From: Escherichia phage vB_Eco_F31
DNA: 64,000 nt
Sequence record: OP870147.1
Strand: one strand, 5' to 3'
Part shown: positions 1-64,000 of the stretch, one piece after another
How the letters are laid out: every line of letters begins with the position of its first letter
Numbering within the stretch: position 1 is the stretch's first letter
Made by a program: the position numbers and the translations under genes
The notes under the pieces: generated by a model
What the model was told of the DNA's origin: nothing
Database searches by the model: none
The model's input: the letters and a program-made list of their open reading frames with translations, nothing else

Positions 1-1
1 G

Positions 2-331
2 CTGAGTAATGACATTCAGAACATTCAAACTGATGTTGGGACTAATTCCACAGGAATTAAGGGTTCTGTAAACACATTAAATACTCTTATAAATGGCACC
101 AACCCAAATGGTTCGACTGTTGAAGAACGCGGTATATTGCCTACAGTTAAAAGTCATGATACGACAATTAATGGTTTAACTTCTAGAATTGCTACTCTTG
201 AAACTGATTTGGCCGCTGCAGAAGCTGAAATCCAAACTCTTAAGGACGCTGGATATATTGAAGATGCTCCTTCAGACGGTAAATTCTATGTTCGCAAAGA
301 TGGTGCATGGGTTGAACTTCCTACAGCTTAA
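2..331 (+). CDS. wac: fibritin (whisker/neck fibre), C-terminal part; 5' end outside window
   Basis: Frame open from window edge to stop at 329-331; coiled-coil-like sequence ending in foldon-like motif GYIEDAPSDGKFYVRKDGAWVEL (cf. T4 fibritin foldon); lies just upstream of gene 13 as in T4. Confidence 0.8.
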   Translation: MSNDIQNIQTDVGTNSTGIKGSVNTLNTLINGTNPNGSTVEERGILPTVKSHDTTINGLTSRIATLETDLAAAEAEIQTLKDAGYIEDAPSDGKFYVRKDGAWVELPTA

Positions 332-337
332 TGAAAA

Positions 338-351
338 GGGCCTTCGGGCCC
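338..351 (+). terminator. GC hairpin GGGCC-UUCG-GGCCC after wac (terminator or RNA-stability stem-loop; no U-tract)
   Basis: Perfect 5-bp stem with UUCG tetraloop 7 nt after wac stop. Confidence 0.35.
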
Positions 352-363
352 TAAAGGATTTAT

Positions 364-1290
364 ATGTCAGGTTATAATGCACAAAACCCTAAAGAATTAA
401 AGGATGTAATATTACGTCGTTTAGGCGCTCCTATTGTAAATGTTGAATTAACTACAGACCAAATTTATGATTGTATTTCACGAGCGTTAGAACTTTATGG
501 CGAATACCATTTCGACGGGTTGAATAAAGGTTTCCATGTATTTTTTGTTGATGACGAAGAAAAATATCGTCACGGCGTATTTGATATGCGTGGTTCTAAC
601 GTATTTGCTGTAACAAGAATTATAAGAACAAATGTTGGCTCTATTACTTCAATGGATGGTAATGCAACTTATCCATGGTTCACTGATTTCCTTTTAGGAA
701 TGGCAGGTGTTTCAGGTGGTATGGGTAGTAATTGTGGTAAATTCTACGGTCCGAACGCTTTTGGCGCTGACCTCGGGTATTATTCTCAATTAGTATCTTA
801 TATGGGTATGCTTCAAGATATGATTGCTCCTCTTCCGGATTTTTGGTTTAATTCTGCAAACGAGCAATTAAAAGTAATGGGTAACTTTAGACAGAAAGAT
901 GTCATTATCGTTGAATCGTACGTTCGCTCTTATATCGAGACCCATAAGATGGTAGGAAATACAGTAGGGTACGGTCAGGTTGGTCCTCGTGATTCATGGT
1001 CTATTTCTGAACGTTATGATAATCCAGACCATAATTTGGTCGGACGACGAGTTGGTGAAGATCCTGCAACTAAACAAGGCGCATATAACAACCGCTGGGT
1101 TAAAGATTACGCAACTGCATTAGCTAAAGAGCTTAATGGACAAATTCTTGCTAAACATCAAGGTATGATGTTACCGGGTGGCGTCACTGTTGATGGTGTT
1201 CGATTAATTGAAGAAGCTCGTTTAGAGAAAGAAGCTTTACGAGAAGAGTTATATTTACTAGACCCTCCTGCAGGTATTTTGGTAGGTTAA
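364..1290 (+). CDS. 13: neck protein gp13
   Basis: 308 aa ORF, ATG at 364 preceded by AGGA; position between wac and 14 and size match T4 gene 13. Confidence 0.8.
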
Positions 1291-1291
1291 T

Positions 1292-2056
1292 ATGGCAACT
1301 TATGATAAAAATCTTTTCGCCAAGCTAGAAAATCGTGGTGGGTATTCTCAGACAAATGAGACTGAAATCCTCAATCCATTTGTCAATTTTAATAATTATG
1401 AGAATAGTCAGACATTAGCCGATGTTCTAGTGGCAGAAAGCATACAGATGCGCGGTATTGAATGTTTTTATGTTCCACGTGAATATGTTGCCGTGGACCT
1501 TATCTTTGGTGAGGACCTTAAAAATAAATTTACTAAAGCATGGAAATTTGCTGCATATCTGAACTCTTTTGAAGGTTATGAAGGAGCGAAATCGTTCTTC
1601 AGCAACTTCGGAATGCAAGTTCAAGACGAAGTTACATTATCTATTAACCCAGGTCTTTTCAAACACCAGGTCAACAATCAGGAGCCTAAGGAAGGTGATT
1701 TAATATACTTCCCAATGGACAACAGTTTGTTTGAGATTAACTGGGTTGAACCATATGACCCATTCTATCAAGTAGGTAAAAATGCGATTCGTAAAATTAC
1801 TGCAGGCAAGTTTATTTACTCTGGCGAAGAAATCAATCCGGTGCTTCAGAAAAATGAAGGTATCAATATACCTGAATTTAGTGACTTGGAACTTAACCCT
1901 GTTAGAAATCTTGACGGTATCCATGACATTAATATCGATGAATATTCTGAAGTTGAGCAAATCAATTCAGAGGCAAGTGAATACGTTGAACCGTACGTAG
2001 TAGTTAACAACCGTGGTAGACAAAATTCACCATTTGACGATGGGTTTATGAATTAA
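1292..2056 (+). CDS. 14: neck protein gp14
   Basis: 254 aa ORF starting 2 nt after gene 13 stop; synteny and size match T4 gene 14. Confidence 0.8.
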
Positions 2057-2105
2057 TAAATAGATAAGATAAAGCAAACACCGGTCGAAAGGCCGGTTAG
2101 GAGAA

Positions 2106-2930
2106 ATGATGTTTGGCTATTTTTACAACTCGTCGTTCAGGCGATATATCACAATGATGGGCGATTTGTTTTCAAATATCCAAGTTAACCGTCAATTGTC
2201 TACAGGCAATAAATTAATTAGAGTTCCTATTACGTATGCATCTAAAGAGCACTTTATGATGAAACTTAATAAATGGACCTCTATAAACTCACAAGAAGAT
2301 GTGGCTAAAGTCGAAACTATTCTACCACGTATAAATCTCCAAATGGTAGATTTCGTTTATAACCCAACGTTTAAAACTAATATATTGAATAACTCTCTTT
2401 TGAGTAAATCGACTAAGGATATTGTAGACCAATACAACCCATCACCAATTAAAATGATTTTTGAACTGAGCATCTTTACTCGTTATGAAGATGATATGTT
2501 CCAAATCGTTGAGCAAATTATTCCATATTTTCAGCCGCATTTTAATACGACTATGATTGAGCAATATGGGCAGGATATTCCATTTGAAAGGGATATTAAA
2601 GTCGTATGGATGGCAGCAGCAATGGATGAACAAATAGACGGTGATAATTTATCTCGTCGACGTTTAGAGTGGTCATTAACATTTGAAGTAAATGGATGGA
2701 TGTATCCTCCGGTAGGCGCAGCTGAAGGCCTTATTAAAACGACTTATCTTGATTTTCATGCTAATGAACGAGACCTTCAAACAGCCGCCAGCGTTTTTGA
2801 ATCAGTTGATACAGAAATTAAACCGAGAGACGTTGAAGCACAAGATTGGAATGGTGAAGTTGAACAAACTTATACTCATGATATTCCAATCCCGACTCCA
2901 CCAACCCCTCCTGGTCCTAGAAAACAATAA
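2106..2930 (+). CDS. 15: tail sheath stabiliser / tail terminator gp15
   Basis: 274 aa ORF; synteny (14-15-16) and size match T4 gene 15. Confidence 0.8.
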   Translation: MMFGYFYNSSFRRYITMMGDLFSNIQVNRQLSTGNKLIRVPITYASKEHFMMKLNKWTSINSQEDVAKVETILPRINLQMVDFVYNPTFKTNILNNSLLSKSTKDIVDQYNPSPIKMIFELSIFTRYEDDMFQIVEQIIPYFQPHFNTTMIEQYGQDIPFERDIKVVWMAAAMDEQIDGDNLSRRRLEWSLTFEVNGWMYPPVGAAEGLIKTTYLDFHANERDLQTAASVFESVDTEIKPRDVEAQDWNGEVEQTYTHDIPIPTPPTPPGPRKQ

Positions 2931-2939
2931 GAGGTAAAT

Positions 2940-5256
<2,317 letters not shown>

Positions 5257-5283
5257 AAATAAAGCAAATTAAGAGGAATTAAA

Positions 5284-7263
5284 ATGGCACTTCTCTCTCC
5301 GGGCGTTGAGCTCAAAGAAACTACCGTACAGAGTACTGTAGTTAATAACTCCACTGGTACTGCTGCCCTGGCTGGAAAATTCCAATGGGGACCTGCATTC
5401 CAGATTAAACAAATCACTGATGAAGTTGCATTAGTTGATATGTTTGGTACTCCTAATACGGATACAGCAGATTATTTCATGTCTGCTATGAACTTCCTTC
5501 AATATGGTAATGACCTTCGTGTTGTACGCGCAGTTGATCGTGATACTGCTAAGAACTCATCTCCTGTAGCAGGCAATATTGAATTCACAATCTCTGCTGC
5601 TGGTAGTAACTATGCGGTTGGTGATAAAATTATCGTTAAGTATTTGACCGAAACTGTTGAAGCAGATGGTTATGTCACTTCAGTTGATGTCGATGGTAAA
5701 ATTCGTAACATTTATATCCCAACCGGTAAAATTATTGCTCGTGCAAAAGAAATTAATGAATATCCGGCATTGGGTTCTAACTGGACCGCCGAAGTTGCCA
5801 GTTCTTCTGGACTTTCTGGCGTTATTACAATTGGTTCTATCGTAACCGATTCGGGTATTCTGTTAACTGAAGTTGAAACTTCTGAAGAAGCTATTACTTC
5901 TCTAACTTTCCAAGAATCTATTAAAAAATATGGTGTCCCAGGCGTAGTTGCTCTTTATCCTGGTGAACTTGGCGACCAGCTCGAAATTGAAATCGTATCT
6001 AAAGCAGACTATGACAAAGGTGCTTCAGCCCAGTTAAAAATTTATCCTGATGGTGGTACTCGTGCATCTACTGCTAAAGCAATCTTTGGGTATGGTCCAC
6101 AAACTGATGACCAATATGCAATTATCGTTCGTCGTAACGATGCTGTAGTCCAGAGTGTAGTTCTTTCTACTAAACGTGGTGAACGCGATATTTATGGTAG
6201 TAATATCTTTATTGATGATTTCTTTGCTAAAGGCGCAAGCAATTATATTTTCGCTACTGCACAAGGTTGGCCAAAAGGTTTCTCTGGCGTAATCAAACTG
6301 GGTGGTGGCTTATCATCTAATGAAACGGTTGACGCTGGTGATTTAATGGAAGCTTGGGATTTGTTTGCTGACCGCGAATCTGTTAATGCGCAGTTGTTTA
6401 TTGCCGGTTCTTGTGCAGGTGAATCTTTAGAAGTTGCTTCTACAGTTCAGAAACATGTTGTAGCAATTGGTGATTCTCGTCAAGATTGCTTGGTTCTTTG
6501 CTCACCGCCACGTGCAACTATAGTCGGTATTCCTGTTAATCGTGCAGTTGATAATCTGGTTGATTGGCGTACTGCATCAGGAACTTACACTGATAATAAC
6601 TTTAATGTAAGTTCTACTTACGCGGCTATTGACGGTAACTATAAATATCAATATGACAAATATAATGATGTGAATCGTTGGGTTCCATTAGCTGCTGATA
6701 TTGCTGGACTTTGTGCTCGTACAGACAATATTTCTCAGCCTTGGATGTCTCCTGCCGGTTATAACCGTGGACAAATTCTTAACGTTATTAAGCTTGCAAT
6801 TGAAACTCGCCAAGCGCAGCGTGATCGTTTGTATCAGGAAGCTATTAACCCTGTCACTGGTACCGGTGGTGATGGGTATGTTCTGTACGGTGATAAAACT
6901 GCCACTTCTGTTCCTTCACCATTTGACCGTATTAACGTTCGTCGTTTGTTCAATATGGTTAAAACGAACATTGGTTCAGCATCTAAATATCGCCTGTTTG
7001 AATTGAACAACGCATTTACCCGTTCTTCTTTCCGTACAGAGACTTCTCAATATCTACAGGGTATTAAAGCTCTTGGTGGTGTATATAACTTTAAAGTTGT
7101 TTGTGATACTACCAATAACACCCCAGCAGTTATCGACCGTAATGAATTTGTAGCTACTTTCTACTTACAACCTGCCCGCTCGATAAATTATATTACATTG
7201 AACTTTGTAGCAACAGCAACTGGTGCCGATTTCGACGAACTAATTGGTGCTGTAGGTGGTTAA
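5284..7263 (+). CDS. 18: tail sheath protein gp18
   Basis: 659 aa, same length as T4 gp18; follows gene 17, precedes gene 19. Confidence 0.95.
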   Translation: MALLSPGVELKETTVQSTVVNNSTGTAALAGKFQWGPAFQIKQITDEVALVDMFGTPNTDTADYFMSAMNFLQYGNDLRVVRAVDRDTAKNSSPVAGNIEFTISAAGSNYAVGDKIIVKYLTETVEADGYVTSVDVDGKIRNIYIPTGKIIARAKEINEYPALGSNWTAEVASSSGLSGVITIGSIVTDSGILLTEVETSEEAITSLTFQESIKKYGVPGVVALYPGELGDQLEIEIVSKADYDKGASAQLKIYPDGGTRASTAKAIFGYGPQTDDQYAIIVRRNDAVVQSVVLSTKRGERDIYGSNIFIDDFFAKGASNYIFATAQGWPKGFSGVIKLGGGLSSNETVDAGDLMEAWDLFADRESVNAQLFIAGSCAGESLEVASTVQKHVVAIGDSRQDCLVLCSPPRATIVGIPVNRAVDNLVDWRTASGTYTDNNFNVSSTYAAIDGNYKYQYDKYNDVNRWVPLAADIAGLCARTDNISQPWMSPAGYNRGQILNVIKLAIETRQAQRDRLYQEAINPVTGTGGDGYVLYGDKTATSVPSPFDRINVRRLFNMVKTNIGSASKYRLFELNNAFTRSSFRTETSQYLQGIKALGGVYNFKVVCDTTNNTPAVIDRNEFVATFYLQPARSINYITLNFVATATGADFDELIGAVGG

Positions 7264-7275
7264 TAAGACGCCTGA

Positions 7276-7295
7276 TGGGCTATTTCGGTAGCCCA
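7276..7295 (+). terminator. hairpin TGGGCTA-uuucgg-TAGCCCA after gene 18
   Basis: 7-bp perfect stem 13 nt after gene 18 stop; abuts late promoter motif. Confidence 0.4.
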
Positions 7296-7303
7296 TATAA
7301 ATA
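7296..7303 (+). promoter_or_regulatory. T4-type late promoter (TATAAATA) upstream of gene 19
   Basis: Exact TATAAATA right after post-gene-18 hairpin, 73 nt upstream of gene 19 ATG. Confidence 0.4.
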
Positions 7304-7375
7304 TACTATATCGTTTAAAAATTAATTCTATGGGCATCCGGTTAATCCTAGGCCCATATTACTACAGAGGCTAAT

Positions 7376-7867
7376 ATGTTTGTAGATGACGTAACTCGTG
7401 CCTTCGAATCTGGTGATTTCGCTCGCCCTAACCTGTTCGAAGTAGAAATCTCTTATCTTGGGCAAAACTTTAGCTTCCAGTGTCGTGCTACGGCTCTTCC
7501 TGCTGCGATCGTTGAAAAGGTTCCTGTTTCTTATATGAACCGTAAAATTAACGTGGCTGGTGATCGTACATTCGATGATTGGACTATTACAGTAATGAAC
7601 GATGATGCTCATAGCATTCGTCAGAAATTTGTTGATTGGCAAGGTATTGCAGCAGGACAAGGTAATGAAATTACCGGTGGTAAACCTGCTGAATATAAAA
7701 AGTCTGCTATCGTTCGTCAATTTGCTCGTGATGCTAAAACGATCACTAAAGAAGTTGAAATTGTCGGCTTGTGGCCTACTAACGTTGGCGAAGTATCTCT
7801 TGACTGGGACAGCAATAACGAGATTGAAACGTTCGAAGTAACTCTTGCTCTTGATTGGTGGGAATAA
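7376..7867 (+). CDS. 19: tail tube protein gp19
   Basis: 163 aa, same length as T4 gp19; AGAGG RBS before ATG at 7376. Confidence 0.9.
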   Translation: MFVDDVTRAFESGDFARPNLFEVEISYLGQNFSFQCRATALPAAIVEKVPVSYMNRKINVAGDRTFDDWTITVMNDDAHSIRQKFVDWQGIAAGQGNEITGGKPAEYKKSAIVRQFARDAKTITKEVEIVGLWPTNVGEVSLDWDSNNEIETFEVTLALDWWE

Positions 7868-7870
7868 TCT

Positions 7871-7892
7871 GGTTGGGGAGAAATCCCCAACC
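7871..7892 (+). terminator. hairpin GGTTGGGGA-GAAA-TCCCCAACC after gene 19
   Basis: 9-bp perfect stem with GNRA tetraloop 4 nt after gene 19 stop. Confidence 0.45.
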
Positions 7893-7915
7893 TCCCGTGA
7901 TGACGGAGAAGTCCA

Positions 7916-7923
7916 TATAAATA
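7916..7923 (+). promoter_or_regulatory. T4-type late promoter (TATAAATA) for gene 20
   Basis: Exact TATAAATA 29 nt upstream of gene 20 ATG. Confidence 0.5.
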
Positions 7924-7951
7924 TAACTATAATTCCCATTCGGAGAATACA

Positions 7952-9523
7952 ATGAAATTTAATATCTTAAGTTTGTTTGCTCCATGGGCAAAAATGGACG
8001 AACGTGATTACAAAGACCAAGAAAAAGAAAATTTAGAATCTATCACCACACCAAAATTAGACGATGGTGCTAAAGAATACGAAGTATCTGAAAATGAAGC
8101 ACAGCAAACATATAATGCTATGTTTCAGAGAATGTTCGGTAGTCAAGAACCAGGGCTCAAATCAACCCGTGAATTAATCGATACGTATCGAAATTTGATG
8201 ACGAACTATGAAGTGGATAATGCAGTCTCTGAAATAGTTTCTGATGCTATCGTATATGAAGATGATACAGAAGTCGTTTCTATAAATTTAGACAACACAA
8301 AATTTAGTCCAAATATAAAATCAATGATGTTGGATGAATTTAACGAAGTGTTGAATCATTTATCTTTCCAACGTAAAGGTTCAGACCATTTTAGACGTTG
8401 GTATGTAGATTCTCGAATTTTCTTCCATAAAATTATTGACCCTAAACGCCCTAAAGAAGGTATTAAAGAGCTTCGTCGTTTAGACCCACGTCAAGTTCAA
8501 TATGTCCGTGAAGTTATTACAACCACTGAAGCCGGTGTTAAAATAGTCAAGGGTTATAAAGAATATTTCATTTATGACACATCACACGAATCTTATGCTT
8601 GTGATGGCCGCATATATGAAGCTGGCACAAAAATAAAAATCCCTAAAGCCGCGATTGTTTATGCCCATTCTGGTTTAGTTGATTGTTGTGGTAAAAATAT
8701 CATCGGTTATTTGCATCGGGCTATTAAGCCAGCGAACCAATTAAAACTTCTTGAAGATGCCGTCGTAATTTATCGCATTACTCGTGCTCCCGATCGTCGT
8801 GTATGGTACGTTGATACAGGTAATATGCCTTCAAGAAAAGCAGCAGAACATATGCAGCATGTTATGAATACGATGAAAAACCGTATTGCATATGATGCTA
8901 CTACAGGCAAGATTAAAAACCAGCAGCATATTATGTCGATGACCGAAGATTATTGGTTACAACGACGTGATGGTAAAGCAGTAACAGAAGTTGACACATT
9001 ACCAGGTGCAGATAATACTGGAAATATGGAAGATGTACGTTGGTTCCGTAATGCGCTTTATATGGCTTTACGTATTCCTATTACCCGTATTCCAAGTGAC
9101 CAAGGTGGTATACAGTTTGATGCTGGTACTTCTATTACACGAGATGAATTGTCGTTTGGTAAATTTATTCGTGAGCTGCAACATAAATTTGAAGAGATAT
9201 TCCTAGACCCGCTTAAAACTAATTTAATTCTTAAAGGAATTATTACAGAAGATGAGTGGAATGATGAAATAAATAATATTAAGATAAAATTTCATCGGGA
9301 TAGTTATTTCTCGGAATTAAAGGATGCTGAGATTCTGGAGCGTCGCATTAATATGCTTCAGATGGCCGAACCATTTATTGGTAAATATATTTCTCACAGA
9401 ACAGCTATGAAAGATATTCTTCAGATGTCTGATGAGGAAATTGAACAAGAGGCTAAGCAAATTGAAGAAGAGTCGAAAGAGGCTCGTTTCCAAGACCCCG
9501 ACCAAGAACAAGAGGATTTTTAA
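7952..9523 (+). CDS. 20: portal vertex protein gp20
   Basis: 523 aa; synteny 19-20-67-68-21 and size match T4 gp20. Confidence 0.9.
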
Positions 9524-9759
9524 TGGACGATTTAATTCAAGCTATTAAATCAAACGACCTCGTTGCTACTCGAAAGTTTTTTGAAAGTGCAATGGCAGAA
9601 AAAGCGGTTCGTTTGATTGAAGCACGCAAAGCAGAAATCGCTTCTCAATTTTTGATTGAAGGCGAAGAACCTGAAGAAGAAAAGAAAGCTAAAGCTTCGG
9701 AAGACGACGCTGATGAAGGCGATGACGACGAAGACGAAGATGATGAGGACGATGAATAA
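9523..9759 (+). CDS. 67: prohead core protein gp67
   Basis: 78 aa with strongly acidic D/E-rich C-terminus; position between 20 and 68 as in T4. Confidence 0.7.
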
Positions 9760-10184
9760 TGTATCTTATCCCTGAATCTTATGAATTGGTACTCGAAAAT
9801 GTCGAAGCACTTATTCCTGAAGCACAGGGCCGAATCGATGCATTGTCTTCTGCTCTCGATATTGACGATATAAATACTATTATCGAGAACATGCTTGAAA
9901 CTGAAACGGATTTAGCTGTTGCAATGGCTTCCATTATTAATGAAGAACAGTTAAATGAGTTTATCGTTAAACATGTTTCTTCTCGTGGTGAAGTCACCCG
10001 CACTAAAGACCGTAAAACTCGTGAACGTAACGCGTTCCAAACCACTGGTCTTTCTAAAGCAAAACGTAGACAAATCGCTCGTAAGGTCGTTAAAGCTAAA
10101 AAAGCTAACCCTTCAGGCCAAGTTAAAGGCTTGCGTAAGCGTAAAAAAGCTCTTAAACGTCGTAAAGCATTAGGATTAAGCTAA
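9759..10184 (+). CDS. 68: prohead core protein gp68
   Basis: 141 aa, basic C-terminus; position between 67 and 21 as in T4. Confidence 0.7.
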
Positions 10185-10825
10185 TGAATAAACCCGAGTT
10201 ACTTATTGAAACTTGGGGTCAACCCGGTGAGATTATTGATGGCGTTCCAATGTTGGAATCTCATGATGGAAAAGATTCTGGCTTAAAACCAGGGCTTTAT
10301 ATAGAAGGTATTTTTCTTCAGGCAGAGGTTGTTAACCGAAATAAACGTTTATATCCTAAACGCGTTTTGGAAAAAGCAGTAAGTGACTATATTAAAGAAC
10401 AAGTCGCAACCAAACAAGCCCTTGGAGAATTAAACCATCCACCTCGTGCAAATGTTGACCCTATGCAAGCCGCTATCATTATTGAAGATATGTGGTGGAA
10501 AGGAAACGATGTATATGGACGTGCTAGAATTATTGAAGGCGACCATGGTCCCGGCGATAAATTAGCTGCTAATATACGAGCTGGTTGGATTCCAGGTGTT
10601 TCCTCTCGTGGTCTTGGTTCTTTAACCGACACCAATAAAGGGTACCGTATCGTGAACGAAGGATTTAAATTAACCGTCGGCGTAGATGCCGTATGGGGAC
10701 CTTCTGCTCCAGATGCTTGGGTTACTCCTAAACAAATATCAGAATCAGAAAATTCGGTGGAAACCACCAAAAACAGTGCTGATGAAGCATTTAAAGCTCT
10801 CGCAGAGAGTTTAAAAGCATTATAA
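10184..10825 (+). CDS. 21: prohead core scaffold protease gp21
   Basis: 213 aa; synteny and size match T4 gp21. Confidence 0.85.
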   Translation: MNKPELLIETWGQPGEIIDGVPMLESHDGKDSGLKPGLYIEGIFLQAEVVNRNKRLYPKRVLEKAVSDYIKEQVATKQALGELNHPPRANVDPMQAAIIIEDMWWKGNDVYGRARIIEGDHGPGDKLAANIRAGWIPGVSSRGLGSLTDTNKGYRIVNEGFKLTVGVDAVWGPSAPDAWVTPKQISESENSVETTKNSADEAFKALAESLKAL

Positions 10826-10828
10826 ATA
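10821..10828 (+). promoter_or_regulatory. T4-type late promoter (TATAAATA) for gene 22
   Basis: Exact TATAAATA 31 nt upstream of gene 22 ATG, overlapping gene 21 stop. Confidence 0.5.
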
Positions 10829-10858
10829 ATAATGTAATCTAAACCACAGGACACTAAA

Positions 10859-11671
10859 ATGATCAAAGAACAACTTTTGAAAGAAGCTCAGAACATCGAG
10901 ACTTCAGTTGCTCTTAATAGTGTTTTCGAATCAGTAGAACTGTCTCCGGACGTTAAAGCTAATTTCAGCACTGTATTCGAAGCCACCGTTAAGCAGGAAG
11001 CAGTCAAACTGGCTGAATCTCATATCAAAGCCATCGCCGAAAAGGCCGAAGAAGAAGTTGAAAAGGCCAAAGAAGATGCTGAAGAGAAAGCTGATAAAAA
11101 ATTGGCTGAACAAGCTTCTAAATTCCTAGACCATCTTGCAAAAGAATGGCTCGCAGAAAACCAAATCGCAGTTGATAAAGGCATTAAAGCTGATTTGTTC
11201 GAATCCATGCTTGGTGGTCTGAAAGAACTGTTTGTTGAACATAACGTTGTTGTTCCAGAAGAATCTGTAGATGTTGTAGCAGAAATGGAAGAAGAGCTGG
11301 CCGAACATAAAGAAGAAACCGCTCGTTTGTTCGAAGAAGTTACCAAACGTGATGCATATATCAATTACGTTCAGCGTGAAACCGCTATTAATGAAAGCGT
11401 AAAAGACCTGACTGAATCTCAGAAAGAAAAAGTTATTGGCCTGGTTGAAGGTATGGATTATTCTGACGCATTTGGTACTAAGTTAACTGCTATTGTAGAA
11501 ATGGTTAAAGGTTCTACTAAAGAAGAAGCCGCTATTACCGAAAGTATAAATACAGTTGACAATGACGCTGCCGGTCTTAATTTTGTTGCCGAAGCAGTTG
11601 ACACTACCACAACTCAGGTAGAACAGAATTCTAATGTAAGTTTATATGCGAAAGTCGCATCTCGTTTCTAA
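10859..11671 (+). CDS. 22: prohead scaffolding core protein gp22
   Basis: 270 aa, E/K-rich helical protein; directly upstream of major capsid gene as in T4. Confidence 0.85.
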   Translation: MIKEQLLKEAQNIETSVALNSVFESVELSPDVKANFSTVFEATVKQEAVKLAESHIKAIAEKAEEEVEKAKEDAEEKADKKLAEQASKFLDHLAKEWLAENQIAVDKGIKADLFESMLGGLKELFVEHNVVVPEESVDVVAEMEEELAEHKEETARLFEEVTKRDAYINYVQRETAINESVKDLTESQKEKVIGLVEGMDYSDAFGTKLTAIVEMVKGSTKEEAAITESINTVDNDAAGLNFVAEAVDTTTTQVEQNSNVSLYAKVASRF

Positions 11672-11688
11672 TTTAAAGGTTAACACAA

Positions 11689-13257
11689 ATGACTACTATC
11701 AAAACTAAAGCTCAGCTCGTAGACAAATGGAAAGAACTGCTGGAAGGTGAAGGCCTGCCGGAAATCGCTAATAGCAAGCAGGCTATTATCGCTAAAATCT
11801 TCGAAAACCAGGAAAAAGATTTCGAAGTATCCCCTGAATATAAAGACGAGAAAATCGCTCAGGCATTTGGTTCTTTCTTGACCGAAGCTGAAATTGGTGG
11901 TGACCATGGTTATAATGCTCAGAACATCGCAGCAGGTCAAACCTCTGGTGCAGTAACCCAAATTGGGCCGGCAGTTATGGGTATGGTTCGTCGTGCTATT
12001 CCTAATCTGATCGCTTTTGATATTTGTGGTGTTCAGCCTATGAACAGCCCTACCGGTCAGGTATTTGCTCTCCGTGCAGTATATGGTAAAGACCCTATCG
12101 CTGCTGGCGCTAAAGAAGCTTTCCATCCGATGTATGCCCCAGACGCGATGTTCTCTGGTCAGGGTGCTGCTAAGAAATTCCCAGCTCTGGCTGCTGACAC
12201 TACTACTGTTGTAGGTGATATCTATACTCACTTCTTCCAAGAAACTGGTACTGTATATCTGCAAGCTTCTGCTGTCGTAACACTTGATTCTAGTGCAACT
12301 GATGCAGCTAAATTAGATGCAGAAGTTAAGAAACAAATGGAAGCTGGTGCACTGGTAGAAATCGCTGAAGGTATGGCTACTTCTATCGCTGAACTCCAGG
12401 AAGGTTTCAACGGTTCTACCGATAACCCATGGAATGAAATGGGCTTCCGTATCGATAAACAAGTTATCGAAGCTAAATCTCGCCAGCTGAAAGCTGCTTA
12501 CTCTATCGAATTAGCACAAGACCTCCGTGCAGTACACGGTATGGATGCTGATGCTGAACTGAGCGGTATTCTGGCTACAGAAATTATGCTAGAAATCAAC
12601 CGTGAAGTTGTTGATTGGATTAACTACTCAGCACAGGTTGGTAAATCCGGTATGACCCTGACTCCGGGTTCTAAAGCTGGTGTATTTGACTTCCAGGACC
12701 CGATTGATATCCGTGGTGCTCGTTGGGCCGGTGAAAGCTTTAAATCTCTGTTGTTCCAGATTGATAAAGAAGCAGTTGAAATTGCTCGTCAAACCGGTCG
12801 TGGTGAAGGTAACTTCATTATCGCTTCCCGTAACGTAGTTAACGTACTGGCTTCAGTTGATACTGGTATTTCTTACGCTGCACAGGGTCTGGCTTCTGGT
12901 TTTAATACCGACACTACTAAGTCTGTATTTGCCGGTGTACTTGGTGGTAAATACCGCGTATACATCGACCAGTATGCTAAACAGGATTACTTCACCGTTG
13001 GTTACAAAGGCGCTAACGAAATGGATGCAGGTATTTACTATGCTCCTTACGTTGCACTTACCCCGCTGCGTGGTTCCGATCCTAAGAACTTCCAGCCGGT
13101 AATGGGCTTTAAAACTCGTTACGGTATCGGTGTTAACCCGTTTGCTGAAAGTTCCCTGCAGGCTCCAGGTGCTCGCATCCAGTCCGGTATGCCATCTATC
13201 CTGAACAGCCTTGGTAAGAACGCTTACTTCCGCCGTGTATATGTAAAAGGCATCTAA
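11689..13257 (+). CDS. 23: major capsid protein gp23
   Basis: 522 aa; sequence very close to T4 gp23 as recalled (MTTIKTK...EGEGLPEIANSKQAIIAKIFENQEKDF ... GKNAYFRRVYVKGI). Confidence 0.97.
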   Translation: MTTIKTKAQLVDKWKELLEGEGLPEIANSKQAIIAKIFENQEKDFEVSPEYKDEKIAQAFGSFLTEAEIGGDHGYNAQNIAAGQTSGAVTQIGPAVMGMVRRAIPNLIAFDICGVQPMNSPTGQVFALRAVYGKDPIAAGAKEAFHPMYAPDAMFSGQGAAKKFPALAADTTTVVGDIYTHFFQETGTVYLQASAVVTLDSSATDAAKLDAEVKKQMEAGALVEIAEGMATSIAELQEGFNGSTDNPWNEMGFRIDKQVIEAKSRQLKAAYSIELAQDLRAVHGMDADAELSGILATEIMLEINREVVDWINYSAQVGKSGMTLTPGSKAGVFDFQDPIDIRGARWAGESFKSLLFQIDKEAVEIARQTGRGEGNFIIASRNVVNVLASVDTGISYAAQGLASGFNTDTTKSVFAGVLGGKYRVYIDQYAKQDYFTVGYKGANEMDAGIYYAPYVALTPLRGSDPKNFQPVMGFKTRYGIGVNPFAESSLQAPGARIQSGMPSILNSLGKNAYFRRVYVKGI

Positions 13258-13281
13258 TCTTAATTGATTAAATCTTATTTT

Positions 13282-13305
13282 GGGAGACTTCGGTCTCCCA
13301 TTTTT
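13282..13305 (+). terminator. rho-independent terminator GGGAGAC-UUCG-GUCUCCC + U-tract after gene 23
   Basis: 7-bp GC-rich stem, UUCG loop, followed by ATTTTT. Confidence 0.6.
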
Positions 13306-13309
13306 GGTT

Positions 13310-13579
13310 TTATTTCTGTGCAATTTCGATGTAAGTTTTCAAAATATTTTGCCAATTAGGCATACCTTCTTGGACATATGCTGGAGAACCGTCTTTGTTT
13401 TTGAATGATGCAAGTTTATCAGTGGCCCAATAACCTTTAGCTCGAGCTTCAGAATCAACTTTCATCCATACTTTGTTGAAGGCATTACCATTAACTTTTG
13501 CACCATATTTTTCTACTAACTTAACTGCTTCAGCTTCCAGAACTTTTAAAGTATCTCTTAAGAAACGTGCTTTAGTCAT
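13310..13579 (-). CDS. hypothetical protein (89 aa) at the locus where T4 carries segD
   Basis: ATG at 13579 preceded by AGGAG and an early-promoter-like motif; no GIY-YIG/HNH motifs seen. Confidence 0.6.
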   Translation of the reverse strand: MTKARFLRDTLKVLEAEAVKLVEKYGAKVNGNAFNKVWMKVDSEARAKGYWATDKLASFKNKDGSPAYVQEGMPNWQNILKTYIEIAQK

Positions 13580-13609
13580 TTTGTTTACTCCTCTGTAGTT
13601 GATAAGTCT

Positions 13610-13639
13610 ATAGTATCACATACCAAATACGTTGTAAAC
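13610..13639 (-). promoter_or_regulatory. early-promoter-like motif GTTTAC-N18-TACTAT
   Basis: Minus strand GTTTAC ... TGATACTATAGAC, then AGGAG and ATG of the 89-aa ORF. Confidence 0.45.
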
Positions 13640-13645
13640 AATCTT

Positions 13646-13653
13646 TATAAATA
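13646..13653 (+). promoter_or_regulatory. T4-type late promoter (TATAAATA) for gene 24
   Basis: Exact TATAAATA 28 nt upstream of gene 24 ATG. Confidence 0.5.
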
Positions 13654-13680
13654 ATCTATATCACATAAGGAAAAAATGCA

Positions 13681-14964
13681 ATGAGTAAAATCCAAAAATT
13701 ATTGCGTGAATCTACAACGTCTACTAGCAACTCAATTGGTCGCCCAAATCTCGTTGCTTTGACTCGCGCTACGACTAAATTAATATATTCTGACATTGTA
13801 GCAACACAAAGAACTAATCAACCTGTTGCTGCTTTTTATGGTATCAAATATCTTAACCCAGACAACGAATTCACATTTAAAACCGGTGCTACTTATGCTG
13901 GCGAAGTTGGATATGTAGACCGAGAAAAAATTACTGAACTCACAGAAGAATCAAAAGTCACACTAAATAAAGGTGATTTTTTCAAATATAATAATATCGT
14001 CTATAAAGTGTTAGAAGATACACCATTTGCAGATATTCAAGAAAGTGATCTAGAATTAGCTCTTCAGATTGCAGTCGTTCATTTAAAGGTACGGTTATTT
14101 TCAGATGCAGCGGTAACAAGCAAATTTGAAAGCTCTGATAGCGAAATTTCTGATGCAAGATTCCAGATTAATAAATGGCAAACTTCAGTCAAATCTCGCA
14201 AACTTAAAACTGGTCTCACGGTTGAATTAGCGCAAGATTTGGAAGCGAATGGATTTGATGCCCCTAACTTCTTAGAGGATTTGCTTGCTACTGAAATGGC
14301 TGATGAAATTAATAAAGATATTCTTCAGTCTTTAATTACTGTATCGAAACGTTATAAAGTTACTGGAATTACTGACACCGGATTTATTGACTTGAGCTAT
14401 GCATCCGCTCCAGAAGCAGGTCGTTCATTATATCGAATGGTGTGTGAAATGGTATCACACATTCAAAAAGAGACAACTTATACTGCAACGTTTTGTGTAG
14501 CCTCAGCTCGTGCAGCTGCTATTCTTGCTGCTTCTGGTTGGTTAAAACATAAGCCAGAAGATGACAAGTATCTTTCACAAAATGCTTATGGATTCTTGGC
14601 AAATGGATTACCTCTTTACTGCGATACCAACAGCCCGTTAGATTATGTTATTGTGGGTGTTGTAGAAAATCTCGGCGAAAAAGAAATTGTAGGGTCCATC
14701 TTTTATGCTCCATACACTGAAGGAGTAGATTTAGATGACCCAGAACATGTCGGTGCTTTTAAAGTTGTAGTTGATCCAGAAAGCTTGCAACCGTCTATCG
14801 GATTATTGGTTAGATATGCCTTATCAGCAAATCCTTACACAGTAGCAAAAGATGAAAAAGAAGCGAGAATAATTGATGGCGGGGACATGGATAAAATGGC
14901 AGGACGTTCAGACTTGTCTGTTTTACTCGGTGTTAAGCTACCAAAAATTATCATTGATGAATAA
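13681..14964 (+). CDS. 24: capsid vertex protein gp24
   Basis: 427 aa, same length as T4 gp24; TATAAATA 28 nt upstream. Confidence 0.9.
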   Translation: MSKIQKLLRESTTSTSNSIGRPNLVALTRATTKLIYSDIVATQRTNQPVAAFYGIKYLNPDNEFTFKTGATYAGEVGYVDREKITELTEESKVTLNKGDFFKYNNIVYKVLEDTPFADIQESDLELALQIAVVHLKVRLFSDAAVTSKFESSDSEISDARFQINKWQTSVKSRKLKTGLTVELAQDLEANGFDAPNFLEDLLATEMADEINKDILQSLITVSKRYKVTGITDTGFIDLSYASAPEAGRSLYRMVCEMVSHIQKETTYTATFCVASARAAAILAASGWLKHKPEDDKYLSQNAYGFLANGLPLYCDTNSPLDYVIVGVVENLGEKEIVGSIFYAPYTEGVDLDDPEHVGAFKVVVDPESLQPSIGLLVRYALSANPYTVAKDEKEARIIDGGDMDKMAGRSDLSVLLGVKLPKIIIDE

Positions 14965-14973
14965 AAAAAAAAA

Positions 14974-14989
14974 GGGACCGTAAGGTCCC
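14974..14989. terminator. bidirectional terminator GGGACC-GUAA-GGUCCC flanked by A11 and T5
   Basis: Hairpin between convergent genes 24 (+) and rnlB (-); poly-A upstream and poly-T downstream. Confidence 0.6.
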
Positions 14990-14996
14990 TTTTTCG

Positions 14997-15995
14997 TTAT
15001 GATACTAATTCAATCCATGCAGGACGCAGAACATCTTGCACCATTCGGACTAATTCTTTCTTAACAAGATTCGGATTATCAGATGATGTTAATACAATAC
15101 CTTCACGAGAAGTTTCTTCCAGAATATCTTGAACAGTCAATCCCATCACTTTGCCAAAATCTTTTGGCGTTACAGTCCCAATCTTAGAAATCACATTATT
15201 AACACGATTTAATGTAACATAACAAGCTAGAACATCAAGTAAGTTTTTGTCAATTTCGGTTAATGGAACCTGAGTTTTAATAGGCTTATCAGACTTTTTC
15301 TTTTCACTGAATTTAGAGTTCTTGCACTTAATAGCTACACGAGTACCGTTTGGCAGCCATTTAGGGAAACAGGGCTTCAGAACATAACCTTCCGCAGTAT
15401 TATTACCAATAACATTAGCATCAAATACGCAATTATTTGCTTCGACAAGGTCTTCTGACGCAGTAGCATTATAAGCGGCTAAGACAGAATCAAGGTCGTT
15501 TGGAATCATGATAAGAGCATCAAATGTGCCACGACCAAGCATTGGTGCCATTTTAAAACCGAATTCATTACAGAAATCTTGCATTTCATAATCGGTCAAA
15601 TACGTATTATCACCACTTTCTGTATTGATAAGGATATCGAACACATAAAAATCTTTTTCACCGTAGTCAACACCTTTCTGGATTCCACCACCGGCGAATT
15701 CACCGAATACTTGATATGATACGGCTCGAGCTGTGTACATGAATTCCTGAACGGCTTTAATAGCTTTATCATACTTCTTGAGTACGATTTCATAACCATA
15801 AAAATCTTCTGCTGGAAGAATAGGGCCTGTGCGCTTGGCGCATGTGACGTTGTCACGTTCAATTATTAACGAGAAGTTAGTCCCATGGATTTTCTCACGT
15901 GCTACCCAAACACCAGTAGTCAAACCATTAGTGTAGAGTTTTTCAATAAACTTAGAGTTGTAGTGGTTTTCAAGACTGCTGTATTTCTTAAACAT
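14997..15995 (-). CDS. rnlB: RNA ligase 2
   Basis: 332 aa; N-terminus [21 protein letters not shown] and nucleotidyltransferase motif KIHGTN match T4 Rnl2 as recalled. Confidence 0.9.
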
Positions 15996-16083
15996 AAATC
16001 ACCATTATAAATAATATCAAAATAATTAGCAGAGACTCTGTCTCCGACCAGATGTTTAATTTGAATGGATAGAACCTAGATTC

Positions 16084-16109
16084 ATTATACCATCAAAAAA
16101 TGTAAAGCA
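16084..16109 (-). promoter_or_regulatory. middle-promoter-like motif (MotA box TGCTTTA, 13 nt, TATAAT) upstream of rnlB
   Basis: Minus strand aatatGCTTTAcattttttgatggTATAATg. Confidence 0.4.
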
Positions 16110-16111
16110 TA

Positions 16112-16363
16112 TTAGAACTTGATTTCTATCCAATGACCATCACGCTGGTCGTGATTAATTTTATACTGAAAGCCATTATCACGTAACCACTGCCCGACTT
16201 GCTCAGTGATAGTTAAATCATTCTTTGACGGGTAGTACGTGAATTGTGTCTGGCCTTTATCAGCGGCTTTCTCTGCCATCACAGAGAAGTTAGTAATAAA
16301 ATCACTCAACAAATTAGCTTTAGTGGCCAGAGCCCTTTCTCTTAATTCCTGTGCAAAACTCAT
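16112..16363 (-). CDS. hypothetical protein (83 aa)
   Basis: ATG at 16363 overlaps stop of upstream ORF (ATGA); position between hoc and rnlB. Confidence 0.55.
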   Translation of the reverse strand: MSFAQELRERALATKANLLSDFITNFSVMAEKAADKGQTQFTYYPSKNDLTITEQVGQWLRDNGFQYKINHDQRDGHWIEIKF

Positions 16364-16554
16364 TTCTTCACCTTTTTGTTAATCAAACGTTTACGGTATA
16401 CAACTTTTTCTTTTGCTTTAAACTTTGACCGAGCTGTCTCGGCTTTAGTCCATAGTAATCCAACTTCTTTAGGTTGTAAACCGATTTTTTGAGCAATTTC
16501 TACGAATGAAAATCCCGCCTCATGTAATGTATAAACTTCAACTTCAGCTCTCAT
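16360..16554 (-). CDS. hypothetical small protein with helix-turn-helix-like segment and basic tail (64 aa from ATG at 16554)
   Basis: Track start at 16560 is TTG; ATG 6 nt in; segment GFSFVEIAQKIGLQPKEVG resembles an HTH; lysine-rich C-terminus. Confidence 0.5.
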   Translation of the reverse strand: MRAEVEVYTLHEAGFSFVEIAQKIGLQPKEVGLLWTKAETARSKFKAKEKVVYRKRLINKKVKK

Positions 16555-16635
16555 AATCAATCCCGTATTATTTGGTTTGTGCCATTATATACATCAATCT
16601 CAAGATGTGTTTTGTATGCTTTAAAAACGAAGAAA

Positions 16636-16649
16636 GGGGCCGAAGCCCC
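16636..16649 (-). terminator. terminator hairpin GGGGC-UUCG-GCCCC (minus strand) after hoc
   Basis: GC stem with UUCG loop 7 nt after hoc stop, followed on minus strand by U-rich tract. Confidence 0.5.
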
Positions 16650-16655
16650 TTACGA

Positions 16656-18074
16656 TTATGGATATGTATAGATGATACCAGTTTCCAAAGCAGTTTTATG
16701 GATGATGTATCCATTACGTGATTCTTGAACATCAACTTCTGGATAATCTTTCATCATCTTCTGAAGAGTGTAACGATGCAGGTAGTATTTACTATCTGGA
16801 TCTTCAGTTTTCCAATCTTTACCTTCTTCAGTCATTTTTTGGATTTCATCCATAACCCACCATCCGCACCAGATGTAAGCTGAAGTACGATGTGGAAGAG
16901 GATGAACATAAGGTAATTCACCTTCTGGTTCTGGAGCAACTTTATCGGTTACCTGAACTTGACCTTCTGCTGTAATAGTTTTGCTATCGTAATCAGTTGC
17001 AGTAATAGTTGCAGTAACTTCAATAGTTTGACTTCCAATAGATGAGGTATCAACGGTATATACATTAGTTGACCCTTCTACAGGAGAAGAATCTTTCTTC
17101 CATGAATACTCAATTTGCGCTTCTTCTGGAGCATCAGTGACATTAGCGGTAAATGTAGCCGAAGCATCTTGCTGAACGTTAATAGAAGGAGGAGTCAATG
17201 TAACCCGTGGATTCATTGTCTTCTTATTAACCGTTAATGATACTTCATTCGAAGTAACTTCCTTTGCATCATAATCTGTCGCGGTTACTTGGGCTACACA
17301 CTTAATTCTTTTTACTCCACTTGTAGTCGGAGTATAGCTAAATGTAGAGTTAGTTTCTCCACCAACCTGTGAATCATCTACATACCACTGATACGTAGCA
17401 GACGCTCCAACCGGTTGAGAAGCTAAGGCAGCAGTAAATTGAACTGGGGTTCCAATTACTCCGGCTGAAGGACTATTGGGAGTTACTGCCAACGTAGTTG
17501 TCTGTGTCTTTTTATTAACAGTCAGTGACACTTCATTAGAAGTAACGCTTAGTGCGTCATAATCTGTTGCGGTTACTTGGGCTACACATTTAATTTTTTT
17601 AACTCCGCTTGTGGTAGGAGTGTAATTGAATGTAGCAGAAGTTGCTTCGCCAACAGGAGAATCATCTACATACCATTGATAAGTAGCGTTTGCGCCTGAT
17701 GGCTGCGAAGCTAAAGCGGCGGTAAATTCAATAGCTGTTCCTATTACTCCAGCGTCAGGGCTATTAGGAGTTACAGCTAAGGTAGTCGTTTGTGTCTTGT
17801 TTTGAACTGTGATAGTTGTAGTAGCTTCTGCTGTTTCAGCTTCAGCGTCTGGAACTGTATTTGTTGCAACTACTTTAATAGTCTTTTGACCGGCAGGTCC
17901 TTTTAGTACATAACTAAAAGTTGCTTCAGCTCCATCTTGTGGAACATCATCCACAGACCAAGCATATGTAATAGGTCCATCTCCAGTTTGACCACTGGGT
18001 GTAGCAGTAAACTGCTTAGTCTCATCTATAACTCCAGTAGGTGTTTTAGGAGTTATATCAACTGTAAAAGCCAT
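16656..18074 (-). CDS. hoc: highly immunogenic outer capsid protein Hoc, with four Ig-like domains
   Basis: 472 aa; position upstream of inh as in T4; repeated about 97-aa Ig-like units with conserved YxW...C...Y(D) pattern; two units nearly identical. Confidence 0.85.
   Translation of the reverse strand: MAFTVDITPKTPTGVIDETKQFTATPSGQTGDGPITYAWSVDDVPQDGAEATFSYVLKGPAGQKTIKVVATNTVPDAEAETAEATTTITVQNKTQTTTLAVTPNSPDAGVIGTAIEFTAALASQPSGANATYQWYVDDSPVGEATSATFNYTPTTSGVKKIKCVAQVTATDYDALSVTSNEVSLTVNKKTQTTTLAVTPNSPSAGVIGTPVQFTAALASQPVGASATYQWYVDDSQVGGETNSTFSYTPTTSGVKRIKCVAQVTATDYDAKEVTSNEVSLTVNKKTMNPRVTLTPPSINVQQDASATFTANVTDAPEEAQIEYSWKKDSSPVEGSTNVYTVDTSSIGSQTIEVTATITATDYDSKTITAEGQVQVTDKVAPEPEGELPYVHPLPHRTSAYIWCGWWVMDEIQKMTEEGKDWKTEDPDSKYYLHRYTLQKMMKDYPEVDVQESRNGYIIHKTALETGIIYTYP
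17220..17801 (-). repeat. tandem duplication (2 x ~291 bp) inside hoc encoding two near-identical Ig-like domains
   Basis: Protein units KTQTTTLAVTPNSP.AGVIGT...ATYQWYVDDS.VG...SGVK.IKCVAQVTATDYDA..VTSNEVSLTVNKK repeated back to back; nucleotide copies clearly similar on reading. Confidence 0.8.
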
Positions 18075-18083
18075 AACTTATCC

Positions 18084-18752
18084 TTATTTTAATGTTATGA
18101 AAGAAGAATTACGAGTTTCACGAATTAGAACTGATCCATCGCGATTAATATAATAAATTAAGCTAAATAATGTTTGGTGAGCAGAAGCATGCACAAAACT
18201 AGTTGGGCGAGATTTCCAATCTGGGGTTTCGGCTATCCATTGATAAATCCACCAAGGAACAGTAACATATCCTGGGCCTTTGCCTAATTTAATGAGTGTA
18301 GGACTAAAATTTTCAGGCAGAACAAATTTTACTTCTTTATTTACCTCTGGTTCAGGCTCTTTTTCGGATTCAACAATCTGAGTAATTGCTTCTTCGAATT
18401 TATCATGGTCGAATTCTTTTTCTTGTTCGACAACTTCTAATACTTCAACTTGTTCTGTTGGAGAATCAAACAACAGAATAGCTTCTTCTTTAACTTCTTC
18501 GTTGGTGAAATTAACACCGTCCACATCATCTGCGGCAGTAATTAAATCGGTGATAGATAATCCATCAGTTTCAGGTAATGGTTCATCAGCCAGTGCGTTA
18601 AGAGCTTCTTCGATATCAATAACAATATTATCGAATGATTTTGTTTTCTTAACACTAATGCCAAATTGTTCCGCATATTCAAACAGTTTAGCTTTGGCTT
18701 CCTTTTTATCAGAAAGAGCACGTAACTCTTCAATATAGTCTTTATCGATCAT
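18084..18752 (-). CDS. inh: inhibitor of prohead protease Inh
   Basis: 222 aa; position between hoc and uvsW and size match T4 inh. Confidence 0.7.
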   Translation of the reverse strand: MIDKDYIEELRALSDKKEAKAKLFEYAEQFGISVKKTKSFDNIVIDIEEALNALADEPLPETDGLSITDLITAADDVDGVNFTNEEVKEEAILLFDSPTEQVEVLEVVEQEKEFDHDKFEEAITQIVESEKEPEPEVNKEVKFVLPENFSPTLIKLGKGPGYVTVPWWIYQWIAETPDWKSRPTSFVHASAHQTLFSLIYYINRDGSVLIRETRNSSFITLK

Positions 18753-18765
18753 GATATTTCCTCAT

Positions 18766-18773
18766 TATAAATA
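18766..18773 (+). promoter_or_regulatory. T4-type late promoter (TATAAATA) for uvsW
   Basis: Exact TATAAATA 30 nt upstream of uvsW ATG. Confidence 0.5.
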
Positions 18774-18802
18774 TAACTATATTTATTACATGGTAATTTG
18801 AC

Positions 18803-20317
18803 ATGACTGACATTAAAGTACATTTTTATGATTTTAGTCACGTGCGCATTGAATGCGACGAAAGTACGTTTTACGAACTTCGTGACTTTTTTAGCTTTGA
18901 AGCTGACGGGTATAAATTTAACCCAAAATATCGCTATGGGCAATGGGATGGTAGAATTCGACTTTTAGATTACAATCGTTTGTTACCATATGGACTTGTA
19001 GGACAAATAAAAAAGTTCTGTAACAATATGAGTTATTCTGTATGGATTGACCCTAAAATCTTTGAGACTGAAGACCTTACCAGGGAAGATTTTGACGCAT
19101 GGCTTTCTAAACAAGAAATTTATTCTGGCAACGCCAAAATTGAACCACATTGGTATCAAAAAGATGCAGTATATGAAGGACTAGTTAATCGTCGTCGAAT
19201 TTTAAACCTTCCGACATCAGCAGGTAAATCACTAATCCAAGCACTTTTAGCTCGGTATTATCTAGAGAACTATGAAGGTAAAATTCTCATTATCGTCCCT
19301 ACAACAGCATTGACAACCCAGATGGCTAATGATTTTGTTGATTATCGCTTGTTTAGTCATTCGATGATTAAGAAAATTGGCGGTGGTGCTGATAAAGCGG
19401 ACAAATCTAAAAACGACGCTCCAATTATTGTTGGCACATGGCAAACGGTAGTTAAGCAGCCTAAAGAATGGTTCTCTCAGTTCGGTATGATGATGAACGA
19501 TGAATGCCACTTAGCAACAGGCAAAAGTATTTCTTCAATCATCTCAGGATTAAATAATTGTATGTTTAAATTCGGTTTATCCGGCTCATTAAGAGACGGA
19601 AAAGCCAATGTAATGCAGTACGTAGGAATGTTCGGTGAAATCTTCCGTCCTGTTAGCACGTCTAAATTAATGGAAGATGGACAAGTAACTGAGCTTAAGA
19701 TTAATAGTATTTTCCTTCGTTATCCGGACGAATTCGCCACCAAATTAAAAGGTAAAACATACCAAGAAGAAGTTAAAATTATTACCGGACTAAAACGTCG
19801 TACAAAGTGGATTGCTCAACTTTCGGTCAAATTGGCTAAGAAAGACGAGAACGCCTTTGTAATGTTTAAACATGTTACACACGGTAAAGAAATATTTGAA
19901 GCTATTAAAGAGCTTGGATACGAAAAAGTTTATTACGTATCAGGTGAAGTTGATACTGAAACACGTAACGCGCTTAAAGTCATGGCAGAAAATGGTAAAG
20001 GCATTATTATTGTCGCATCATATGGAGTATTCTCTACTGGTATTTCAGTCAAGAATCTTCATCATGTTATTTTTGCCCATGGTGTTAAATCAAAAATTAT
20101 CGTACTTCAAACCGTAGGTCGCGTGCTTCGTAAGCATGGTTCTAAAGCTGTTGCTACAGTTTGGGATCTCATCGACGATGCAGGTGTAAAACCTAAATCA
20201 TTAAATACTAAAAAGAAGTATACTCATCTTAATTACTTGTTAAAACACGGTATTGATCGTATCCAACGTTACGCTGATGAGAAATTTAACTATGTAATGA
20301 AAACAATTAATTTATAA
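18803..20317 (+). CDS. uvsW: UvsW helicase (SF2, RNA-DNA/branch helicase)
   Basis: 504 aa; helicase motifs (Walker A-like PTSAGKS, DEAD-box-like MMMNDECH); size and position as T4 UvsW. Confidence 0.9.
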   Translation: MTDIKVHFYDFSHVRIECDESTFYELRDFFSFEADGYKFNPKYRYGQWDGRIRLLDYNRLLPYGLVGQIKKFCNNMSYSVWIDPKIFETEDLTREDFDAWLSKQEIYSGNAKIEPHWYQKDAVYEGLVNRRRILNLPTSAGKSLIQALLARYYLENYEGKILIIVPTTALTTQMANDFVDYRLFSHSMIKKIGGGADKADKSKNDAPIIVGTWQTVVKQPKEWFSQFGMMMNDECHLATGKSISSIISGLNNCMFKFGLSGSLRDGKANVMQYVGMFGEIFRPVSTSKLMEDGQVTELKINSIFLRYPDEFATKLKGKTYQEEVKIITGLKRRTKWIAQLSVKLAKKDENAFVMFKHVTHGKEIFEAIKELGYEKVYYVSGEVDTETRNALKVMAENGKGIIIVASYGVFSTGISVKNLHHVIFAHGVKSKIIVLQTVGRVLRKHGSKAVATVWDLIDDAGVKPKSLNTKKKYTHLNYLLKHGIDRIQRYADEKFNYVMKTINL

Positions 20318-20342
20318 GGGCTTCGGCCCTTAGGAGATAAAA

Positions 20343-20573
20343 ATGGTACTTGAATTTAAACAATTTTTATACGAAGCATCTATTGACGAATTCATGGGTA
20401 AAATTGCTAGTTGTCATACCCTAGAAGGGCTTGAAGAATTGGAAGCTTATTATAAGAAACGTATAAAAGAAACGGAATTAAAAGATACAGATGATATTTC
20501 TGTCAGGGATGCCTTAGCAGGTAAGCGTGCCGAACTTGAAGGCGATGATGAGGATGTGGAAGAAGACTTCTAA
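20343..20573 (+). CDS. uvsW.1: UvsW.1-like small acidic protein
   Basis: 76 aa immediately downstream of uvsW with AGGAG RBS. Confidence 0.6.
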   Translation: MVLEFKQFLYEASIDEFMGKIASCHTLEGLEELEAYYKKRIKETELKDTDDISVRDALAGKRAELEGDDEDVEEDF

Positions 20574-20574
20574 T

Positions 20575-20610
20575 TAAAAAAAGGCCCGACCTTTTTGGAA
20601 GGGCCAAAAA
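20575..20610. terminator. hairpin-forming A/T-flanked GC element between convergent uvsW.1 and the 55-aa ORF
   Basis: aaaaaaaGGCCCgacctttttggaaGGGCCaaaaa; can pair GGCCC/GGGCC or AAAAAGG/CCTTTTT. Confidence 0.4.
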
Positions 20611-20631
20611 CCATAGGCAAAAAAGGTAACA

Positions 20632-20799
20632 CTATAGTAAAAGTTGGGTTTCGTTCAATTGCTCTTCTGAACTTTCTGAAACCGGCAATTGTTGGACATA
20701 GTTATAACAAGGACCAGGATGTGCTGGGCCTTTGTCTGTTTCAACAACCAATGTAGAATCGATTGGAGTTTTACAGACAACACAAATCTTATCTGACAT
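20632..20799 (-). CDS. small Cys-containing hypothetical protein (55 aa), below the track's 60-aa cutoff
   Basis: Hand-translated: MSDKICVVCKTPIDSTLVVETDKGPAHPGPCYNYVQQLPVSESSEEQLNETQLLL; AGGAGG 7 nt upstream of ATG at 20799; CxxC...H...C pattern. Confidence 0.5.
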   Translation of the reverse strand: MSDKICVVCKTPIDSTLVVETDKGPAHPGPCYNYVQQLPVSESSEEQLNETQLLL

Positions 20800-20831
20800 G
20801 ATTGCCTCCTAAGTTGAAATTACATATCTAT

Positions 20832-21056
20832 TTATACAACTCTCATATGCATATCAATGCCCATATCTTTAGAATAAAAATATTCATCAAGATATCCGGC
20901 AAATTTTCCTTTAATATAAAGGACGTCTTCACCACACGGGTGGTCTGCCAGGATACGAATATCCTGACGACGTAGACGATACTTTTCCATTAAGAATTTA
21001 ATTTCAGTTTCAAATTCTTCGTCATTATTAAAGGCATCTTCAATTGAATAACGCAT
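20832..21056 (-). CDS. hypothetical protein (74 aa), downstream of uvsY
   Basis: ATG at 21056 overlaps uvsY stop; same strand operon position as T4 uvsY.-1. Confidence 0.5.
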   Translation of the reverse strand: MRYSIEDAFNNDEEFETEIKFLMEKYRLRRQDIRILADHPCGEDVLYIKGKFAGYLDEYFYSKDMGIDMHMRVV

Positions 21057-21469
21057 TATTGCCCCGCTTCAAATTCTCGCATATCCTGGATATGTTTAAG
21101 TGCAAAACTACGAGACTTAACTGCGTCAAGTGCACCACTACAGAACTCAAGTAAAATTCCCCAGTATTGTAAAGTAGTCTCTATTTTAAGCACATCTTTA
21201 TCTGCAGCCAGGACAGTTTTCATTTCAGATTTCTCGTATCGGTCCATACTGAATTCATCACCGTCACCTCGTCCCGAGTAGTAGTCTAATCTTGCTTTTA
21301 GAGCAGTTTTCTTCTGAGTCTCTATACGCAACATTTCTTTACGAATAAATGAGTGCTTACGTAGCCATTTGCTGTATAACTTAACATTATTCGCCGTCTC
21401 ATATTGCAACTTTGTCATATCAATAGCTAAGTCTGCGTCTAACTCTTCCTGTAAATCTTCCAGCTTCAT
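21056..21469 (-). CDS. uvsY: recombination mediator UvsY
   Basis: 137 aa, same length as T4 UvsY; MotA-box middle promoter motif upstream. Confidence 0.85.
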   Translation of the reverse strand: MKLEDLQEELDADLAIDMTKLQYETANNVKLYSKWLRKHSFIRKEMLRIETQKKTALKARLDYYSGRGDGDEFSMDRYEKSEMKTVLAADKDVLKIETTLQYWGILLEFCSGALDAVKSRSFALKHIQDMREFEAGQ

Positions 21470-21523
21470 AATATTCTCTCTTTAACTAATAATCTCCCGG
21501 CTGTATCGGAAGGACCTAAAACC

Positions 21524-21548
21524 ATTATACATAGGTTGCCTTGAAGCA
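21524..21548 (-). promoter_or_regulatory. middle-promoter-like motif (MotA box TGCTTCA, 12 nt, TATAAT) upstream of uvsY
   Basis: Minus strand gtaaTGCTTCAaggcaacctatgTATAATgg directly after gene 25 stop. Confidence 0.45.
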
Positions 21549-21947
21549 TTACACTCTATTGCTTGACGCTAACTGAAGTTTAATTTGTTCAATATCGTCA
21601 GGGTTGTCTACGACCGAAAATCTAATCTCTACTATAACCGTATAGTCATCATATACTGGCGTTACACTTACAGAAAGTTTGTCGATGCGTGGCTCATAGT
21701 TACGAACAGCTGCCTGGATATTACGCTCAATCGTATCGGCTGTAAGTGGTGTCATGTTCTCGAAAAGTTCATCGACCAAATCACATCCAAATTCAGGGTC
21801 GAAGGGGCGTGAGCCTTTTCTAGTTGTCACTATGCCAAGAAGACTATTTTTAATAGAACGAAGTCCTACAGAACGAGCAACGTCCTTGTTCCAATCCATA
21901 CGCATTTCTGGGTCGATATCTGAATAAAGTTTATTGATATTAGACAT
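21549..21947 (-). CDS. 25: baseplate wedge protein gp25
   Basis: 132 aa, same length as T4 gp25; directly downstream of gene 26 (ATG overlaps its stop). Confidence 0.85.
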   Translation of the reverse strand: MSNINKLYSDIDPEMRMDWNKDVARSVGLRSIKNSLLGIVTTRKGSRPFDPEFGCDLVDELFENMTPLTADTIERNIQAAVRNYEPRIDKLSVSVTPVYDDYTVIVEIRFSVVDNPDDIEQIKLQLASSNRV

Positions 21948-22573
21948 TATAGTAACTCAAAGAATTCTTTGAGGCCTCGTATTGTGTGAACGTGTGACGC
22001 CCCACATTTGGGACATTTAATAGGGGTTGCTAGATAAATTGATGGTGATACTAAAAGATTTTTAATATTGATCATGTCATCTTCCGTTATAAGGCCATAA
22101 AGGTCGTTTATTTCTGCTTCAGTTAAATCTTCAACAGGGATGGACTCTCCATTGACAAAAACGGCCTCAATACATGAAGCAATCATTAATGCGATATTTT
22201 TATCGTCAAATAATTTAGGTTGACGGAACTTAATTTTAATACCGCTGAACGAATACCAGGGATCGGCCTGTTCATCTAATTGAGTGTGCAATAAATTCAT
22301 ATAGACTTGAAATGAATGCCCACAGGAACAATTCCAGGTGTGTTCTTGATTCACTTCACCTAATGAATGGGCCCACAGATTTACCAACAATAGCTCGGCT
22401 TCTTGTTTAGTCAAGTTTTTAGCGTTAGAGCAATTAGTGATAATATTGTTCACTGCTGATTCAATAGTACCGGTAGCCCGTGCACCTATGAGTCCTAAAT
22501 ATTCTTTTAAAGTAAAGGCTCTACAATTCACTTCTTTATCGCCTAAACGTACGGTAAACGTATATTTGTACAT
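21947..22573 (-). CDS. 26: baseplate hub protein gp26
   Basis: 208 aa, same as T4 gp26; divergent from gene 51. Confidence 0.8.
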   Translation of the reverse strand: MYKYTFTVRLGDKEVNCRAFTLKEYLGLIGARATGTIESAVNNIITNCSNAKNLTKQEAELLLVNLWAHSLGEVNQEHTWNCSCGHSFQVYMNLLHTQLDEQADPWYSFSGIKIKFRQPKLFDDKNIALMIASCIEAVFVNGESIPVEDLTEAEINDLYGLITEDDMINIKNLLVSPSIYLATPIKCPKCGASHVHTIRGLKEFFELL

Positions 22574-22591
22574 GTTAACTCCTTTATTGTG

Positions 22592-22599
22592 TATTTATA
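22592..22599 (-). promoter_or_regulatory. T4-type late promoter (TATAAATA on minus strand) for gene 26
   Basis: Reverse-complement TATAAATA 19 nt upstream of gene 26 ATG, overlapping the plus-strand late promoter. Confidence 0.45.
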
Positions 22600-22603
22600 A
22601 ATA
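22596..22603 (+). promoter_or_regulatory. T4-type late promoter (TATAAATA) for gene 51
   Basis: Exact TATAAATA 18 nt upstream of gene 51 ATG; part of palindrome TATTTATAAATA. Confidence 0.5.
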
Positions 22604-22620
22604 ATAGAAAAGGAGTAATT

Positions 22621-23373
22621 ATGGCTAATATAATTCGTTGTAAATTACCGGATGGTGTTCATCGTTTTAAGCCGTTCACTGTGGCGGATTATAGAGACTT
22701 TTTACTAGTTAGAAATGATATCGAACATCGTTCGCCGCAAGAACAAAAAGAAATAATTGCCGATCTGATTGATGATTATTTTGGCGAGTACCCTAAAACA
22801 TGGCAACCATTTATATTCCTGCAAGTTTTTGCAGGCTCTATAGGCAAAACAAAAGTTCCCGTTATTTTCACTTGCCCTAAATGCTCTAAAGAAAAAACTG
22901 CACCATTTGAGATATATCAAAAAGAACTAGTCGAACCTGAACTTGATGTTGCTGGTATAAAAATACGTTTTTCTTTCCCTGAAAAGTTTTATGACAACAA
23001 GGCATTAATGATAAGTGAAAACATAAAAGAAATATATTATAATGACAAATGGTACCCATGGAATGATTTGACTGAAGAGAACCAAATCCAAGTAATAGAA
23101 GCAATAGACATTGACTCGCTCGAGAAGGTTATTGCTTCTATGAACCCTATTAATTTGACCCTTAGATTAGGTTGTTGTGAACGTCATGTTAAAACATATA
23201 CTGATATCTTAGAGGTTTTTAAATTGTTAGTTAACCCTGATGAGATTTTTACATTCTATCAGATAAACCATTCACTGGTAAAGAGTCAATACACATTGGA
23301 TTCTATTATGCAAATGATTCCTGTTGAACGTGGTATTGCTTTAACATTAGTAGAAAAGGACCATAAAAAATGA
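22621..23373 (+). CDS. 51: baseplate hub assembly catalyst gp51
   Basis: 250 aa; synteny 26<->51-27-28-29 as in T4. Confidence 0.8.
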
Positions 23374-24542
23374 AAGTATTCCAACGTCCAGGATATCCTA
23401 ACTTAAGCGTTAAATTATACCAAGATTATTCGGCTTGGCAAGAAAATAGATACGTTGAACTCGCTGCAACAATAACAACTTTAACCATGCGAGATTCGCT
23501 ATATGGAAGAAATGAAGGGATTCTTCAATTTTATGACACTAAAAACATCCACACTAAAATGGACGGTAGACAGATAGTTCAAATCTCTGTTTCAAATTCA
23601 AACACACCTCTCCAAGTTAGAACTCGAATTTATGGATGTAGACATTATTCTGTGTCTGTGGACTCAAAAGGTGACAATATTATTGCAATTGAGCTTGGAA
23701 CAATACATTCTATAGAGAACCTTAAATTTGGGCGACCATTCTTCCCGGACGCAGGCGAATCTATACGTGAAATGTTAGGTGTCATATACAAAGACCGTGC
23801 GTTAATTACTCCGCCAATAAACACTATTAATGCTTATGTTCCTGATATCCCTTGGACAAGCACATTTGATGATTATTTGGCATATGTCAGAGAATTAGGA
23901 CTTGCTACAGCGAGTGATAAGTTCGTATTCGTATGGCAAGATATTTTAGGCGTAAACATGATTGACTACGATACTCTTATTGGTCAGGAAGGCATTAAGA
24001 TGATTGTAGGTGAGCCAAATACTGTAGGTCAGTATATTCAAGAGCTTGAGTATCCATTAGTATGGGATTTCACCTGGATGACTAAAGCCAACCAATTTAC
24101 AAGAGACCCTATTAAAAACGCCACGATATTCGCTCATTCATTTTTAGATACATCTATTCCGGTTATTGTTACAGGCGATGGTGATAATGCTATTGTTGTG
24201 TCAAGATCAGGTGGATATTCCGAAATGACCTATCGTAATGGATTTGAAGAAGCAAGTCGTCTTCAGACAATGGCTCAATATGACGGATATGCTAAATGCA
24301 CTACTACAGGTAATTTTAACATAACGCCTGCTACTAAAATTATATTTGTTGACCAAAAGAACCAATTCAAATCCGAATTTTACGTGGATGAAGTTATTCA
24401 TGAGTTATCAAATAACAACTCACAAACTCATCTGTACATGTTTACCAACTCAATGGTGTTAGAACCTGTTAACCCAGTTAAGGTTAAAAATGAACTTAAA
24501 TCTGATTCTACCTCTAAAGAAAATAATTCTACCACAGTCTAA
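23370..24542 (+). CDS. 27: baseplate hub protein gp27
   Basis: 390 aa; size and position match T4 gp27. Confidence 0.85.
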
Positions 24543-25023
24543 TAAAAAGGTAATGATTCCTAAATTAGGGCTTAAACATTATAATCTTTTAAAGGACGTT
24601 AAAGGTCCTGATGAAAACATGAAAATCTTAGCTGATTCTATTTGTAAAAATATGAGTCCCGCAGATTTTGATTTTGCATGTCTACATATATTGGAATTTA
24701 ATAACAAACTTAAGTCTGAAGTTGAAAAAGACGGATTCACATATAAACTAGATGACGTCTATGTATGCCAACGAACAGAATTCCAATTCCAAGGCAATAC
24801 TTTTTATTTTAGACCTCCAGGCAAATTTGAACAATTCGCTACAATCAGTGAAATGCTATCAAATTGCTTAATAAAAGTTAATGACGAAGAGAAAGAAATT
24901 TCTTTCCTTGAGATGCCTGCTTTTGTAATCAAATGGGCAGAAGACCTTTCGACAACTATTGCTATTCCAGGCCCTAATGGTCCTATTAAGGGTATAGCAG
25001 AAATTATTGGATTGCTTGAATGA
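24490..25023 (+). CDS. 28: baseplate hub distal subunit gp28
   Basis: 177 aa, N-terminus [12 protein letters not shown] as T4 gp28; overlaps the end of gene 27 by 53 nt. Confidence 0.8.
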
Positions 25024-26792
25024 AACCTGAAGAAATGAAATCCATGCGTAGAAATAAGGTCATTGCCGATAATAAACCACAAAAAGTAGCTGCAACAGCA
25101 GCTACCGATTCATTAGAAGCATTGAATGACATTTCATCAAAACTAGACGATGTCCAAGCCGCGTCTGAACTCACATCACAAAGTGTAGAAGATAAAGGCA
25201 ATGGAATTATTGAATCAATTGGAGACTTAAAGAATTCGACAGATAATACTGCTGAAGGCACAGAGCTTATCGCAGAAGTTATTGAAAAACAAACTGAAGT
25301 CACTAAAAGTATAAACGAAGTTTCTAGTGCAATAAGCTCTAAGTTAGACCGATTAGCTACATTATTAGAGCAAAAATTACAAACATCTACCGCTATTCAA
25401 AATACAGGAGGCACCTCTCTTGAAGTAATTGAGAACGCGATACCTGTTAAAGTGGTTGAGAACGAAACTTCTGATGAGTTGTTTAAAGCATTACCTACAC
25501 CTGAAAAGATTGATAATAAGCCAGACGAAGATTTCTTCCCAGTCCCGGTTCAAGAAAGTGCTAATTCTACTTCCGATTCTAAAGGCGGAATTAGCTTTAA
25601 ATTGAGCGATAAAATTGCAATGCTCACCAAAACAGTTCAAACCGGGTTTAATAAATCAATATCCATTTCAGACAGAATTGCTGGAATGCTTTTCAAATAC
25701 ACTATAACGGCTGCTATTGAAGCAGCAAAAATGGCCGCACTTATTCTTGGTATTGTTATCGGTATTGATTTATTGATAGTCCATTTCAAATATTGGACAG
25801 ACAAGTTCACTTCTGCCTGGGATTTATTTGATGAAAACTTTACTAAATTCTCCGATGAAGCTAAAGAGTGGGGTAAATTCTTAAGTGATATATTCACTTC
25901 TATTGACTCGATAAAACAAATGTGGGAAGCTGGAGACTGGGGTGGTTTAACCGTTGCTATTGTCAAAGGTGTAGGAACAGCATTAATGAACTTAGGTGAA
26001 CTAATTCAATTAGGAATGGCTAAACTCTCCGCGTCTATATTGCGTGCTATAGGTTTTGGTGATACCGCGGACGAAATAGAAGGACGTGCTTTGGAAGGAT
26101 TCCAAGAAACTACTGGGAACAAATTAAAGAAAGAAGACCAAGAGAAAGTCGCTAAATATCAAATGAAGCGTGACGATGGGGAATTAGGAACCGTTTCTAA
26201 AGGTCTTGATATGTTACAACGCGGCAAAACATTCGTTACTAACTGGGTTCGTGGTAATGACAATAAAGAAGAGTTTAGTACAAGTGATGAGCGCGCTGCG
26301 GAATCAGCAAAATTAAAAGAGTTACCTGAAGAGGAGCGTAAAGAGGCGTACATAAAAGCTAATGAAACTCGTGCGGCAATAGTTAGATTTGAGGATTATA
26401 TCGATAAAATCGATATGACTAATCCAGAAAATGCTAAAAACGTCGAGAAGTCTTATGCTGATTTAAGTAAACTTATTAAAGACCCTGAACTTAATAAAAC
26501 TCCTGTTGTTAAAAAGGAAATAGATGCTAGATTTGAAAAGCTAAATAATAAAATGGCTGAAGCCAAAAAGGCTCAGACAACAGTTAAGCCTGAATCTTCG
26601 ACTAAATCTCCGGAAGCAAAACAAGTTCAGTCAATAGAGAAAGGACGTGCTTCTGAATCTAAACAACAGCAACCGGTAGCGGCGATTAGTAACACAAATA
26701 ATGTCGTCAAAAAGAATACCGTAGTCCAGAATATGACCCCTGTAACAAGTACAACGGCTCCTGGAATTTTCCATGCCACCGGTGTTAATTAA
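25020..26792 (+). CDS. 29: baseplate hub / tail length determinant gp29
   Basis: 590 aa, same length as T4 gp29. Confidence 0.85.
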   Translation: MKPEEMKSMRRNKVIADNKPQKVAATAATDSLEALNDISSKLDDVQAASELTSQSVEDKGNGIIESIGDLKNSTDNTAEGTELIAEVIEKQTEVTKSINEVSSAISSKLDRLATLLEQKLQTSTAIQNTGGTSLEVIENAIPVKVVENETSDELFKALPTPEKIDNKPDEDFFPVPVQESANSTSDSKGGISFKLSDKIAMLTKTVQTGFNKSISISDRIAGMLFKYTITAAIEAAKMAALILGIVIGIDLLIVHFKYWTDKFTSAWDLFDENFTKFSDEAKEWGKFLSDIFTSIDSIKQMWEAGDWGGLTVAIVKGVGTALMNLGELIQLGMAKLSASILRAIGFGDTADEIEGRALEGFQETTGNKLKKEDQEKVAKYQMKRDDGELGTVSKGLDMLQRGKTFVTNWVRGNDNKEEFSTSDERAAESAKLKELPEEERKEAYIKANETRAAIVRFEDYIDKIDMTNPENAKNVEKSYADLSKLIKDPELNKTPVVKKEIDARFEKLNNKMAEAKKAQTTVKPESSTKSPEAKQVQSIEKGRASESKQQQPVAAISNTNNVVKKNTVVQNMTPVTSTTAPGIFHATGVN

Positions 26793-26800
26793 GGATTATT

Positions 26801-27910
26801 ATGATTAGTGTAAAAGAAATAGTAGTAGATGCAAAGGATTTAAATAAAGCAATCCCAGTATCAGAAAGTGCTGGGCAAAGCACTAAAACCGAAACAACTA
26901 CTAAAACTTATGTTGCTCAATTTCCTACAGGAAGAGCAGCCGGAAATGACTCCACAGGAGACTTCCAGGTAACAGACCTTTATAAGAATGGATTATTATT
27001 TACCGCGTACAATATGTCTGCACGCGATTCAGGATCCCTCAGGAATTTACGTCCGGCATACGCTGGTACTTCATCTAATGGTATCATATCAGATTTAACT
27101 GATAACGTGAAAGATGCAGTGACTAAATTCTCAAACGGATTGCTTCCTGCCGGAGCTAATAAGTCTACTATAAATAAAACTCCTGTTGCTAATATACTTT
27201 TGCCACGTTCCAAATCTGACGTTGATACAACTTCACATCGTTTTAATGATATCGGTGATAGCCTTATTACTAAAGGTGGAGGTACTGCTACAGGTGTTTT
27301 AAGTAACATTGCTTCTACTGCAGTTTTTGGTGCATTAGATTCTATTACTCAAGGGCTTATGGCTGATAATAACGAACAGATTTATACGACTTCTCGTAGT
27401 ATGTATGGCGGTGCTGAGAACCGTACTAAAGTCTTTACATGGGATTTAACTCCGCGTTCAACTGAAGACCTTATGGCTATTATAAACATTTACCAGTATT
27501 TTAACTATTTCTCATATGGTGAGACTGGTAAATCACAGTACGCCCAAGAGATTAAAAGTTATTTAGACGAATGGTACCGTTCAACGTTTATTGAGCCTAT
27601 GACACCAGACGATGCAGTAAAAAATAAGACATTGTTTGAAAAGATTACTGCGTCATTAACAAATGTATTAGTTGTAAGCAACCCTACAATTTGGATGGTT
27701 AAAAACTTTGGTTATACGTCTAAATTTGATGGATTAACTGACGTATTTGGTCCATGCCAAATACAAAGCGTACGTTTTGATAAAACTCCAAATGGACAAT
27801 TTAATGGTCTTGCTGTTGCTCCTAACTTACCATCAACATTTACGTTAGAGATAACAATGCGAGAAATTATTACATTAAACCGTTCTTCACTTTATGCGGG
27901 GACTTTCTAA
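26801..27910 (+). CDS. 48: baseplate tail tube cap gp48
   Basis: 369 aa; position between 29 and 54 as in T4. Confidence 0.85.
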   Translation: MISVKEIVVDAKDLNKAIPVSESAGQSTKTETTTKTYVAQFPTGRAAGNDSTGDFQVTDLYKNGLLFTAYNMSARDSGSLRNLRPAYAGTSSNGIISDLTDNVKDAVTKFSNGLLPAGANKSTINKTPVANILLPRSKSDVDTTSHRFNDIGDSLITKGGGTATGVLSNIASTAVFGALDSITQGLMADNNEQIYTTSRSMYGGAENRTKVFTWDLTPRSTEDLMAIINIYQYFNYFSYGETGKSQYAQEIKSYLDEWYRSTFIEPMTPDDAVKNKTLFEKITASLTNVLVVSNPTIWMVKNFGYTSKFDGLTDVFGPCQIQSVRFDKTPNGQFNGLAVAPNLPSTFTLEITMREIITLNRSSLYAGTF

Positions 27911-28872
27911 TGTACTCTTTAGAAGAATTTAATAACCAAGCTATAAATGCGGATTTCCAACGAAACAATATGTTTAGTTGTGTATTTGCTACTACCCCAT
28001 CGACCAAATCATCTTCACTAATTTCGTCAATTGGTAGTTTTGCTTATAATAACTTAGGGTTGGATTCAGATTGGCTAGGATTGTCTCAAGGTGATATCAA
28101 TCAGGGCGTAACAACCCTGATTACAGCAGGAACACAGAAATTAATTCGAAAATCGGGTGCAAGTAAATATCTGATTGGAGCAATGAGTCAACGTACGGTA
28201 CAAAGCTTGTTAGGTGAGTTCACAGTAGGAACTTATCTGATAGACTTCTTCAATATGGCATATAATAATACAGGTTTAATGATTTATTCTGTAAAAATGC
28301 CTGAGAACCGATTATCTTATGAAACGGATTTCAACTATAACTCCCCGAACATCCGAATTACCGGTCGTGAAATGGACCCGTTAGTAATAAGCTTTAGAAT
28401 GGATTCCGAAGCATCTAACTTTAGAGCAATGCAAGACTGGGTAAACTCAGTCCAAGACCCTGTAACAGGTCTTCGTGCTTTACCACAAGACGTCGAAGCA
28501 GATATTCAGGTTAATTTACACGCACGAAATGGTTTACCACATACCGCTGTCATGTTCACAGGATGTATTCCTGTTAGTGTCTCTTCTCCTGAGTTAACGT
28601 ATGATGGTGATAATCAGATAACAGTTTTTGATGTAACATTTGCTTATCGCGTTATGCAATCAGGTGCTGTAAATAGACAGGCCGCTTTAGAATGGCTGGA
28701 ATCAGGACTTATTAGTAGTGTTTCAGGAATGTTTGGAAATAATCAGAATGATTCTGGACTAGGAAGTGCAGTATCAAGACTTTCTAGATTAGGTGGGACT
28801 GCTGGTGGTGTGTCTAATATAAACACATTGACAGGTGTGGTGAATTCTGCGTCAAGAGTTTTAGGACTATAA
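27910..28872 (+). CDS. 54: baseplate tail tube initiator gp54
   Basis: 320 aa, same length as T4 gp54. Confidence 0.85.
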   Translation: MYSLEEFNNQAINADFQRNNMFSCVFATTPSTKSSSLISSIGSFAYNNLGLDSDWLGLSQGDINQGVTTLITAGTQKLIRKSGASKYLIGAMSQRTVQSLLGEFTVGTYLIDFFNMAYNNTGLMIYSVKMPENRLSYETDFNYNSPNIRITGREMDPLVISFRMDSEASNFRAMQDWVNSVQDPVTGLRALPQDVEADIQVNLHARNGLPHTAVMFTGCIPVSVSSPELTYDGDNQITVFDVTFAYRVMQSGAVNRQAALEWLESGLISSVSGMFGNNQNDSGLGSAVSRLSRLGGTAGGVSNINTLTGVVNSASRVLGL

Positions 28873-28878
28873 GAAAAA

Positions 28879-28895
28879 GGGAGACGTTGTCTCCC
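28879..28895. terminator. bidirectional terminator GGGAGAC-guu-GUCUCCC between gene 54 and the 97-aa ORF
   Basis: 7-bp stem flanked by AAAAA upstream and TTT downstream. Confidence 0.55.
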
Positions 28896-28904
28896 TTTAG
28901 GGGT

Positions 28905-29198
28905 TTATTTACGGAATGAAAGGAATGCTGGTGCTCGGAATGGAGTATCATCTTTAGAGTATTTAACTAATACGACCATTGGTACCTCTGTTTCTAAATG
29001 ACCTGTCACCACACCGATAAAAATTTGATCAGTGTGCTCAGGGTCACGAAAGTTTTTAAGAGGTTCCATAGCAATATGGAATGCACCTGGGAATACTCGA
29101 TTCAATTCGTCAATCACAGCTTCGTTAAAAACATCATCCGCTGGGATAGCATCTTCAACTACTAGTTCTTGACCATTAAAGCGAAGCATAGATTTCAT
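28905..29198 (-). CDS. hypothetical protein (97 aa from ATG at 29198), downstream of alt
   Basis: Track start at 29270 is TTG and lies upstream of an early-promoter motif (29228-29257); internal ATG at 29198 has AGGA RBS. Confidence 0.5.
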   Translation of the reverse strand: MKSMLRFNGQELVVEDAIPADDVFNEAVIDELNRVFPGAFHIAMEPLKNFRDPEHTDQIFIGVVTGHLETEVPMVVLVKYSKDDTPFRAPAFLSFRK

Positions 29199-29227
29199 AA
29201 CGTTTTCCTCATGTTGTTGATGGGATG

Positions 29228-29257
29228 ATAGTATCACACATCCATGTGTTTGTAAAC
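29228..29257 (-). promoter_or_regulatory. early-promoter-like motif GTTTAC-N18-TACTAT
   Basis: Minus strand GTTTAC ... TGATACTAT followed by ATCAACAACATGAGGAAA leader; directly after alt stop. Confidence 0.45.
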
Positions 29258-31344
29258 TATCCTTGGACAAACTTAAACGGAACTGATTCTAAATCCATTA
29301 AAGATGCTAACAATTTCAAACCTTTAGGTGCACTAGTTTTTTCTACAAATGAGGAGAACGATACCGGCTCATCCGATTCGATTTCACCCGTCATAGCAAC
29401 CACCTCGCCTGTTTCCATGAGAACATCACCATCGTAAATGACAGCTTCGTCCAACTGGTCCGAGGACATGACTTCAGCTTGAATAAATTTAAGGTTGGAT
29501 TCTAAACCTGCACCAGTGTCAGATGACGCATCTGTAATTTTATTTATCTGCAAGAGAATGCCTCTAGGCAAAATAATTTCTTGCTCATTAGGGTGATTAC
29601 TCAATTGGCCTGGATAAATCACGTTAACTTTATGAGCGCCATCAATAGCCCATCCAACATTAACACGAATTTGTTCTGGCGCATGCATAGCGGTACGTGC
29701 CAGGCTAGGAGAAATAGTAACACCTTCATCATTATTGTCAATGTTAAGCTCTTTTCGAACTTCTTCAGGAGCAAGTCCAAGGGCAACGTTCTCTTTAAAC
29801 CCACCGAAAATAATAGGAGCTAGTGAAGTGGAAACATAGTTTCTGAAGTAGAATACCTTATTTTTAACCATTGCTTCGTAAATAGGCATTCTGATAGACT
29901 GAGCTCTATATAACGTTAGTCCTTCAGGTAAACGGTCTCCATTTAAAAACGCCGAATCAAGACCATCAATAGCGCGTTTAACTTCATCTTCATCTGCAAC
30001 ATCGTAAAAATCTGGTTTATAACGACCTAACAACATATTATTGATATCGGTATACGCAGAAGAGGCATATTCGCGAATAGCTCGTTTTTCAGCAACAGAG
30101 TATTGTTTAGGGTCCCGATTCATTGTTATATTAAAGGTGCCTCTAGCCGATTCTCGTGCATAAGTATACATCACATTAGACAAGAACGCTGATTTACGTT
30201 GTTTCCAAGTTTTTTCAGATACTTCAGCTAAAACATCGTCGGCCAGTTGGAAATTATCACGTCTAAAATCTTCAAACCATTCGTCTTTAATAGAGTCCGC
30301 AATTTCGTTTGCAGCTTCAACAAAAGCAGCTAATGCTTTAACAGATGTTGTTTTTTCAGTTTTAATTTTCTTAGCAAACTTTTCTAAAGTTGGCTTAATA
30401 ACACTACCATAAGAAACTTCATCAGCAAATTTAAAGGATTCATCAATACGATTATAAATCTTATTTTCGATATCAGCAACTAAAGTGCCTTTTGCTGTGG
30501 ACGATGCTTGGGCTAGTACGATTTCATATGCTTCAGGAAGTAATTCGGCCGTAGCTGGGCCACTAACTTCTTTAGCAGAATTTTCGTATTTCTGGAATAA
30601 CTCACCTTCTTGTCGGTCAGCTTCTAAAGATTGACTTGCTGCAATAGCACGACGAGAAATTTTAGTGCGAGCAATAACAGGTTTATCTTTACGTTTTTCT
30701 TCTACCGCGGCAATAGAACCAGCGATAGCCGTTTCTTTGGTGACCTTTTCACCGGTCTTTTTACTCACATAAACTTCGCCAACATCAGAATCTACTTTCG
30801 TATACAACTCTGTGTTAATGTTAGGGATGCCTTTAATATCTTCAATGTTGGCATTTTTACGAACCATCATCACATAGGTGTGTTTACCTGTGAATTGATA
30901 CATTGCCGACAATACTTTAAAACGACCACCGGTTTTAGTAGAAACTAAACGAGCAAGAAGAGTTTGAAGCTGTTGTCCACGTCCTTTCAATTTCTTGGTA
31001 GGGAACCGGAACAGAACTGCATCCATACGAAGAGCTTTAACCTGTTCATATACTGTATTGAAAATGGTGTTGATTGCATCAATAGGAGCAGGACCAAGGC
31101 CATTTTTCAATTCAGCGAGATTACCCTTTTCAGATAGACTCATAATAACAACATGAGCGTATTTGTCGCCAAGTTTAACTTGTTTTACGGCATCGCCTTC
31201 AGAAAGATAAGAGAATAAGCGAACTACGATGTTTGTATCGATATCACCAATTTTCCAGACTTGTGGAACTTTAGCTTTAGGGTTCAAATTGACGACAGGA
31301 AGACTGCCTTCAGATTCAAACACTTCATTTAATTGTTCAGACAT
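29257..31344 (-). CDS. alt: ADP-ribosyltransferase Alt
   Basis: 695 aa; ART motifs Arg (YRAQ), STS (VSTSL) and EQE (NEQEII) in the C-terminal half; position next to gene 30 as in T4. Confidence 0.85.
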   Translation of the reverse strand: MSEQLNEVFESEGSLPVVNLNPKAKVPQVWKIGDIDTNIVVRLFSYLSEGDAVKQVKLGDKYAHVVIMSLSEKGNLAELKNGLGPAPIDAINTIFNTVYEQVKALRMDAVLFRFPTKKLKGRGQQLQTLLARLVSTKTGGRFKVLSAMYQFTGKHTYVMMVRKNANIEDIKGIPNINTELYTKVDSDVGEVYVSKKTGEKVTKETAIAGSIAAVEEKRKDKPVIARTKISRRAIAASQSLEADRQEGELFQKYENSAKEVSGPATAELLPEAYEIVLAQASSTAKGTLVADIENKIYNRIDESFKFADEVSYGSVIKPTLEKFAKKIKTEKTTSVKALAAFVEAANEIADSIKDEWFEDFRRDNFQLADDVLAEVSEKTWKQRKSAFLSNVMYTYARESARGTFNITMNRDPKQYSVAEKRAIREYASSAYTDINNMLLGRYKPDFYDVADEDEVKRAIDGLDSAFLNGDRLPEGLTLYRAQSIRMPIYEAMVKNKVFYFRNYVSTSLAPIIFGGFKENVALGLAPEEVRKELNIDNNDEGVTISPSLARTAMHAPEQIRVNVGWAIDGAHKVNVIYPGQLSNHPNEQEIILPRGILLQINKITDASSDTGAGLESNLKFIQAEVMSSDQLDEAVIYDGDVLMETGEVVAMTGEIESDEPVSFSSFVEKTSAPKGLKLLASLMDLESVPFKFVQG

Positions 31345-31384
31345 AGTGTTTTCCTTTTAGTAATAATTTATATTTATGCCAAAA

Positions 31385-31400
31385 AGAGCCCGAAGGCTCT
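31385..31400 (-). terminator. terminator hairpin AGAGCC-UUCG-GGCUCU (minus strand) between ligase operon and alt
   Basis: 6-bp stem, UUCG loop, U-tract on minus strand. Confidence 0.5.
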
Positions 31401-31588
31401 TAATCCACAATCGGAAGCAAAGTACGATAAACTTCAAAATTAGAGCCTTTTTCGTACTTATCGAAATTGTCCATAAAAATATGATAGGAATCGTTATTAG
31501 GAAAATCTAATATAATCTGAGAGCAAGAGGTGGAAACATCTCCACCATCCTTCTTAGCTACAATAACTGTTTCTAAATAAGCTTTCAT
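31400..31588 (-). CDS. hypothetical protein (62 aa from ATG at 31588)
   Basis: Track start at 31609 is GTG; ATG at 31588 overlaps ligase stop (TAATG). Confidence 0.45.
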   Translation of the reverse strand: MKAYLETVIVAKKDGGDVSTSCSQIILDFPNNDSYHIFMDNFDKYEKGSNFEVYRTLLPIVD

Positions 31589-33081
31589 TATAAACCTGTC
31601 TGGGACCACGGTCCAAATACGTCTTCAAACGAATCCGCTTCTGTTTTATCAAAACGGAACCCTTTAATAATTGGAAGGAAAATACCTACAGTTCCTTCAC
31701 GTCCTTTAGAATGAACCCAACCATTGCATTCACAATCAGCGATACGTCCAATTAATTTACCTTCACGAGCTTCGGCCATTAATCGTTCACGGTCCAAATC
31801 ATGACGCTCATCTAAAGGAATAAGAACCTTTACACCATCAACTGTTTTATGAGTTGTATCTTTAAAACCTGAACCACAATCGGTTGTAATACGACGACAA
31901 CGTGATACGAGTTCGACACCACCTAATTTGTTAGGGTCTTTAGAGTGTTCATAGTATCCTACAACTTCTAAAGCGATATCAATAACTTCTTTAAATTTAA
32001 TTAGGTTCTTAGAGCGTTTGTTTTCCCAATATGAATCACGGTTTTTAAGGATAATACCTTCAAGACCTTGGTCAACATATTTTTTATAAACCACTTTAGC
32101 TTCGTCAAGATTACGAACTAACTGATTTTCAATTGGCTCAATTCGTTTAAAGCCTTCAGCCATATTTTCAAGAGCAGCAAAACGAACATCGTATTTCTGA
32201 CCTTTAATTTTGCCATCAGAATAGACTTCATCTAAAGGAACATAGTCCCAGGCTTGAAGAACCATACCTTCAGCTTCTTTAGGAGAAATAGTCCCTTGAA
32301 GAGATTTATTTGCTAAACCGTTTGAAGTGCTACGGTCCGCAACTTGTACTTCTTCGGATTCTTCATTATCACCAAATAAGAACGACAGGTCATTTCCTGA
32401 GCTCACAGCCTTTTTAATATCAAATGAATGGTAAACTAATTCACCGTCGATTAAAACCCCATTAGGGTGTCTTTCACGAGCTTCTTTAGTCATTTCCATT
32501 AGTTCATCTGCTAATAGAGTAAGACCATGATATTCGTTGCCGGCACGAGAAAAGAATTGAACACCATCATAGCGAACTTCAGCGAAACAACGAGCACCAT
32601 CGGCTTTTAATTGAGCAAATGCAGGCCATTTAATATTTTTAGTAATCAATTTCTCATCATATGCAGATGCTAACATCTGTGGTTGCAATTGAATAAGTCC
32701 AGGCCACACCTTATTCGCGATAGACACTGAAGCACCTACTTCAAGGTCGCGCATCATTACACGACGAAGGACTTCTACATCATCAGGTTTACCGTCAGCG
32801 ATATAACCCATGAGCTCTTTAATTGCAGCATTACCAGTGAGTTTACGAGTGGCTAATGTGAACTCAATAAAATCCAACATGTCATCTAATTCAAGAAGAC
32901 CATACGCTTGAGACCTTTCACCTGGTCCTGGCCATTTCTTAATATAATACTGGATACCACGTGCATATGTTAAACGATACACACGTTCAAGTAATTTGTT
33001 GTCCTTATTTTTCTTAAGGATTTCCTGTTTTGTTTTAGTAGAACCGATCGCAGCTATTTGGTTTAAAATATCTAAAATCAT
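31588..33081 (-). CDS. 30: ATP-dependent DNA ligase gp30
   Basis: 497 aa; adenylation motif region (KADGARCF); size and position as T4 DNA ligase. Confidence 0.9.
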   Translation of the reverse strand: MILDILNQIAAIGSTKTKQEILKKNKDNKLLERVYRLTYARGIQYYIKKWPGPGERSQAYGLLELDDMLDFIEFTLATRKLTGNAAIKELMGYIADGKPDDVEVLRRVMMRDLEVGASVSIANKVWPGLIQLQPQMLASAYDEKLITKNIKWPAFAQLKADGARCFAEVRYDGVQFFSRAGNEYHGLTLLADELMEMTKEARERHPNGVLIDGELVYHSFDIKKAVSSGNDLSFLFGDNEESEEVQVADRSTSNGLANKSLQGTISPKEAEGMVLQAWDYVPLDEVYSDGKIKGQKYDVRFAALENMAEGFKRIEPIENQLVRNLDEAKVVYKKYVDQGLEGIILKNRDSYWENKRSKNLIKFKEVIDIALEVVGYYEHSKDPNKLGGVELVSRCRRITTDCGSGFKDTTHKTVDGVKVLIPLDERHDLDRERLMAEAREGKLIGRIADCECNGWVHSKGREGTVGIFLPIIKGFRFDKTEADSFEDVFGPWSQTGL

Positions 33082-33347
33082 TTGATGTCCTCGATTTTGG
33101 TTACGGTTCTATTATAAGCCACTTCATCTAGAAGCGATTTCAGCGTTTTCTGATAAGTTGTAATCCATTTACCGAGTCCTTCAACATAGTATTCTGAAAT
33201 GTAGATGAACCCTTGTTCAACACACTCTTTAAATATTTCTGTGTCTTTTACTGAACGAAACAATGGCCAGTCTCGAAAGAACATGTTAACGTGACCGTAG
33301 TCACGTGTGGTATTTTTGCCATCTGTAATATCATGAACTACAAACAT
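33078..33347 (-). CDS. hypothetical protein (89 aa), position of T4 30.1
   Basis: ORF overlapping ligase start by 4 nt; positional assignment only. Confidence 0.5.
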   Translation of the reverse strand: MFVVHDITDGKNTTRDYGHVNMFFRDWPLFRSVKDTEIFKECVEQGFIYISEYYVEGLGKWITTYQKTLKSLLDEVAYNRTVTKIEDIK

Positions 33348-33356
33348 AATTAACCC

Positions 33357-34181
33357 TTAACAATTTATAGACCAAGTCCATTTAGACGAATCTAAAGGAA
33401 AGTTTTGAATCGTCCACCACGGCTGCATATCAGTTGGTCCTGGGGTTCGCCAGGTATATGGAGTACGTGTTGTCGAGGGGCCACCAATTTGATTAGGCCA
33501 TGCACCTGGACTTGTTGCACCAGATTCTTTAAGCAAATCCGCCAATCGTTTTAAAAGGTCTTCACGATCTGAATCTGAATTATTCTTAGGCAGAACCAAA
33601 CGAGATTCAATATCATCCCACGTGTGTACACGTTGTGCAGTACGAGGAATGGCATCACGTTCACCACGAGCCAACCAATAAATCGGTACATTAAGAATTT
33701 CTGCCGCATGGTCACAATGATGAGCTAAATCGTCAACGTAACAAATTACGTTATATTTTGTTTTAGCTAGTTCGAATAATTGTTCCTTTGAAGAATCATG
33801 ACCACACATCATTACTTCAGAGAAAGCGCCTGGGAACAAAGCATTCAAATTAAATTGTCTATTCAATCGAGCATCAATTGAATCACCTAGCGCCGTCACG
33901 GCTACAAAATTATAGTCTTCTTTTAGTTTATTGATAACTCGAAGAGCATCAGAATAAGGCGCTAAGTAACGAATAAAATCAGAGCTATTATATTTTTCTA
34001 TTAATTGTTTACCAAGGTTATCGTCGGTATTGAACAGTTTACCAGGAGAAATAAATTTTTCGTCCTGAATCATTTTTAAAATATGTTCTAATGGAAGGTT
34101 ATATTTTTGGGCAAAATAAGGAAGTCCAGATTGCCAGCTTAAACATACACCATCAATATCAGTCAAAATAGTAGGCTTCAT
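33357..34181 (-). CDS. HAD-superfamily hydrolase-like protein (274 aa), position of T4 30.2
   Basis: N-terminal DIDGV (HAD motif I) and later YVDD (motif IV-like); unusual W/P-rich low-complexity C-terminal ~55 aa. Confidence 0.6.
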   Translation of the reverse strand: MKPTILTDIDGVCLSWQSGLPYFAQKYNLPLEHILKMIQDEKFISPGKLFNTDDNLGKQLIEKYNSSDFIRYLAPYSDALRVINKLKEDYNFVAVTALGDSIDARLNRQFNLNALFPGAFSEVMMCGHDSSKEQLFELAKTKYNVICYVDDLAHHCDHAAEILNVPIYWLARGERDAIPRTAQRVHTWDDIESRLVLPKNNSDSDREDLLKRLADLLKESGATSPGAWPNQIGGPSTTRTPYTWRTPGPTDMQPWWTIQNFPLDSSKWTWSINC

Positions 34182-34645
34182 AAAGAGTCTCTTAATAGGT
34201 TTAACACGTCAATAAATTCATCTTCAGTTAGTATTGTATCATCTTTTGTTAGGTGGCTGGCCATGCTGTGCTTCAAAATTTTTCCTTTAGAGGCTTGTAA
34301 GGCATCACGAAACCCCTTGTTTTGGATCGCGGCTTCAAAATATGCATTTGTGTATAATTCTTTCCACGCTTCGGAGTATCTTGAAAATGGAACTCCTAAC
34401 CAGAAGAGAGTCCCACGGTCCTGAGCTCTTGCGTAAGACCTTCCAGCTTGCTGTGCAGCCAATCCAGACAACCCAAATATACGTCTTTGTTGTTCAACAT
34501 TTTTCACCTTACATCCTTGGAGAAATCCTTCAAGACCTCCGAATTGAATACCATCCATAACAAAAGGCCATTGAGCAAAGTTACTTAATGCACATGACGG
34601 CCACTTGAAATTACTTCTTATTTCTAATTCAGACATCTTTAACAC
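34178..34645 (-). CDS. NADAR / YbiA-like domain protein (155 aa), position of T4 30.3
   Basis: Segments SNFAQWPF..DG and LEGFLQGCK resemble YbiA/NADAR (DUF1768) core motifs as recalled; track start is GTG, alternative ATG at 34636. Confidence 0.55.
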   Translation of the reverse strand: MLKMSELEIRSNFKWPSCALSNFAQWPFVMDGIQFGGLEGFLQGCKVKNVEQQRRIFGLSGLAAQQAGRSYARAQDRGTLFWLGVPFSRYSEAWKELYTNAYFEAAIQNKGFRDALQASKGKILKHSMASHLTKDDTILTEDEFIDVLNLLRDSL

Positions 34646-34847
34646 TTATAATTTCAACATCAGCCCAATGTCCGTATCCAGGTATACGGTCTTCGATAGA
34701 TAAATTTCTGTCATTTTTAGGCATTTTAATTGACGTAACGTATGGTTCTAAACGGTTTTCCGCGTAATATGGAAAAACGTCGGTTACACGATAAGTAACT
34801 TCAATCATTTCCATACCAAACAATTTCTGGATTAATTTATTCAACAT
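34629..34847 (-). CDS. hypothetical protein (72 aa)
   Basis: ATG ORF in operon orientation, overlaps neighbours by a few nt. Confidence 0.45.
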   Translation of the reverse strand: MLNKLIQKLFGMEMIEVTYRVTDVFPYYAENRLEPYVTSIKMPKNDRNLSIEDRIPGYGHWADVEIISVKDV

Positions 34848-35034
34848 GTTTCAACCCTTTAATAGGAGATAACTCTTTACCCATACGTATGTCAGAAGTC
34901 CCATCAACCCATTGAACAGCATACGCTTCATTGATAATTCCAGCGGCAGTTTTAAATTCGTTGAGAACTTTAAAAATCATCCCAGGGATTCCAACACCTT
35001 TTAATTGGACTGTTTGTGCTATTAAAAATTTCAT
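34837..35034 (-). CDS. hypothetical protein (65 aa)
   Basis: ATG ORF in operon orientation. Confidence 0.45.
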   Translation of the reverse strand: MKFLIAQTVQLKGVGIPGMIFKVLNEFKTAAGIINEAYAVQWVDGTSDIRMGKELSPIKGLKHVE

Positions 35035-35088
35035 ATTTTTCCACTTACTAAAGAAATCATTATACTCTAATCCGTCCTTGGATGTACA

Positions 35089-35703
35089 CTACTTAATGAA
35101 ATTAATTTCTACCGGATGAACAACAGGTTGAGCAGTGATATATTGAGTAATTGCTTTCATGACTAGAGCTTCAGAACCAGGATTTTTCTCAACGAATTCA
35201 CGTGCTAGGTTATGAGCTTCGAGTTCACTCAATAAACCGGAACGCTGGCATCCACGGTCTTGAGTACCCTGTTCAGATAAAAGGACTACTACATATTTTT
35301 CATCGTCGTAGGGCTTAGCCAGTTGAGCAAATGTTCCTTTACTTCCAAAAGGAGAGTTATGTCGCCACATCACACCGTGAGGAGTTTCAACCTTCGTATA
35401 TTCGTGCGGTCCATTTTTCTTAGTTTCTTGATGTGGAACTTCATAGACCTTAGGGTTAGGACATTCAATAAAATGCTCATCTAAATCGGTCGAGAATATT
35501 AAAGTAAAACAATTACTGAATTTACCAACACCGGCCTGATAAATTTTACCTTCAGAAGTTCTAATTTCACAAACTGAGCCGGCATCAGTAACTTCTAAAA
35601 CTTCAAAAGGCTCAATAAGGTCATATGAGAACATGTTTTTAAGGCGTGGAGTAATATCCCCATTTTTAAAATTCATTTTATAAAAAGTATTAACTTTAAA
35701 CAT
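35089..35703 (-). CDS. hypothetical protein (204 aa from ATG at 35703)
   Basis: Track start at 35733 lies inside a GC hairpin; second ATG at 35703 has GAGG RBS 7 nt upstream. Confidence 0.55.
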   Translation of the reverse strand: MFKVNTFYKMNFKNGDITPRLKNMFSYDLIEPFEVLEVTDAGSVCEIRTSEGKIYQAGVGKFSNCFTLIFSTDLDEHFIECPNPKVYEVPHQETKKNGPHEYTKVETPHGVMWRHNSPFGSKGTFAQLAKPYDDEKYVVVLLSEQGTQDRGCQRSGLLSELEAHNLAREFVEKNPGSEALVMKAITQYITAQPVVHPVEINFIK

Positions 35704-35715
35704 AATTTCCTCAGT

Positions 35716-35731
35716 GGGAGCCGAAGCTCCC
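35716..35731 (-). terminator. intercistronic hairpin GGGAGC-UUCG-GCUCCC (minus strand), no U-tract
   Basis: 6-bp stem with UUCG loop between stop of 121-aa gene and RBS of 204-aa gene. Confidence 0.35.
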
Positions 35732-35738
35732 AATTAAT

Positions 35739-36104
35739 TTAGATATCAAATTCGTTAAGAACTACATCAAAGATTGCTTCGAGATGTTCAGGTTTAGCTC
35801 GGTTACTCAGGATATGACGAATCCAAGTTTTAACCAGAAGTTTACGATTAACACCATTCCAGCAAGGATGAGTACCTAAATCACGCTGACGGAAATCATC
35901 ATCTAATGCAATTTTAAAATTTGAACCTTCCATCGTGATTGAAACCGTGATACCATTTTCAAATCGCATATAAACGTAATTAGGAGTCATGCACTGTTCG
36001 ATTTCACAAACTGTACCGTTTTCGTGTTTCCATAAGCAAATAACTTCAGAAGAACCAGCAATACCGTTAGAAACATATTTACGTTCGAAGTTGGTGTAGT
36101 TCAT
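35739..36104 (-). CDS. hypothetical protein (121 aa)
   Basis: ATG at 36104 with GGAG RBS and early-promoter motif upstream. Confidence 0.55.
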   Translation of the reverse strand: MNYTNFERKYVSNGIAGSSEVICLWKHENGTVCEIEQCMTPNYVYMRFENGITVSITMEGSNFKIALDDDFRQRDLGTHPCWNGVNRKLLVKTWIRHILSNRAKPEHLEAIFDVVLNEFDI

Positions 36105-36145
36105 TTTATTCTCCAGATGTTTAAGTTGTTTGTTGGTACAGGTCT

Positions 36146-36174
36146 ATAATAACATAACCTGTACCAAAGTAAAC
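36146..36174 (-). promoter_or_regulatory. early-promoter-like motif GTTTAC-N17-TATTAT
   Basis: Minus strand GTTTAC ... TATTATAGACCTGTACCA; -10 bracketed by inverted repeat GGTACAGG/CCTGTACC. Confidence 0.45.
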
Positions 36175-36178
36175 TGGT

Positions 36179-36547
36179 TTATGCAACTTTAATCCAATTG
36201 TCTAAATTTAAAACACCTTTGGCTTTCATTTTTTCTATCAGGTTATCTGCTGTAATGCGTCCATTTTGATACCATGTAACATCTTCAGAGTAACCAGTTT
36301 CTTCGTCAACATATGTTTCTGAACGAATTTTACCGGTAATAATAGTTTTTAATTCGTATGTGTCACCTGTGAAAAAGTTTGCTAACACAATTTTCCAAGA
36401 GAAATCATCAGAAGGACCTTCAGGGGTCATACAACCTACGAACTCAAATTGCTCTTTGTATAACATCCACTGGAATTCTTTAATTTCGATAGCTTTATAA
36501 CCATCGTGGTCTTTACATTTGATGTATGAGTTCAGATTGATTTTCAT
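36179..36547 (-). CDS. hypothetical protein (122 aa)
   Basis: ATG at 36547 with GGAG RBS and early-promoter motif upstream. Confidence 0.55.
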   Translation of the reverse strand: MKINLNSYIKCKDHDGYKAIEIKEFQWMLYKEQFEFVGCMTPEGPSDDFSWKIVLANFFTGDTYELKTIITGKIRSETYVDEETGYSEDVTWYQNGRITADNLIEKMKAKGVLNLDNWIKVA

Positions 36548-36589
36548 TTTGTTCTCCAGGTTGTTTTATTGATTAGATGGTACAAGTCT

Positions 36590-36618
36590 ATAGTAACACA
36601 TCCTACAGGAGAGTAAAC
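36590..36618 (-). promoter_or_regulatory. early-promoter-like motif GTTTAC-N17-TACTAT
   Basis: Minus strand GTTTAC ... TACTATAGACTTGTACCA upstream of the 122-aa gene. Confidence 0.45.
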
Positions 36619-36654
36619 ATCTTTTTAAACTTTTTCTGCCCTAAACGCACAAAA

Positions 36655-36672
36655 GGGAGACCGAAGTCTCCC
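36655..36672 (-). terminator. rho-independent terminator GGGAGAC-UUCG-GUCUCCC + UUUU (minus strand)
   Basis: Same 18-nt hairpin as at 13282, 51876 and 60200; follows stop of the 59-aa ORF. Confidence 0.55.
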
Positions 36673-36677
36673 TAAAA

Positions 36678-36857
36678 TTATGCAACAACCTTTCCAAAAC
36701 GAGAAGCATCATCTCGAAGAACTGCACGTGCTCTGCGCATGATCTTCTCAACTGTTTGATTAATACGAGAGTTCGACCCACGCTTGTATCCAGCGCGTTT
36801 AGAGGTACCATCAACTTTCTTTTCAACTGCTTTCTTTGCTTTAGCTTGTTTTGCCAT
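36678..36857 (-). CDS. small highly basic hypothetical protein (59 aa), below the track's cutoff
   Basis: Hand-translated MAKQAKAKKAVEKKVDGTSKRAGYKRGSNSRINQTVEKIMRRARAVLRDDASRFGKVVA; followed by terminator hairpin 36655-36672. Confidence 0.5.
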   Translation of the reverse strand: MAKQAKAKKAVEKKVDGTSKRAGYKRGSNSRINQTVEKIMRRARAVLRDDASRFGKVVA

Positions 36858-37152
36858 TATAAATTCTCTTTAAATGAAAATGCAGGACTTATTGACATTG
36901 CCTGCGCAAGCCCTCAAGGGGAACATAGGTTTTGGATATTTAACGACAGGATAACCATAAACCCGTCATTATACCAACCACGACTTAGACAGATAACCTT
37001 TTTCTGACGCGTGATAGTACAAAATACATTCAAGAGGTACACCGTAAAACTGCCGGGGCCTTAAAACTATAATGATTCGCAAATCATTAATCAGACAGTT
37101 CGACGGCTCCTCGATTTTCTAGCCGCACTTAAGGTAGCGAATCACCTAAAAC

Positions 37153-37401
37153 TTATTTAAGGGTAATAACAAAATGACGTACTGCTTTACGAGCTGCAGA
37201 AGCCAAAGGCTTAGCATATTTCAGTTCATCTTTTGCTTCCAGTTCAGAGGCCAAAGCTGCCTGTACCGGGTTCAGATGTTTGAAATAATGCAGGATTTCC
37301 AGTGCTTCGGCTTCAACATCAATCGACGCGCCGTAGTTTTCGTGACCGTTATTCCATGCGTTTCGTTGCAGTTCAAGAGCGTGTTGTAATTGTTTAATCA
37401 T
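37153..37401 (-). CDS. rIII: lysis inhibition accessory protein rIII
   Basis: 82 aa, same length as T4 rIII; position adjacent to gene 31. Confidence 0.75.
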   Translation of the reverse strand: MIKQLQHALELQRNAWNNGHENYGASIDVEAEALEILHYFKHLNPVQAALASELEAKDELKYAKPLASAARKAVRHFVITLK

Positions 37402-37525
37402 TTTAAATTCTCAATTCGAGATAATATTTAGTAGCCACGTTCGTCTGAATTTCACCTTCTTTCGACAAGTCTCTCAGTTGTAGGCTACCGCTTAGAAGAG
37501 TGTTCTCTTCATATAGTTATTTATA

Positions 37526-37858
37526 TCACTTATAAAGACACGGAATAGCTTTATAGTGGCATGTTACGAATTTCTGTTTAATTTCTTTAGGTTGTTTAAG
37601 TCCCAAAGCCACAAATGGATGTGGAACATTTCGAATTTGTCCAACTGGTAGTGGAGTCAAATCACCGACTTCAACAAAACCTTCAGGAACATCAGGACCT
37701 ACAGAATGAACTACACATAGTTCAGGAACTTCACCTTGAACACGTTTACCAATCACAAGTCCTGATTCGGTAACTTCTTCATCACCTGCTTGAGCGGGTT
37801 CAGAAACCAGAATGACATATTCACCAACAGCACGAATTGGGAGTTGTACTTCGGACAT
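37526..37858 (-). CDS. 31: co-chaperonin gp31 (GroES analogue)
   Basis: 110 aa; position between rIII and cd as in T4; MotA-box middle promoter motif upstream. Confidence 0.8.
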
Positions 37859-37888
37859 CTTATTTCCTTGTTGTTTGACGATAGATTA

Positions 37889-37913
37889 ATAATACCATAC
37901 TATTCGTAAAGCA
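37889..37913 (-). promoter_or_regulatory. middle-promoter-like motif (MotA box TGCTTTA, 12 nt, TATTAT) upstream of gene 31
   Basis: Minus strand atatGCTTTAcgaatagtatggTATTATtaa, then AAGGA and ATG of gene 31. Confidence 0.4.
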
Positions 37914-37915
37914 TA

Positions 37916-38212
37916 TTACATAAGAAGCAAACGTTCTACCGGAGTACCATCAACCGAAATTACTTTATCAAGGCGGAAAGAACGCCACTGACCTAACTTG
38001 GTATCGAATGCTCGAACTGATTCACGAGGTTCAGAACGAACTTCTGATGCCGGATTGTTATTTTCATATTTGACTTCAAGTTCATCGCGAGAAGCAAACA
38101 TAGTGCGTACCTCACCGTTAGCCTTTTCAAATACAACACAATGAACGCCTACAGACAGAATAGTTTTAATACGTTCACGAAGAACCATAGTTTCTTGTTC
38201 AGTTAAAATCAT
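37916..38212 (-). CDS. hypothetical protein (98 aa from ATG at 38212), position of T4 31.1
   Basis: Track start at 38224 is GTG; internal ATG at 38212. Confidence 0.5.
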   Translation of the reverse strand: MILTEQETMVLRERIKTILSVGVHCVVFEKANGEVRTMFASRDELEVKYENNNPASEVRSEPRESVRAFDTKLGQWRSFRLDKVISVDGTPVERLLLM

Positions 38213-38213
38213 A

Positions 38214-38795
38214 TTATTCACCACAAAAGTTTCGGATTTGTTCCCAATTCAGAGAACGAAGATTATTACGAGAGTACTGAATTACTTCAATACCGGCTTG
38301 TTTTAGAATGTCTGCCCAATTTTCAGGAGATCGGTCGTATAATTCTGCATATACAACCTTTTTAATACCTGACTGTGTAATAGCTTTAGTGCAATCAGGA
38401 CACGGAGAAAGCGTCGTATATAACGTAGCACCTTCAATAGAATTACCTTTACGAGCTGCAAATAAAATTGCATTCAGTTCAGCATGGATTTCATTATTAG
38501 CAGACCATGCACTATGAGCGGCCCGATGTTCTTTAGCCAAAACAAAATTATCCACCCGTCCAAATGCTGTAGTGCCTTCTTTATGCCCAGCAACGATGAC
38601 CGGGCTTGGTTTATTCTTCAACCAACCGTTTTCGGATGCATGTTCGCAACAGTTTGTACCACCTGAAGGAGAGCCATTATAACCTGTAGAAATAATGCGT
38701 CCATCTTTTTCAATGACGGCGCCAACTTTCCATGAACAACATTTTGATTCTTGAGAAATCAGATATGCAATCTGAAGGTATGTGCTAGCTTTCAT
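38214..38795 (-). CDS. cd: dCMP deaminase
   Basis: 193 aa, same length as T4 Cd; zinc-binding deaminase motifs (HAE..., SPCPDC). Confidence 0.9.
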   Translation of the reverse strand: MKASTYLQIAYLISQESKCCSWKVGAVIEKDGRIISTGYNGSPSGGTNCCEHASENGWLKNKPSPVIVAGHKEGTTAFGRVDNFVLAKEHRAAHSAWSANNEIHAELNAILFAARKGNSIEGATLYTTLSPCPDCTKAITQSGIKKVVYAELYDRSPENWADILKQAGIEVIQYSRNNLRSLNWEQIRNFCGE

Positions 38796-39787
38796 TATTG
38801 AACCTTATTAATATAAGTTAACAGCTCTTTAGTTTGTTCCCAACTGATGCACGCATCGGTAACGGAAACGCCATAGGACATATTATCAGAAATTTTTTGA
38901 TTTCCTTCATGTAGGAACGATTCTATCATAATTCCTTTGACCAAATCATTAGCTGCTAAATTTTTACCAATACCAATTTGATTGCTATAATGCCCATCAG
39001 CGTTTGCATGGCTACAGTCAACCATTACATAATGATTCAGACCTACTGCCCTTGCTTTGTTAGAAGCTTCTTGAATATCAGAAGAATGATAGTTCGGGCC
39101 GTTGGTCCCGCCACGCAATACGATATGCGTATTCTGATTACCTTCAGCTTCAACAATGCCTACAGTACCATCGACGTCCATACCCATATACCGATGAGGC
39201 CAGGCGGCACTATACATCGCGTCTGTAGCTACTTTAATAGAACCATTGGTTGCGTTCTTGAAGCCTACGCACATCGGTAGACCTGAAGCAATTTCACGAT
39301 GTGTCTGACTTTCAGTCGTACGGGCACCAATAGCAACCCATGAGAAAATACCAGAAAGATACTTAATCGTGAATGGGTCTAATACTTCAGTTGCTAATGG
39401 AAGTCCCATACGTAGAAGTTTACGACACAATGTTCGTGCAACTATAAGACCGTGGTTCATATCAAAACTTCCGTCAAGATATGGATCATTTACAAGACCT
39501 TTCCAACCTACGGTAGTTCGAGGCTTTTCAAAATAAACGCGCATCACTAACAGAACATTAGGAAGACGAGTTTGAAGTTCAGCCAGACGTTTGCCGTATT
39601 CAACAGCAGCAATAGGGTCATGAATTGAACAAGGACCTACAACAATAAGTTTGCGTGGGTCTTCACCGTTCATAATCGAATTAACTTGTTCGCGATGAGA
39701 AGCCACTTGTGATGCGTAAGCTTCCGACAAAGGAATAATCTCGGCCAGTTCTTTTGGAGAAATAAGTTTTCCGACGACAGGTAACAT
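38795..39787 (-). CDS. 3-deoxy-D-arabino-heptulosonate-7-phosphate (DAHP) synthase, class I (AroG/AroF/AroH family)
   Basis: 330 aa; VGPCSIHD, VYFEKPRTTVGWKGL, GARTTESQ, DCSHAN, ESFLHEGNQ, SVTDACISWE align with E. coli AroG catalytic/metal-binding motifs; AAGGA RBS before ATG at 39787. Confidence 0.9.
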   Translation of the reverse strand: MLPVVGKLISPKELAEIIPLSEAYASQVASHREQVNSIMNGEDPRKLIVVGPCSIHDPIAAVEYGKRLAELQTRLPNVLLVMRVYFEKPRTTVGWKGLVNDPYLDGSFDMNHGLIVARTLCRKLLRMGLPLATEVLDPFTIKYLSGIFSWVAIGARTTESQTHREIASGLPMCVGFKNATNGSIKVATDAMYSAAWPHRYMGMDVDGTVGIVEAEGNQNTHIVLRGGTNGPNYHSSDIQEASNKARAVGLNHYVMVDCSHANADGHYSNQIGIGKNLAANDLVKGIMIESFLHEGNQKISDNMSYGVSVTDACISWEQTKELLTYINKVQ

Positions 39788-39907
39788 AACAATCCTTAGG
39801 AGATATAAACAGATTCTGATTCAACAATACCTTTAACCGGATTAGACAGGCTAAGTTGGTAGTGCTCAGATTTATGACCATTCTCGATAGTAATGAGATA
39901 GCTCTCA

Positions 39908-40144
39908 TTATAGTGTTCCATATACTCGAGTTGCTTCAACTAAACCGTCACTGCCTAATTTAAGGCTAGTAATCTGGTCACCATCTTTAGGATTAACGAT
40001 TATGAGAAAAGAACGTGGAGATTCTTGAATAACTCGTAATGTTGCATCCTGGAAACGTTCAGACACTTTATTGATGAGTGCTTGAGCAAATTCTTTTACT
40101 TTAATCTGAAATTCGTGTACTGTAATTGGATTTTCACTTAGCAT
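39908..40144 (-). CDS. hypothetical protein (78 aa)
   Basis: ATG at 40144 with AGGA RBS and early-promoter motif upstream. Confidence 0.5.
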   Translation of the reverse strand: MLSENPITVHEFQIKVKEFAQALINKVSERFQDATLRVIQESPRSFLIIVNPKDGDQITSLKLGSDGLVEATRVYGTL

Positions 40145-40173
40145 TTCGATTTCCTCATTGTATTGGTAGAGTT

Positions 40174-40203
40174 ATAGTATCACAACTCCACCATGTTGTA
40201 AAC
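40174..40203 (-). promoter_or_regulatory. early-promoter-like motif GTTTAC-N18-TACTAT
   Basis: Minus strand GTTTAC ... TGATACTAT, leader ...CAATGAGGAAATC then ATG of 78-aa gene. Confidence 0.45.
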
Positions 40204-40205
40204 CA

Positions 40206-40481
40206 TTAAATTGCTTTGCATTCAATTTTTTGTGTACCGAAATTGATATCGCATTGGATAACTAAATCACCGTCAAGATCAAATACCACTATGACGTGTG
40301 CAGACCCAGGGAGAAGAGTAATAGCAATAGAATCTACTTGGTCTGGGAGCAAAGCATTGAGTACATGAGTTAGTTGAGCATGAACTCTGAGTTCGGCTGC
40401 ATTATCAAGCACTTCAAACATATTATTAGCAATAATCTGACTGAAGACTACCTTTACAATTTCAGAATATTTAGGGAACAT
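40206..40481 (-). CDS. hypothetical protein (91 aa)
   Basis: ATG ORF in operon orientation in the cd-pseT block. Confidence 0.5.
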   Translation of the reverse strand: MFPKYSEIVKVVFSQIIANNMFEVLDNAAELRVHAQLTHVLNALLPDQVDSIAITLLPGSAHVIVVFDLDGDLVIQCDINFGTQKIECKAI

Positions 40482-40488
40482 AATTACC

Positions 40489-40713
40489 TCAGTGTACAGT
40501 ATTTACTTTAACTCGAACAACAAATCGCTCGGTCGGTTCACCTACAGGAACAAACTCTACATGATATTCACCTTTGTAACGAGTATTCAGGTCATTACGA
40601 ATTCCTGCGAGTTTGTTGATTAATGTAGGACTCATATTAAGTCCCACTAGTTTACGAAGCATTTTGTATGCTTCATCTTCGATTTCATGATGTTTATCGT
40701 ACATAGTTTTCAT
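40489..40713 (-). CDS. hypothetical protein (74 aa)
   Basis: ATG ORF in operon orientation. Confidence 0.5.
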   Translation of the reverse strand: MKTMYDKHHEIEDEAYKMLRKLVGLNMSPTLINKLAGIRNDLNTRYKGEYHVEFVPVGEPTERFVVRVKVNTVH

Positions 40714-40884
40714 TTAACCATTCAATTGCCTGGTCGACGTTATCAAATATACCGCCGTCCAAACGTTCTTCACGCTCATAGTCCAGCACATCAATACCGA
40801 ACTGTCCATTTACTAAAGGCCAGGCTACAAACAAATATTCTTTATGATGTTCGATGGCCTCAATCACTTCATATAATCGTTTCA

Positions 40885-40885
<1 letters not shown>
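40694..40885 (-). CDS. hypothetical protein (63 aa)
   Basis: ATG at 40885 overlaps pseT stop; overlaps next ORF by 20 nt. Confidence 0.45.
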
Positions 40886-41971
<1,086 letters not shown>

Positions 41972-41972
<1 letters not shown>

Positions 41973-42271
41973 TATTTGATTCCTAAGAAAGCTTCAAGAA
42001 TACGAATGTTGAGTTCGCGCCGGTCTTTATTAATTTCAGCAACGTTTTTATTAATTGACGTACTTCTAACGTTTGAAGAAATAAATTTAATCATATGACT
42101 TTTGAGTTGTTGCAAATCCAACCCTTTTTCTTTAGCAGCTTTACGAAGAGCTTTACCTGCTTCATCTAGTGCTTTTGCCGCATCTTTATCATAATTGCCA
42201 AGTGACATTCCGCGGCAGATATCAATATACTCATCAGACCGTTTGATGTAATTCTCTAGTAATGTTTTCAT
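41972..42271 (-). CDS. hypothetical protein (99 aa)
   Basis: ATG at 42271 with AGGA RBS and early-promoter motif (perfect TATAAT) upstream. Confidence 0.5.
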
Positions 42272-42299
42272 TTAGATTTCCTCAATTATCCATAGGAGC

Positions 42300-42329
42300 A
42301 TTATACTCTGCTCCCGAGAGTTTGTAAAC
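42300..42329 (-). promoter_or_regulatory. early-promoter-like motif GTTTAC-N18-TATAAT
   Basis: Minus strand GTTTAC ... TATAAT (perfect -10), then GAGGA and ATG of 99-aa gene. Confidence 0.5.
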
Positions 42330-42553
42330 TATTTTACTAAAGATTCAATATACTCATGAAGAGCTTTAGTCGCTACTGCCCACTTATTCTGATATTCATT
42401 TTTCAGATTAGCACGAGACTGAACTAACAAGCGGTCATTAGTCGGAGGCAAAGATTCTAATCGTTGAATCTGGCGTCCATAAATCATAGCCGCCATTTCA
42501 GATTCATAGATAAGCCCTTTAATGTATTCATGCTGTTCTTTAGTCATTGGCAT
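42329..42553 (-). CDS. hypothetical protein (74 aa)
   Basis: ATG ORF overlapping o-spanin end. Confidence 0.5.
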   Translation of the reverse strand: MPMTKEQHEYIKGLIYESEMAAMIYGRQIQRLESLPPTNDRLLVQSRANLKNEYQNKWAVATKALHEYIESLVK

Positions 42554-42834
42554 TTTTCCTCTTTTAAACCACTACGATAATAACATAACATAGTCTTCTG
42601 GTCATGTATATATCTTTTTACGTCGTTTAACCAGATACGAAATTCTTGAGAGTCTTCAAATGGCATTCCAACCCACGGATTACCATCAATAACCTTTACT
42701 TGCCATTTCTGGTTGTATTCGGAAATAGGCGTAGGCCATGAAGGATGTAAAGTTTCTTTAGGGCTTACTGGCACATCCTGAGTACATCCAACTAGGAGAC
42801 CAATAGATAATACAGCCACAGTTAATTTAATCAT
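42544..42834 (-). CDS. pseT.2: outer-membrane spanin (Rz1-like lipoprotein)
   Basis: 96 aa; signal peptide with lipobox LLVGC; adjacent to an i-spanin-like gene as T4 pseT.2/pseT.3. Confidence 0.65.
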   Translation of the reverse strand: MIKLTVAVLSIGLLVGCTQDVPVSPKETLHPSWPTPISEYNQKWQVKVIDGNPWVGMPFEDSQEFRIWLNDVKRYIHDQKTMLCYYRSGLKEEKCQ

Positions 42835-43187
42835 TCTGAGAGCTTCCTGAGGTCTTCTGCAAAGGAATCGAAGGACCTGTTGATTTGTTTTTCGACCAAT
42901 CCTGGTTTACTTGCCACCACGTTCTTCTTCTTCGAATCCTTACGGAGCTTTTCATTTTCGGCCTTAAGTTGGTCAGCTAAAACACGATTCTTATAAGTCA
43001 TTTCTTCGATTGACTGATATTGAGCTTTGAAGTCGTCTAATACTTTAGCATTGTTTTTAGCAGTCTCTTTAACAGAAGCTAATTCAGTATTCAACGAATC
43101 AACTTTGTTGTTTAAGATAACTATTGTTATAGTAGAAACTAGAGCAAAAGCTGCTACTATAGCATAAATCGGATTTACTTTAAGCAT
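42831..43187 (-). CDS. pseT.3: inner-membrane spanin (Rz-like)
   Basis: 118 aa; N-terminal transmembrane helix (IYAIVAAFALVSTITIVIL) then coiled-coil; between alc and o-spanin. Confidence 0.65.
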   Translation of the reverse strand: MLKVNPIYAIVAAFALVSTITIVILNNKVDSLNTELASVKETAKNNAKVLDDFKAQYQSIEEMTYKNRVLADQLKAENEKLRKDSKKKNVVASKPGLVEKQINRSFDSFAEDLRKLSE

Positions 43188-43675
43188 GTTTTAATAATCT
43201 CAATGATTTCATCTCGGGATAATCCATTGATAAGAACGGTTTTCAAACCATCACACTGGATTTTGTACGATTCAAACAATACACACAACTCTTCTGCTGT
43301 ATGATATGGACTTGAAATTCCGAGGCGGTTGAATTTGTCGGTAAGAGGGTCGCAAATAATGTAGAATTTTATACCTGCGATATGTACGTTTGGTTGACTA
43401 ATATTAACGAAAACATTAGCGTCATATTTAGTCAAATTGTTTTGAAGAAATTCTACCATGGCATTAACTGCTTCTGGCATCGCTTCGCGTTTCTCTTCAG
43501 CGTATCGGGTGGAATACTCTTTTTGTTTTACTTTCTTTTTAAGATTTTTGGCCAGTGTAACACGTAGGTCAGTAAGATAACCAACTGGACGTCCTTTCTT
43601 AAAGACTCGGATTCCGTCAGTTGTGTCTCCAAAAGCGGTTACGACCATATCATTAGTAATCAATTGCATATTCAT
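43175..43675 (-). CDS. alc: Alc (inhibitor of host transcription on dC-DNA)
   Basis: 166 aa (T4 Alc 167 aa); position between rnlA and spanins as in T4. Confidence 0.7.
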   Translation of the reverse strand: MNMQLITNDMVVTAFGDTTDGIRVFKKGRPVGYLTDLRVTLAKNLKKKVKQKEYSTRYAEEKREAMPEAVNAMVEFLQNNLTKYDANVFVNISQPNVHIAGIKFYIICDPLTDKFNRLGISSPYHTAEELCVLFESYKIQCDGLKTVLINGLSRDEIIEIIKTCLK

Positions 43676-43705
43676 AATTTTCTCCTCGTGTTATTGATAA
43701 AAGCC

Positions 43706-43735
43706 ATAGTAACACCTTCCTTGGTGTTTGTAAAC
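43706..43735 (-). promoter_or_regulatory. early-promoter-like motif GTTTAC-N18-TACTAT upstream of alc
   Basis: Minus strand GTTTAC ... TACTAT, then GAGGAG and ATG of alc; directly after rnlA stop. Confidence 0.45.
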
Positions 43736-43737
43736 CA

Positions 43738-44871
<1,134 letters not shown>

Positions 44872-44888
44872 TCAGTTAGTTTTTTTAA

Positions 44889-44918
44889 ATTGTACCACAA
44901 TCCTTGTGGTATGTAAAC
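44889..44918 (-). promoter_or_regulatory. early-promoter-like motif GTTTAC-N18-TACAAT upstream of rnlA
   Basis: Minus strand GTTTAC ... TACAAT; spacer contains inverted repeat CCACAAggaTTGTGG; then GAGGA and ATG. Confidence 0.45.
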
Positions 44919-45328
44919 TACTTTTTCTTATGTTGGATATTCCAAGGCGGGTTGAACTTTTTGATAAAAAGTGGTTCTTCAAGGTCCATTGTTGCGATGG
45001 TCATTGAACCAAGTTCGTTGGTGACTGAAAGGTCAAAACATTGGCGGGCCCAGAATTCAACCTTTTTGCCTTGCATTAAGGCATCCAAAATCATAAGTGA
45101 TTTTCTTGAATCTGAAGTCTGGTCTTTTCGATTTATGGCTGTTCGATAATAGTTAATGCGTTTCTTTAAATTCTTGGTTTTACCAATATACACGAGTTCG
45201 TCATCTATAGCAATAGCATATATGACATTTTTCTTATTAGGGACATCAACTGTTTTAATTGTTGCATCTTCTAATAGCTCCAATTCTGTATATTTAATAA
45301 AGGAATATTCGGCGGCGATATCTTTCAT
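44918..45328 (-). CDS. denA: endonuclease II (GIY-YIG-like)
   Basis: 136 aa, same as T4 DenA; VIYAIAIDDELVYIGKT motif. Confidence 0.85.
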   Translation of the reverse strand: MKDIAAEYSFIKYTELELLEDATIKTVDVPNKKNVIYAIAIDDELVYIGKTKNLKKRINYYRTAINRKDQTSDSRKSLMILDALMQGKKVEFWARQCFDLSVTNELGSMTIATMDLEEPLFIKKFNPPWNIQHKKK

Positions 45329-45336
45329 AATAAAGT

Positions 45337-45350
45337 GGGACCGAAGTCCC
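45337..45350 (-). terminator. hairpin GGGAC-UUCG-GUCCC (minus strand) between nrdB stop and denA start
   Basis: 5-bp stem with UUCG loop 9 nt upstream of denA ATG; no U-tract. Confidence 0.35.
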
Positions 45351-45354
45351 GTCC

Positions 45355-46533
45355 TTAGAAATATTTTTTGTATGAATTGATTACATTTTGGTCTACATCA
45401 TTATCAATTTGTGCGACAAGATAAGAACTGATTTCAACTTCTTGTGGGGCTGCTTGAACCAAATCAGAGTTCAAATACTCACGAATCCATGGAATAGGAT
45501 GACGAGTTGATACGTCTTTAAGAGGACATGGCAGACCACAACTACGCATACGAGACACGGTAAGATAATCCACAAATTCACTTAGGATTTTAACATTTAG
45601 ACCTGGAAGAGCACCATCTTTAAACAAGTGTTCAGCCCATTCTTTTTCTTGAGCGTTAACTTCCATGAAAATATCAACTGCTTCTTGTTCACACTCTTGA
45701 GCAATTTTGACCCATTCATCACCGTCTTCGCCATCTTGTAAAGCACGAATAATATATTGAGTGCCCTTGAGGTGGAGCTGTTCATCACGAGCAATGAACT
45801 TCATAATCTTGGCATTACCTTCCATGATTTCCATATTCTTGTGGAAGTTAAAGGTGCATGCGAAAGATACATAAAAACGAATAGCTTCTAAGGCATTAAT
45901 AACGTGCAAACAGAGGTAAAGAGATTTCATTAGCTCACGCTTCCAATATGTCTCATGCTCAATAGCATCTTCAATAACGTCTTCGTCTGCATTAATTTCT
46001 TTTTGGTATTCGATATCAGCTTTAGCGTTTTCCCAATAACGAGCTTTAACCAGAACATCATCATAATATCGTCCGATAGATTCGGCACGCTTCATAATAG
46101 CTTCATCTAATACAATCTCATCAAACACCTTCGATGGATCTGTATAAAGATTTCGCATAATATGAGTATATGAACGAGAGTGAATAGTTTCACTGAAAGT
46201 CCATGTAGCAACCCATGTATCTAATGAAGGGTCTGAAAGCAATGACATAAGTACCGCAGATGGTGCTCTACCTTGGATAGAATCTAATAATGATTGATAC
46301 TTAAGGTTGTTGGTAAAGATGTCCTGTTGGAACTGTGGAAGCTTATTAAACTGGGCCGAATCCAACATCAAGTTTACTTCCTCGGGACGCCAAAAGAACG
46401 AGAGCTGCTTTTCGATAAGCTCTTCAAAAACTTTATGACGCTGAATATCATACCGTGCGAGGCCAAGACCAGAACCAAAGAACATCGGTTCGTTCAAAAC
46501 ATCGACTTGTTGTGTGTTAAAAACTGTACTCAT
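45355..46533 (-). CDS. nrdB: ribonucleotide reductase small subunit (uninterrupted)
   Basis: Track start 46545 is GTG; ATG at 46533 gives MSTVFNT as T4 NrdB; di-iron/tyrosyl radical protein; no intron-like interruption. Confidence 0.9.
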   Translation of the reverse strand: MSTVFNTQQVDVLNEPMFFGSGLGLARYDIQRHKVFEELIEKQLSFFWRPEEVNLMLDSAQFNKLPQFQQDIFTNNLKYQSLLDSIQGRAPSAVLMSLLSDPSLDTWVATWTFSETIHSRSYTHIMRNLYTDPSKVFDEIVLDEAIMKRAESIGRYYDDVLVKARYWENAKADIEYQKEINADEDVIEDAIEHETYWKRELMKSLYLCLHVINALEAIRFYVSFACTFNFHKNMEIMEGNAKIMKFIARDEQLHLKGTQYIIRALQDGEDGDEWVKIAQECEQEAVDIFMEVNAQEKEWAEHLFKDGALPGLNVKILSEFVDYLTVSRMRSCGLPCPLKDVSTRHPIPWIREYLNSDLVQAAPQEVEISSYLVAQIDNDVDQNVINSYKKYF

Positions 46534-46587
46534 TATATTTCTCACTTAGTTATTAACTCATCCATGAGTAAATTATAATAAAAAGTC

Positions 46588-48843
46588 TTAAAGCTTACAA
46601 GCAGAACAATCTTCTGCTTTAGGTGTTTCTAATTCATAGTCGTCTGTACCAGACCCATCACGAGTGTTATGATAGTAGAGGTTTTTTCCGCCAAAGTACC
46701 AGAAGTAAAGCAGATCGTCAAGCATTACTGACATTGGCACTTTACCTTTCTCAAATACTGCAGGGTCATAGTAAGTATTAGCAGAAGCAGATTGGCACAC
46801 CCATTTCAACATGATAGCAACTTGGGTCAAATAAGGTTTATTACCTTTCTTAGCAAGTTTCCACGCGTAATCGTAAAGACTCATGTTATGTTCGATATTA
46901 GGAACAACCTGTCGGAAGTTGCCTTCTTTAGATTCTTTAATACTTACTGGACCACGTGGTGGCTCAATCCCGTTTGTAGAGTTTGATACTTGACTGCTTG
47001 ACTCACAAGGCATGAGTGCAGACAACGTTGAGTTACGAATTCCATGTTCTTTGAGTTCAGCTCGAAGTTCTTCCCAGTCACAGACGTAGTTCGGGGCTGC
47101 GATTTGGTCAATCTTTTTATTGTACCAGTCGATAGGTAATTCGCCTCTAGACCATTTAGTGTCTGAATAATACTCGCAACATCCTTTTTCTTTGGCGAGT
47201 TTGATTGATGCTTTGATAAGGCCATATTGTAATCTCTCAAACAATTCATGAGTCAAATCGTTAGCGTCTTCATATGAAGCAAAGTTAGAAGCTAACCATG
47301 CAGCATAGTTCGTAACACCAACACCAAGATTACGACGCTTTTTAGCTTTTAAAGCTTCTGGAACCGGATAATCTTGATAGTCTAACAGGTTATCAAGTGC
47401 ACGTACTTGTACTTCAGCAAGTTCATTAATTTTATCTTGGTCTTGCCAATCAAATTTATCTAATACAAAAGCAGATAATGTGCATAAACCAATTTCAGCA
47501 TCAGGACCATTCACATCATTAGTTGGAATAGCGATTTCACAACATAAGTTACTCTGACGAATTGGAGCTTTTTCACGAATAAACGGAGTGTAGTTATTCG
47601 TGTTATCAACAAACTGTGGATAAATTCGAGCAGTACCAGAGCGTTCAGTCATGAACAATTCAAAGAGTTCTAGTGCTTTGATTCTTTTCTTTCTGATTGT
47701 TGGGTCTTTTTCAGCTTTCTCATAAAGCTCACGGAATTTATCTTGATCTTCAAAGAACGAGTAGTATAGTTCGCCTGACATTTCGTGAGGGCTAAATAAA
47801 GTAATATAATCATTTTTACCAAGGCGTTCCATCATAAGGTCATTAATCTGAATTCCGTAGTCCATATGCCGAATACGGTTTTCATCCACGCCTTTGTTAT
47901 TTTTCAGAACTAATAGGTTCTCTACTTCTAAGTGCCACATCGGATAATACGCTGTAGCAGCACCACCACGAATACCACCTTGAGAACAAGATTTTACTGC
48001 AGTTTGGAAATGTTTCCAGAATGGAATAACGCCCGTATGTCGAACTTCACCCATACCGATCTTAGAACCTTCTGCACGAAGCATACCAACGTTGATACCA
48101 ATACCAGCTCGTTTAGAAATATATTCAATAATTGATGCTGAAGTTTTGTTAATAGATTTTAACGAATCACCGGCTTCAATAACTACACAACTAGAGAACT
48201 GGCGAGTTGGAGTACGAGCACCTGCCATAATTGGGGTTGGCAATGAAACTTGATGAGTAGAAACGGCATCATAAAAACGAATAATATGTTTCAAACGGTC
48301 ATGAGTTTCGTCTTGATGCAATGCCATGCCAATAGCCATGATAGCAAACTGTGGAGTTTCATAAATCTTCCCAGTTGTTTTATCTTTAACTAGATATTTT
48401 TCTTTAAGCTGCATAGCACCAGCATAAGTCAGGTCAAAGTCTCGTTCATGTTTAATCTGTGAATCGAGATAAATGATTTCTTCTGCTGAATATTGAGACA
48501 ACATCTCAGGGTCATATTTGCCTTCATTAACACAATAAGAAATATGGTCGATAAAAGCAGGCGGTTCAAACTGCCCATATACATCTTTACGAAGTGCAAA
48601 CATTAGCCCTTTGGCGGCGACATACTGATAATCAGGTTCTTCGACAGAAATCGAGTTAGCTGCAACTTTAATACAAATCTTCTGGATATCTTTGGTGCTC
48701 ATCCCGTCGACAAGATGGGTCTTAATTTCTTCGTACAATTCATATGGGTCGATTTGTGTTCCTTCACATTGCCAGGTCAGAACTTGGATAATTTTCTGTG
48801 CATCAAAATTTTGGGATACGCCACTGCTCTTAGTTACTTGCAT
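46588..48843 (-). CDS. nrdA: ribonucleotide reductase large subunit
   Basis: 751 aa; ATP-cone N-terminus and class I RNR catalytic regions; size as T4 NrdA. Confidence 0.95.
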   Translation of the reverse strand: MQVTKSSGVSQNFDAQKIIQVLTWQCEGTQIDPYELYEEIKTHLVDGMSTKDIQKICIKVAANSISVEEPDYQYVAAKGLMFALRKDVYGQFEPPAFIDHISYCVNEGKYDPEMLSQYSAEEIIYLDSQIKHERDFDLTYAGAMQLKEKYLVKDKTTGKIYETPQFAIMAIGMALHQDETHDRLKHIIRFYDAVSTHQVSLPTPIMAGARTPTRQFSSCVVIEAGDSLKSINKTSASIIEYISKRAGIGINVGMLRAEGSKIGMGEVRHTGVIPFWKHFQTAVKSCSQGGIRGGAATAYYPMWHLEVENLLVLKNNKGVDENRIRHMDYGIQINDLMMERLGKNDYITLFSPHEMSGELYYSFFEDQDKFRELYEKAEKDPTIRKKRIKALELFELFMTERSGTARIYPQFVDNTNNYTPFIREKAPIRQSNLCCEIAIPTNDVNGPDAEIGLCTLSAFVLDKFDWQDQDKINELAEVQVRALDNLLDYQDYPVPEALKAKKRRNLGVGVTNYAAWLASNFASYEDANDLTHELFERLQYGLIKASIKLAKEKGCCEYYSDTKWSRGELPIDWYNKKIDQIAAPNYVCDWEELRAELKEHGIRNSTLSALMPCESSSQVSNSTNGIEPPRGPVSIKESKEGNFRQVVPNIEHNMSLYDYAWKLAKKGNKPYLTQVAIMLKWVCQSASANTYYDPAVFEKGKVPMSVMLDDLLYFWYFGGKNLYYHNTRDGSGTDDYELETPKAEDCSACKL

Positions 48844-49139
48844 ATGTCCTCTATATTAAATTCGTCTTTAAAAAGTTTATTAACCACTAGAGCTATTATA
48901 TCACCATGACAGGCTTTTGGTTTACATGTGCATCCCAGACGCATACCACGTAAAGGTTCTAGATGAGCTTTTGTGATTTCTCCACACTTAATTCTCTTAA
49001 TAAAATCCTTTTTGAAAAGCTCAATAGCTTCTTCTCGGGAAGAGGCATCCTTGCCTACATAATTTCCCCAGAATGTGCCACGATGAATATTAACATCAAA
49101 ATCGGATTTATATTTATTCACAACGCGGCACATTTTCAT
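48834..49139 (-). CDS. small Cys/His-motif protein (101 aa), position of T4 nrdA.1
   Basis: Motif LGCTCKPKACHGD; overlaps nrdA start by 10 nt; ATG overlaps upstream stop. Confidence 0.55.
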   Translation of the reverse strand: MKMCRVVNKYKSDFDVNIHRGTFWGNYVGKDASSREEAIELFKKDFIKRIKCGEITKAHLEPLRGMRLGCTCKPKACHGDIIALVVNKLFKDEFNIEDICK

Positions 49140-49393
49140 TACATGTCCTCTGCAATAATTTCTTCGTATTCTTTAGGAGTCAAGACCGTGATATTAAAAT
49201 AAACCAACGGTTCTTTTTCTATACCGAATCCACCACAGAATTCACGATATTCATAAATTCGTTCATGTGAATAACAAATGAATCGTTCACCTTTAACTGT
49301 GATTTCACTATTTGGTGAAGGGATATCCAGTTCACTTGGATTTTTCATTTCAAAAATTGTGGTGCCATATGAATTAATAAAACGTAAAATCAT
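49139..49393 (-). CDS. hypothetical protein (84 aa), between td and nrdA
   Basis: ATG ORF in operon orientation. Confidence 0.5.
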   Translation of the reverse strand: MILRFINSYGTTIFEMKNPSELDIPSPNSEITVKGERFICYSHERIYEYREFCGGFGIEKEPLVYFNITVLTPKEYEEIIAEDM

Positions 49394-49394
49394 T

Positions 49395-50255
49395 TTATAC
49401 CGCCATTTTAGCTTTGATAGCTGGATGAGATTCGTAATTTTTAAGAACGAAATCAGAATGTGTCATCGTTCCAGTAACCCAGTCCATTTGGATTTTTGTA
49501 GGCCAATTCTCAAAATTACTAGGCCAATTAATTTCAAGAGAACATAACTCTTTAGGTTCACGACGAAGAACTTCTTTGCATTGTTCTACATGATTGCTGT
49601 AGATATGCGTGTTGCCGCCTGAGAACACTAAATCACCTGGGATAAGGTTACACATCTTCGCTACAATATGCGTCAAGGCAGCGTACGAGGCAATGTTGAA
49701 CGGCAGGCCCAAGAAAACATCTACACTGCGTTGATACCATTGTAAATCAAGATGCCCATTACGCACATTAAATTGATAGAACATATGACAAGGAGGAAGA
49801 GCCATTTGGTCAATTTCGGCAGGGTTCCATGCAGAAACTATTTGACGACGATCATTAGGAAGAGCTTTAATACGGTCGATAGTTTTGACCAATTGGTCTA
49901 CACCACCAAAATCACGCCATTGCTTACCATAAATAGGACCAAGTTCGCCGCTATGATATCCAAGGTCTTTTGCCTGATTTTCATAGTTGTCGTCCCAAAT
50001 AGTTTTACCTTGAATAAGACTACCATGAGTACGAATACGCAAATCATTAACATTGGTAGAACCAGACATGAACCACAGTAACTCGGCAATACAAGCTTTC
50101 CATGCTAATTTCTTAGTTGTTACTGCAGGGAATCCTTTAGTCAGATCCCAACGTAATTTAGTTCCGAACAGGGCAATAGTGCCGGTACCTGTACGGTCGT
50201 CTGTTTCGTAGCCATTTTCTAGGATATCATTAATCAGGTATTGGTATTGTTTCAT
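49395..50255 (-). CDS. td: thymidylate synthase (uninterrupted, no intron)
   Basis: 286 aa, same as T4 Td; catalytic PPCH motif; continuous reading frame. Confidence 0.95.
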   Translation of the reverse strand: MKQYQYLINDILENGYETDDRTGTGTIALFGTKLRWDLTKGFPAVTTKKLAWKACIAELLWFMSGSTNVNDLRIRTHGSLIQGKTIWDDNYENQAKDLGYHSGELGPIYGKQWRDFGGVDQLVKTIDRIKALPNDRRQIVSAWNPAEIDQMALPPCHMFYQFNVRNGHLDLQWYQRSVDVFLGLPFNIASYAALTHIVAKMCNLIPGDLVFSGGNTHIYSNHVEQCKEVLRREPKELCSLEINWPSNFENWPTKIQMDWVTGTMTHSDFVLKNYESHPAIKAKMAV

Positions 50256-50839
50256 TTATAAACGCTCTCAGTAATTTCGGTGAGTTCATCGATTCTGTAG
50301 TAATGAGATTCTACCATAGAACGTTGAAGCATAATATCTTGGATGAAATCTTTATCAAGTTGAACGTCTGAATTAACACGACATTTCTTAATGATTTTAG
50401 TCATCACGATTTCATCGGCATAAGGCAGTGCTTGTTTTAATAAAGCGGGGCCACCAATAACAGATACATCAACATGTTCAGTAGAAAGTTTAAACGGTAC
50501 ATCAGTTGCAGGGCTAAACAGGTTAATTTCATCACCTGTTACCAAGGTAATAAATTCAGATTGGGTGATATAGAACCGTGCAAGTTCATCAGTTTTAGTC
50601 CTAGGCAGTTTTCTGGCCATATCAGTGACAACCACATGAGTACGATCTGGGAGTAGACGAGGTAATGATGCAAATGTATTAGCACCCATAACCATTACAG
50701 TGTTTTTAGTGCGAGCAACAAAGTTACTCATATCTTGTTTGATATGCTTCCATGGAAGTCCATCACCTAATCCAAAAGCATATTCCAGTTTATCATCAAC
50801 TGTTTTAGATGGTGCGCATGCGAATACTAATTTAAGCAT
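50252..50839 (-). CDS. frd: dihydrofolate reductase
   Basis: 195 aa from ATG at 50839 (MLKLVFACAPSKTVD, cf. T4 Frd MIKLVF...); the 223-aa track ORF adds a 28-aa N-terminal extension overlapping the upstream gene. Confidence 0.85.
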   Translation of the reverse strand: MLKLVFACAPSKTVDDKLEYAFGLGDGLPWKHIKQDMSNFVARTKNTVMVMGANTFASLPRLLPDRTHVVVTDMARKLPRTKTDELARFYITQSEFITLVTGDEINLFSPATDVPFKLSTEHVDVSVIGGPALLKQALPYADEIVMTKIIKKCRVNSDVQLDKDFIQDIMLQRSMVESHYYRIDELTEITESVYK

Positions 50840-51080
50840 TTTTAAGTCCTTTAATAACTTTTTGGATTTGTGATTTAGAAGAAACCAAATCAGTCTGGAT
50901 TTGACAACCATCGGTTGGGTCAAATATTATAACACAAACGCGAGGTTTTGTTGTGTATCGCCCGGACAAATCAAATGCGTCACCAATGAATTCGGCCAAA
51001 TCCGGATGGTCTAAATTAACTGAAGTATAAACTTCATATCCGACATCAGCGCCTTGAGAGTATTCAACAACAACATTCAT
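50832..51080 (-). CDS. hypothetical protein (82 aa), frd.1 position
   Basis: ATG ORF ending 7 nt from frd start. Confidence 0.5.
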   Translation of the reverse strand: MNVVVEYSQGADVGYEVYTSVNLDHPDLAEFIGDAFDLSGRYTTKPRVCVIIFDPTDGCQIQTDLVSSKSQIQKVIKGLKNA

Positions 51081-51082
51081 AA

Positions 51083-51331
51083 TTATTTCCTCAGATTTTT
51101 CTTAACAACTTTCCAATCAGCTTTAAACGATTCAACATCAGAGTGGTGAATCCAGAATCCTGCACTTTCACCATCTTCGTAGAGTGGACATCCATCACAT
51201 TCTTCGTTCCAACCCATTTCACGTAAAGCTTCTTCAGCTTGTTCAAGGAGTTCAGCGTCTTTACCAACGATGTTGAAGTACCATTTACCTCTAACTTCAG
51301 AATCTTTGATGCTCTGGCGTTGCAATCTCAT
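51083..51331 (-). CDS. hypothetical protein (82 aa from ATG at 51331)
   Basis: Track start 51346 is GTG; ATG at 51331 has AGGAG RBS and early-promoter motif upstream. Confidence 0.5.
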   Translation of the reverse strand: MRLQRQSIKDSEVRGKWYFNIVGKDAELLEQAEEALREMGWNEECDGCPLYEDGESAGFWIHHSDVESFKADWKVVKKNLRK

Positions 51332-51364
51332 TTTATTCTCCTTCACTTTTGATTTGATAGGGCT

Positions 51365-51394
51365 ACTATAACATAACCCTATCTTGTTATAAAC
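51365..51394 (-). promoter_or_regulatory. early-promoter-like motif GTTTAT-N18-TATAGT
   Basis: Minus strand GTTTAT ... TATAGT; -10 bracketed by inverted repeat GATAGGG/CCCTATC (51356-51383). Confidence 0.4.
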
Positions 51395-51786
51395 TACTTT
51401 TTAAAAGTTTTTTGCAAAAGTTCGATGATTTCGTCGACGTTGGTTTCATCTACGACACAATGTATTTTTGTTACACCTAAAGTTATACCTTCGTTAGTAG
51501 GTTGAGGCTTTACTATATCTACCTCAGTAAAGTATTTGAACTCGTCAGGATAAATCTCAAAATAAGTTTCAATTTCACCACCGGCAGAACATACAGTACC
51601 ATCTTCCATAGTTACACTTACTACGTTTGACGTATCGCTATCATAATCAGGTTCCATTCCGTTTACAACAAAACTAGGCCCATGGAGTTCAATCAATTTT
51701 AACATCTTAGCGTTATTGTGTGGTGCTTCTTGAACAAAGTCATCTTTAAATAAAGGGTTAATGATATAAGATTTTCCGATTTCCAT
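51394..51786 (-). CDS. hypothetical protein (130 aa)
   Basis: ATG at 51786 with AGGA RBS and early-promoter motif upstream. Confidence 0.55.
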   Translation of the reverse strand: MEIGKSYIINPLFKDDFVQEAPHNNAKMLKLIELHGPSFVVNGMEPDYDSDTSNVVSVTMEDGTVCSAGGEIETYFEIYPDEFKYFTEVDIVKPQPTNEGITLGVTKIHCVVDETNVDEIIELLQKTFKK

Positions 51787-51815
51787 TTTGATTTCCTCAT
51801 GTTGTTGATAGGTCT

Positions 51816-51844
51816 ATAGTATCATGTTTAAAGGAAAAGTAAAC
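51816..51844 (-). promoter_or_regulatory. early-promoter-like motif GTTTAC-N17-TACTAT
   Basis: Minus strand GTTTAC ... TACTATAGACCTATCAACAACATGAGGAAATC then ATG of the 130-aa gene. Confidence 0.45.
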
Positions 51845-51875
51845 AACTTTTTCGGCAATTTACAGATACTCAAAA

Positions 51876-51893
51876 GGGAGACCGAAGTCTCCC
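51876..51893 (-). terminator. rho-independent terminator GGGAGAC-UUCG-GUCUCCC + U-tract (minus strand) after gene 32
   Basis: Identical 18-nt hairpin 7 nt after gene 32 stop, followed by UUUUG. Confidence 0.55.
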
Positions 51894-51899
51894 AATTTA

Positions 51900-52802
51900 T
51901 TATAGACCAGCTAACAGGTCATCGAGGTCGCCATCATCAGAGGATGAGGTAGAGCTCATGAAGTCATCTTCAGTTTTTGCAGAACTAAAGGCTTCCATGT
52001 CTTTATCAAAATCGTCAAGGTCAGAAGCAACTTTATCTGCAACAGAAGCTGCTGCGGCTGCTGCACCACCAAGAGCGGCAGTACCAAGAACCTTAGCGAA
52101 AGATTCATTTAATTTTTCAAAGGATTTGAACTGGTCTTTAGCCGTCAAAGTAGTAAGGTCTACCATCTGGTCATATAGTTCTTTCTGGAACGCTTCGTCA
52201 TTAATACGAGGAATTTCAGATTGACCCAAGAATTTAGATTCGTCATAGTTGCTAAAACCAGAAACCTGCTTAGCTTTCAGAACGAAGTTGGCACCTTCAA
52301 ACGGACAAGTAACATCAACTGGAGTTTCACCCATTTCGGTATCAACAGCAATCATTGCATTGATTTTGTCCCAAATCTTTTTACCGAAACGATATTTAAA
52401 TACTTTACCTTCGTTATCTGGAGCTTGAGGGTCTTTAACAACCAGAATATTAGCCCAATAAGAAGTTTTACGTTTCAGTTGAGAATATTCATTTTTGTTG
52501 GTATTGTACAGGTCATTTTTACTAATGTACTGACATACAGGACAAGAGTCGTAATCGCCGTGTGTAGAAGAGCAATTTTCAATATACCATTTACCATTTT
52601 TCTTGAAACCGTGGTTAACAAGAATTGCAAATGGTAGTGCATCATCAGTTTTTGCTGGCAAGAAACGAATTACCGCTTGACCATTACCTGATGCATCTAG
52701 CTTCAGCTTCCATTCGCCTTTATCTTCTGAAGAGAAACCTTTGTTACCGTTCAGTTTAGCCATTTGAGCAGCGAGGTCAGCAGTAGATTTACGTTTAAAC
52801 AT
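51900..52802 (-). CDS. 32: single-stranded DNA-binding protein gp32
   Basis: 300 aa; zinc-binding H..C..C..C region ([11 protein letters not shown]), acidic C-terminus; AT-rich leader. Confidence 0.95.
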
Positions 52803-52918
52803 TATATTTACCTTTATTTAGATTATTTAATTTATTTACAGTTGGTTGCTACGACACTTATACCTCGTAGCTGGTATGATTTATTTATAAAGTAATTTTA
52901 ACACACAAGAAATAAAGC

Positions 52919-53572
52919 TTAATACTTACATGATTTGATTGTTTCTATGAACAATTTCTTAGCAGCATTTCCATCGATTTGAAGTATTTTTCGATATGCC
53001 TTTAATTTGGTAGAATAATTTTGCCAGACTAAATTGTCGGTAAGTTCGTCATGCTTATCTATAATATTCAAGAATGAATCTAACAACAAGAAGGTTTCAA
53101 ATGAAATTATATTGCTTTGTAGCAATTTAAATATGTAGCTCGACTGAACTTTATTATTATAATCAAATATCTCTTGAAGCGCACTAACTTCCACTTTCTT
53201 ACTGAAATAGTAGATGTTACGTACGTCTTCAGCAAACGTCTCCTTGGCTTGTTTGAGACGTCCAATATATTCCCTATAGAAAACTAATGCATCAGCGTCT
53301 GATATCTCACCGATCCATGCGTCTTGGTTAGCAACTAAGTTGCTTATGAATATCAAGGTGAGTTCCTTCAATTTATATTTCTCTGCTAGTTTTTCAAAGA
53401 AATATTTATCTCGGCGTTTTTGATACGCATTATCCGAAACACGCATGCACCAGTTATATTTGATTACGTCATACCGACCATTAAAATGTTGTTTGCACAT
53501 CAAGTATAGTTTGTATACCGATTTTCCGTTAATATAACGTTCTCCATCAGGAGGCATGCGTATTTTAATCAT
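52919..53572 (-). CDS. 59: helicase loader gp59
   Basis: 217 aa, same as T4 gp59; position upstream of gene 32. Confidence 0.85.
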   Translation of the reverse strand: MIKIRMPPDGERYINGKSVYKLYLMCKQHFNGRYDVIKYNWCMRVSDNAYQKRRDKYFFEKLAEKYKLKELTLIFISNLVANQDAWIGEISDADALVFYREYIGRLKQAKETFAEDVRNIYYFSKKVEVSALQEIFDYNNKVQSSYIFKLLQSNIISFETFLLLDSFLNIIDKHDELTDNLVWQNYSTKLKAYRKILQIDGNAAKKLFIETIKSCKY

Positions 53573-53907
53573 AATAAGAAATCTAACGTATTAGTTTTTT
53601 CACCACGAGCAACTGATGGGCGAAGCATGTTTTCGTCAATTGCTTCGCTTGTAATTTTTTCAATAATTCCTGTAGGAATAAATTTAGCAAATTGTGTTTC
53701 TGGAATAGAATTTTCTTCCAAGAAAGCAGTTGTTGCTTCTAAATAAGACATACCAAATTGTTCAACCATGGATTCGATAATGAATCCGTTTTCTTGTCGG
53801 TCAAGCAATTTAGCGATATCATCTTTATCGTGTTTTACTGCTAATTCTTGTTCAGATAAACCGGCCTCATCAACCGGTTTAATATCACTTAGTGAAAACT
53901 GTGTCAT
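53569..53907 (-). CDS. 33: late transcription co-activator gp33
   Basis: 112 aa, same as T4 gp33; position between dsbA and 59. Confidence 0.8.
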   Translation of the reverse strand: MTQFSLSDIKPVDEAGLSEQELAVKHDKDDIAKLLDRQENGFIIESMVEQFGMSYLEATTAFLEENSIPETQFAKFIPTGIIEKITSEAIDENMLRPSVARGEKTNTLDFLL

Positions 53908-54154
53908 AAAGCTCGACTACCTCTTCGTTTTCAGCTTCAAATTGGTCACGAGCGTCTTTATGATAAAGAGCTAACAAACGATTAAACATTTTTCCATCGA
54001 CACCAAGCTCTTCTTTAGCACGAGTACGAATGTCTTTAATCAGTTCATTATAACCAGAAATTTTAAGTTTGTTATCGGAAGCTTCCTTGACTAGTTTAGC
54101 CAGTTCTTCACCATGCACATCTTGATTAAATTCAACTGCTTCTTTCTTAGCCAT
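53885..54154 (-). CDS. dsbA: dsDNA-binding protein DsbA
   Basis: 89 aa from ATG at 54154 (MAKKEAVEF...), AGG upstream; track's longer start at 54172 lacks an RBS. Confidence 0.7.
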   Translation of the reverse strand: MAKKEAVEFNQDVHGEELAKLVKEASDNKLKISGYNELIKDIRTRAKEELGVDGKMFNRLLALYHKDARDQFEAENEEVVELYDTVFTK

Positions 54155-54161
54155 GTTTACC

Positions 54162-55079
54162 TCAGAATTCATTAATTACACTTGTTAATTTAGAAAGACC
54201 AGATTTTACAAAGTATGAATAAATCTTGCCTTTAGGTTGTGGTTTATATGAGTTATAATACTCTATAATGGTTGAAGCAATATTATCAGGGATATAATCA
54301 AAATCAATGAGAACCAAATTTTCTTGATACCGTTTATATTCTTCTGCACTTAATAATACTTCAGCTTGAGAACGATCGTTGGCAATTGCTTCAATAATCG
54401 TTGTTTTCATGCTCGGAGTTCGTTCACCATCAACTCTGGTAAACCAGAAGTCACCACGAACTCGAACCGATGCAACGCCGTCTTTACGGTCACCTTTAAG
54501 AATTTTAGTCATGCAATCAATTTCAGCAGAACCGTTCTTAATTTTAACCCATTTTTTCTGTGGTGGCGACCACTGTTTAACGTTAGGATATTTGTGTAAT
54601 TGTGTAAAGTCACCATCTGATGCAACAATACATACTTTATGTCCGGCTAATGACAAATATTTAGTTAATACACCGATATGGTCATCCGCTTCATACTTGT
54701 CAATATCCATTACAACGTATGGCATGTATTTCTTAATCTCATCAACAACTTGATGGAGTGCAGTAAAATATCCTTCCCAATCCCACTTTGAAGCTTCACG
54801 ATCGGTTTTACGATTTTTCTTGTAATAGTAAGCAAAGTCACGACGCCAATAACCCGAAGTAGCATTATCCATACACAATACAAATTTTGTATAGCCTTGC
54901 TTACGGAACATCACTACGTTTTTACGAATTGAATTCAAGATTACATGGCGAACCATCGGAACGGTAATTTTATCGCCGTCTTCAAAGTTGTTTAATGCGG
55001 CTGCCAATGCAATGTTACTAAAGTCAGCAAGTGCAATACCTTCTTTGTAATCTTCATCCAACATCATTTCTAAATCCAT
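54162..55079 (-). CDS. rnh: RNase H (5'-3' exonuclease / flap endonuclease)
   Basis: 305 aa, same as T4 RNase H; early-promoter motif upstream. Confidence 0.85.
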   Translation of the reverse strand: MDLEMMLDEDYKEGIALADFSNIALAAALNNFEDGDKITVPMVRHVILNSIRKNVVMFRKQGYTKFVLCMDNATSGYWRRDFAYYYKKNRKTDREASKWDWEGYFTALHQVVDEIKKYMPYVVMDIDKYEADDHIGVLTKYLSLAGHKVCIVASDGDFTQLHKYPNVKQWSPPQKKWVKIKNGSAEIDCMTKILKGDRKDGVASVRVRGDFWFTRVDGERTPSMKTTIIEAIANDRSQAEVLLSAEEYKRYQENLVLIDFDYIPDNIASTIIEYYNSYKPQPKGKIYSYFVKSGLSKLTSVINEF

Positions 55080-55111
55080 ATGAACCTCTTGTTCAGTTAG
55101 TCAACTTGTCT

Positions 55112-55141
55112 ATAGTAACACACTCATTTGAAAGCGTAAAC
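55112..55141 (-). promoter_or_regulatory. early-promoter-like motif GTTTAC-N18-TACTAT upstream of rnh
   Basis: Minus strand GTTTAC ... TGTTACTATAGAC; back to back with plus-strand late promoter of gene 34. Confidence 0.45.
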
Positions 55142-55144
55142 TGG

Positions 55145-55152
55145 TATAAATA
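55145..55152 (+). promoter_or_regulatory. T4-type late promoter (TATAAATA) for gene 34
   Basis: Exact TATAAATA 31 nt upstream of gene 34 ATG. Confidence 0.5.
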
Positions 55153-55182
55153 AGTATTATTGAAACAATAAAGGAAAAACGA

Positions 55183-58100
55183 ATGGCCGACATCAAACGT
55201 AAGTTCAGAGCCGAAGACGGTCTGGACGCCGGTGGCGACAAGATTGTTAACGTAGCATTAGCCGACCGTACAGTAGGTACTGATGGCGTAAACGTTGACT
55301 TCCTGGTACAAGAAAACACCGTTCAAGTATATGATTCTACGCGTGGATATAACAAAGGATTTGTTGTTCTTTATGACAACCGTTTATATCAAGCAATAAA
55401 TGATATCGTGTCTCCTTCCGGGGCATTTAACCTTTTACAATGGCGTGCAGTTCGTACTGATGCACAATGGATAACTGTCGCTTCTGGGACTTATCAACTT
55501 TCTTCAGGTGAATCTATTTCGGTTAACACTGGTGCCGGCAATGATATGGTTTTCACGTTGCCAAATACGCCGGTTGATGGTGATACTGTTGTTTTGGCTG
55601 ATATTGGTGGAAGAACCGGGACAGTTAAAGTACAGATTAACGCGTCTGTGCAGAGTATTTTAAACTTTAGAGGTGAACAAGTTCGTACAGTTTTAATGAC
55701 GCGCCCACGTTCACAACTATTGTTTGTGTTTAGTAATCGTTTGTGGCAGATGTATATTACCGATTATGGTAAAGAATCAATCACTGTTACACCTGCGTCA
55801 CCATATCAAGCACAAGCAAATGATTTTATCGTTCGTCGTTTTACTAGTGCAGCACCAATCAACATTACACTTCCACGTAATGCTAACAACGGTGATATAA
55901 TCCACCTAGTTGATTTAGATAAATTAAACCCACTGTATCATACAATTGTTAAAACATTTGATGATACAACGTCTATTGGTGAAGTCGGGACTCATATTGC
56001 CGAAGGCAGAAATGACTCTGACGCGTTTTTTGTTTTTGATGCTGCAAGTAGTTTATGGCGTATATGGGAAGGCGACCAGAAATCGCGTCTTCGTATTATC
56101 CGTGCGGATTCAAATATTCGTCCAAATGAAGAAGTTCTTATTTTTGGCACAAATAACGCTACAGCCGGAACTATTAATCTTACGCTGCCCACCGGAATTT
56201 TGAGTGGTGACACTGTTAAAATTTCAATGAACTACATGCGTAAAGGCCAAACAGTAAAAATTAAAGCTGCCGAAGGTGATACAATTGCTTCTTCTGTTGC
56301 ATTGCTTCAGTTCCCTAAACGTTCTGAATATCCACCTGATGCTCAATGGGTCTCTGTTACTGAACTAGAATTCAATGGCACTACTTCATATGTTCCTGTA
56401 TTAGAATTAGCGTATATCGAAGACACTGATTCTGACACTCACTATTGGGTTGTGCAACAGAATGTCCCTACAGTAGAACGTGTTGATGCCGGAACTGATG
56501 CTACACGAGCTCGTTTAGGTGTTATTGCTCTTGCTACTCAAGCGCAAGCAAATGCTGATTTAGAGAATACTCCAGCTAAAGAAGTGGCTATTACTCCTGA
56601 AACGTTGGCAAATCGTACAGCAACTGAAGCTCGACGTGGTATCGCTAAAATTGCTACAACAGCACAAGTTAACCAGAATTCCACTGCAGCATTTGTGGAT
56701 GATACTATTGTTACGCCTAAAAAATTAAATGAGCGTACAGCAACTGAAACTCGTCGTGGTCTTGCTGAAATTGCTACTCAGGCTGAAACTGATGCCGGTC
56801 TTGATGACACAACGATTATTACACCTAAGAAATTGCAGGCACGTCAGGGTTCTGAAACACTATCTGGTATAGTTAAATATGTATCAACTACTTCTGCTAC
56901 ACCTGCCGCGACTCGTGGAGCTGCAGGTACTAACGTTTATAATAAAACCGTAAATAATTTAACTATTTCTCCTAAAGCCCTTGACCAATATAAAGCAACT
57001 TATTCTCAACAAGGTGCAGTAATTTTAGCTGTTGATAGTGAAGTAATTGCCGGCCAATCTCAAGCAGGTTATTCTCACGCTGTAGTAACTCCTGAAACAC
57101 TACATAAGAAAACTTCCACAGATGGACGTATCGGTTTAATTGAAATTGCTACACAAGCAGAAACTAATGCTGGGACTGATTATACACGTGCAGTAACGCC
57201 TAAGACGTTAAATGATAGGAAAGCTACGGAAGGATTATCCGGCATAGCCGAACTTGCTACGCAAGTTGAATTTGATACTGGAACTGATGATACTCGTATC
57301 TCAACTCCACTGAAAATTAAAACTCATTTTGATTCTTCTGACCGTACCAGTGTTAATTCTGATTCCGGACTTATTGAAGAAGGAACCTTGTGGAACCATT
57401 ATACTCTTGATATTTCTAAAGCAAATGAAACACAACGTGGTACACTTCGAGTAGCGACTCAGACAGAATCTAATGCAGGAACTTTAGATGATGTTCTTAT
57501 TACTCCTAAAAAGCTTTTAGGGACTAAGTCAACTGAAACGTCTGAAGGCGTAATTAAGGTTGCTACTCGGGCCGAAACTGTAACAGGAACTTCTGCTAAT
57601 ACTGCTGTATCGCCTAAGAATTTAAAATGGATTGTCCAGAATGAACCAACATGGGCTGCTACTACGGCAATTCGTGGATTCGTTAAAACTTCATCTGGTT
57701 CAATTACATTCGTTGGTGACGATACTCAAGGTAGTACCCAGGATCTGAATCTTTACGAGAAAAATAGTTATGCTATTTCTCCATATGAATTAAACCGTGT
57801 ACTTGCTAACTATTTGCCATTAAAAGCAAAAGCTGCTGACGCAAATTTATTAGATGGCATAGATTCATCTCAGTTCATTCGTAGGGATATTGCACAGACG
57901 GTTAATGGTTCACTAACCTTAACGAAACAAACTAATCTGAGTGCCCCTCTTGTATCATCTAGTACTGCTACATTTGGTGGTTCAGTTTCGGCAAATAGTA
58001 CATTAACTATTTCTAATACTGGAACGGCAACTCGTCTGATTTTTGAGAAAGGACCTCAAACTGGAACTAACCCAGCGCAGACGATGTCTATCAGAGTTTG

Positions 58101-59058
58101 GGGAAATGAATTTGGTGGTGGTTCAGATACAACACGTTCTACTGTATTTGAAGTTGGTGATGAAACGTCTAATCATTTTTATTCTCAACGTAATAAAGAT
58201 GGGAATATAGCGTTTAGCATTAATGGTACTGTGATGCCAATAAACATTAATGCTTCCGGTTTGATGAATGTTAATGGCGTTGCAACATTTGGTCGTTCAG
58301 TTACTGCTAATGGCGAATTCATTAGTAAGTCTGCAAATGCTTTCAGAGCAATTAGTGGTGATTACGGATTCTTTATTCGTAATGACGCTGCTAATACCTA
58401 TTTTATGCTCACTGCATCAGGCGATCAGACCGGCGGATTTAACGGATTACGTCCTTTAGCTATTAATAATGCATCCGGCCAAGTAACGATTGGTGAAGGC
58501 TTAATCATTGCCAAAGGTGCTACTATAAATTCAGGTGGTTTGACTGTTAACTCGAGAATTCGTTCTCAGGGTAATAAAACATCTGATTTATATACCCTTG
58601 CGCCAACATCTGATACTGTAGGATTCTGGTCAATTGATATTAACGATTCAGCCACTTATAACCAGTTCCCAGGTTATTTTAAAATGGTTGAAAAAACTAA
58701 TGAAGTGACTGGGCTTCCATACTTAGAACGTGGCGAAGAAGTTAAATCTCCTGGTACATTGACTCAGTTTGGTAATACACTTGATTCACTTTACCAAGAT
58801 TGGATTACTTATCCAACAACTCCAGAAGCACGTACAACCCGTTGGACACGTACATGGCAGAAAACTAAAAATTCTTGGTCAAGTTTTGTTCAGGTATTTG
58901 ATGGTGGAAACCCTCCTCAACCTTCTGATATTGGTGCTTTACCTTCTGATAATGCAACAATCGGAAACTTGACAATAAGGGATTTCTTAAGGATTGGTAA
59001 TGTCCGCATTATTCCAGACCCTGTGAATAAATCTGTTAAATTCGAGTGGATTGAATAA
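55183..59058 (+). CDS. 34: long tail fibre proximal subunit gp34
   Basis: 1291 aa (T4 gp34 about 1289 aa); repeated T(E/D)xxxG(I/L)AxIATxA motifs; late promoter upstream. Confidence 0.9.
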   Translation: MADIKRKFRAEDGLDAGGDKIVNVALADRTVGTDGVNVDFLVQENTVQVYDSTRGYNKGFVVLYDNRLYQAINDIVSPSGAFNLLQWRAVRTDAQWITVASGTYQLSSGESISVNTGAGNDMVFTLPNTPVDGDTVVLADIGGRTGTVKVQINASVQSILNFRGEQVRTVLMTRPRSQLLFVFSNRLWQMYITDYGKESITVTPASPYQAQANDFIVRRFTSAAPINITLPRNANNGDIIHLVDLDKLNPLYHTIVKTFDDTTSIGEVGTHIAEGRNDSDAFFVFDAASSLWRIWEGDQKSRLRIIRADSNIRPNEEVLIFGTNNATAGTINLTLPTGILSGDTVKISMNYMRKGQTVKIKAAEGDTIASSVALLQFPKRSEYPPDAQWVSVTELEFNGTTSYVPVLELAYIEDTDSDTHYWVVQQNVPTVERVDAGTDATRARLGVIALATQAQANADLENTPAKEVAITPETLANRTATEARRGIAKIATTAQVNQNSTAAFVDDTIVTPKKLNERTATETRRGLAEIATQAETDAGLDDTTIITPKKLQARQGSETLSGIVKYVSTTSATPAATRGAAGTNVYNKTVNNLTISPKALDQYKATYSQQGAVILAVDSEVIAGQSQAGYSHAVVTPETLHKKTSTDGRIGLIEIATQAETNAGTDYTRAVTPKTLNDRKATEGLSGIAELATQVEFDTGTDDTRISTPLKIKTHFDSSDRTSVNSDSGLIEEGTLWNHYTLDISKANETQRGTLRVATQTESNAGTLDDVLITPKKLLGTKSTETSEGVIKVATRAETVTGTSANTAVSPKNLKWIVQNEPTWAATTAIRGFVKTSSGSITFVGDDTQGSTQDLNLYEKNSYAISPYELNRVLANYLPLKAKAADANLLDGIDSSQFIRRDIAQTVNGSLTLTKQTNLSAPLVSSSTATFGGSVSANSTLTISNTGTATRLIFEKGPQTGTNPAQTMSIRVWGNEFGGGSDTTRSTVFEVGDETSNHFYSQRNKDGNIAFSINGTVMPININASGLMNVNGVATFGRSVTANGEFISKSANAFRAISGDYGFFIRNDAANTYFMLTASGDQTGGFNGLRPLAINNASGQVTIGEGLIIAKGATINSGGLTVNSRIRSQGNKTSDLYTLAPTSDTVGFWSIDINDSATYNQFPGYFKMVEKTNEVTGLPYLERGEEVKSPGTLTQFGNTLDSLYQDWITYPTTPEARTTRWTRTWQKTKNSWSSFVQVFDGGNPPQPSDIGALPSDNATIGNLTIRDFLRIGNVRIIPDPVNKSVKFEWIE

Positions 59059-59066
59059 GAGGTATT

Positions 59067-60194
59067 ATGGAAAAATTTATGGCTAAGTTTAGACAAGGAT
59101 ACGTCCAAACGCCATTTTTATCGGAAAGCAATTCAGTACGATTTAAATTAAGCATAGCGGGCTCTTGTCCGCTATCAACATCTCCTACTTATATTAAGTT
59201 CCAAGATAATCCACTTGGTTCCCAGGTTTTTTCTGTTGGATTAAACGTTCGTGTAATAAATCCTACAACAGGTGCAGTAGTTGAATCTAAGTCATATAAT
59301 TTCTCTACTGAAAACGACGCCACGTCAAGTGCATTTGTTACTTTCATGGACACATATGCTTCAAATTTTATATTTGCTCTTGTTACTAACGCTAAAACAA
59401 ACTTTCCACCTGAAGTTCTTGCATGGTTTACTAAAGCTGGGAGTTCTGCTATTCCATTAGCTCAACAAGTTTTAAATATAGTGGACATTTCTTATTCGGC
59501 ATTTTATATTTCTGGTAAGAATGCTATAGCACTAGAACATATTAAGTATAGTAATAAGAAAACTTCAACCGACTATAGTACACCACTTGATGTTGTGTAC
59601 GACACGATCGATGATATTGGCGCTACTGGCTTCCCTAGACGTACGTATGAATCGTCAGACACATTTTTATCTGCTGTTGGAGGTACTAATAATGAAATTA
59701 AAAGGATGCCTACAACATCCATTATTACACCTCTCGCTGGGTATAAATTGAAGCCTGGAGATTTCCTTTATATGAAATTCCAACTAATGGCTGATGTCGA
59801 TTTGTTAGCACAAGGGACGACACGACTTTCTATTCGTTTCTTTAAATCTCCTTCTACTTCACCTATTTCATTTAAGGATATAAACTTTGATGGGGGCGCA
59901 GGTGAATGGAAGATATATGAAGACTACATAGAAATTCCTGCTGGTGCTGACGGGTTCACGATTTATTGTTATCGTACAGCTCCAGTCGGGCAAGGTGGAT
60001 TAAGAAACGTTATATTCACTGAAGTATCATGTAATGGAAGCGTTTCAAAACCTGCCGAGTTTGGTATAAATGGTATTCGTGTAAATTATGTTTCAGAATC
60101 TTTAAGTGCCCCAGACATAATGACATTACCTACTCAATCTTCAACCGATACTGGTAAGGTATTTGGTCAAGAATTTAAAGAAGCGTCAGAATAA
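59067..60194 (+). CDS. 35: long tail fibre hinge protein gp35
   Basis: 375 aa; synteny 34-35-36-37. Confidence 0.85.
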   Translation: MEKFMAKFRQGYVQTPFLSESNSVRFKLSIAGSCPLSTSPTYIKFQDNPLGSQVFSVGLNVRVINPTTGAVVESKSYNFSTENDATSSAFVTFMDTYASNFIFALVTNAKTNFPPEVLAWFTKAGSSAIPLAQQVLNIVDISYSAFYISGKNAIALEHIKYSNKKTSTDYSTPLDVVYDTIDDIGATGFPRRTYESSDTFLSAVGGTNNEIKRMPTTSIITPLAGYKLKPGDFLYMKFQLMADVDLLAQGTTRLSIRFFKSPSTSPISFKDINFDGGAGEWKIYEDYIEIPAGADGFTIYCYRTAPVGQGGLRNVIFTEVSCNGSVSKPAEFGINGIRVNYVSESLSAPDIMTLPTQSSTDTGKVFGQEFKEASE

Positions 60195-60199
60195 ATTTA

Positions 60200-60222
60200 G
60201 GGAGACTTCGGTCTCCCATTTT
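60200..60222 (+). terminator. rho-independent terminator GGGAGAC-UUCG-GUCUCCC + U-tract after gene 35
   Basis: Identical 18-nt hairpin followed by ATTTTT, then late promoter of gene 36. Confidence 0.6.
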
Positions 60223-60224
60223 TG

Positions 60225-60232
60225 TATAAATA
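60225..60232 (+). promoter_or_regulatory. T4-type late promoter (TATAAATA) for gene 36
   Basis: Exact TATAAATA 25 nt upstream of gene 36 ATG, right after terminator hairpin. Confidence 0.5.
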
Positions 60233-60256
60233 TGGTATACATATAAGGAGACAACT

Positions 60257-60922
60257 ATGGCCGATTTAAAAGCTGGTAGTACAACTGGCGGCGCTGTTAT
60301 ATGGCATCAAGGTAATTTCCCTTTAATGCCAGCAGGTGATGACGTCCTGTATAAAACGTTTAAACTCTATTCAGAATATAATAAACCACAAGCTGCTGAT
60401 AATGATTTCGTTTCTAAAGCTAATGGTGGTACTTACGCTTCAAAGGTAACATTTAACAGTGGCGTGCAAATACCATATGCTATAAACAATACAAACCAAA
60501 GCGGTATTTTTCCTGGTAACGGTGATGCAGCTACTTTTGTTACAGCAAATATTGATATTGTTTCATGGTACGGTATTGGTTTTAAATCATCACAAGGAAC
60601 AGCTGGTAGAACTGTAGTAATCAATACACGTAATGGTGATATTAATACAAAAGGCGTTGTATCTGCTTCAGGACAAGTAAGAAGCGATATGACTGCTCCG
60701 GTTGCAGCAAATGATCTCACAAGAAAAGATTATGTTGATGGAAGAATAAATATTGTTACGGATAACGCAAATTCCCGTGTATTGCGTAAAGGCGATACCA
60801 TGACTGGTACTTTAACAGCACCAAACTTTTTCTCACAGAATCCGGCGTCTGAGGCTAATCATGTTCCTCGTTTCGACCAGATTGTAATTAAAGATTCTGT
60901 TCAAGATTTCGGCTATTATTAA
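60257..60922 (+). CDS. 36: long tail fibre distal connector gp36
   Basis: 221 aa, same as T4 gp36; late promoter upstream. Confidence 0.85.
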
Positions 60923-60930
60923 GAGGACTT

Positions 60931-63900
60931 ATGGCTACATTAAAACAGATACAATTTAAAAGAAGCAAAGTAGCAGGAGTTAATCCTACTGCAGCACAAT
61001 TAGCCGAAGGCGAATTAGCGATAAACTTAAAAGATCGAACTCTTTTTACTAAAGATGACCTCGGTAATATTATTAGCCTAGGCTTTGCTAAGGGTGGGGA
61101 TATTAACGGTAATGTAACTCAAACTGGTGATTATTTACAAAACGGCACATATAATCTCAATGGAAATCAGTTTGTTTATGCAGGAAAATACATTGAATTT
61201 TTACCTAAAACCACTGGAAATGGCGCTTGGGCTAACCAACATTCGAATAAAGCCCCTATCTTTACAGATTTAAGTTCAACTACTTCTGTTTCAGAATACC
61301 ATCCACTGATTAAACAACGCTATAAAGATGGAACTTTTTCTGCTGGTACATTAGTAAACGAAGGTAGTTTTAAATTCCATTATATTGATGAAACCGGGAC
61401 TTCAAAATACTGGACTTTTAATCGAAACGGTAATTTTCAAGTTGATTCCGGAAGTTTATTAGTATCTAATGGATATTTAGTTACTCAAAGTAATATTGAA
61501 ACTAAAGCTGGTTCTTTAATTGGTCCTAAAGTTATTACCAAAAATATCAATGTGAGCACTAAATCTTGGGACACTAATATTGATACTGCATATGATTTAG
61601 TTTCATTACCGACTTGGCACTATACTCCAACCGAAACAGATTTGGATACTAATGGTATAAACTACCTTCGTAAATTCCGCGGACACGTTTCTTCTGCTAT
61701 TTTCCATGAAGTTGCTGATGCTCGTTCAGGTAAACCACAGAATATTTCGTATTGGACGGGACGTAATGCTGAAGTTTATCAATGGTCTTATACCACAGAT
61801 GGGCGTATGTCTGTTGCTAATTCGATAGGTATAGGTCTTGCTGATGTTGGTGACCAAGGACGTTATCCATTGGTTTCGTTTGGTAAAGGTATTGCAATTG
61901 GTGACAATGATACTGGTATTAAATGGGTTCGTGACGGGGTTATCGATTTAGTTGCGAATGGTATTTCTGCCGGCACTATTCTTAATAACGGTATTAACAG
62001 TACTAAAAAATTGATGGTTGGTTATAGTCGAGATTCTGGTTCTACTTGGGATTACCCAAATAACAACCAAGCAATGTTTACTGCGCGTACCGATGTTGAT
62101 GGTAATAATAACGGTGACGGTCAGACTCATATTGGTTATAGCAGCAATGCCAAGATGTATCACTATTTCCGTGGTACAGGTCGGATGTCCGTTAGTATGG
62201 GCGATGGACTTCTTGTTGAGCCTGGCATTTTAGATATTAAGACTGGTTCAAATTCGTTAAATTTGCGTGCTGATGGTACCATCGCTTCTGTTCAAACGTT
62301 AAAACTTAATAATGGATTATATTTTAATGGCGATGGAACTAATGCTTCTCTAGTTTTTAAAGCAGCTTCAGGTATTGATGGCACTAAGCAAATCATGTGG
62401 GAAGGCGGTACTCGAGCAGGTCAGAATAAGAGTTATGTAACGGCTAAAGCATGGGGTAATTCATTTAATGCCACTGGTGATAAATCTCGTGAAACTGTAT
62501 TTGAAGTTAGTGACGGGCATGGATACCATTTTTATTCTCAACGTGTAGCTCCTGCGCCTGGTTCTACCGTTGGACCTATTCAATTTCGAGTTAATGGTGG
62601 TTTATTAACTTCAGGTAGTATTGTTACTTCTGGTTCTATTACAACTGAATCTTCTTTAAGTGTTAATAATGGCATGTCAGTAAATGGACAAGCTAAATTC
62701 GGTGGAACAGCCGACGCATTAAGAATTTGGAACGCTGAATACGGCGCTATTTTCCGACGTTCAGAAACAAGTCTGTACATTATTCCGACTCCTAAAGATG
62801 CCGGTGAAAGTGGTGGAATAAGTAATCTTCGCCCGTTTTATATCAATTTAGGCGATGGCCAAGTTTCTATGGACCATGTAGTAGATATCGGCGGTGGTAG
62901 ATTTAAAGTAGATACAACCGGTACTACGGCTGGTCAACGCATAACAGTAAATATGGCATCAGATGCTATTAGAATAAATGCTCCAACACAAAAGTCTTCT
63001 AACTTCATTCAAGGACGTAAAGCAGATGTTCCGAAATGGTATTTAGGTATTGGCGATGGTGGCAACGTCGTTCGTATGCACAGCTACACATATTCACATG
63101 GTATTGCATTAAACTCTGATTCTGTCGATATTACTAAACCATTAAAAGTTGGAAATGCTCAATTCGGTACTGATGGTAACATCACTGGAGGCACTGGTAA
63201 CTTTGCTAACTTGAATACCACAATAAATAACCTTAAGACGGATATTGTCTCGAGTTACCCAATTGGTGCTCCGATTCCTTGGCCTACTGATACACCTCCT
63301 GAAGGTTATGCCATAATGGAAGGTCAAACATTTGATGCTGGCTTGTATCCTAAGTTAGCTGCGGTGTATCCTTCCGGCTCTCTGCCTGATATGCGTGGTC
63401 AAACTATCAAGGGTAAACCATCTGGGCGTGCTGTATTGAGTACAGAAGCAGACGGTGTTAAGTCACATAGCCATAGTGCAAGTGCATCAAGCACAGATTT
63501 GGGTACTAAGACCACGTCAAGTTTTGATTATGGTACTAAGACGACAAGTAGCTTCGACTATGGTACTAAGACCAGCAATACCACTGGTAATCATAACCAT
63601 ACAGTGAGTGGTAATACTGGTTCCGCTGGTGCGCACCAACACGCGCGTTCAGGCCCTCAGATACAAGGCGGCGTACCACAAGGCGGCGTACCCACTAGCA
63701 TATTCTATGATGGATACAATAGTGCGGGACCAAACGGCAACGCTAAAATCACTGGATCCGTGAGCGGTGCTCCTGCATCGTCGAATATGGCCAAAACTTC
63801 TTCAGACGGTGCCCACACCCATAGTTGGTCAGGAACTACTAGCGCTACGGGTAACCATGCTCATACTGTGGGTATCGGTGCCCATACACATACTGTAGGT

Positions 63901-63999
63901 ATTGGTGCCCACTCTCATTCGGTAGCGATTGGTTCCCATGGACATACAATAACTGTAAATGCCACAGGAAATACAGAAAATACTGTTAAAAACGTTGCT
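60931..63999 (+). CDS. 37: long tail fibre distal subunit gp37 (receptor-recognising), 3' end outside window
   Basis: ATG at 60931; N-terminus [13 protein letters not shown] as T4 gp37; frame open to window end (>1023 codons); His-x-His repeats near the end. Confidence 0.9.
63496..63960 (+). repeat. short tandem peptide repeats in gp37 distal region ([10 protein letters not shown] x3; H-x-H-(T/S)-V-(G/A)-I-G-(A/S) x3-4)
   Basis: Seen in translation: [28 protein letters not shown] and [30 protein letters not shown]. Confidence 0.6.
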
Positions 64000-64000
64000 T

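Follow-up and report, generated by a model that had tools for sequence, protein, structure and literature searches.

Reuse of one probable C(UUCG)G terminator hairpin at four gene ends in a T4-type coliphage of the genus Mosigvirus

CUUCGG hairpins are abundant in the intergenic regions of T4 (Tuerk 1988, as cited in PMC8948821). Also described from T4-like phages are the PeSLs (promoter-early stem-loop cassettes), which consist of a stem-loop terminator, an AT-rich stretch, a sigma-70-like early promoter, a Shine–Dalgarno (SD) sequence and a start codon, with a stem consensus that is lineage-specific and with cassettes that have been proposed to recombine with one another (PMC2839356, PMC4122927). 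The promoter consensus of PST/T4 PeSLs is TTTACW-N17-TAYWAT (Comeau et al. 2014, PMC4122927), and in lacZ fusions PeSL stem-loops were shown to act as terminators (Arbiol et al. 2010, PMC2839356). Further hallmarks of PeSLs are an association with indels or with the exchange of ORFans in hyperplastic regions, and recombination between copies, which gives mini-circles.

The hairpin repeated in the 64,000-nt stretch of phage DNA analysed here (the window) shares several features with the T4 C(UUCG)G hairpins: a C-G-closed UUCG loop, a short, perfect, G/C-rich stem, an intergenic location and sense orientation, in a class of which many members carry a U-tract and some adjoin a ribosome-binding site (RBS). 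This particular stem is absent from T4, and the stem letters alone differ. The PeSL layout is found at two copies, after genes 30.9 and 32, where the candidate promoters fit the PST/T4 consensus as consensus matches only. In contrast to PeSLs, no early promoter accompanies the copies behind the late genes 23 and 35, the second of which adjoins a late promoter instead, and the neighbours of all four copies are genes conserved from T4 to RB69, not ORFans of hyperplastic regions. More distant parallels are REP/BIME elements and the inverted pairs of uptake sequences in Neisseria and Haemophilus, palindromes dispersed between bacterial genes that also serve in termination or mRNA stabilisation; their copies number in the hundreds, are longer or imperfect and are spread by a dedicated system (the RAYT transposase or DNA uptake). 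The window resembles them in reusing a specific short palindromic word at the 3' ends of genes, but has four copies per genome, identity confined to the terminator and no associated machinery.

By Megablast, the window belongs to the genus Mosigvirus, the RB69-like T4-type coliphages, with 98-99.7% identity to APCEc01, PhAPEC2, G53 and others. A search for the 18-mer GGGAGACTTCGGTCTCCC returned four exact matches, at 13282-13299 and 60200-60217 on the plus strand and at 36655-36672 and 51876-51893 on the minus strand, exactly as the initial annotation had it. The chance expectation is 0, with no match in any of 100 dinucleotide-preserving shuffles of the window, and the window holds no additional copy with up to three mismatches. 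The three close variants that had also been reported are all present at their positions (Table 1). When perfect hairpins with four loop nucleotides and a stem of 5 bp or more were counted, UUCG was by far the commonest tetraloop of the window (13 of 102, with ~0.8 expected under equiprobable loops), and 10 of these 13 are C(UUCG)G hairpins located between ORFs. With its C-G-closed UUCG on a perfect stem, the 18-mer falls within this over-represented, mostly intergenic class of T4 type. The bare 18-mer (GGGAGAC-UUCG-GUCUCCC) has a predicted folding energy of -12.0 kcal/mol, and in folds of ~59-nt RNAs the hairpin was dominant at each copy, often with an A-U pair that lengthens the stem to 8 bp. 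No Rfam family matched anywhere in the window.

Table 1. Hairpins, terminators and neighbouring promoter motifs in the window; promoter entries are consensus matches.
Feature	Position	Strand	Sequence and remarks
Probable terminator after gene 23 (major capsid protein; stop 13255-13257)	13281..13308	+	U-GGGAGAC-UUCG-GUCUCCC-A, then UUUUUGG
Bidirectional terminator, convergent genes 54 (+) / alt.-3 (-)	28874..28900	both	GGGAGAC/GTCTCCC stem, 3-nt loop
Triloop variant	28879-28895		GGGAGAC-GTT-GTCTCCC; stem of the 18-mer, 3-nt loop
C(UUCG)G hairpin	35715..35732	-	UGGGAGC-UUCG-GCUCCCA; without U-tract; 3 nt 5' of GAGG-N6-AUG; not a copy of the 18-mer
Variant	35716-35731	-	GGGAGC-UUCG-GCUCCC
T4-type early promoter-like site	36590..36617	-	TTTACT-N16-TACTAT, consensus match only; 37 nt 3' of the 30.9 terminator
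Probable terminator after gene 30.9 homologue (59-aa ORF 36678..36857, minus)	36646..36673	-	A-GGGAGAC-UUCG-GUCUCCC-U, then UUUGUG; marginal U-tract
Short C(UUCG)G hairpin (variant)	45337..45350	-	GGGAC-UUCG-GUCCC; between nrdB and denA homologues; no clear U-tract
T4-type early promoter-like site	51816..51843	-	TTTACT-N16-TACTAT, consensus match only; 33 nt 3' of the gene 32 terminator
Probable terminator after gene 32 (ssDNA-binding protein; stop 51900-51902)	51868..51893	-	GGGAGAC-UUCG-GUCUCCC, then UUUUGAGU
Probable terminator after gene 35 (tail-fibre connector; stop 60192-60194)	60200..60224	+	GGGAGAC-UUCG-GUCUCCC, then AUUUUUG
Gene 36 late promoter consensus	60225..60232	+	TATAAATA; adjoins the U-tract of the gene 35 terminator, at +8

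Judged from the ORFs and from annotated relatives, the genes 5' of the four copies are 23, a 30.9 homologue, 32 and 35. Three of these placements (after 23, after 32 and after 35) had been claimed correctly before, and for the fourth copy, at 36655, the upstream gene is a 59-aa homologue of T4 gene 30.9. All four lie 4-24 nt past a TAA stop, with UUCG on the sense strand of the upstream gene, and each has a T run directly 3' of the stem in the sense orientation only, giving tails of AUUUUUG after 23 and 35 and of UUUUG after 30.9 and 32. The form of an intrinsic terminator, namely a stem of 7-8 bp with five G-C pairs and a tract of 4-5 U, is present at every one of them. A simple consensus terminator scan with a threshold of 5 T in 8 flagged three of the four; the 30.9 copy was marginal and was not flagged, because its tail reads UUUGUG when the A-U pair is counted as stem.

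The gene 23 terminator sits between convergent genes, the facing ORF (13310..13579) being on the minus strand. This ORF is intact in the window (89 aa) and homologous to RB69ORF188c; the RB69 annotation splits its equivalent into two small ORFs, 188c and 189c, so the region may be disrupted there or mis-annotated. After 30.9, the early promoter-like motif at +37 is followed by the next start codon at +97 (ORF from 36547), and after 32 the motif at +33 is followed by a start at +78 (ORF from 51786); a generic sigma-70 scan scored both motifs below its cut-off. The gene 35 site carries a 25-nt string identical to that of the gene 23 site. Beyond it, the gene 36 ATG lies at 60257, 25 nt past TATAAATA, and the terminator/late-promoter arrangement at the 35/36 junction is kept in most T4-like contigs. 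The terminator between genes 54 and alt.-3 has a good U-tract on the minus strand only (UUUUUCUU). Between genes 24 and rnlB, a long bidirectional terminator (14968-14995; A6-GGGACC-GUAA/UUAC-GGUCCC-U6) has U-tracts on both strands and is annotated on both strands in PhAPEC2.

We conclude, with a probability of about 90%, that each of the four 18-mers forms the hairpin of an ordinary Rho-independent terminator, of the C(UUCG)G class known from T4, and that they end the transcripts of genes 23, 30.9, 32 and 35. The initial annotation had read the repeat as a terminator hairpin, a reading now supported by position, sense orientation, U-tracts and the existing annotation of PhAPEC2. From what is established about intrinsic termination, E. 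coli RNA polymerase would transcribe the inverted repeat, the nascent RNA would fold into a G/C-rich stem of 7-8 bp with the unusually stable and fast-folding cUUCGg cap, and the transcript would be freed through the weak rU:dA hybrid at the tract of 4-5 U; the 3'-terminal hairpin left on the mRNA would also protect it from 3'-to-5' exonucleases. After 30.9 and after 32, the hairpin would act as the stem-loop half of a PeSL-type cassette, insulating neighbouring early transcription units; after 35, it would end transcription right beside the gene 36 late promoter; and after 23, it would close the capsid-gene transcript at a convergent junction. We infer termination and mRNA stabilisation in vivo at the four sites, and likewise the cause of the exact stem reuse, from the position, orientation, structure, U-tracts, downstream promoter motifs and comparative pattern observed here; a literature search for Term-seq or 3'-end mapping in T4-type phages found none. 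Since the U-tracts are short (4-5 U) and the 30.9 copy is below threshold, some copies may act as attenuators that let polymerase leak through, or may serve mainly for stability.

Comparison with close relatives places the elements among those already described. PhAPEC2 (KF562341.1) has 'putative terminator (ARNold)' features at all four orthologous sites; these are the same elements at orthologous positions, and its annotation is silent on their reuse. The identical 18-mer is present at three of the four sites, while the site after gene 35 reads AGGAGAC-UUCG-GUCUCCU; in both PhAPEC2 and RB69 this site has AAGGAGAC...GUCUCCUU, the outer G-C pair being changed to A-U. The observation of four identical hairpins is therefore correct, but the elements are already known: they are classic T4 CUUCGG terminators, annotated in a sister genome. 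A whole-genome motif count, proposed at the outset as a check and run on the nearest complete relative, APCEc01 (NC_029091.1; 168,771 bp), gave exactly four copies at the same four sites, out of 25 UUCG hairpins in total, with a triloop variant and one AAAGGAGAC-UUCG-GUCUCCUUU after the gene 41 homologue as extras. RB69 carries the 18-mer after 23, 30.9 and 32 and the GGAGAC core after 35, which indicates that the reuse predates the Mosigvirus radiation.

Two other hairpins differ in loop orientation between these close relatives. The sense-strand loop of the 35716-35731 hairpin is UUCG in the window versus CGAA in APCEc01 (NC_029091.1 54418-54435), and the loop of the 54/alt.-3 terminator is GTT in the window and APCEc01 versus AAC in RB69 (NC_004928.1 ~124931), with identical flanks in both cases. 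Each loop inversion needs three to four substitutions or one inversion or template-switch event at a perfect palindrome. An IMG/VR scan for both loop orientations of the 35716 hairpin returned no matches.

We gathered the regions 3' of genes 23, 35, 32 and 30.9 from ~50 T4-like contigs, revealing a strong hairpin at these sites in every lineage examined, usually with a UUCG loop and with stems that included GGGAGAC, GGGAACC, GGGACC, GGAGCC, GGGAGCC and GGGACUC(C). At the gene 23 site, seven of the eight stem pairs were changed on both sides among 20 distinct sequences, a covariation that is partly circular because the hairpins had been chosen by a hairpin finder. As orthologous sites in other genera have different stems, it is the structure that is conserved and not the letters, which argues against a sequence-specific factor. 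After gene 35, contigs of the T4 group have GGGAGCC/GGUUCCC, in which a G·U wobble is paired only in the sense RNA. In evolutionary terms this stem stands midway from GGGAGCC to GGGAACC, and it is direct evidence for selection on the RNA.

T4 itself (NC_000866.4) has 20 UUCG hairpins, none of them with a GGGAGAC stem. At non-homologous sites it repeats AGGGGC-UUCG-GCCCCU three times (29952, 69291, 110165), AGGACUCC-UUCG-GGAGUCCU twice (15303, 130340) and AAAGGCC-UUCG-GGCCUUU twice (5381, 125541). T4 thus also reuses stems of its own, so that stem reuse is habitual throughout the family. In a set of 142 C(UUCG)G hairpins from 31 cluster representatives, the commonest cores were GGAGAC (20) and GGAGCC (19), and the dominance of these two indicates that T4-like phages use a small family vocabulary of stems. 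The exact repetition in the window would then reflect a small, lineage-specific vocabulary of terminator stems in which GGGAGAC is the dominant word of this lineage. One stem in 4 of the 10 C(UUCG)G hairpins of the window has a binomial probability of ~1e-5 if stems are uniform and of 0.002-0.04 given the T4-like vocabulary, which upholds the initial view that the copies are more than independent GC hairpins. Given the family vocabulary, however, the sharing of GGAGAC by four of ten hairpins deserves notice without being exceptional.

Elsewhere, the 18-mer was matched in unrelated viral contigs (at least 120) and in bacterial contigs (again at least 120), with unrelated flanks. Among the matches listed, at least five of the next eight bases are T in 107 of 122 viral cases and in 103 of 126 bacterial cases, compared with 31 of 126 on the opposite strand for the bacterial set, an association indicating that the 18-mer functions as a terminator hairpin in any sequence in which it appears. 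It is present twice within 8 kb in several genomes of Gallionellaceae, Sideroxydans and Nitrosomonadales, each time with a CUGUUUUUU-type tail, which suggests that these bacteria reuse this terminator word as well. We considered and rejected a universal preference for GGGAGAC: in an unbiased IMG/VR sample of the pattern GGG-NNN-C(UUCG)G-NNN-CCC-TTT, AGA accounted for 1 of 76 perfect stems, close to the uniform 1/64, and GGGAGAC is not among the most stable stems. The 33-nt string of 60200-60232 (hairpin, AUUUUUG and TATAAATA) also lies 5' of gene 13 in another T4-like genus (IMG/VR contigs 2974546015, at 3492, and 3300045988_048364, at 13574) and would amount to a PeSL-like layout with a late promoter. 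As a significant identity, this cassette at the wac/13 junction was rejected: each of its parts is a consensus element, so the match could be convergence, and many junction pairs were implicitly compared.

Sharing of the same 6-nt core between different sites amounted to 8.4% within genomes versus 4.2% between genomes (p = 0.005-0.016; all UUCG hairpins), and at the four anchored sites 11 of 50 within-genome pairs shared a core, with 4.3 expected (p = 0.002). Both excesses fell to p = 0.17 once the lineages rich in GGAGAC (the window, CHI14 and EcS1) were taken out. The signal of general within-genome homogenisation is thus real, at roughly twofold, but not significant in their absence. GGGAGAC occupies all four sites in the window, in Serratia phage CHI14 and in Escherichia phage EcS1. 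In a tree of gp23 and gp32, the sister of the window is the T4 group and that of CHI14/EcS1 is contig 2974736276, and both sisters use other stems; the 30.9 site is GGGACUC(C) in most lineages, T4 included, and its change to GGGAGAC, which takes four substitutions, happened twice. The four-site state therefore looks independently derived, and its source was probably a GGGAGAC stem that was ancestral at gene 23.

Such a history could be explained by physical copying between non-homologous terminators, through ectopic gene conversion or recombination of PeSL-like cassettes, helped by template switching at palindromes, leading to concerted evolution. This explanation concerns the origin of the identity and not the function of the hairpins, and we regard it as possible though somewhat doubtful. 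Copying is favoured by the twofold within-genome sharing of the core and by the rarity of GGGAGAC elsewhere (1/76), which shows that the stem is not universally favoured. The occupation of all four sites in the window and in CHI14/EcS1, with other stems in their sisters, implies parallel derivation, and RB69, which has GGGAGAC at three of the sites and its GGAGAC core at the remaining one, fits the same picture. At the 30.9 site the change of four substitutions was made twice. The two loop inversions with identical flanks point to DNA-level template-switch events at palindromes, and experiments in RB49/phi1 have demonstrated PeSL recombination, with crossovers that map within the stem-loop (PMC2839356).

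The identity, however, covers 18-25 nt in the window and no more than 34 nt in EcS1, without ever passing the stem extension, the U-rich tail and the promoter; being confined to functional parts, it could be explained by selection alone. The excess of shared cores is not significant without the window, CHI14 and EcS1, and each 169-kb genome has just four copies. The near-identical terminators after 23 and 35 in T4, a candidate for a clean case of concerted evolution, were weakened as such by the closest relatives, which have GGGACC after 23 and GGGAGCC/GGUUCCC after 35, so that the near-identity is partly coincidental. Parallel selection fits the reuse pattern equally well. A fuller version of the copying explanation holds that T4-like terminators evolve in concert, with a resident terminator (probably the ancestral one after 23) repeatedly copied onto non-homologous sites, core late genes included, by short-tract conversion or template switching, independently in Mosigvirus and in CHI14/EcS1, the loop inversions being footprints of the process; we consider it tentative and rather unlikely as a whole. 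The idea of a dispersed module spread by recombination, raised in the initial annotation, survives in part: it matches the published PeSL concept, whose architecture is present at two of the four sites, but the identity ends with the terminator (18-25 nt).

Alternatively, the exact copies might be mainly RNA stability or processing hairpins, protecting 3' ends after read-through or endonucleolytic cleavage, and not termination sites. The U-tracts are short, the 30.9 copy having just UUUUGUG, and the T4 literature ties CUUCGG hairpins to mRNA stability (PMC8948821). Four other CUUCGG hairpins of the window have no U-tract and adjoin an RBS: those at 337-352 (+), 20315-20332 (+), 35715-35732 (-) and 45337-45350 (-) lie 0-3 nt 5' of the SD sequence or start codon of the gp13 homologue, uvsW.1, a 30.x ORF and denA. 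The first two had not been listed before. Because all four lack a U-tract and abut an RBS, the CUUCGG class has uses other than termination, and the hairpins of this subclass are probably intercistronic stability or processing barriers, or RBS-presenting structures, rather than terminators. The earlier statement that several copies lack a U-tract and sit just upstream of an RBS thus holds for these other, shorter members of the class, but fails for the 18-mer, which has a T run 3' of the stem in four of four copies and in the sense orientation only. A T run likewise follows ~85% of the viral and bacterial 18-mer matches listed, and three of the four copies separate units that have a promoter of their own directly downstream. 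One hairpin can serve both in termination and in 3' protection; a role mainly in stability or processing seems to us unlikely for the exact copies.

It is very unlikely that the exact sequence is bound by a specific phage or host factor, such as RegB, another RNase or a DNA-binding or recombination protein, with the copies serving as processing or binding sites. The stem does contain GGAG, the core of RegB sites, the 18-mer is kept at the gene 23 site across several genera beside an unalignable spacer, and the PeSL authors speculated on a recombination protein that binds stem-loops (PMC2839356). RegB, however, requires an unpaired GGA and is kept off by secondary structure, whereas here GGAG is paired within a stem of -12 kcal/mol; late and most middle transcripts are RegB-resistant; and the strong-site consensus GGAGRAYARAA is unmatched, the 3' context being ACUUCGG. 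The 18-mer thus does not answer to the description of a RegB site, which is an unpaired GGAG in an A-rich context, usually at the RBS of an early gene. T4 and other genera use GGGAACC, GGGACC, GGAGCC and GGGACUC at the orthologous sites, and in unrelated phages and bacteria that have no T4 factors the 18-mer is a U-tract-associated hairpin. We found no evidence for the proposed recognition by a specific factor.

Two further candidates were dismissed, namely a mobile element or extended repeat of REP/MITE type, given an identity of 18-25 nt that ends with the U-tract and four copies per 168.8-kb genome, and the GGTCTC (Eco31I/BsaI) site inside the hairpin, which other lineages do not have and which in T4-type DNA would contain modified cytosines.

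With the four hairpins read as ordinary intrinsic terminators, the finding carries little weight as such, since the terminators are known and the idea of a dispersed module has already been published in the form of PeSLs. Three aspects are mildly new: that one stem word is used at both early (PeSL-type) and late terminators, that the same word stands at the same four sites in the Mosigvirus lineage, CHI14 and EcS1, and that loops are inverted between close relatives. In practical terms, phages and bacteria alike contain GGGAGAC-UUCG-GUCUCCC with a U-tract, a natural terminator of compact form. What value remains concerns evolution, namely a small, lineage-specific stem vocabulary and distinct lineages that use one word at the same four sites. 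If this pattern arose by copying rather than by selection, PeSL-type cassette exchange would extend to core late genes, and these phages would offer a simple system for the concerted evolution of regulatory elements.

Follow-up and report, generated by a model that had tools for sequence, protein, structure and literature searches.

The hoc gene of Escherichia phage vB_Eco_F31 is very probably an old, common and already described T4-type allele that carries Ig-like domain 2 twice, as tandem 96-aa paralogues A and then B. The window we analysed is a 64,000-nt stretch of this phage (sequence record OP870147.1). The original prediction described an in-frame tandem duplication of one Ig domain in this gene and called it recent. 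The duplication was confirmed by a repeat search, by TRF and by the in-frame units; its recent date was not borne out.

The ORF list gave hoc as a minus-strand frame of 1419 nt, coding for 472 aa and a stop codon. The match to T4 Hoc (PDB 5vf3_Z, 376 aa) had an E value of 2.9e-222 in phmmer, in agreement with the predicted excess of length over the T4 protein. The alignment consisted of two blocks, with residues 1–111 on T4 1–111 and residues 189–472 on T4 93–376. The 96 additional residues of F31 Hoc were thus located after domain 1, between T4 residues ~92 and 93. The gene inh (18084–18752) lies immediately upstream on the same strand, and 24.3, 24.2, rnlB and gene 24 come after hoc. This neighbourhood (inh, hoc, 24.3, 24.2, rnlB) has the order annotated in T4 and RB69. 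The features of the locus are collected in Table 1. A consensus scan showed a terminator-like hairpin right after the hoc stop codon, and the G2469 and Kha5h records carry an annotated terminator at the same place. The exact late promoter sequence TATAAATA was absent directly upstream of hoc or inh on the minus strand, the nearest minus-strand match being at 20829–20836.

Table 1. Features of the F31 hoc locus, in window coordinates.
Feature	Position	Strand	Evidence
hoc CDS, four-Ig allele	16656..18074	-	ORF list, phmmer, gene order
Ig-like domain 1 (aa 1–92)	17799..18074	-	aligns to T4 Hoc 1–92; AF2 beta-sandwich, pLDDT ~86–93
Unit A, Ig-like domain 2a (aa 93–188), extra relative to T4	17511..17798	-	repeat search, TRF, clade of first units
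Unit B, Ig-like domain 2b (aa 189–284), counterpart of T4 domain 2	17223..17510	-	alignment, identity
Fourth Ig-like domain (aa 285–378), counterpart of T4 domain 3	16941..17222	-	aligns to T4 189–282
C-terminal capsid-binding domain (aa 379–472)	16659..16940	-	near-identity to T4 Hoc 283–376, including YIWCGWWVMDEIQK
Terminator-like hairpin followed by a T-run	16634..16651	-	consensus scan

F31 Hoc is composed of four Ig-like domains and a capsid-binding C-terminal domain. The AlphaFold2 model, calculated from an input alignment of 47 sequences, yielded four successive beta-sandwich domains (approximately aa 1–91, 93–187, 189–283 and 285–376), with pLDDT values mostly between 85 and 94. The C-terminal domain was modelled as helical with low confidence (pLDDT 34–65). 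In the phmmer alignment, the C-terminal 94 residues were almost the same as those of T4 Hoc. The best PDB matches of the model in Foldseek were fragments of Sidekick, Dscam and ICAM-5 with four Ig domains each, and the crystal structure of RB49 Hoc (3shs) was also among the matches. The Pfam PKD profile scored 36.6 bits against a cutoff of 23.5, and Ig_2, Ig_3 and I-set scored just under their cutoffs. The equivalent of T4 D246 is D342, in the fourth Ig domain. The original prediction of four Ig domains instead of three was thereby supported by the model, by the alignment to T4 and by the alignment of T4 domain 2 to unit B.

The repeat search found two direct copies of 288 nt each (17217–17504 and 17505–17792), 77% identical. 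TRF reported 17217–17798 with a period of 288, 2.0 copies, 78% matches and a score of 705. The in-frame units, each of 288 nt and 96 aa, together span 17223–17798, which is at most 3 nt off the position originally proposed (17220–17801); the proposed unit size of ~97 aa and ~291 bp was slightly too large. At the protein level, 81 of the 96 residues were identical (84%). The nucleotide sequences agreed at 221 of 288 positions (76.7%), leaving 67 differences. Nearly half of the third codon positions differed (45/96, 47%), and the longest exact run common to A and B was 20 nt. The units had been described as nearly identical, and these values do not support that wording. As a chance control, we scored the best 288-nt self-match in 200 codon shuffles of hoc. 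The shuffled genes reached 117.8 ± 2.6 bases with a maximum of 126, against 221 in the real gene, and a chance repeat was ruled out on this basis. A and B were 84% identical to each other but just 36–40% identical to the first or the last Ig domain; this was the comparison that the original prediction had proposed for its own refutation, and the refuting result was not obtained. Only domain 2 is duplicated; the extra domain is its paralogue, in tandem and in frame. The NEVSLT strand is kept in both units (aa 180–185 and aa 276–281).

The divergence of the two units at silent sites was large. NG86 gave a dS of 1.25 and a dN of 0.116 between A and B, and YN00 a still higher dS; owing to the mosaicism of the units, a simple tree understates recombination and dating by dS is approximate. 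Between the hoc genes of F31 and T4, dS was 0.26–0.34 in domain 1, in unit B, and in domain 3 with the C-terminal region, so that the value for A and B is ~4 times that between the two genes. For the flanking genes of the same two phages, dS amounted to 1.34 (inh), 2.2 (rnlB) and 0.70 (gp24), and it was saturated for uvsW. The silent-site divergence of A and B is about that of orthologous genes from two phage genera, Mosigvirus and Tequatrovirus. The dN/dS ratio between A and B was ~0.09, indicating that both units have been kept under purifying selection.

To place the units, we built a neighbour-joining tree with 300 bootstraps from 288-nt units cut from 20 hoc genes. Ten of these genes carried more than one unit: those of F31, moskry, teqskov, RB30, PP01, HP3, UGKSEcP1 and YUEEL01, one IMG/VR contig and one ENA contig. 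All ten first units of these two- and three-unit alleles formed one clade in 300/300 bootstraps. Most second units grouped with the single unit of T4, of RB3 and of the three-Ig Mosigvirus alleles. In the five-Ig alleles, units two and three were of further types, as was the second unit of HP3. Units inside one allele were 73–79% identical at the nucleotide level in all ten multi-unit alleles, and the nearest relative of any unit was always in another phage, never in its own allele. Unit A of F31 had the first unit of moskry as its nearest neighbour (94.4%), against 76.7% for its own unit B, and it was 86–94% identical to the first units of other alleles, which belong to other phages and another genus. 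A search of 5.8 billion proteins agreed with this grouping for the first units. It supplied 31 other two-unit homologues; in 30 of them, the first unit was nearer to F31 A than to B, and the second units were usually nearer to F31 B. Positional orthology, with first units related to first units and second units to second or single units, was thus found both in the tree and in the protein comparison.

RB69 Hoc (471 aa, of the type Mosigvirus) also has four Ig domains and a C-terminal domain and is collinear with F31 Hoc over the full length, with ~59% aa identity in the Ig part. RB69 Ig2 shared 53–54% identity with each of A and B, and it was sister to the whole A/B clade. RB69 Ig3 was 40% identical to RB69 Ig2 and fell outside the A/B clade, and the fourth Ig domain of RB69 is therefore not a product of the duplication seen in F31. 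We considered an A/B duplication older than the genus split and shared with RB69, and rejected it on account of the equal distance of RB69 Ig2 from A and B and the position of Ig3 outside the clade. The sister position of RB69 Ig2, together with the monophyly of the first units, places the duplication inside the T4-type hoc lineage, after the RB69-type split. The duplication predates the diversification of the sampled T4-type hoc alleles.

The allele is widespread. In a protein census, we took the top 120 clusters matching F31 Hoc. Their main length classes were 376 aa (79 clusters), 472 aa (29) and 568/570 aa (8), corresponding, in this order, to one, two or three units of domain 2. Two-unit proteins made up 30 of the 120 clusters (the 29 of 472 aa and one of 468 aa), with 444 member sequences. 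A megablast search of hoc against 50,697 phage records returned 662 matching records, from which we drew an evenly spaced sample of 60. An unbroken 1419-nt hoc was present in ~22 of the 60 (including PP01, HP3, RB30, fPS-90 and JK23), a 1131-nt hoc in ~29 (including T4, T6, RB3, RB14 and PNJ-6), and a 1707-nt hoc in two. The 3-, 4- and 5-Ig hoc alleles coexist in Tequatrovirus and in Mosigvirus.

The arrangement is also on record. GenBank entry AY101183.1, the hoc gene of RB30, lists five regions, among them Ig regions at 312–599 and 600–887, and a repeat_region at 367–944, whose note credits an intragenic repeat with the additional immunoglobulin-like domain. Judging from the accession number, this gene was sequenced around 2002. 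The moskry record likewise has a repeat_region annotated inside hoc. The four-Ig arrangement is old, common and already annotated in GenBank, and it is not new. Our literature searches found no paper specific to the RB30 repeat or to four-Ig T4-type Hoc, functional data included; the sources on the matter were the GenBank annotation and general statements of variable Ig number. Hoc homologues are described as having a conserved C-terminal anchor and from one to ten Ig domains (PMC10385173, Fokine et al. 2023), and their variable Ig number is also stated in PMC13435897. Among individual proteins, PNJ-9 Hoc has two Ig domains and was studied functionally (PMC11853027), and PMBT63 Hoc has an extra Ig (PMC13435897). 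These proteins share with F31 Hoc the anchor and a variable string of Ig domains, but they are more distant or differ in other domains.

The hoc genes of RB30 (AY101183.1), PP01, HP3, teqskov and moskry are built like that of F31. Each is a 1419-nt CDS with the order Ig1, Ig2a, Ig2b, Ig3 and C-terminal domain, and each has the twofold 288-nt intragenic repeat at the same place, with a first unit of clade A. The second unit belongs to clade B in most 472-aa alleles, as in F31, and to a third type in HP3. Overall nucleotide identity to F31 hoc was 90–98.6%, and the differences were allelic only. The F31 allele sits in a Mosigvirus backbone, in place of a Tequatrovirus one. T4 Hoc (376 aa; 5vf3, 8t1x) has one domain-2 unit and three Ig domains, to which F31 adds the 96-aa unit of A type. 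T4 domain 2 and F31 unit B were 91.3% identical in nucleotides and 94.8% in amino acids.

Three accounts of the origin of the repeat were weighed against an old duplication within the T4-type lineage. A recent in-frame tandem duplication in the F31 lineage would have produced young copies prone to quick gain or loss. The units are indeed adjacent, in frame and exactly 288 nt long, and they resemble each other far more than they resemble the other Ig domains. Copies of recent origin are expected to be near-identical at synonymous sites and to be each other's closest relatives. Here, the nucleotide identity is 76.7%, 45 of 96 third positions differ, dS is 1.25, and the units group by position, not by genome. 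Unit A has closer relatives (86–94%) in first place in the alleles of other phages and of another genus, grouping with them in every bootstrap replicate, and the same architecture is found in about one third of the sampled records and in RB30. We rejected the recent duplication on the strength of the dS value, the third-position differences and the positional orthology, and consider it highly improbable. Even less credible is an assembly artefact, with a repeat that was put together wrongly or expanded by mistake. Tandem repeats are well known for causing such errors, but the 67 differences among 288 positions allow unambiguous read placement, the reading frame is intact, and the 1419-nt gene occurs in independent genomes from many laboratories.

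An unequal crossover between diverged A-type and B-type three-Ig alleles in a mixed infection deserves more weight, although we regard it as rather unlikely. The divergence of A and B would then be allelic and would not give the age of the tandem arrangement. Single-unit alleles with an A-type central motif (43 clusters) and with a B-type one (25 clusters) are consistent with such an event, as is the A-type centre of the Kha5h single unit. T4-like phages recombine freely, and hoc cassettes appear to be exchanged between genera. The A-type single units could equally be deletion products with a late crossover, and the two accounts, crossover and duplication followed by divergence, predict nearly identical present-day data. 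However, the A-then-B order is common to alleles whose A units differ by a dS of 0.42–0.55 and whose B units differ by 0.31–0.37. An order shared by alleles this diverged makes the tandem arrangement old either way. Duplication within the T4-type lineage, followed by divergence of the copies, is the reading retained below.

Comparison of the flanks suggested how the allele came to its present backbone. F31 belongs to Mosigvirus, and its closest genome is moskry (98.6% over 22 kb). Against the Tequatrovirus teqskov, identity in 150-nt windows was 93–99% across hoc, from ~18124 to 16625, and 52–88% in the flanks. The opposite pattern was found against RB69. Here, the flanking genes were 98% (inh and rnlB) and 95% (gp24) identical, as were the last 276 nt of hoc (16656–16931, the C-terminal domain; 98.6%), whereas the Ig-coding part was only ~66% identical or unalignable. 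When the depositors of JS09 compared hoc alone, the best match was RB32 and not RB69. Judged from these identities, the Ig-coding part of F31 hoc appears to be of T4 type within a Mosigvirus backbone, and it looks like a module exchanged between genera. One junction of this cassette would be near the point where the last Ig domain ends and the C-terminal domain begins.

The number of units has also changed among close relatives. AV110, FL18, APCEc01, JS09 and G2469 were 98.2–98.3% identical to F31 over 22 kb, and their hoc is exactly 288 nt shorter. Only four protein sites, at unit positions 48–55, were consistently diagnostic of A or B across alleles. Chimera mapping on the protein was therefore uninformative, and we painted the single units of the three-Ig relatives at the 67 nucleotide sites where A and B differ. 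In the three-Ig Mosigvirus relatives, the single unit began with A states and continued with B states to its end. The switch occurred at unit nt 12–17 in AV116, at 24–32 in JS09, G2469 and NicPhage, and at 39–42 in AV110. The B-like part was 96–98% identical to F31 unit B. The most parsimonious explanation is that unequal crossovers towards the 5' end of the units removed one 288-nt period more than once, as the order A and then B was in place before these alleles separated. The alternative is that a three-Ig allele replaced the longer one; the preference for loss was reached by parsimony and is not a proof. Other units were mosaic as well. The single unit of Kha5h is a B-A-B mosaic, that of T4 is A-like along unit nt 242–260, and unit A of moskry shows B states at nine sites. 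Between the hoc genes of F31 and moskry there were 20 differences, of which 16 were in unit A, clustered at 17580–17729. The original prediction had also named the repeat as a substrate for further copy-number change. This held over evolutionary time, as seen from the 3-, 4- and 5-Ig alleles and the relatives with an A head and a B remainder. Frequent change within a stock is not expected; the repeat, 77% identical and without an exact run above 20 nt, is likely to be stable within a phage stock.

The history that we propose begins with unequal recombination in the T4-type hoc lineage, which would have made the duplication after the RB69-type split and before the sampled alleles diversified. 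Both copies of domain 2 would then have been maintained by purifying selection. In both Tequatrovirus and Mosigvirus, the resulting four-Ig allele appears to segregate beside 3- and 5-Ig alleles, and to travel between genomes by homologous recombination within the Ig-coding cassette. In F31, this cassette would have landed on a Mosigvirus backbone and been joined to the conserved C-terminal anchor.

T4 Hoc forms a 180 Å fibre in 155 copies, with the Ig domains extending outward from the capsid (PMC10385173). By analogy with T4 and from the near-identity of the domain, the C-terminal domain of F31 Hoc would bind at the centre of the gp23* hexamer, one monomer to each. The four Ig-like domains may project as an acidic fibre about one domain longer than that of T4. 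Dividing 180 Å over four domains puts this difference at an estimated ~45 Å. The predicted pI is 4.51 for F31 Hoc and 4.74 for T4 Hoc, both acidic. In PNJ-9 Hoc, residues S183, L184 and T185 of domain 2, which are the S, L and T of the NEVSLT strand, reportedly bind MUC2 (PMC11853027). The F31 fibre would probably show two domain-2 surfaces, with two NEVSLT strands. For display and adhesion, the predicted longer fibre and the doubled surface are the relevant properties. For annotation, F31 hoc should be treated as the common four-Ig allele of the RB30/PP01 type, and not as a new or unstable duplication.

We tentatively suggest, as a possibility that we would not yet favour, that the copy number of domain 2 (one, two or three, giving 3-, 4- and 5-Ig alleles) is a long-lived selected polymorphism on an Ig "display cassette" which Tequatrovirus and Mosigvirus exchange over a near-invariant C-terminal anchor. 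If so, the 73–79% identity within alleles would mark the survivors: in such highly recombinogenic phages, only tandem copies diverged enough to escape removal by recombination would persist. Balancing or niche-specific selection would then act on fibre length or on the doubled mucin-binding surface. The points of modest interest in this locus are the cassette-like exchange of Ig domains between genera and the near-isogenic Mosigvirus genomes (98% nt) with natural 3-, 4- and 5-Ig alleles, which offer material for testing fibre length against mucus adherence.

Hoc has gained and lost Ig domains repeatedly. An IMG/VR scan for hoc alleles gave 21 loci, mostly from distant lineages, which served for the domain tree and not for the allele census. 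In one of these lineages (L007 and L008; 472 and 471 aa), the extra domain copies the last Ig domain (59–64% identical) and not domain 2 as in F31. Its relatives have three Ig domains in L009–L014, with two in L013.

Compared with the hoc gene of a Tequatrovirus phage that also encodes four Ig domains (teqskov), the window was 93–99% identical over 16625–18124, a segment comprising hoc and its edges, while identity in the flanks was 52–88%. For RB69, a Mosigvirus, the flanks and the C-terminal domain of hoc were 95–98.6% identical to the window, and the Ig part of the gene either aligned at an identity of ~66% or yielded no alignment. Judged by these identity profiles, the Ig-coding portion of hoc behaves as a cassette swapped between genera. 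The junction is listed in the table together with the compared alleles.

The hoc gene of the closest genome (moskry) differed from that of the window at 20 nucleotides. Outside unit A, the first of the two tandem copies of Ig-like domain 2, the genes were almost identical; 16 of the 20 differences were clustered within this unit, at 17580–17729. This clustering suggests a small patch of recombination or conversion.

Exchange junction and hoc alleles compared with the window
Feature	Position or locus	Details
Exchange junction in hoc	near window 16931	close to the boundary of the last Ig and C-terminal domains
Three-Ig hoc alleles	L024–L029	AV110, NicPhage, G2469, AV116, JS09, APCEc01
Five-Ig hoc, 1707 nt, 568 aa	L031, L032, L041	UGKSEcP1, an ENA contig, YUEEL01
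RB69 hoc	L042 9613–11028	Hoc 471 aa

The three-Ig alleles belong to genomes that are 98% identical to the window. At the sites where units A and B differ, the single unit in most of these alleles has an A-like head and is B-like in the remainder. The switch from A to B occurs at three or more different points (unit nt 12–17, 24–32, and 39–42), a pattern consistent with the repeated loss of one 288-nt period. The five-Ig alleles contain three domain-2 units, which are 73–79% identical to each other at the nucleotide level. The first is A-type, and the second and third are of further unit types.

RB69 Hoc has four Ig domains, as does the window Hoc, but its extra domain is a different and much older one. 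Among the Hoc loci taken from IMG/VR (L007, L008, and L013), the extra Ig of another lineage was copied from the last Ig domain, and the Hoc of one relative contains just two such domains. Across the sequences compared, gain and loss of Ig domains is recurrent in Hoc. In the T2 (PV648363) and T6 (NC_054907) records, hoc is annotated in two or three separate CDS fragments and would therefore be frameshifted or interrupted there.

The whole window contains 18 copies of the T4 late-promoter core TATAAATA, as compared with 7.1 ± 2.6 expected. Most of these lie on the plus strand of the head-gene region (5249–13653); for neither inh nor hoc did the window scan find an exact minus-strand TATAAATA immediately upstream of the gene. 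The spacing between inh and uvsW is only ~50 nt (18753–18802). In T4, the homing-endonuclease gene segE lies between these genes, whereas the window, RB69, and JS09 lack segE at this position.

Follow-up and report, generated by a model that had tools for sequence, protein, structure and literature searches.

Identification of the T4 uvsY.-2 orthologue

In the window, that is the whole stretch of 64,000 nucleotides of phage DNA that was analysed here, the minus-strand reading frame at 20632..20799 is a genuine protein-coding gene, the last of the gp25-uvsY-uvsY.-1 unit; the overall explanation of it as the orthologue of T4 uvsY.-2 carries a probability of about 0.85. The coding sequence, as given in the list of open reading frames (ORFs), starts with ATG, comprises 55 codons followed by a TAG stop codon, and translates into a protein of 55 aa, MSDKICVVCKTPIDSTLVVETDKGPAHPGPCYNYVQQLPVSESSEEQLNETQLLL.

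The same 55-codon frame had been translated by hand in an earlier note on this DNA; the ORF list agrees with it, and the fragments quoted in that note match the translation. The ORF had there been called unlisted, which is true of the first-stage gene track, from which it is absent because of a cut-off of 60 aa. The novelty that the word implied does not stand, the gene having long been annotated. It is annotated as T4p185 in T4 and as APCEc01_110 in the nearest relative, the Mosigvirus APCEc01. The neighbours, on the other hand, are the ones that had been claimed, with uvsW.1 (20343-20573, plus strand; Pfam UvsW-1) on one side, and uvsY.-1 (20832-21056, minus strand) and, beyond it, uvsY (21056-21469, minus strand) on the other. 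Similarly, the proposal that the frame belongs to the small uvsY.-x genes described in T4 proved right, and the gene in question is uvsY.-2.

Specifically, the protein matches the Pfam family PF10886 (DUF2685) with 107.4 bits against a gathering cut-off of 25 (E 3.9e-31), the match covering residues 3-55 of its 55 residues and positions 1-55 of the model, and it matches phrog_1043 among the PHROG families (E 2.1e-29). It is 91% identical to T4 UvsY.-2 (T4p185, NP_049797.1, UniProt Q00778; T4 coordinates 114496-114663), from which it differs by five substitutions (T16A, A26V, V35I, Q36K and Q37E), none of them at conserved positions. The T4 protein has the same length of 55 aa, and its gene likewise lies between uvsY.-1 and the convergent uvsW, in the same orientation and with the same Shine-Dalgarno region, TATAAATA box and terminator hairpin. 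Current annotations of T4's relatives show the uvsW stretch as two genes, uvsW and uvsW.1, which is also the arrangement in the window. The window copy is the orthologue of T4 uvsY.-2, and no variant of it.

By all the tests run, namely score, coverage, signature residues and synteny, the protein is a full member of the DUF2685/UvsY.-2 family. In addition, the window is 99.5% identical across 1.2 kb to the Escherichia phages moha, APCEc01 and mar005P1, and the source phage is T4-like, of the genus Mosigvirus (RB69/APCEc01-like relatives of T4).

In conclusion, the hand annotation of this small ORF was correct, the gene was already known and the novelty is nil; the description of a CCHC zinc finger with a docking tail that is developed below is only a modest refinement of the 'DUF' label. 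As a discovery the gene carries little weight: T4 annotations have listed it for decades, Pfam and PHROG each have a family for it, and hardly any related genome lacks a call.

Distribution and gene order

A tblastn search retrieved 1249 phage records with uvsY.-2, almost all of which annotate the gene as hypothetical, DUF2685 or uvsY.-2. The hosts of these phages include Escherichia, Shigella, Klebsiella, Enterobacter, Yersinia, Salmonella, Citrobacter, Acinetobacter, Aeromonas and Vibrio. When 1.84 billion representative proteins were searched exhaustively with HMMER, only 31 clusters at 50% identity came up, nearly all of them at about 55 aa. DUF2685/UvsY.-2 is a small family restricted to T4-like phages. 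Conservation of the reading frame and of the Cys and His positions in related phages had been named in the earlier note as a check, and both are kept in the relatives.

The position of the gene is kept in at least nine genera (Tequatrovirus, Mosigvirus, Dhakavirus, Kanagawavirus, Jiaodavirus, Krischvirus, Tulanevirus, Hadassahvirus and Schizotequatrovirus). Specifically, uvsY.-2 is the last gene after gp25/uvsY and convergent with uvsW.1/uvsW in T4, APCEc01, JS10, PEi26, KpV477, Q7622, Phi1, 60AhydR15PP and one metagenomic contig. In V09, it lies downstream of uvsY and faces uvsW, and neither uvsW.1 nor gp25 is annotated. In Acinetobacter phage AbTZA1, it comes directly after gene 25, uvsY being absent from its usual slot between the two, and several other genes lie between it and the helicase gene. 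In the same phage (L005 2665-2832), the UvsY.-2 homologue is directly followed by a second Cys-rich ORF of 55 aa (…KKCGCPCHEQGVYISHFVPCCKY…).

The neighbouring uvsY.-1 is missing in JS10, PEi26, KpV477, Q7622 and Phi1, where uvsY.-2 directly follows uvsY, and it is much more dispensable than uvsY.-2. It has no Pfam family and is assigned to phrog_1541 only.

A fused form of 126 aa (P0028, phrog_26998) was found in frame and in the same genomic slot on the Logan contig SRR24752792_27035 (L011 487-867). Its extra N-terminal 73 aa start at the uvsY stop codon and fill the uvsY.-1 slot; BLASTP gave no alignment of this part with uvsY.-1 and no annotated function was found for it. As a clue to a partner of UvsY.-2 the fusion was set aside as uninformative, its N-terminal part being unrelated to uvsY.-1 and without annotated function. 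At the junction, an internal Shine-Dalgarno sequence and start codon (AAAGGA-N7-ATG) precede the uvsY.-2 part, and could still yield the short form.

Expression signals and expression in T4

Upstream of the start codon, an AGGAGG had been reported at a distance of 7 nt. The Shine-Dalgarno sequence is indeed present, at 20805..20810 on the minus strand, and the spacer to the ATG, CAATC, measures 5 nt instead of 7; this is a minor discrepancy, and 5 nt is still an optimal spacing. The gene thus has a strong ribosome-binding site to itself. T4 has AGGAGA where the window phage has AGGAGG.

A motif search located TATAAATA, the T4 late-promoter consensus, at 20829..20836 on the minus strand, overlapping the uvsY.-1 stop codon and 29 nt upstream of the ATG. 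The box ahead of uvsY.-2 is identical in T4 and present in AbTZA1, and it is probably a late promoter dedicated to uvsY.-2. Over the whole window, TATAAATA occurs in 18 copies against 7.1 expected, a count reached by none of 100 shuffles. At 22592-22603, in the gap that divides the divergent baseplate genes 26 and 51, a copy on one strand overlaps a copy on the other, in what looks like a back-to-back late promoter pair.

Downstream of the gene, RNA folding predicts an intrinsic terminator at 20576..20605 (minus strand), consisting of a GGCCC...GGGCC hairpin followed by U7, which a simple terminator scan had missed. A distance of 3 nt separates the end of the U-run from the stop codon of uvsW.1, the convergent gene, and the hairpin is conserved in T4 and Phi1. 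The 20570-20640 segment, which holds the terminator hairpin and a second hairpin upstream of it, folds with -19.4 kcal/mol (z = -2.8). In T4, the catalogued terminators include a uvsY.-2 terminator (PMC5931544). For the window phage, we infer both promoter and terminator activity from the sequence. The 3' UTR and terminator of uvsY.-2 (20576-20631, minus strand) also gave a match to RF02278, a Betaproteobacteria toxic sRNA, at 18.2 bits (gathering score 50; E 0.72), which is almost certainly a chance likeness of hairpin and U-run.

The T4 orthologue has been quantified by time-resolved LC-MS proteomics, in which it was classed as middle RNA and late protein (PMC9697503 supplement), and the proteomic detection that the earlier note had proposed as a check is available in this form. 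In addition, in a transcriptome-wide translational knockdown screen of T4 with dCas13d (CRISPRi-ART), uvsY.-2 was scored 'Semi-Fit', with values of about 2.2-2.3 for the RBS-proximal guides, and uvsY.-1, uvsY and uvsW were scored 'Not Fit' (PMC11879866). The statistic for uvsY.-2 in the pooled screen was modest (K-S p = 0.12), and the knockdown phenotype was confirmed with one individual guide and could be complemented in trans (PMC11879866). Knocking down uvsY.-2 translation lowers T4 fitness. A literature search on DUF2685 and its alternative names found no functional study beyond this knockdown screen.

Coding evidence

By itself, the length of the ORF is insignificant. In 64 kb of first-order Markov sequence simulated with the composition of the window, about 57 ATG-ORFs of at least 55 aa arise by chance, and a frequency of this order speaks for reading the frame as a chance ORF, with its conservation due to something non-coding, for instance an antisense signal or the region of the terminator. 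In the same simulation, ORFs of at least 55 aa with a perfect AGGAGG 4-18 nt upstream are expected 0.09 times per window, and uvsY.-2 is the sole such ORF in the window.

The comparison with T4 gave a Nei-Gojobori dN/dS of 0.06, with 16 synonymous and 5 non-synonymous differences, and 15 of the 21 nucleotide differences fall on third codon positions. Over 36 pairs from nine phages, with dS-saturated pairs left out, the ratio lies between 0.05 and 0.36. The gene is under strong purifying selection, and the ratio of 0.06, together with the full-length DUF2685 match, bears out the claim that the frame is a real coding one. The chance-ORF reading, to which we give virtually no credence, is contradicted by this ratio and by the clustering of the differences at third codon positions, as well as by the maintenance of the frame across genera down to 35% protein identity, the LC-MS detection of the T4 protein and the complementation of the T4 knockdown in trans. 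A scan of 20200-21200 against Rfam, in which nothing significant appeared, also argues against it, and we consider this reading excluded.

Predicted zinc-finger core

Two family alignments, of 33 and 36 diverse members, extend down to 35% identity with the window protein. In these alignments, C6, C9, G24, H27, G29, C31 and E42 are invariant, and K10 and L53 are at least 90% conserved. The window protein carries all the conserved residues, and the family signature reads C-x2-C-K ... G-x-x-H-x-G-x-C. From the invariant columns and the AlphaFold model, a CCHC zinc-finger core (C6, C9, H27 and C31) can be assigned to residues 1-38.

The AlphaFold2 model, which was built on the family alignment, has a mean pLDDT of 77, with 79-87 for residues 1-40 and low confidence in the tail. 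It is composed of a knuckle, a beta-hairpin (19-21, 24-26) and one helix (30-37), and contains no metal. This arrangement has the treble-clef layout, with a CxxC knuckle, a beta-hairpin and a second ligand pair at the N-terminus of the helix, and in structure comparison treble-clef zinc fingers are the only folds that the model resembles, the scores being weak. A search of a viral structure library with the model returned only uncharacterised family members. The CxxC...H...C arrangement had been called compatible with a small zinc-binding protein, and this judgement holds, in that the arrangement is the conserved core of the family and the predicted fold resembles only zinc fingers; metal binding is what we infer from these features.

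Profile searches point in the same direction. The PDB profile search found the C-terminal zinc finger of VPS39 (6ze9) with E 0.005 and a MYM finger with E 0.45; a search of the PDB with the single protein sequence yielded nothing but an artefact, a lysostaphin repeat in which no single stretch was significant. The weak Pfam matches of the family members are mostly to zinc-finger families, with zf-Vps39_C first (7 of the 36 members), and the others are DUF2175, an uncharacterised archaeal family (five members), and C1, LIM, RING-H2 and DUF2116 ('probable treble clef'), with one member each. Membership in zf-Vps39_C (PF10367) was considered and rejected, as no member scores above the gathering threshold: at a permissive cut-off of E up to 10, the best of the seven matches has E 0.0031, and these matches are at least 28 orders of magnitude weaker than those to DUF2685. 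The window protein itself has no match to zf-Vps39_C at E up to 10. The likeness may reflect remote similarity or convergence.

Treble-clef fingers such as those of TRASH/eL24, LIM, C1 and VPS39-C share with UvsY.-2 the CxxC knuckle, the beta-hairpin and the ligand pair at the start of the helix, and over 38 residues the UvsY.-2 model can be superposed on eL24 fingers at 1.5 A. However, no score against the treble-clef families reaches any threshold, and UvsY.-2 differs from them in its C-C-H-C ligands with an invariant HxGxC, in being a single stand-alone finger followed by an acidic tail, and in its confinement to phages. As modelled, UvsY.-2 falls in the treble-clef structural class. A single CCHC zinc site is very likely, because four invariant ligand-type residues coincide with a treble-clef topology and with exclusively zinc-finger neighbours. 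Residues 1-38 would form a single treble-clef-type zinc finger, in which C6 and C9 in the CxxC knuckle, H27 at the end of the beta-hairpin and C31 in the first turn of the only helix would together coordinate one Zn2+.

Acidic tail and possible mode of action

The remaining residues, 39-55, form an acidic tail that is predicted to be disordered and ends in ...LNETQLLL. Within the family, its C-terminal motif L-x-E-[TV]-[QE]-L-L-(L/M/I) is conserved, and its invariant Glu, E42, lies in a (S/T)-E-(S/N) patch ('SES' in the window protein). The net charge is -5 in the window protein and -6 on average in the family, with a range of -9 to -2 and never positive; the family mean is -4.4 for the tail alone and -1.7 for the finger core (range -4 to +1). 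Furthermore, the window protein contains no Arg and only three Lys, and in the family alignment K10 stands alone as a conserved basic residue, with no conserved basic patch.

These charges bear on the reading of UvsY.-2 as a nucleic-acid-binding zinc finger, either a small regulator of transcription or translation or a binder of DNA structures acting with UvsY and UvsW. Many treble-clef fingers, including the eL24 and GATA matches, contact nucleic acid, and the neighbouring genes encode recombination proteins. Nevertheless, the net negative charge of every member, which extends on average to the finger core, the scarcity of basic residues in the window protein and the lack of a conserved basic patch make this reading very unlikely. 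The all-acidic charge of the family argues against nucleic-acid binding and favours protein binding.

A conserved tail that is acidic and has a hydrophobic end is a typical docking peptide. The tail of UvsY.-2 is of this type, and a protein-binding module is therefore favoured. As a class, a small protein-binding module that docks through its tail has, judged from composition, conservation and analogy, a little less than an even chance of being the right description. In such a module, the C-terminal peptide, acidic and hydrophobic, would settle in a groove on a partner protein, in the manner of the tails of gp33, gp43, gp32 and E. coli YacG, and the zinc finger would either make a further contact or obstruct a site. 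UvsY.-2 would act from the middle to the late phase of infection, and would improve burst or plaque size as a non-essential protein.

Like the tails of T4 gp33, gp43, gp55 and gp32, that of UvsY.-2 consists of an acidic stretch and, after it, an extreme C-terminus rich in Leu. The clamp-binding tails read ...TLDFLL in gp33, ...SLDFLFG in gp43 and ...SLDFLY... in gp55, and the gp32 tail reads ...DLDDLLNDL in T4 and ...DLDDLLAGL in the window phage. Compared to the clamp motif (S/T)-L-D-F-L-(F/Y/L), the T-Q-L-L-L end of UvsY.-2 ([TV]-[QE]-L-L-Φ in the family) differs at the acidic and aromatic positions. When the 146 ATG-ORFs of at least 50 aa in the window were ranked with a family profile anchored at the C-terminus, the gp33 tail came second of 146 (z ~2.2), the first being uvsY.-2 itself and gp33 thus the best non-self match, and the gp32 tail came sixth. 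The likeness to the gp33 and gp32 tails is compositional and suggestive, a weak lead.

The clamp-binding tails of RB69-type and T4-type polymerases differ, and the uvsY.-2 tail is identical in T4 and the window phage. If the RB69/T4 difference holds here, co-variation of the tail with a clamp-binding partner is not apparent. The leading guess for the partner, a conserved phage protein of DNA metabolism or late transcription, is the gp45 clamp, and we regard it as doubtful. It appears quite unlikely that UvsY.-2 is a 'finger-and-tail' regulator whose C-terminus competes for the gp33/gp43 groove on gp45 or for the groove that the gp32 tail uses on its partners, whose finger contacts a second component, and which would tune the hand-over between recombination-dependent replication and late transcription or packaging. 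If this were true, a previously unrecognised small regulator would be added to the best-studied phage replisome.

Other possible functions

A small protein with an N-terminal zinc finger and an acidic C-terminal tail, of about 60 aa, is also found in E. coli YacG, the gyrase inhibitor (PDB 4tma/1lv3). Its tail anchors YacG on the target, and UvsY.-2 possibly works in the same way. In the manner of YacG, UvsY.-2 could inhibit or modulate a conserved host enzyme, for example gyrase or another DNA enzyme of the host, with the finger occluding an active or DNA-binding site and the tail as anchor, or could serve as an anti-defence factor. This too we hold to be doubtful. YacG differs in its C4 ligands, its Trp-containing tail and its target, host gyrase, whereas the third ligand of UvsY.-2 is His, within a CCHC set. 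Homology to YacG (PF03884) was rejected, the hhalign profile comparison giving a probability of 2.3% over only 10 aligned columns and no family member matching the YacG Pfam family at E up to 10. Moreover, the late timing of the T4 protein is unusual for host-directed or anti-defence factors, which are mostly early, and the genomic context consists of phage recombination and baseplate genes, with no early host-takeover cluster. The analyses presented here revealed no link of uvsY.-2 to a topoisomerase.

The baseplate genes of the same context raise the question of a late morphogenesis accessory, i.e. an assembly factor or minor component tied to genes 25, 26 and 51. The late-promoter consensus of its own upstream of uvsY.-2 and the late class of the T4 protein are compatible with such a role, as is the AbTZA1 copy, which directly follows gene 25 with no uvsY in between, so that the linkage to the baseplate genes is at least as conserved as that to uvsY. 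On the other hand, the linkage to the convergent uvsW.1/uvsW is equally tight, disordered tails of acidic character are more typically seen in regulatory proteins or in those associated with replication, and the RNA timing in T4 is 'middle'. We also know of no report of UvsY.-2 in T4 virions, which counts against this role, and overall we consider it unlikely.

The reading favoured here, that of a protein-binding module, is narrowed by the analysis to a predicted CCHC treble-clef zinc finger combined with a conserved acidic tail of the docking type, with C6, C9, H27, C31, E42 and the last five residues as the candidate key residues. The residual value of the gene is as a target for finding a function: it is among the few T4 genes without assigned function that are conserved across distant T4-like genera, its protein is detectable, and its knockdown is costly.

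Observations on neighbouring genes

The product of the convergent uvsW.1 (76 aa) also has a strongly acidic tail, which ends in an aromatic residue (...AELEGDDEDVEEDF) and resembles the partner-docking tails of SSB proteins. UvsY.-2 and UvsW.1 are two small proteins with acidic tails of the docking type, which face each other across one terminator.

In addition, the minus-strand ORF at 16656-18074 encodes a protein of 472 aa that contains tandem repeats, each about 95 residues long and almost identical to the others (…TTLAVTPNSP.AGVIGT..FTAALASQP.GA.ATYQWYVDDS…). Because its position adjoins inh and uvsW, the product is presumably a Hoc-like outer capsid protein with duplicated Ig-like domains.

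Follow-up and report, generated by a model that had tools for sequence, protein, structure and literature searches.

Probable MotA-dependent middle promoters upstream of uvsY, gene 31 and rnlB in Escherichia phage vB_Eco_F31, an RB69-like T-even phage

The middle promoters of phage T4 combine a MotA box, (a/t)(a/t)(a/t)TGCTTtA, centred at -30, with a sigma-70 -10 element, the box lying 12 ± 1 bp upstream of the latter; about half of them also carry a TGn, and PuvsY, P31 and PrnlB belong to those identified experimentally (Hinton 2010, PMC2988021). For RB69, a motA orthologue and a T4-like middle-promoter consensus have been reported, and the predictions listed for this phage include 112032-112073, 117565-117605 and 133334-133374 (Nolan et al. 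2006, PMC1524935, Additional File 4). According to the RB69 annotation, these three map to the 24.2/rnlB gap, upstream of uvsY and to the 31.1/31 gap, respectively. Some promoters of this class have a second role in T4. The T4 record (AF158101) carries no promoter annotation, its only entries of use here being rep_origin features, which locate oriF at PuvsY and oriG within gene 34; the primer RNA is made from PuvsY and P34i, and a downstream A+T-rich unwinding element is also needed (T4 record and reviews). In vibriophage nt-1, PmSL cassettes have been described on Mot-box promoters (Comeau et al. 2014).

Here we analyse a stretch of 64,000 nt of Escherichia phage vB_Eco_F31 (OP870147.1; A+T content of the genome, 62%), referred to in its entirety as the window. 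An earlier note on this DNA had pointed to three minus-strand sites, at 21524-21548, 37889-37913 and 16084-16109, in which TGCTT(T/C)A is followed after 12-13 nt by TA...T, and had assigned them to uvsY, gene 31 and rnlB. All three are present exactly there, and consist of the following elements.

21542-21548, minus strand: MotA box of PuvsY, TGCTTCA, directly after the TAA of gene 25; the same in T4 PuvsY and in RB69
21524-21529, minus strand: -10 element of PuvsY, TATAAT; start predicted at an A near 21517, by analogy with the T4 start at 115371
21056-21469, minus strand: uvsY, ATG at 21469 (Pfam UvsY PF11056, E=8.5e-48), the gene that PuvsY would serve
37907-37913, minus strand: MotA box of P31, TGCTTTA, after the stop codon of 31.1; TGCTT invariant in six genera
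37889-37894, minus strand: -10 element of P31, TATTAT, with a TGn immediately 5'; start predicted at an A near 37882
37526-37858, minus strand: gene 31, a GroES-like co-chaperonin, ATG at 37858 (Pfam Cpn10 and JK45 annotation), the gene that P31 would serve
16103-16109, minus strand: MotA box of the rnlB promoter, TGCTTTA, after the stop codon of 24.2; top score of the window, 21.9 bits
16084-16089, minus strand: -10 element of the rnlB promoter, TATAAT, with a TGn upstream; start predicted at an A near 16077
14997-15995, minus strand: rnlB, RNA ligase 2, ATG at 15995 (Pfam RNA_ligase and T4_Rnl2_C)

Read on the minus strand, PuvsY runs aaTGCTTCA-aggcaacctatg-TATAAT (21548-21524) and P31 runs taTGCTTTA-cgaatagtatgg-TATTAT (37913-37889), both with a spacer of 12 nt, while the rnlB promoter runs taTGCTTTA-cattttttgatgg-TATAAT (16109-16084) with a spacer of 13 nt; in the last two a further A precedes, giving ataTGCTTTA. 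Each box begins 0-2 nt past the TAA stop of the gene upstream (gene 25, 31.1 and 24.2, respectively) and is therefore non-coding. The start codons of uvsY, gene 31 and rnlB follow 24-82 nt downstream of the sites, the -10 elements being 29-88 nt away from them. The gene upstream of uvsY is gp25 by Pfam, and the identities of the downstream genes agree with the annotation of JK45, a relative with 98% identity. The assignment of the sites to uvsY, gene 31 and rnlB is thus borne out by Pfam and by the relative's annotation. In RB69 (NC_004928), the homologue of window 21056-21549, at 117104-117598, is annotated as a uvsY extended N-terminally across the 25/uvsY intergenic region and its promoter; this extension is probably an annotation artefact, since other records and the Pfam match begin at the ATG equivalent to 21469. 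Elsewhere on the minus strand, a DAHP-synthase-family gene of 330 aa (38795-39787; Pfam PF00793, E=5e-75) adjoins cd; it is annotated in JK45, but RB69 and T4 lack it in the equivalent region.

The strict pattern TGCTTYA-N11-13-TANNNT, sought on both strands and compared with 100 shuffles, occurs at 10 distinct sites of the window (11 matches), every one on the minus strand, where about 2.1 would be expected over both strands; the largest count in a shuffle was 6, and none of the 100 equalled the observed 11. A weight matrix of two blocks plus a term for the spacer, built from the regions 5' of the 58 mapped T4 middle-promoter starts (list of Hinton 2010), gives 21.9 bits to the rnlB site, 21.3 to the gene 31 site and 19.6 to the uvsY site, which rank first, second and fifth among all window positions on both strands; true T4 promoters have a leave-one-out median of 15.75 bits. 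With the cut-off set at 15.5 bits, the minus strand has 14 matches and the plus strand none, with 0.82 expected over both (an enrichment of box-plus-10 of about 17-fold), and at 19 bits or more there are five against 0.037 expected, the top of 300 dinucleotide shuffles being 20.8 bits. Nine of the 14 strong matches lie at most 90 nt upstream of a minus-strand gene start, according to the list of open reading frames and the matrix, and several are equivalent to T4 or RB69 promoters. The motif is short, TANNNT is common and the genome is A+T-rich, and such a degenerate pattern might in principle be matched by accident at the three sites. Given the shuffling results for the strict pattern and for the matrix, the confinement of the matches to one strand and the conservation of their positions in T4 and other genera, we ruled out chance occurrence, whose probability we regard as negligible. 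Codon usage was also rejected as a source of the motif: the late genes on the plus strand, about half of the window, hold no sense-strand match at 15.5 bits or more.

A scan for -35/-10 pairs, demanding at least four of six matches per hexamer, finds no sigma-70 -35 element at any of the three sites. The likeness to the T4 MotA/AsiA layout put forward in the earlier note is therefore upheld by the published consensus, by the T4-derived scores and by the lack of a -35 element. Furthermore, a k-mer test that starts from good -10 hexamers and holds no T4 box information yields, in the minus-strand -30 zone of RB69, the early-promoter GTTTAC together with TGCTT/GCTTT, the latter occurring 34 times there, as against 7 times on the plus strand and 13 times in a displaced control zone; on the window alone the same test gives a weak signal with small counts. 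Scanned against Rfam, the window, leaders included, matched no known RNA family.

The window belongs to an RB69-like T-even phage (Mosigvirus), as judged from sequence. Several Escherichia and Shigella phages match its central 24.5 kb at up to 98.4% identity, and around the promoters identity amounts to 95-99% with RB69 and 68-78% with T4. In a three-way alignment of the window, RB69 and T4, box and -10 show few or no differences, while the spacers have diverged. Conservation extends well beyond these phages. The TGCTT and -10 of the gene 31 promoter are kept in Mosigvirus, Tequatrovirus, Dhakavirus, Gaprivervirus, Kanagawavirus and a Klebsiella phage; the GCTT core and -10 of the uvsY promoter in Mosigvirus, Tequatrovirus, Karamvirus, Moonvirus and Marfavirus, with the -10 and the first ~15 transcribed nt of PuvsY conserved in five genera; and TAATATGCTTTA of the rnlB promoter is invariant in Mosigvirus, Dhakavirus, Kanagawavirus and a Klebsiella phage. 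Functional promoter elements in non-coding DNA should leave just such a pattern, with short conserved blocks set apart by spacers that drift.

These data bear on whether MotA is needed at all. Ordinary sigma-70 promoters were ruled out on the absent -35 element. Extended -10 promoters do not require a -35 element, and two of the sites have the appropriate TGn (TGgTATAAT at rnlB, TGgTATTAT at gene 31), so that they could fire without MotA, the TGCTT box being incidental. However, the uvsY site has no correctly placed TGn, the box is the best-conserved non-coding block across genera (invariant in four of them at rnlB, with TGCTT invariant in six at gene 31), which is unlike incidental sequence, and the paired box and -10 are enriched on the early/middle strand only. 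We thus consider this explanation very unlikely for the three sites, although at rnlB and gene 31 the TGn might permit a degree of transcription independent of MotA.

Neither motA nor asiA is present within the 64-kb window, whose right end falls within gene 37. Its relatives RB69 and JK45 (95-99% identity) encode AsiA (PF09010) and MotA (PF09114 and PF09158) just past genes 37, 38 and t, with motA about 2 kb beyond asiA, and the products exceed the curated Pfam cut-offs for AsiA, MotA_activ and MotCF. Analogy with JK45 supports the placement of asiA about 1.2 kb, and of motA about 3.4 kb, beyond the right end of the window. An RB69-type MotA (at least 90% identity) is found in 154 phage records, and the promoter regions at high identity in a similar number, 150-151. 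The presence of a MotA/AsiA system outside the window, as the earlier note had supposed, is in this manner supported indirectly, at the level of the clade, through RB69, JK45 and the 154 MotA records. Between T4 and RB69, AsiA is 74% and MotA 51% identical. Conservation is good in the N-terminal half of RB69 MotA, which binds sigma, while the DNA-binding C-terminal half (residues about 120-210) has strongly diverged from T4, the MotCF score of RB69-type MotA being only 34.5 bits. A box specificity identical to that of T4 is plausible from the conserved boxes, whose consensus appears unaltered despite this divergence.

The layout, its excess, the strand bias, the lack of a -35 element, the conservation across genera and the motA/asiA genes of relatives can all be read from the sequences. 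We conclude that the three sites are very likely MotA/AsiA-dependent middle promoters of an RB69-like T-even phage, MotA dependence, timing and starts being modelled on T4. By analogy, AsiA would bind and remodel region 4 of the host sigma-70 early in infection, and in the T4 model -35 elements are therefore no longer usable. MotA would then contact the TGCTTyA box near -30 and the far C-terminus of sigma-70, and sigma region 2 would bind the -10 element. Transcription would begin about 7 nt past the -10, at the A near 21517, 37882 and 16077, and uvsY, gene 31 and rnlB would gain middle-time expression independent of read-through from early promoters.

The three sites are part of a set of at least a dozen probable middle promoters, all on the early/middle (minus) strand. 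The remaining strong matches of the window are given below.

57398-57423, minus strand: antisense inside gene 34 (55183-59058, plus strand), 18.8 bits; positional orthologue of T4 P34i, the oriG/ori(34) promoter
52895-52919, minus strand: upstream of gene 32 (P32 equivalent), 20.3 bits; RB69 Pm:147081
54255-54279, minus strand: in the 3' end of rnh, upstream of dsbA (PdsbA equivalent), 20.1 bits; aligns with T4 PdsbA
50308-50331, minus strand: in the 3' end of frd, upstream of td (Ptd equivalent), 17.6 bits; RB69 Pm:144470
46572-46595, minus strand: between nrdA and nrdB (PnrdB equivalent), 16.5 bits; RB69 Pm:140943
55112-55136, minus strand: upstream of rnh, 15.5 bits; RB69 Pm:149298
41168-41192, 31951-31975 and 53156-53181, minus strand: inside pseT, gene 30 and gene 59, respectively, 16.5-17.6 bits
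7187-7212 and 2539-2563, minus strand: antisense inside late genes 18 and 15, 16.6 and 15.8 bits, respectively; identical in RB69

Over 270 nt separate each of the matches inside pseT, gene 30 and gene 59 from the next start codon, and all three are kept in RB69; only that of gene 30 was predicted by Nolan, and none is on the T4 list. The two inside genes 18 and 15 may represent antisense promoters or may have arisen by chance, about 0.8 matches being expected at such a score. Nolan's RB69 list has no prediction at the position equivalent to P34i.

Since PuvsY and P34i are the T4 origin promoters, a further role may be envisaged that adds to, and does not compete with, the middle-promoter reading: PuvsY might also be the promoter of an oriF-type R-loop origin, and the gene 34 site that of an oriG-type one. 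Both lie at positions syntenic with the T4 origin promoters, and the -10 and early leader of PuvsY are those conserved in five genera. Against this, the window sequence from +1 to +80 of PuvsY is 55-61% A+T (14th-41st percentile), as compared with 70-71% (69th-84th percentile) for T4 oriF, by what is a crude measure. The same measure leaves T4 oriG unflagged, as this origin is not A+T-rich near the start, and the test is therefore of little power. An oriF-type unwinding element is not obviously kept, and so origin function should not be carried over from T4 by analogy. Origin function at PuvsY and P34i of the window is possible, on balance rather doubtful, and should not be assumed.

The likeness among some of the promoters reaches into the first 15-25 transcribed nt. 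A leader module, approximately TATAATG(G/A)(A/T)T(C/T)T(A/G)(A/G)GT(C/T)C..TCCATT, is shared by PuvsY and PrnlB of the window and, more loosely, by P34i; other members in T4 and RB69 are the nrdC.7/8 promoter and two plus-strand promoter-like sites. The motif is located as follows.

Window, 21494-21529 and 16030-16089, minus strand: leader motif
T4, 11862-11919 and 75967-76016, plus strand: leader motif
RB69, about 12090-12140 and 79265-79310, plus strand: leader motif

Promoter and leader of the window's PrnlB are 78-80% identical to the two T4 plus-strand sites, which occupy the srd/modA and gene 3/gene 2 gaps, and match T4 PuvsY at 24 of 27 positions. Among strong matrix matches, RRGTYC is found within 16 nt after the -10 in 6 of 45 in RB69 (0.83 expected, p about 2e-4) and in 4 of 47 in T4 (0.69 expected, p about 5e-3), and in both phages the set that bears it includes PuvsY and P34i. 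With 24.1 and 23.2 bits, the two T4 plus-strand sites score higher than all mapped T4 promoters. They are antisense to flanking genes (modA and gene 2), and their syntenic counterparts in RB69 are Nolan's Pm:12081 and Pm:79256. Neither is in the T4 middle-promoter table of Hinton (PMC2988021), and a search of the literature on T4 antisense transcripts and start-site maps gave nothing useful; these sites appear to be undescribed in T4. The full module is found at 22 loci in IMG/VR, all T4-like and in three syntenic contexts only, which argues for a fixed paralogous family and not for a mobile cassette. We tentatively raise, as a speculation with the odds well against it, that such promoters form a MotA-dependent subclass with a second functional element, namely a conserved module at the start of the transcript. 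Since the subclass would include both of the known R-loop origin promoters of T4, the module might mark R-loop-priming transcripts; alternatively, its role as a leader might be regulatory or stabilising. Small G+C-containing hairpins with T-rich tails, flagged as terminator-like, are found in the uvsY leader (21494-21512, minus strand) and in the rnlB leader (16030-16046, minus strand), and could act as attenuators or 5' stabilisers.

The rnlB promoter has a history of its own, which centres on the following region.

15996-16111, minus strand: 24.2/rnlB intergenic region, 116 nt, containing promoter, leader and a small hairpin (16046-16030); missing from T4 and other Tequatrovirus

In T4, the stop of 24.2 and the start of rnlB are 9 nt apart. 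T4 PrnlB (start 109763) is, like the site in the window, a middle promoter serving rnlB; however, it lies inside gene 24.2 with a poor box, AGGTAAA (7.1 bits, leave-one-out), whereas that of the window is intergenic and scores 21.9 bits. From the alignments, the rnlB promoter of the window is not orthologous to T4 PrnlB, because Tequatrovirus has apparently lost the intergenic region: genomes of this genus align to the rnlB coding part only, and four other lineages align across the region. In T4-type genomes 24.2 directly adjoins rnlB, which is served by a weak promoter inside the upstream gene. The region is present or absent depending on the genus, and in all contigs found the copies keep to the same few syntenic loci. 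Two scenarios may be considered. The absence of the entire 116 nt from T4, together with the identity of promoter and leader to promoter-like sites elsewhere in that genome, would fit a PeSL/PmSL-type mobile cassette recently inserted between 24.2 and rnlB. Nevertheless, the same intergenic promoter occurs in Mosigvirus, Dhakavirus, Kanagawavirus and the Klebsiella phage and is therefore probably ancestral, the module is restricted in IMG/VR to its three fixed syntenic contexts, and the hairpin is 3' of the promoter, whereas PeSL hairpins sit upstream. Recent insertion, which we judge unlikely, was thus set aside in favour of loss in Tequatrovirus, and an ancestral intergenic promoter, probably deleted in the T4 lineage, is the simplest reading of the sequences. 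Another hairpin is found in the nearby hoc/24.3 gap (16634-16651, minus strand), where the strong terminator-like AAGGGGCTTCGGCCCCTT is followed by a T-rich tail.

Taken as a matter of regulatory annotation, the analysis would place the phage on a T4-type sigma-appropriation programme, with uvsY, gene 31, rnlB and about ten other genes of the window under probable middle-mode control. At rnlB, T4 would be the outlier, through loss of an ancestral intergenic promoter. The leader motif and the two antisense-oriented promoter-like sites could be tested against existing T4 transcript data.

In comparison with described systems, the three sites are already known: they have been published as RB69 predictions, and two are orthologous to mapped T4 promoters, so that no new biology is involved. 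A matrix scan of RB69 indicates that Pm:117605, Pm:133374 and Pm:112073 serve the same genes and are letter-identical to the three sites of the window; they differ in the isolate alone, and are likewise sequence predictions. By position and sequence, the uvsY and gene 31 sites are orthologues of T4 PuvsY and P31. T4 P31 (start 131540) shares with its counterpart the 31.1/31 position, the box TGCTTTA, the 12-nt spacing and TATTATTAAT, the only difference being about 5 of the 12 spacer positions. T4 PuvsY (start 115371) likewise follows directly on the gene 25 stop, the box TAATGCTTCA and GTATAATG are identical in both, and its first ~15 transcribed nt are related to those of the window. In contrast, the spacer has 13 nt in T4 and 12 nt in the window, with a different sequence, and the leader of the window is more G+C-rich and may form a small hairpin at 21512-21494, to which the T4 uvsY leader has no equivalent. 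Finally, the PmSL of vibriophage nt-1 shares with the window a Mot-box promoter with a stem-loop, short intergenic modules and paralogous copies; in the window, however, the hairpins are downstream of the promoter, and the copies, which show no sign of being mobile, keep to fixed syntenic loci.

Follow-up and report, generated by a model that had tools for sequence, protein, structure and literature searches.

A palindrome between baseplate hub genes 26 and 51 of Escherichia phage vB_Eco_F31 as a probable compact bidirectional late promoter

Introduction

The junction between genes 26 and 51 of bacteriophage T4 is the closest described counterpart of the locus reported here, with the same two genes in the same orientation, the same 12-mer TATTTATAAATA, and the same distance of 17 nt to the gene 51 ATG; phage T2 shares the 12-mer and this distance as well. 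The gap is 50 bp long in T4 and T2 compared to 47 bp in our phage, the T4 flanks differ at many positions, and 21 nt rather than 18 nt lead to the gene 26 ATG in T4. Transcripts from this T4 pair, described as overlapping promoters that drive the base plate gene cluster divergently, were reportedly mapped by Scarlato et al. in 1989 (Virology 171:475), and Gruidl et al. are said to have extended that work in 1991 (Virology 184:359). No promoter feature is annotated at the 26/51 site in the T4 GenBank and RefSeq records. A T4 dRNA-seq data set has been deposited (GEO GSE255091).

In phage RB69, the gap at 118623–118669 matches positions 22574–22620 of the DNA examined herein base for base, and the element itself carries no difference. 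The two phages are separate Mosigvirus isolates whose surrounding genes are ~99% identical. Nolan et al. 2006 (PMC1524935, Additional file 5) list two RB69 late promoters, Pl:118620 on the plus strand (score 12.7) and Pl:118672 on the minus strand (score 11.2), and both of these 43-bp promoter windows fall on the 26/51 gap, centered on its two late boxes. The feature described below is therefore already known, in that it is the Mosigvirus copy of a T4-family promoter pair that had been predicted in RB69 before.

Late promoters of this family are defined by a box at positions −13 to −6, with transcription starting ~6 nt past the box, usually at an A (PMC1524935, PMC2988020). The bases between box and start are A/T-rich, and in vivo these promoters require gp55, gp33, gp45, and DNA replication. 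T4 late promoters function without an activator-binding site and rely instead on the gp45 clamp, which tracks along the DNA and has to agree with the promoter in polarity; correspondingly, the activating DNA break must be in the nontranscribed strand (PMC2988020). The gp55 holoenzyme melts the DNA from −12 to +2 and reads flipped nontemplate bases at −12, −9, and −8, and in the activated complex gp45 occupies the upstream end (PMC7892883).

Compact bidirectional promoters have also been described for the σ70 holoenzyme, where symmetric −10 elements overlap on opposite strands and the two starts lie 7–25 bp apart (Warman, Forrest, Wade and Grainger, bioRxiv 10.1101/2020.01.31.928960). Below, we compare the 26/51 junction of vB_Eco_F31 with each of these systems and with its orthologs in related phages.

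Results

The window analyzed, a 64,000-nucleotide stretch of sequence record OP870147.1, derives from a Mosigvirus, and the region of interest is ~99% identical to those of phages mar005P1, APCEc01, and RB69. Minus-strand gene 26 and plus-strand gene 51 diverge from each other, and the 47-bp gap between their start codons (22574–22620) reads GTTAACTCCTTTATTGTGTATTTATAAATAATAGAAAAGGAGTAATT. The proteins encoded by the two genes are paralogs that align colinearly from the N terminus (BLASTP, 24% identity, E = 9e-10), and both are described as hub assembly chaperones in a review of T4 tail assembly. Genes 55, 33, and 45 lie outside the window.

A preliminary description of this locus had reported a palindrome, TATTTATAAATA, with one copy of TATAAATA on each strand. 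Both its coordinates and its wording proved exact when the sequence was read directly and examined by pattern search, and the 4-bp overlap of the two 8-mers was likewise borne out, with bases 22596–22599 common to both (Table 1). The joined 8-mers make up a perfect 12-bp palindrome at 22592–22603. The 8-mer is enriched in the window, with 18 copies compared to 7.1 ± 2.6 expected (none of 100 shuffles reached 18). The 12-mer occurs as a single exact copy in the 64 kb, where 0.01 would be expected and 1 shuffle in 100 contained one. A T4-type late promoter is recognized by a TATAAATA box at −13 to −6, does not need a −35 element, and has close behind it, in the same orientation, a late gene for virion structure or assembly. 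The box is exact on both strands of the gap, and gene 51 and gene 26 occupy the corresponding downstream positions.

Table 1. Positions of genes, predicted promoter elements, and translation signals at the 26/51 junction
Feature	Position	Strand	Basis and remarks
Gene 25, baseplate wedge	21549–21947	−	PF04965; downstream of gene 26 in the minus-strand late unit
Gene 26, baseplate hub / hub assembly chaperone, 208 aa	21947–22573	−	PF12322 T4_baseplate, full length; gp26 in near-identical phages
Shine–Dalgarno AAGGAG, gene 26	22579–22584	−	5 nt before ATG 22573; starts at ~+3 of predicted mRNA; left arm of inverted repeat I1
Predicted start, gene 26-25 late unit	22585–22587	−	Equivalent position is A (minus strand) in 21/25 relatives
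Late promoter box P26, TATAAATA at −13 to −6	22592–22599	−	Pattern search; RB69 prediction Pl:118672(−) on same bases
Palindrome TATTTATAAATA	22592–22603		Two late-promoter boxes back to back, 4-bp overlap; same in T4, T2, RB69, and 25 distinct orthologous gaps
Late promoter box P51, TATAAATA at −13 to −6	22596–22603	+	Consensus and position from PMC1524935; RB69 prediction Pl:118620(+) on same bases
Predicted start, gene 51-27-28... late unit	22609	+	A, 6 nt past box; placed by spacing rule of PMC1524935; A in 24/25 distinct orthologous gaps
Shine–Dalgarno AAGGAG, gene 51	22610–22615	+	5 nt before ATG 22621; starts at ~+2 of predicted mRNA; right arm of inverted repeat I1
Gene 51, baseplate hub assembly protein, 250 aa	22621–23373	+	PF12322 T4_baseplate, full length; gp51 in near-identical phages
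Genes 27 and 28, hub subunits	23370–25023	+	Downstream of gene 51 in the plus-strand late unit

The distances from box to ATG, 17 nt for gene 51 and 18 nt for gene 26, had been considered suitable for late promoters, and this assessment agrees with the values in T4 (17 and 21 nt) and in other relatives (15–24 and 17–33 nt). They are nevertheless shorter than the 24–30 nt that separate the remaining intergenic TATAAATA sites in the window from their ATG codons. On the plus strand, the box is followed by ATAGA and then by the A at 22609 that is the predicted start. On the minus strand it is followed by CACAA, and the canonical +1 position (22586) is a T with an A on both sides, for which reason the estimate for the gene 26 start is given as ±1 nt. 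The predicted starts, 22609 and ~22586, are 23 bp apart, and the leaders predicted from them would be just 12–13 nt long with AAGGAG almost at their beginning.

The translation-initiation regions of the two genes mirror each other, forming 15-nt arms that are 80% complementary. Because the Shine–Dalgarno and ATG regions are arranged in this manner, the whole 53-bp unit at 22571–22623 is a quasi-palindrome. Both predicted transcripts begin outside the central palindrome, which would therefore not be transcribed from P26 or P51, and on this basis an RNA-level role for the palindrome was rejected. Scans of the entire window with Rfam and tRNA models gave no matches. A scan for σ70 promoters and terminators yielded no −35/−10 pair, nor anything else, centered on the palindrome, and a weak hit at 22605–22634 was the only match in the vicinity.

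At the junction of genes 26 and 25 (21947–21990, minus strand), the stop and start codons overlap in the sequence TAATG. Upstream of the gene 25 start is a GAGG, followed by a perfect hairpin, CTCAAAG-AATT-CTTTGAG. This arrangement fits the “split” Shine–Dalgarno sequence of T4 gene 25 (Nivinskas 1999; Malys and Nivinskas 2009, summarized in PMC3014915).

To compare orthologous loci, 26/51 junctions were gathered from 17 phages in GenBank and 54 contigs in IMG/VR, and the gaps were read. All 12 bases of TATTTATAAATA are unchanged in 25 distinct orthologous gaps that represent at least 11 genera (Tequatro-, Mosig-, Karam-, Gelderland-, Gapriver-, Kagamiyama-, Jiaoda-, Kanagawa-, Hadassah-, Lazarus-, and Muldoonvirus), and the columns flanking the 12-mer in these gaps hold 0.1–0.5 bits, with 0.1–0.4 bits in the four nearest positions on each side. 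These 25 gaps were selected for carrying the 12-mer, and thus the informative aspects of the set are the number of independent lineages and the sharp edge of conservation.

Several relatives depart from this arrangement. Aeromonas phages (44RR, 31, and Tulanevirus) carry a palindrome that is two bases shorter, TATTTAAATA, and no late promoter was predicted at the 44RR 26/51 gap by Nolan et al. 2006 (PMC1524935). In Pseudomonas phage PspYZU05, the boxes of the 26/51 gap are face to face with 7 bp between them. Krischvirus (RB49-like) phages have a clean match in the plus-strand box only, and the minus-strand candidate reads ACTAAATA. In RB43-like and Slopekvirus phages, the cluster is rearranged such that gene 27 is transcribed in one direction and 28-29-48-54-51-26-25 in the other, with a terminator preceding gene 51; the resulting divergent 27/28 junction contains TATTTA-C-TAAATA.

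Citrobacter phage Margaery, which is RB43-like, provides an example of this last layout (56333–71055). Its gene 27 is inverted and diverges from 28-29-48-54, after which come a terminator and genes 51-26-25 in tandem, and the 27/28 gap holds CTATTTACTAAATAG, in which TAAATA cores stand back to back with 1 bp between them.

Two late-promoter-like cores thus usually persist where the palindrome does not, which points to two promoters rather than to the dyad as a binding site. The conserved feature is therefore that two late boxes stand where the hub cluster diverges, and not the dyad as such.

Discussion

We propose that the palindrome serves as a compact T4-type late promoter working in both directions, and we assign this reading a probability of approximately 0.9. 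The preliminary description had likewise viewed the locus as overlapping, divergent late promoters of baseplate hub genes, and the evidence gathered here supports that view, with gp55-type promoters serving the operons of genes 26 and 51. Both strands carry the exact consensus, the 12-mer does not vary among 25 gaps whose flanks drift, and an A is usual at +1 on both sides. In addition, the independent predictions of Nolan et al. 2006 place a late promoter on each strand of the RB69 gap, which is identical. Some features count against the proposal, including the short distance of 17–18 nt compared to 24–30 nt elsewhere, the T at +1 on the minus strand, the ACTAAATA sequence of Krischvirus, and the lack of a predicted promoter in 44RR.

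At late times of infection, the host RNA polymerase, equipped with the phage's sigma-like protein gp55 and with gp33, would open the DNA at TATAAATA, with the gp55 polymerase reading the box as single-stranded nontemplate DNA. Dependence on gp55 is assumed for vB_Eco_F31 because of its near identity to RB69. The RB69 clamp is 81% identical to the T4 clamp (PMC2988020). Initiation at the plus-strand box (22596–22603) would start the gene 51-27-28... hub operon at ~22609, and initiation at the minus-strand box (22592–22599) would start the gene 26-25 operon at ~22586. With these positions as +1, the transcription bubbles are expected to extend over 22597–22610 for P51 and over 22585–22598 for P26. 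The two −12 positions, 22597 and 22598, are neighboring base pairs.

In this geometry, the upstream part of each open complex, which includes gp33 and gp45, would cover the other promoter and its downstream DNA. Because each complex would sit over the other promoter, both presumably cannot coexist on one DNA molecule. The earlier suggestion that the two promoters may be mutually exclusive per template can therefore be regarded as a sound structural inference, provided that it is taken to mean that one direction would be used per DNA molecule at one instant. Given that clamp polarity must match the promoter, P51 and P26 would also be served by oppositely oriented gp45 clamps loaded from breaks in opposite strands. 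This bears on the accompanying claim that the genes are co-activated from a shared element. The claim stands with regard to timing but not with regard to a common activator site, which T4 late promoters do not have (PMC2988020) and which the opposite clamp polarities also argue against.

One possible elaboration is that the palindrome acts as a replication-coupled direction switch, wherein the strand bearing a nick or Okazaki junction would select either 26-25 or 51-27-28-29... for each copy of the DNA. The choice would then depend on the direction of the fork or on which daughter duplex is read, and the precise 4-bp overlap would have been retained in order to impose an either/or decision and to balance the two arms of hub assembly. 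Established clamp polarity and the steric geometry of the two complexes lend some support to this scheme. We nonetheless consider it unlikely, and the other spacings observed in relatives (the 10-mer, the face-to-face boxes, and the 1-bp spacer) indicate that the exact overlap is not obligatory.

Other explanations for the palindrome must be weighed against two functional promoters. Perhaps one box alone is active and the other is a by-product of an A/T-rich, nearly self-complementary consensus, in which case the gene behind the inactive box would be expressed from elsewhere, as gene 26 might be via read-through of minus-strand transcripts. The 8-mer is indeed partly self-complementary, so that a reverse copy requires just four more fixed bases, and the minus-strand box is degenerate in Krischvirus. 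Moreover, early and middle transcription in T4 runs in the direction of gene 26 (PMC2988020). However, the bases that belong to one strand's box only (22592–22595 for the minus strand and 22600–22603 for the plus strand) are all invariant in the 25 distinct gaps, the A at +1 is conserved on both sides, and rearranged relatives keep two boxes. Pattern search also revealed no second exact late box upstream of either gene 26 or gene 51. A single functional box is therefore, in our estimation, very improbable.

Even less probable is that the dyad itself is what selection maintains, for example as an operator for a phage protein that binds A/T-rich DNA as a dimer, such as DsbA, and that would determine how strongly or in which direction the hub genes are expressed. 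A perfect 12-bp palindrome within the 53-bp quasi-palindrome has the form expected of such a site, and DsbA binds A/T-rich sites that overlap two late promoters (PMC2988020). However, relatives without the dyad keep two late boxes that are nonpalindromic or differently spaced, and the mirrored Shine–Dalgarno and ATG regions are sufficient to explain the outer symmetry. In addition, DsbA binds with low (micromolar) affinity and its gene is nonessential (PMC2988020). Finally, the palindrome could be a relic kept by inertia. An inverted duplication long ago would have produced the paralogous genes 26 and 51 along with their promoter, and the palindrome would mark its axis. The colinear, head-to-head paralogs and the mirroring of their translation-initiation regions about the same center are compatible with such an origin. 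However, RB43-like phages carry 51-26-25 in tandem in a single orientation and have a similar back-to-back pair at 27/28, and thus the head-to-head layout is not tied to the duplication. A neutral remnant would also not remain invariant while flanks only 1–4 bp away vary freely, which makes the relic hypothesis scarcely credible.

The likeness between the 26/51 element and the σ70 bidirectional promoters of Warman et al. is that divergent starts, predicted ones in the case of 26/51, flank −10-type elements that overlap on opposite strands. The predicted start-to-start distance of 23 bp at 26/51 also coincides with one of the enriched classes among the σ70 examples. In contrast, recognition at 26/51 would be by gp55 through an 8-bp box without a −35 element, and activation would come from a polar sliding clamp rather than involving σ70. 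Furthermore, reciprocal stimulation in the σ70 system proceeds via a contact between R451 and position −18, for which there is no demonstrated gp55 equivalent. Recognition by the σ70 holoenzyme defines the class of Warman et al., and the motif at 26/51 is instead a gp55 late box with no σ70 pair centered on it. Hence, the 26/51 element would work like members of this class without being one.

A different arrangement of paired late boxes appears elsewhere. In the window, the gap at 18753–18802 is a candidate second bidirectional late promoter. It is bounded by a minus-strand gene of 222 aa, which its position suggests is inh-like, and by a 504-aa helicase gene (uvsW), and it carries TATAAATA at 18766–18773 on the plus strand and AATAAATA, a common A(−13) variant, at 18780–18787 on the minus strand. 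These boxes are face to face with 6 bp between them, their predicted 5′ ends cross by ~6 nt, and 27–29 nt lead to the ATG codons. In T4, segE is inserted in the counterpart of this gap. The RB69 gene 4/53 gap (80627–80687) similarly has a plus-strand box on the left and a minus-strand box on the right with 7 bp between them, like the 26/51 gap of PspYZU05, and promoters were predicted on both of its strands by Nolan et al. 2006 (PMC1524935).

All three face-to-face pairs resemble the 26/51 element of vB_Eco_F31 in placing two opposite-strand late boxes in a short divergent gap with late genes on both sides. They differ in that their boxes are 6–7 bp apart and their predicted 5′ ends cross by a few nucleotides, whereas the 26/51 boxes stand back to back, share 4 bp, and have predicted starts that are 23 bp apart. 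Because the face-to-face layout recurs, it seems that divergent late genes in T4-like phages are served by either of two recurrent geometries.

As a discovery, the 26/51 element matters little, given that the pair was previously predicted in RB69 and that its T4 copy was reportedly mapped by Scarlato et al. in 1989. Its modest usefulness lies in offering a clean and compact natural bidirectional promoter in a system where activation, by a sliding clamp, is polar. The 12-mer, the 10-mer, the 1-bp spacer, and the face-to-face pairs could also be used as a series of natural spacing variants for studies of promoter interference with gp55 polymerase. In the annotation of T4-like genomes, the element dependably marks where the two late operons of the baseplate hub begin.

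Exact TATAAATA copies also occur outside long open reading frames at 16006–16013 (plus strand), 37518–37525 (minus strand), and 52882–52889 (minus strand), with no start codon of a long open reading frame within ~45 nt downstream. These may be late promoters with long leaders, promoters for small unannotated genes, or chance matches.

Within the plus-strand unit, the longest gene 28 open reading frame begins 53 nt inside gene 27 (24490–24542), as in the T4 annotation. In APCEc01, the gene 28 start is annotated later, past the gene 27 stop codon, and the position of this start is therefore inconsistent among Mosigvirus records.

Follow-up and report, generated by a model that had tools for sequence, protein, structure and literature searches.

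The window, that is the whole stretch of 64,000 nucleotides analysed here (Escherichia phage vB_Eco_F31, OP870147.1), hosts a run of densely packed genes extending from alt to 30.8, all located on the minus strand. The genome is that of an RB69-type Mosigvirus, a T4-like phage. The interval 33000-35100 is 99.8% identical to the DNA of Escherichia phage APCEc01, Mosigvirus mar005p1. The window is RB69-like gene by gene, and its likeness to T4 is distant: the DNA ligase is 99% identical to that of RB69 and 67% identical to that of T4, and the genes flanking adfN encode proteins sharing 53-73% identity with their T4 counterparts. The features discussed below are the following.

29257-31344, minus strand: alt
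Between alt and DNA ligase, minus strand: alt.1
31588..33081, minus strand: gene 30, encoding the ATP-dependent DNA ligase; adjoins the HAD gene in a conserved manner
33078-33347, minus strand: 30.1 (DUF3045)
33357-34181, minus strand: gene 30.2 (274-aa ORF), encoding gp30.2, a predicted HAD phosphatase
33357..33590, minus strand: C-terminal extension of gene 30.2, residues 198-274 plus stop; helix 203-219 followed by a disordered tail rich in Pro and aromatic residues
33591..34181, minus strand: catalytic core of gene 30.2, residues 1-197; predicted C1-capped, NT5C-like HAD phosphatase
34178..34181, minus strand: 4-nt overlap ATGA, adfN stop and 30.2 start
34178..34636, minus strand: adfN (gene 30.3), 152 aa, intact allele; predicted NADAR-fold DNA ADP-ribosylglycohydrolase
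34181..34225, minus strand: last 15 adfN codons, residues 138-152, C-terminal helix, lost in RB69
34268..34270, minus strand: codon H123, marker His of the phage NADAR subfamily
34508..34510, minus strand: codon K43, catalytic Lys of AdfN
34529..34531, minus strand: codon E36, catalytic Glu of AdfN
34629..34636, minus strand: 8-nt overlap ATGTCTGA, adfN start codon and 30.4 stop
34629..34847, minus strand: gene 30.4, 72 aa, adjoining adfN upstream (phrog_2042, E=3e-35)
Beyond 30.4, minus strand: 30.5, a 214-aa ORF, 30.7 and 30.8
40885-41784, elsewhere in the window: PseT/PNKP

Genes 30.2 and adfN had been singled out in an earlier note as a HAD-like hydrolase and a NADAR-like protein. Both ORFs are real and are found on one strand, closely packed, in the vicinity of DNA ligase and alt as the note described; they match T4 30.2 and 30.3, the correspondence it had supposed (~70% and 96% identity, respectively). 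The overlaps at the two ends of adfN were read directly from the sequence, and the ATGA overlap with 30.2 is found in T4 as well. A promoter and terminator scan returned 25 sites versus 19.3±4.2 expected, a number not above chance. In public records, both here and in near-identical genomes, the two genes are annotated as "hypothetical protein", and their names can therefore be updated.

adfN and its product

The mechanical ORF corresponding to adfN begins with a GTG at 34645 and is 155 aa long (34178-34645), as the earlier note had it. The real start is almost certainly the ATG at 34636, yielding a protein of 152 aa, because from this codon the alignment with T4 gp30.3 is gap-free over 152/152 residues, the N-termini of all homologues agree, the RefSeq annotation of APCEc01 agrees too, and the catalytic residues carry the published T4 numbering, E36 and K43.

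The protein matches the Pfam family PF08010 (Phage_30_3) over its full length with E=2.2e-69, far beyond chance. Identity to T4 gp30.3 amounts to 146/152 residues, and gp30.3 is, as judged from sequence, the orthologue of the T4 protein. Sixty gp30.3 sequences have been aligned for comparison. Invariant positions are P13, A16-L17-S18-N19-F20, F25, E36-G37-F38, Q40, K43, Q50, A61, A112, H123 and L136-T137, which include the segments in which the earlier note had recognized a NADAR core. The catalytic E-x-x-x-Q-x-x-K motif of NADAR proteins, placed after the (L/F)SNF strand, is present (E36, Q40, K43), and E36 and K43 align with the corresponding Glu and Lys of E. coli YbiA. H123 is the sole invariant His of the alignment. 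A sequence search with the family profile found YbiA with E=0.0088, aligning the SNF...E..Q..K motif. The earlier note had proposed a comparison with the NADAR model of Pfam (PF08719) as a check, and here no match was found at E<=1. The missing match reflects a split of the Pfam models, the phage branch being filed separately as PF08010, and not a difference in fold; one homologue, P0064, matches both models. The AlphaFold2 model (pLDDT 92.8, pTM 0.88) is a single domain having the NADAR fold expected by the note, with a C-terminal helix at residues 138-151, and YbiA is among its top structural matches.

T4 gp30.3 has been renamed AdfN (anti-DarT factor NADAR) by Johannesman et al. (Nat Commun 2025, PMC11825919). 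In vitro, T4 AdfN strips ADP-ribose from DarT1-modified DNA; it is impaired by the changes E36A (in vivo and in vitro) and K43A, and deletion of adfN makes T4 sensitive to DarTG1 (PMC11825919). A T4 transposon screen carried out under DarTG1 (10.1101/2025.11.20.689424, Data S6), in which 30.3 scored a log2FC of -7.25 (padj 0), is an independent confirmation that T4 needs this gene. The counter-defence against DarT guessed by the earlier note has therefore been experimentally shown for T4 gp30.3, and its suspicion that the two genes may be conserved but uncharacterised does not hold for 30.3, a published anti-DarTG1 enzyme, whereas it does for gp30.2, an uncharacterised HAD phosphatase. Bioinformatic predictions of AdfN, an orphan antitoxin-like enzyme in a lytic phage, date from 2012-2023, and the proof followed in 2025. 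Its role as a guanine-ADP-ribose DNA glycohydrolase countering DarTG1 is already known, and its rediscovery here adds no new biology.

The present analysis contributes the folds and motifs, the orthology, the integrity of the allele and the statistics on synteny; what is shown of the activity, of the catalytic residues and of the need for the gene under DarTG1 comes from the literature on the 96%-identical T4 protein. By analogy with the latter, gp30.3 of this phage is expected to have AdfN activity. On infection of a DarTG1 host, the DarT1 toxin would ADP-ribosylate guanines in single-stranded phage DNA and block replication. AdfN would hydrolyse the bond between ADP-ribose and guanine by means of E36, K43 and the phage-type H123; with ADP-ribose released and normal DNA restored, the phage could replicate.

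gp30.3 has the catalytic residues and the C-terminal helix in common with T4 AdfN, as well as the genomic position between 30.4 and 30.2. It differs by six substitutions and by residing in an RB69-type Mosigvirus. The distance from DarG1-type NADAR antitoxins and from PnNADAR and YbiA (PDB 8bat, 8bau, 2b3w; PMC11543638) is much larger. Identity ranges from 13 to 20%, the N-terminal extension of DarG1 is missing, no DarT toxin gene adjoins adfN, and uninfected cells are not protected from DarT1 toxicity by T4 AdfN (PMC11825919). A stand-alone protein of 152 aa devoid of the extension has the features of the phage NADAR, or AdfN(T4), subfamily. Phage NADARs carry a His at the position of PnNADAR E125, where Glu or Asp are found elsewhere (Schuller et al. 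2023, PMC11543638; PMC11825919). In gp30.3 this residue is presumably H123.

RB69 is sensitive to DarTG1, as its AdfN has lost the last 15 residues through insertion of a T at position 411, and truncation of T4 AdfN at the same point lowers activity (PMC11825919). The adfN DNA of the window is the RB69 allele minus the extra, inactivating T ('aatactaac-tgaag' in the window, 'aatactaacTtgaag' in RB69), the insertion point corresponding to position 34226. As the T is absent, the reading frame continues through the C-terminal helix. This phage is predicted to resist DarTG1, because its adfN is complete, in contrast to that of RB69 with its frameshift. The presence of an intact adfN in an RB69-type phage confirms that the RB69 frameshift is a strain lesion. 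Codon differences between adfN and its T4 counterpart are 37 synonymous and 6 non-synonymous. The abundance of synonymous changes points to strong purifying selection, and rules out recent horizontal transfer as the cause of the 96% identity.

gp30.2, a HAD phosphatase with a variable tail

The product of gene 30.2 matches phrog_420 with E=1.1e-77, again far beyond chance. It is 97% identical to the RB69 protein and about 70% identical to the T4 protein (69% by BLASTP local alignment, 73% by global alignment), and is the orthologue of T4 gp30.2. Residues D8, D10, K132, D150 and D151 are invariant in 58 aligned homologues, and T96 is conserved in at least 90% of them. Motif I (D8-I-D10-G-V12) has the second Asp typical of phosphatases, and D8 and D10 are invariant also in a broader set of 117 sequences. 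With T96 as motif II, K132 as motif III and D150-D151 as motif IV, gp30.2 carries all HAD motifs, including the DIDGV and YVDD stretches on which the HAD assignment had originally been made. The predicted structure, confident at residues 1-197, is in agreement with that assignment, being a Rossmannoid HAD fold with a cap. This cap is of the C1 type, made of helices (at 16-72) that separate motif I from motif II.

Direct searches of Pfam, NCBIfam and PDB with single proteins gave little, and family profiles and structure prediction were needed. No curated Pfam or NCBIfam HAD model scored above threshold: the match to HAD_2 is sub-threshold (E=0.014, 16 bits vs 23.8), as is that to TIGR01428 (12.7 vs 125.4). 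Generic HAD models miss gp30.2 because the family is too divergent. A weak alignment with the mitochondrial deoxyribonucleotidase mdN (2jao, E=0.11) superimposes W16-Q-S-G-L of gp30.2 on the F-E-S-G-L ('DFESGL') stretch found directly after motif I. NT5C (PF06941) is not matched by gp30.2 itself; it is reached by 7/58 close family members, one of which or of the more distant relatives, P0250, scored 38.4 bits against a gathering score of 24.8, and by 28 of the 117 distant members (best E=4e-10). Of these 117, 13 match 'Hydrolase' and 8 HAD_2. The best match of the broadened gp30.2 profile is S. epidermidis 3bwv (E=7.7e-7, full length), followed by SSM1/Sdt1, mdN and XMP phosphatase, all nucleotide phosphatases. 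Most of the structural neighbours found in viruses beyond the T4-like family bear the annotation 5' nucleotidase. An exhaustive profile search collected 1,084 cluster representatives at E<=1e-3.

On these data gp30.2 is a HAD phosphatase with a C1 cap, and the family nearest to it is that of the 5'(3')-deoxyribonucleotidases (NT5C), which includes human mdN and cdN, 3bwv and PBS1 Dtm. gp30.2 resembles these proteins in its C1-capped HAD fold, in a DxDGV motif after which an aromatic residue and SGL occur, and in possessing the Lys and DD motifs. It differs in scoring below threshold, in having relatives of which only a minority reach NT5C, and in the additional disordered tail. Nucleotidase chemistry is plausible for gp30.2. 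The protein would work as a Mg2+-dependent phosphomonoesterase, D8 being the nucleophile and D10 the general acid/base. The C1 cap, lying over the active site, would indicate a small-molecule substrate. A (deoxy)nucleoside monophosphate is the most likely one, since the nearest relatives are 5'(3')-deoxyribonucleotidases.

The position next to the ligase gene could be taken to mean that gp30.2 is a DNA-end phosphatase, cooperating with the ligase in the healing and sealing of ends like the HAD domain of T4 polynucleotide kinase. This is quite unlikely. C1 caps normally restrict access to HAD active sites to small molecules, and the PNKP phosphatase is capless, whereas gp30.2 is modelled with a cap; the sequence relatives of gp30.2 are nucleotide phosphatases; a PseT/PNKP gene is already available in the window; and T4, which requires the ligase, can dispense with 30.2. 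In transposon data, insertions were found at 72/72 sites of T4 30.2 on K-12, and the gene was neutral in M9 minimal medium (-0.10).

The tail of gp30.2 is hypervariable. Residues 223-274 are disordered (pLDDT <50), and the tail is about 11% Pro and about 11% aromatic. A long tail (at least 40 aa) is present in 34/58 homologues, and the tail is absent (25 aa or less) in 21/58. The tail is of the same type as that of RB69, and cannot be aligned to that of T4 except for a 'TWRTPG' motif. An origin by frameshift was considered and rejected, as no other frame holds the 'GIEY..PT' motif found in T4 and others. Four fusion relatives (P0183, P0238, P0273, P0226) carry extra regions in which no Pfam domains were detected, and these gave no functional clue. 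A literature search found no paper mentioning gp30.2.

PBS1 Dtm is a characterised phage member of PF06941, a Mg2+-dependent dTMP phosphatase (PMC12697855). Phages do therefore use PF06941 proteins as Mg2+-dependent dNMP phosphatases. The PBS1 rationale is not transferable to gp30.2, because T4-type phages make hydroxymethyl-C DNA, not dU-DNA. It is conceivable, though rather unlikely, that gp30.2 is a phage-specific nucleotide phosphatase conditionally important under defences or in hosts outside those screened. To the same limited degree, it might be an editor of nucleotide pools, or might eliminate danger signals of nucleotide type or modified-nucleotide products. One example of a danger signal is dNMP from host DNA breakdown, which triggers systems of the PUA-Cal-HAD type (PMC12871103). 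Conservation beside DNA ligase across the T4 superfamily is in keeping with this picture, in which the fast-evolving tail would serve for interaction. If it were true, gp30.2 would represent a new anti-defence or auxiliary function, and not a neutral passenger. As a large, ligase-linked and NT5C-like family exceeding 1,000 cluster representatives, gp30.2 is a reasonable target for biochemical screening.

Relationship of adfN to gene 30.2 and other neighbours

The association of adfN with gene 30.2 was monitored from both sides. Among 80 viral NADAR loci, only those of the T4/RB69-like group have a gp30.2-type HAD gene directly downstream; such a gene is located 0.7-1.6 kb downstream in six more, and is missing within 4 kb in about 55. 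Among 78 viral HAD loci, 72 have a ligase homologue immediately downstream in the same orientation, 56 contain alt, and 37 have NADAR upstream, the last group including Acinetobacter-type phages and genomes of 220-235 kb. HAD is also present in 26/27 large genomes having NADAR. In 10 of the 26 complete genomes hosting both genes, NADAR and HAD are 54-69 kb apart. On these counts, NADAR-HAD-ligase looks like an old arrangement broken by one clade. The constant neighbour of HAD is DNA ligase, not NADAR. The adjacency to the ligase gene may in turn be no more than a consequence of how strongly gene order is conserved among T4-like genomes.

It is highly probable that gp30.3 is AdfN and gp30.2 an NT5C-like HAD phosphatase, and that the two genes adjoin each other because gene order is conserved, and are not a demonstrated functional pair. 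The earlier note had implied a joint role. On such a view NADAR and HAD would form one module for ADP-ribose processing or counter-defence. gp30.2 could be the additional T-even factor required by T4 AdfN, which is fully active only in T-even infections (PMC11825919), or could dispose of released ADP-ribose and its products. The 4-nt overlap of the genes, the location of NADAR just upstream of HAD in nearly half of the HAD loci, very distant T4-like phages included, and the almost regular co-occurrence in large genomes all speak for such a module, as does the fact that RB69, where T4 AdfN works in trans (PMC11825919), has an intact 30.2. The module is nonetheless very unlikely. In the DarTG1 screen, where only 30.3 and 30.4 were significant, 30.2 scored a log2FC of -0.12 (p=0.61) versus the -7.25 of 30.3 (10.1101/2025.11.20.689424, Data S6), and AdfN therefore does not need gp30.2 to work against DarTG1. 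The two genes are far apart in many genomes, most NADAR loci lack a HAD gene nearby, and HAD follows the ligase. Since the order of T4-like genes is broadly conserved, adjacency alone is weak evidence. As the T-even co-factor of AdfN, gp30.2 is discarded in the case of DarTG1, in view of the T4 transposon data and of synteny, and for this defence the module is largely refuted.

The ATGA overlap, together with the fact that roughly half of the lineages have the genes in the order NADAR-HAD-ligase, leaves room for a link under other conditions. A screen of single genes is also compatible with a redundant contribution of gp30.2 to the T-even factor effect.

The meaning that the earlier note had given to the proximity to alt is not supported, as alt scored -0.01 in the same DarTG1 screen. 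That gp30.3 reverses protein ADP-ribosylation by Alt (or ModA/ModB), or is an N-glycosidase of riboflavin intermediates like YbiA, rather than acting on DNA, could be supposed from the nearby alt gene and the structural match to YbiA, and is extremely improbable, since published assays show T4 AdfN acting on DarT1-modified DNA, phage NADARs act specifically on guanine-linked ADP-ribose and group with NADARs of the DarG1 type, not of the YbiA type (PMC11825919), the Glu defining YbiA is replaced by a His, and alt insertions have no DarTG1 phenotype.

Gene 30.4 is the only other gene significantly depleted in T4 under DarTG1 (log2FC -1.79, padj 0.014; 10.1101/2025.11.20.689424, Data S6). The depletion is specific to DarTG1, as 30.4 has no effect in M9 (-0.05, transposon data). 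A homologous 30.4 ORF upstream of NADAR is confined to 13 loci of the T4/RB69 clade; in other lineages unrelated neighbours take its place. On account of this restriction, gp30.4 was discarded as a conserved partner of NADAR, and its depletion is most simply seen as a polar or translational-coupling effect on adfN. A real partnership of 30.4 with AdfN is possible.

Conservation around adfN and the DarTG1 phenotype of gene 30.4

Two small early proteins of vB_Eco_F31, gp30.3 (the NADAR protein AdfN; 96% identity to T4) and gp30.7 (93%), are conserved far above the products of the surrounding genes, which feature identities to T4 of 57% (30.1), 53% (30.4), 67% (ligase) and 44% (30.8). The comparison suggests an unusually strong constraint on gp30.3 and gp30.7. 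Two further reading frames lie within or next to adfN:

34273-34500, minus strand: 30.3' frame, an out-of-frame ORF internal to 30.3, annotated in T4 (75 aa)
34629-34847, minus strand: gene 30.4, the stop of which overlaps the adfN start

In vB_Eco_F31 the 30.3' frame is interrupted by a stop at codon 35; since it is broken, 30.3' is not conserved in this phage, and is probably not a gene. In the HIDEN-SEQ data, a T4 transposon screen, adfN and T4 30.4 are the only genes significantly depleted under DarTG1 (30.4, log2FC -1.79, padj 0.014), and T4 30.4 is neutral in M9. The depletion of 30.4 could be a polar effect, or 30.4 could be the T-even helper, the factor reported as needed for full AdfN activity in T4.

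gp30.2 and the position of NADAR genes

The HAD phosphatase gp30.2 carries a terminal region that was compared in alignment A3:

33357-33590, minus strand: gp30.2 C-terminal extension

Across T4-like phages the extension is hypervariable in A3: its length runs from 0 to about 130 aa, and its sequence is rich in Pro, Trp and Tyr. A motif fitting G(T)GIEY..(Q/R)PT closes gp30.2 in many lineages, T4 included, and is missing in the RB69 group in the same alignment. The vB_Eco_F31 and T4 extensions differ, TWRTPG being the sole stretch in common. Longer HAD relatives, P0183 (430 aa), P0226 (365 aa), P0238 (591 aa) and P0273 (660 aa), host the HAD domain at either end, and no Pfam domains were found in their regions outside HAD. 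Longer NADAR relatives are P0079 (254 aa) and P0029/P0033 (201 aa).

NADAR-HAD separation concerns viral loci L027, L029, L049, L052, L054, L058, L059, L071, L074 and L075 set against L130, L142, L101, L153, L106, L097, L115, L103, L099 and L100. In one T4-like clade, with genomes of about 160-176 kb, the T4-type NADAR has left the vicinity of the HAD-ligase block and now lies 54-69 kb from it. Other T4-like phages retain the NADAR-HAD-ligase order, even at genome sizes of 220-235 kb.

Genes differing from T4 and RB69

35089-35733, minus strand: 214-aa ORF, phrog_17531 (E=3e-146)
38795-39787, minus strand: DAHP-synthase-family protein, 330 aa, PF00793 (E=5e-75)

The 214-aa ORF occupies the slot of the 95-aa gp30.6 of T4 and RB69. 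A Pfam search gave no match, and BLASTP revealed no relationship to T4 gp30.6 (E=1.6); being unrelated, the ORF is a lineage-specific replacement.

The DAHP-synthase-family gene, missing in the corresponding T4 and RB69 regions, is located directly upstream of dCMP deaminase. Its product is annotated as phospho-2-dehydro-3-deoxyheptonate aldolase in the near-identical relative APCEc01. This T4-like phage thus carries an auxiliary metabolic gene for an aldolase of the shikimate or KDO type.
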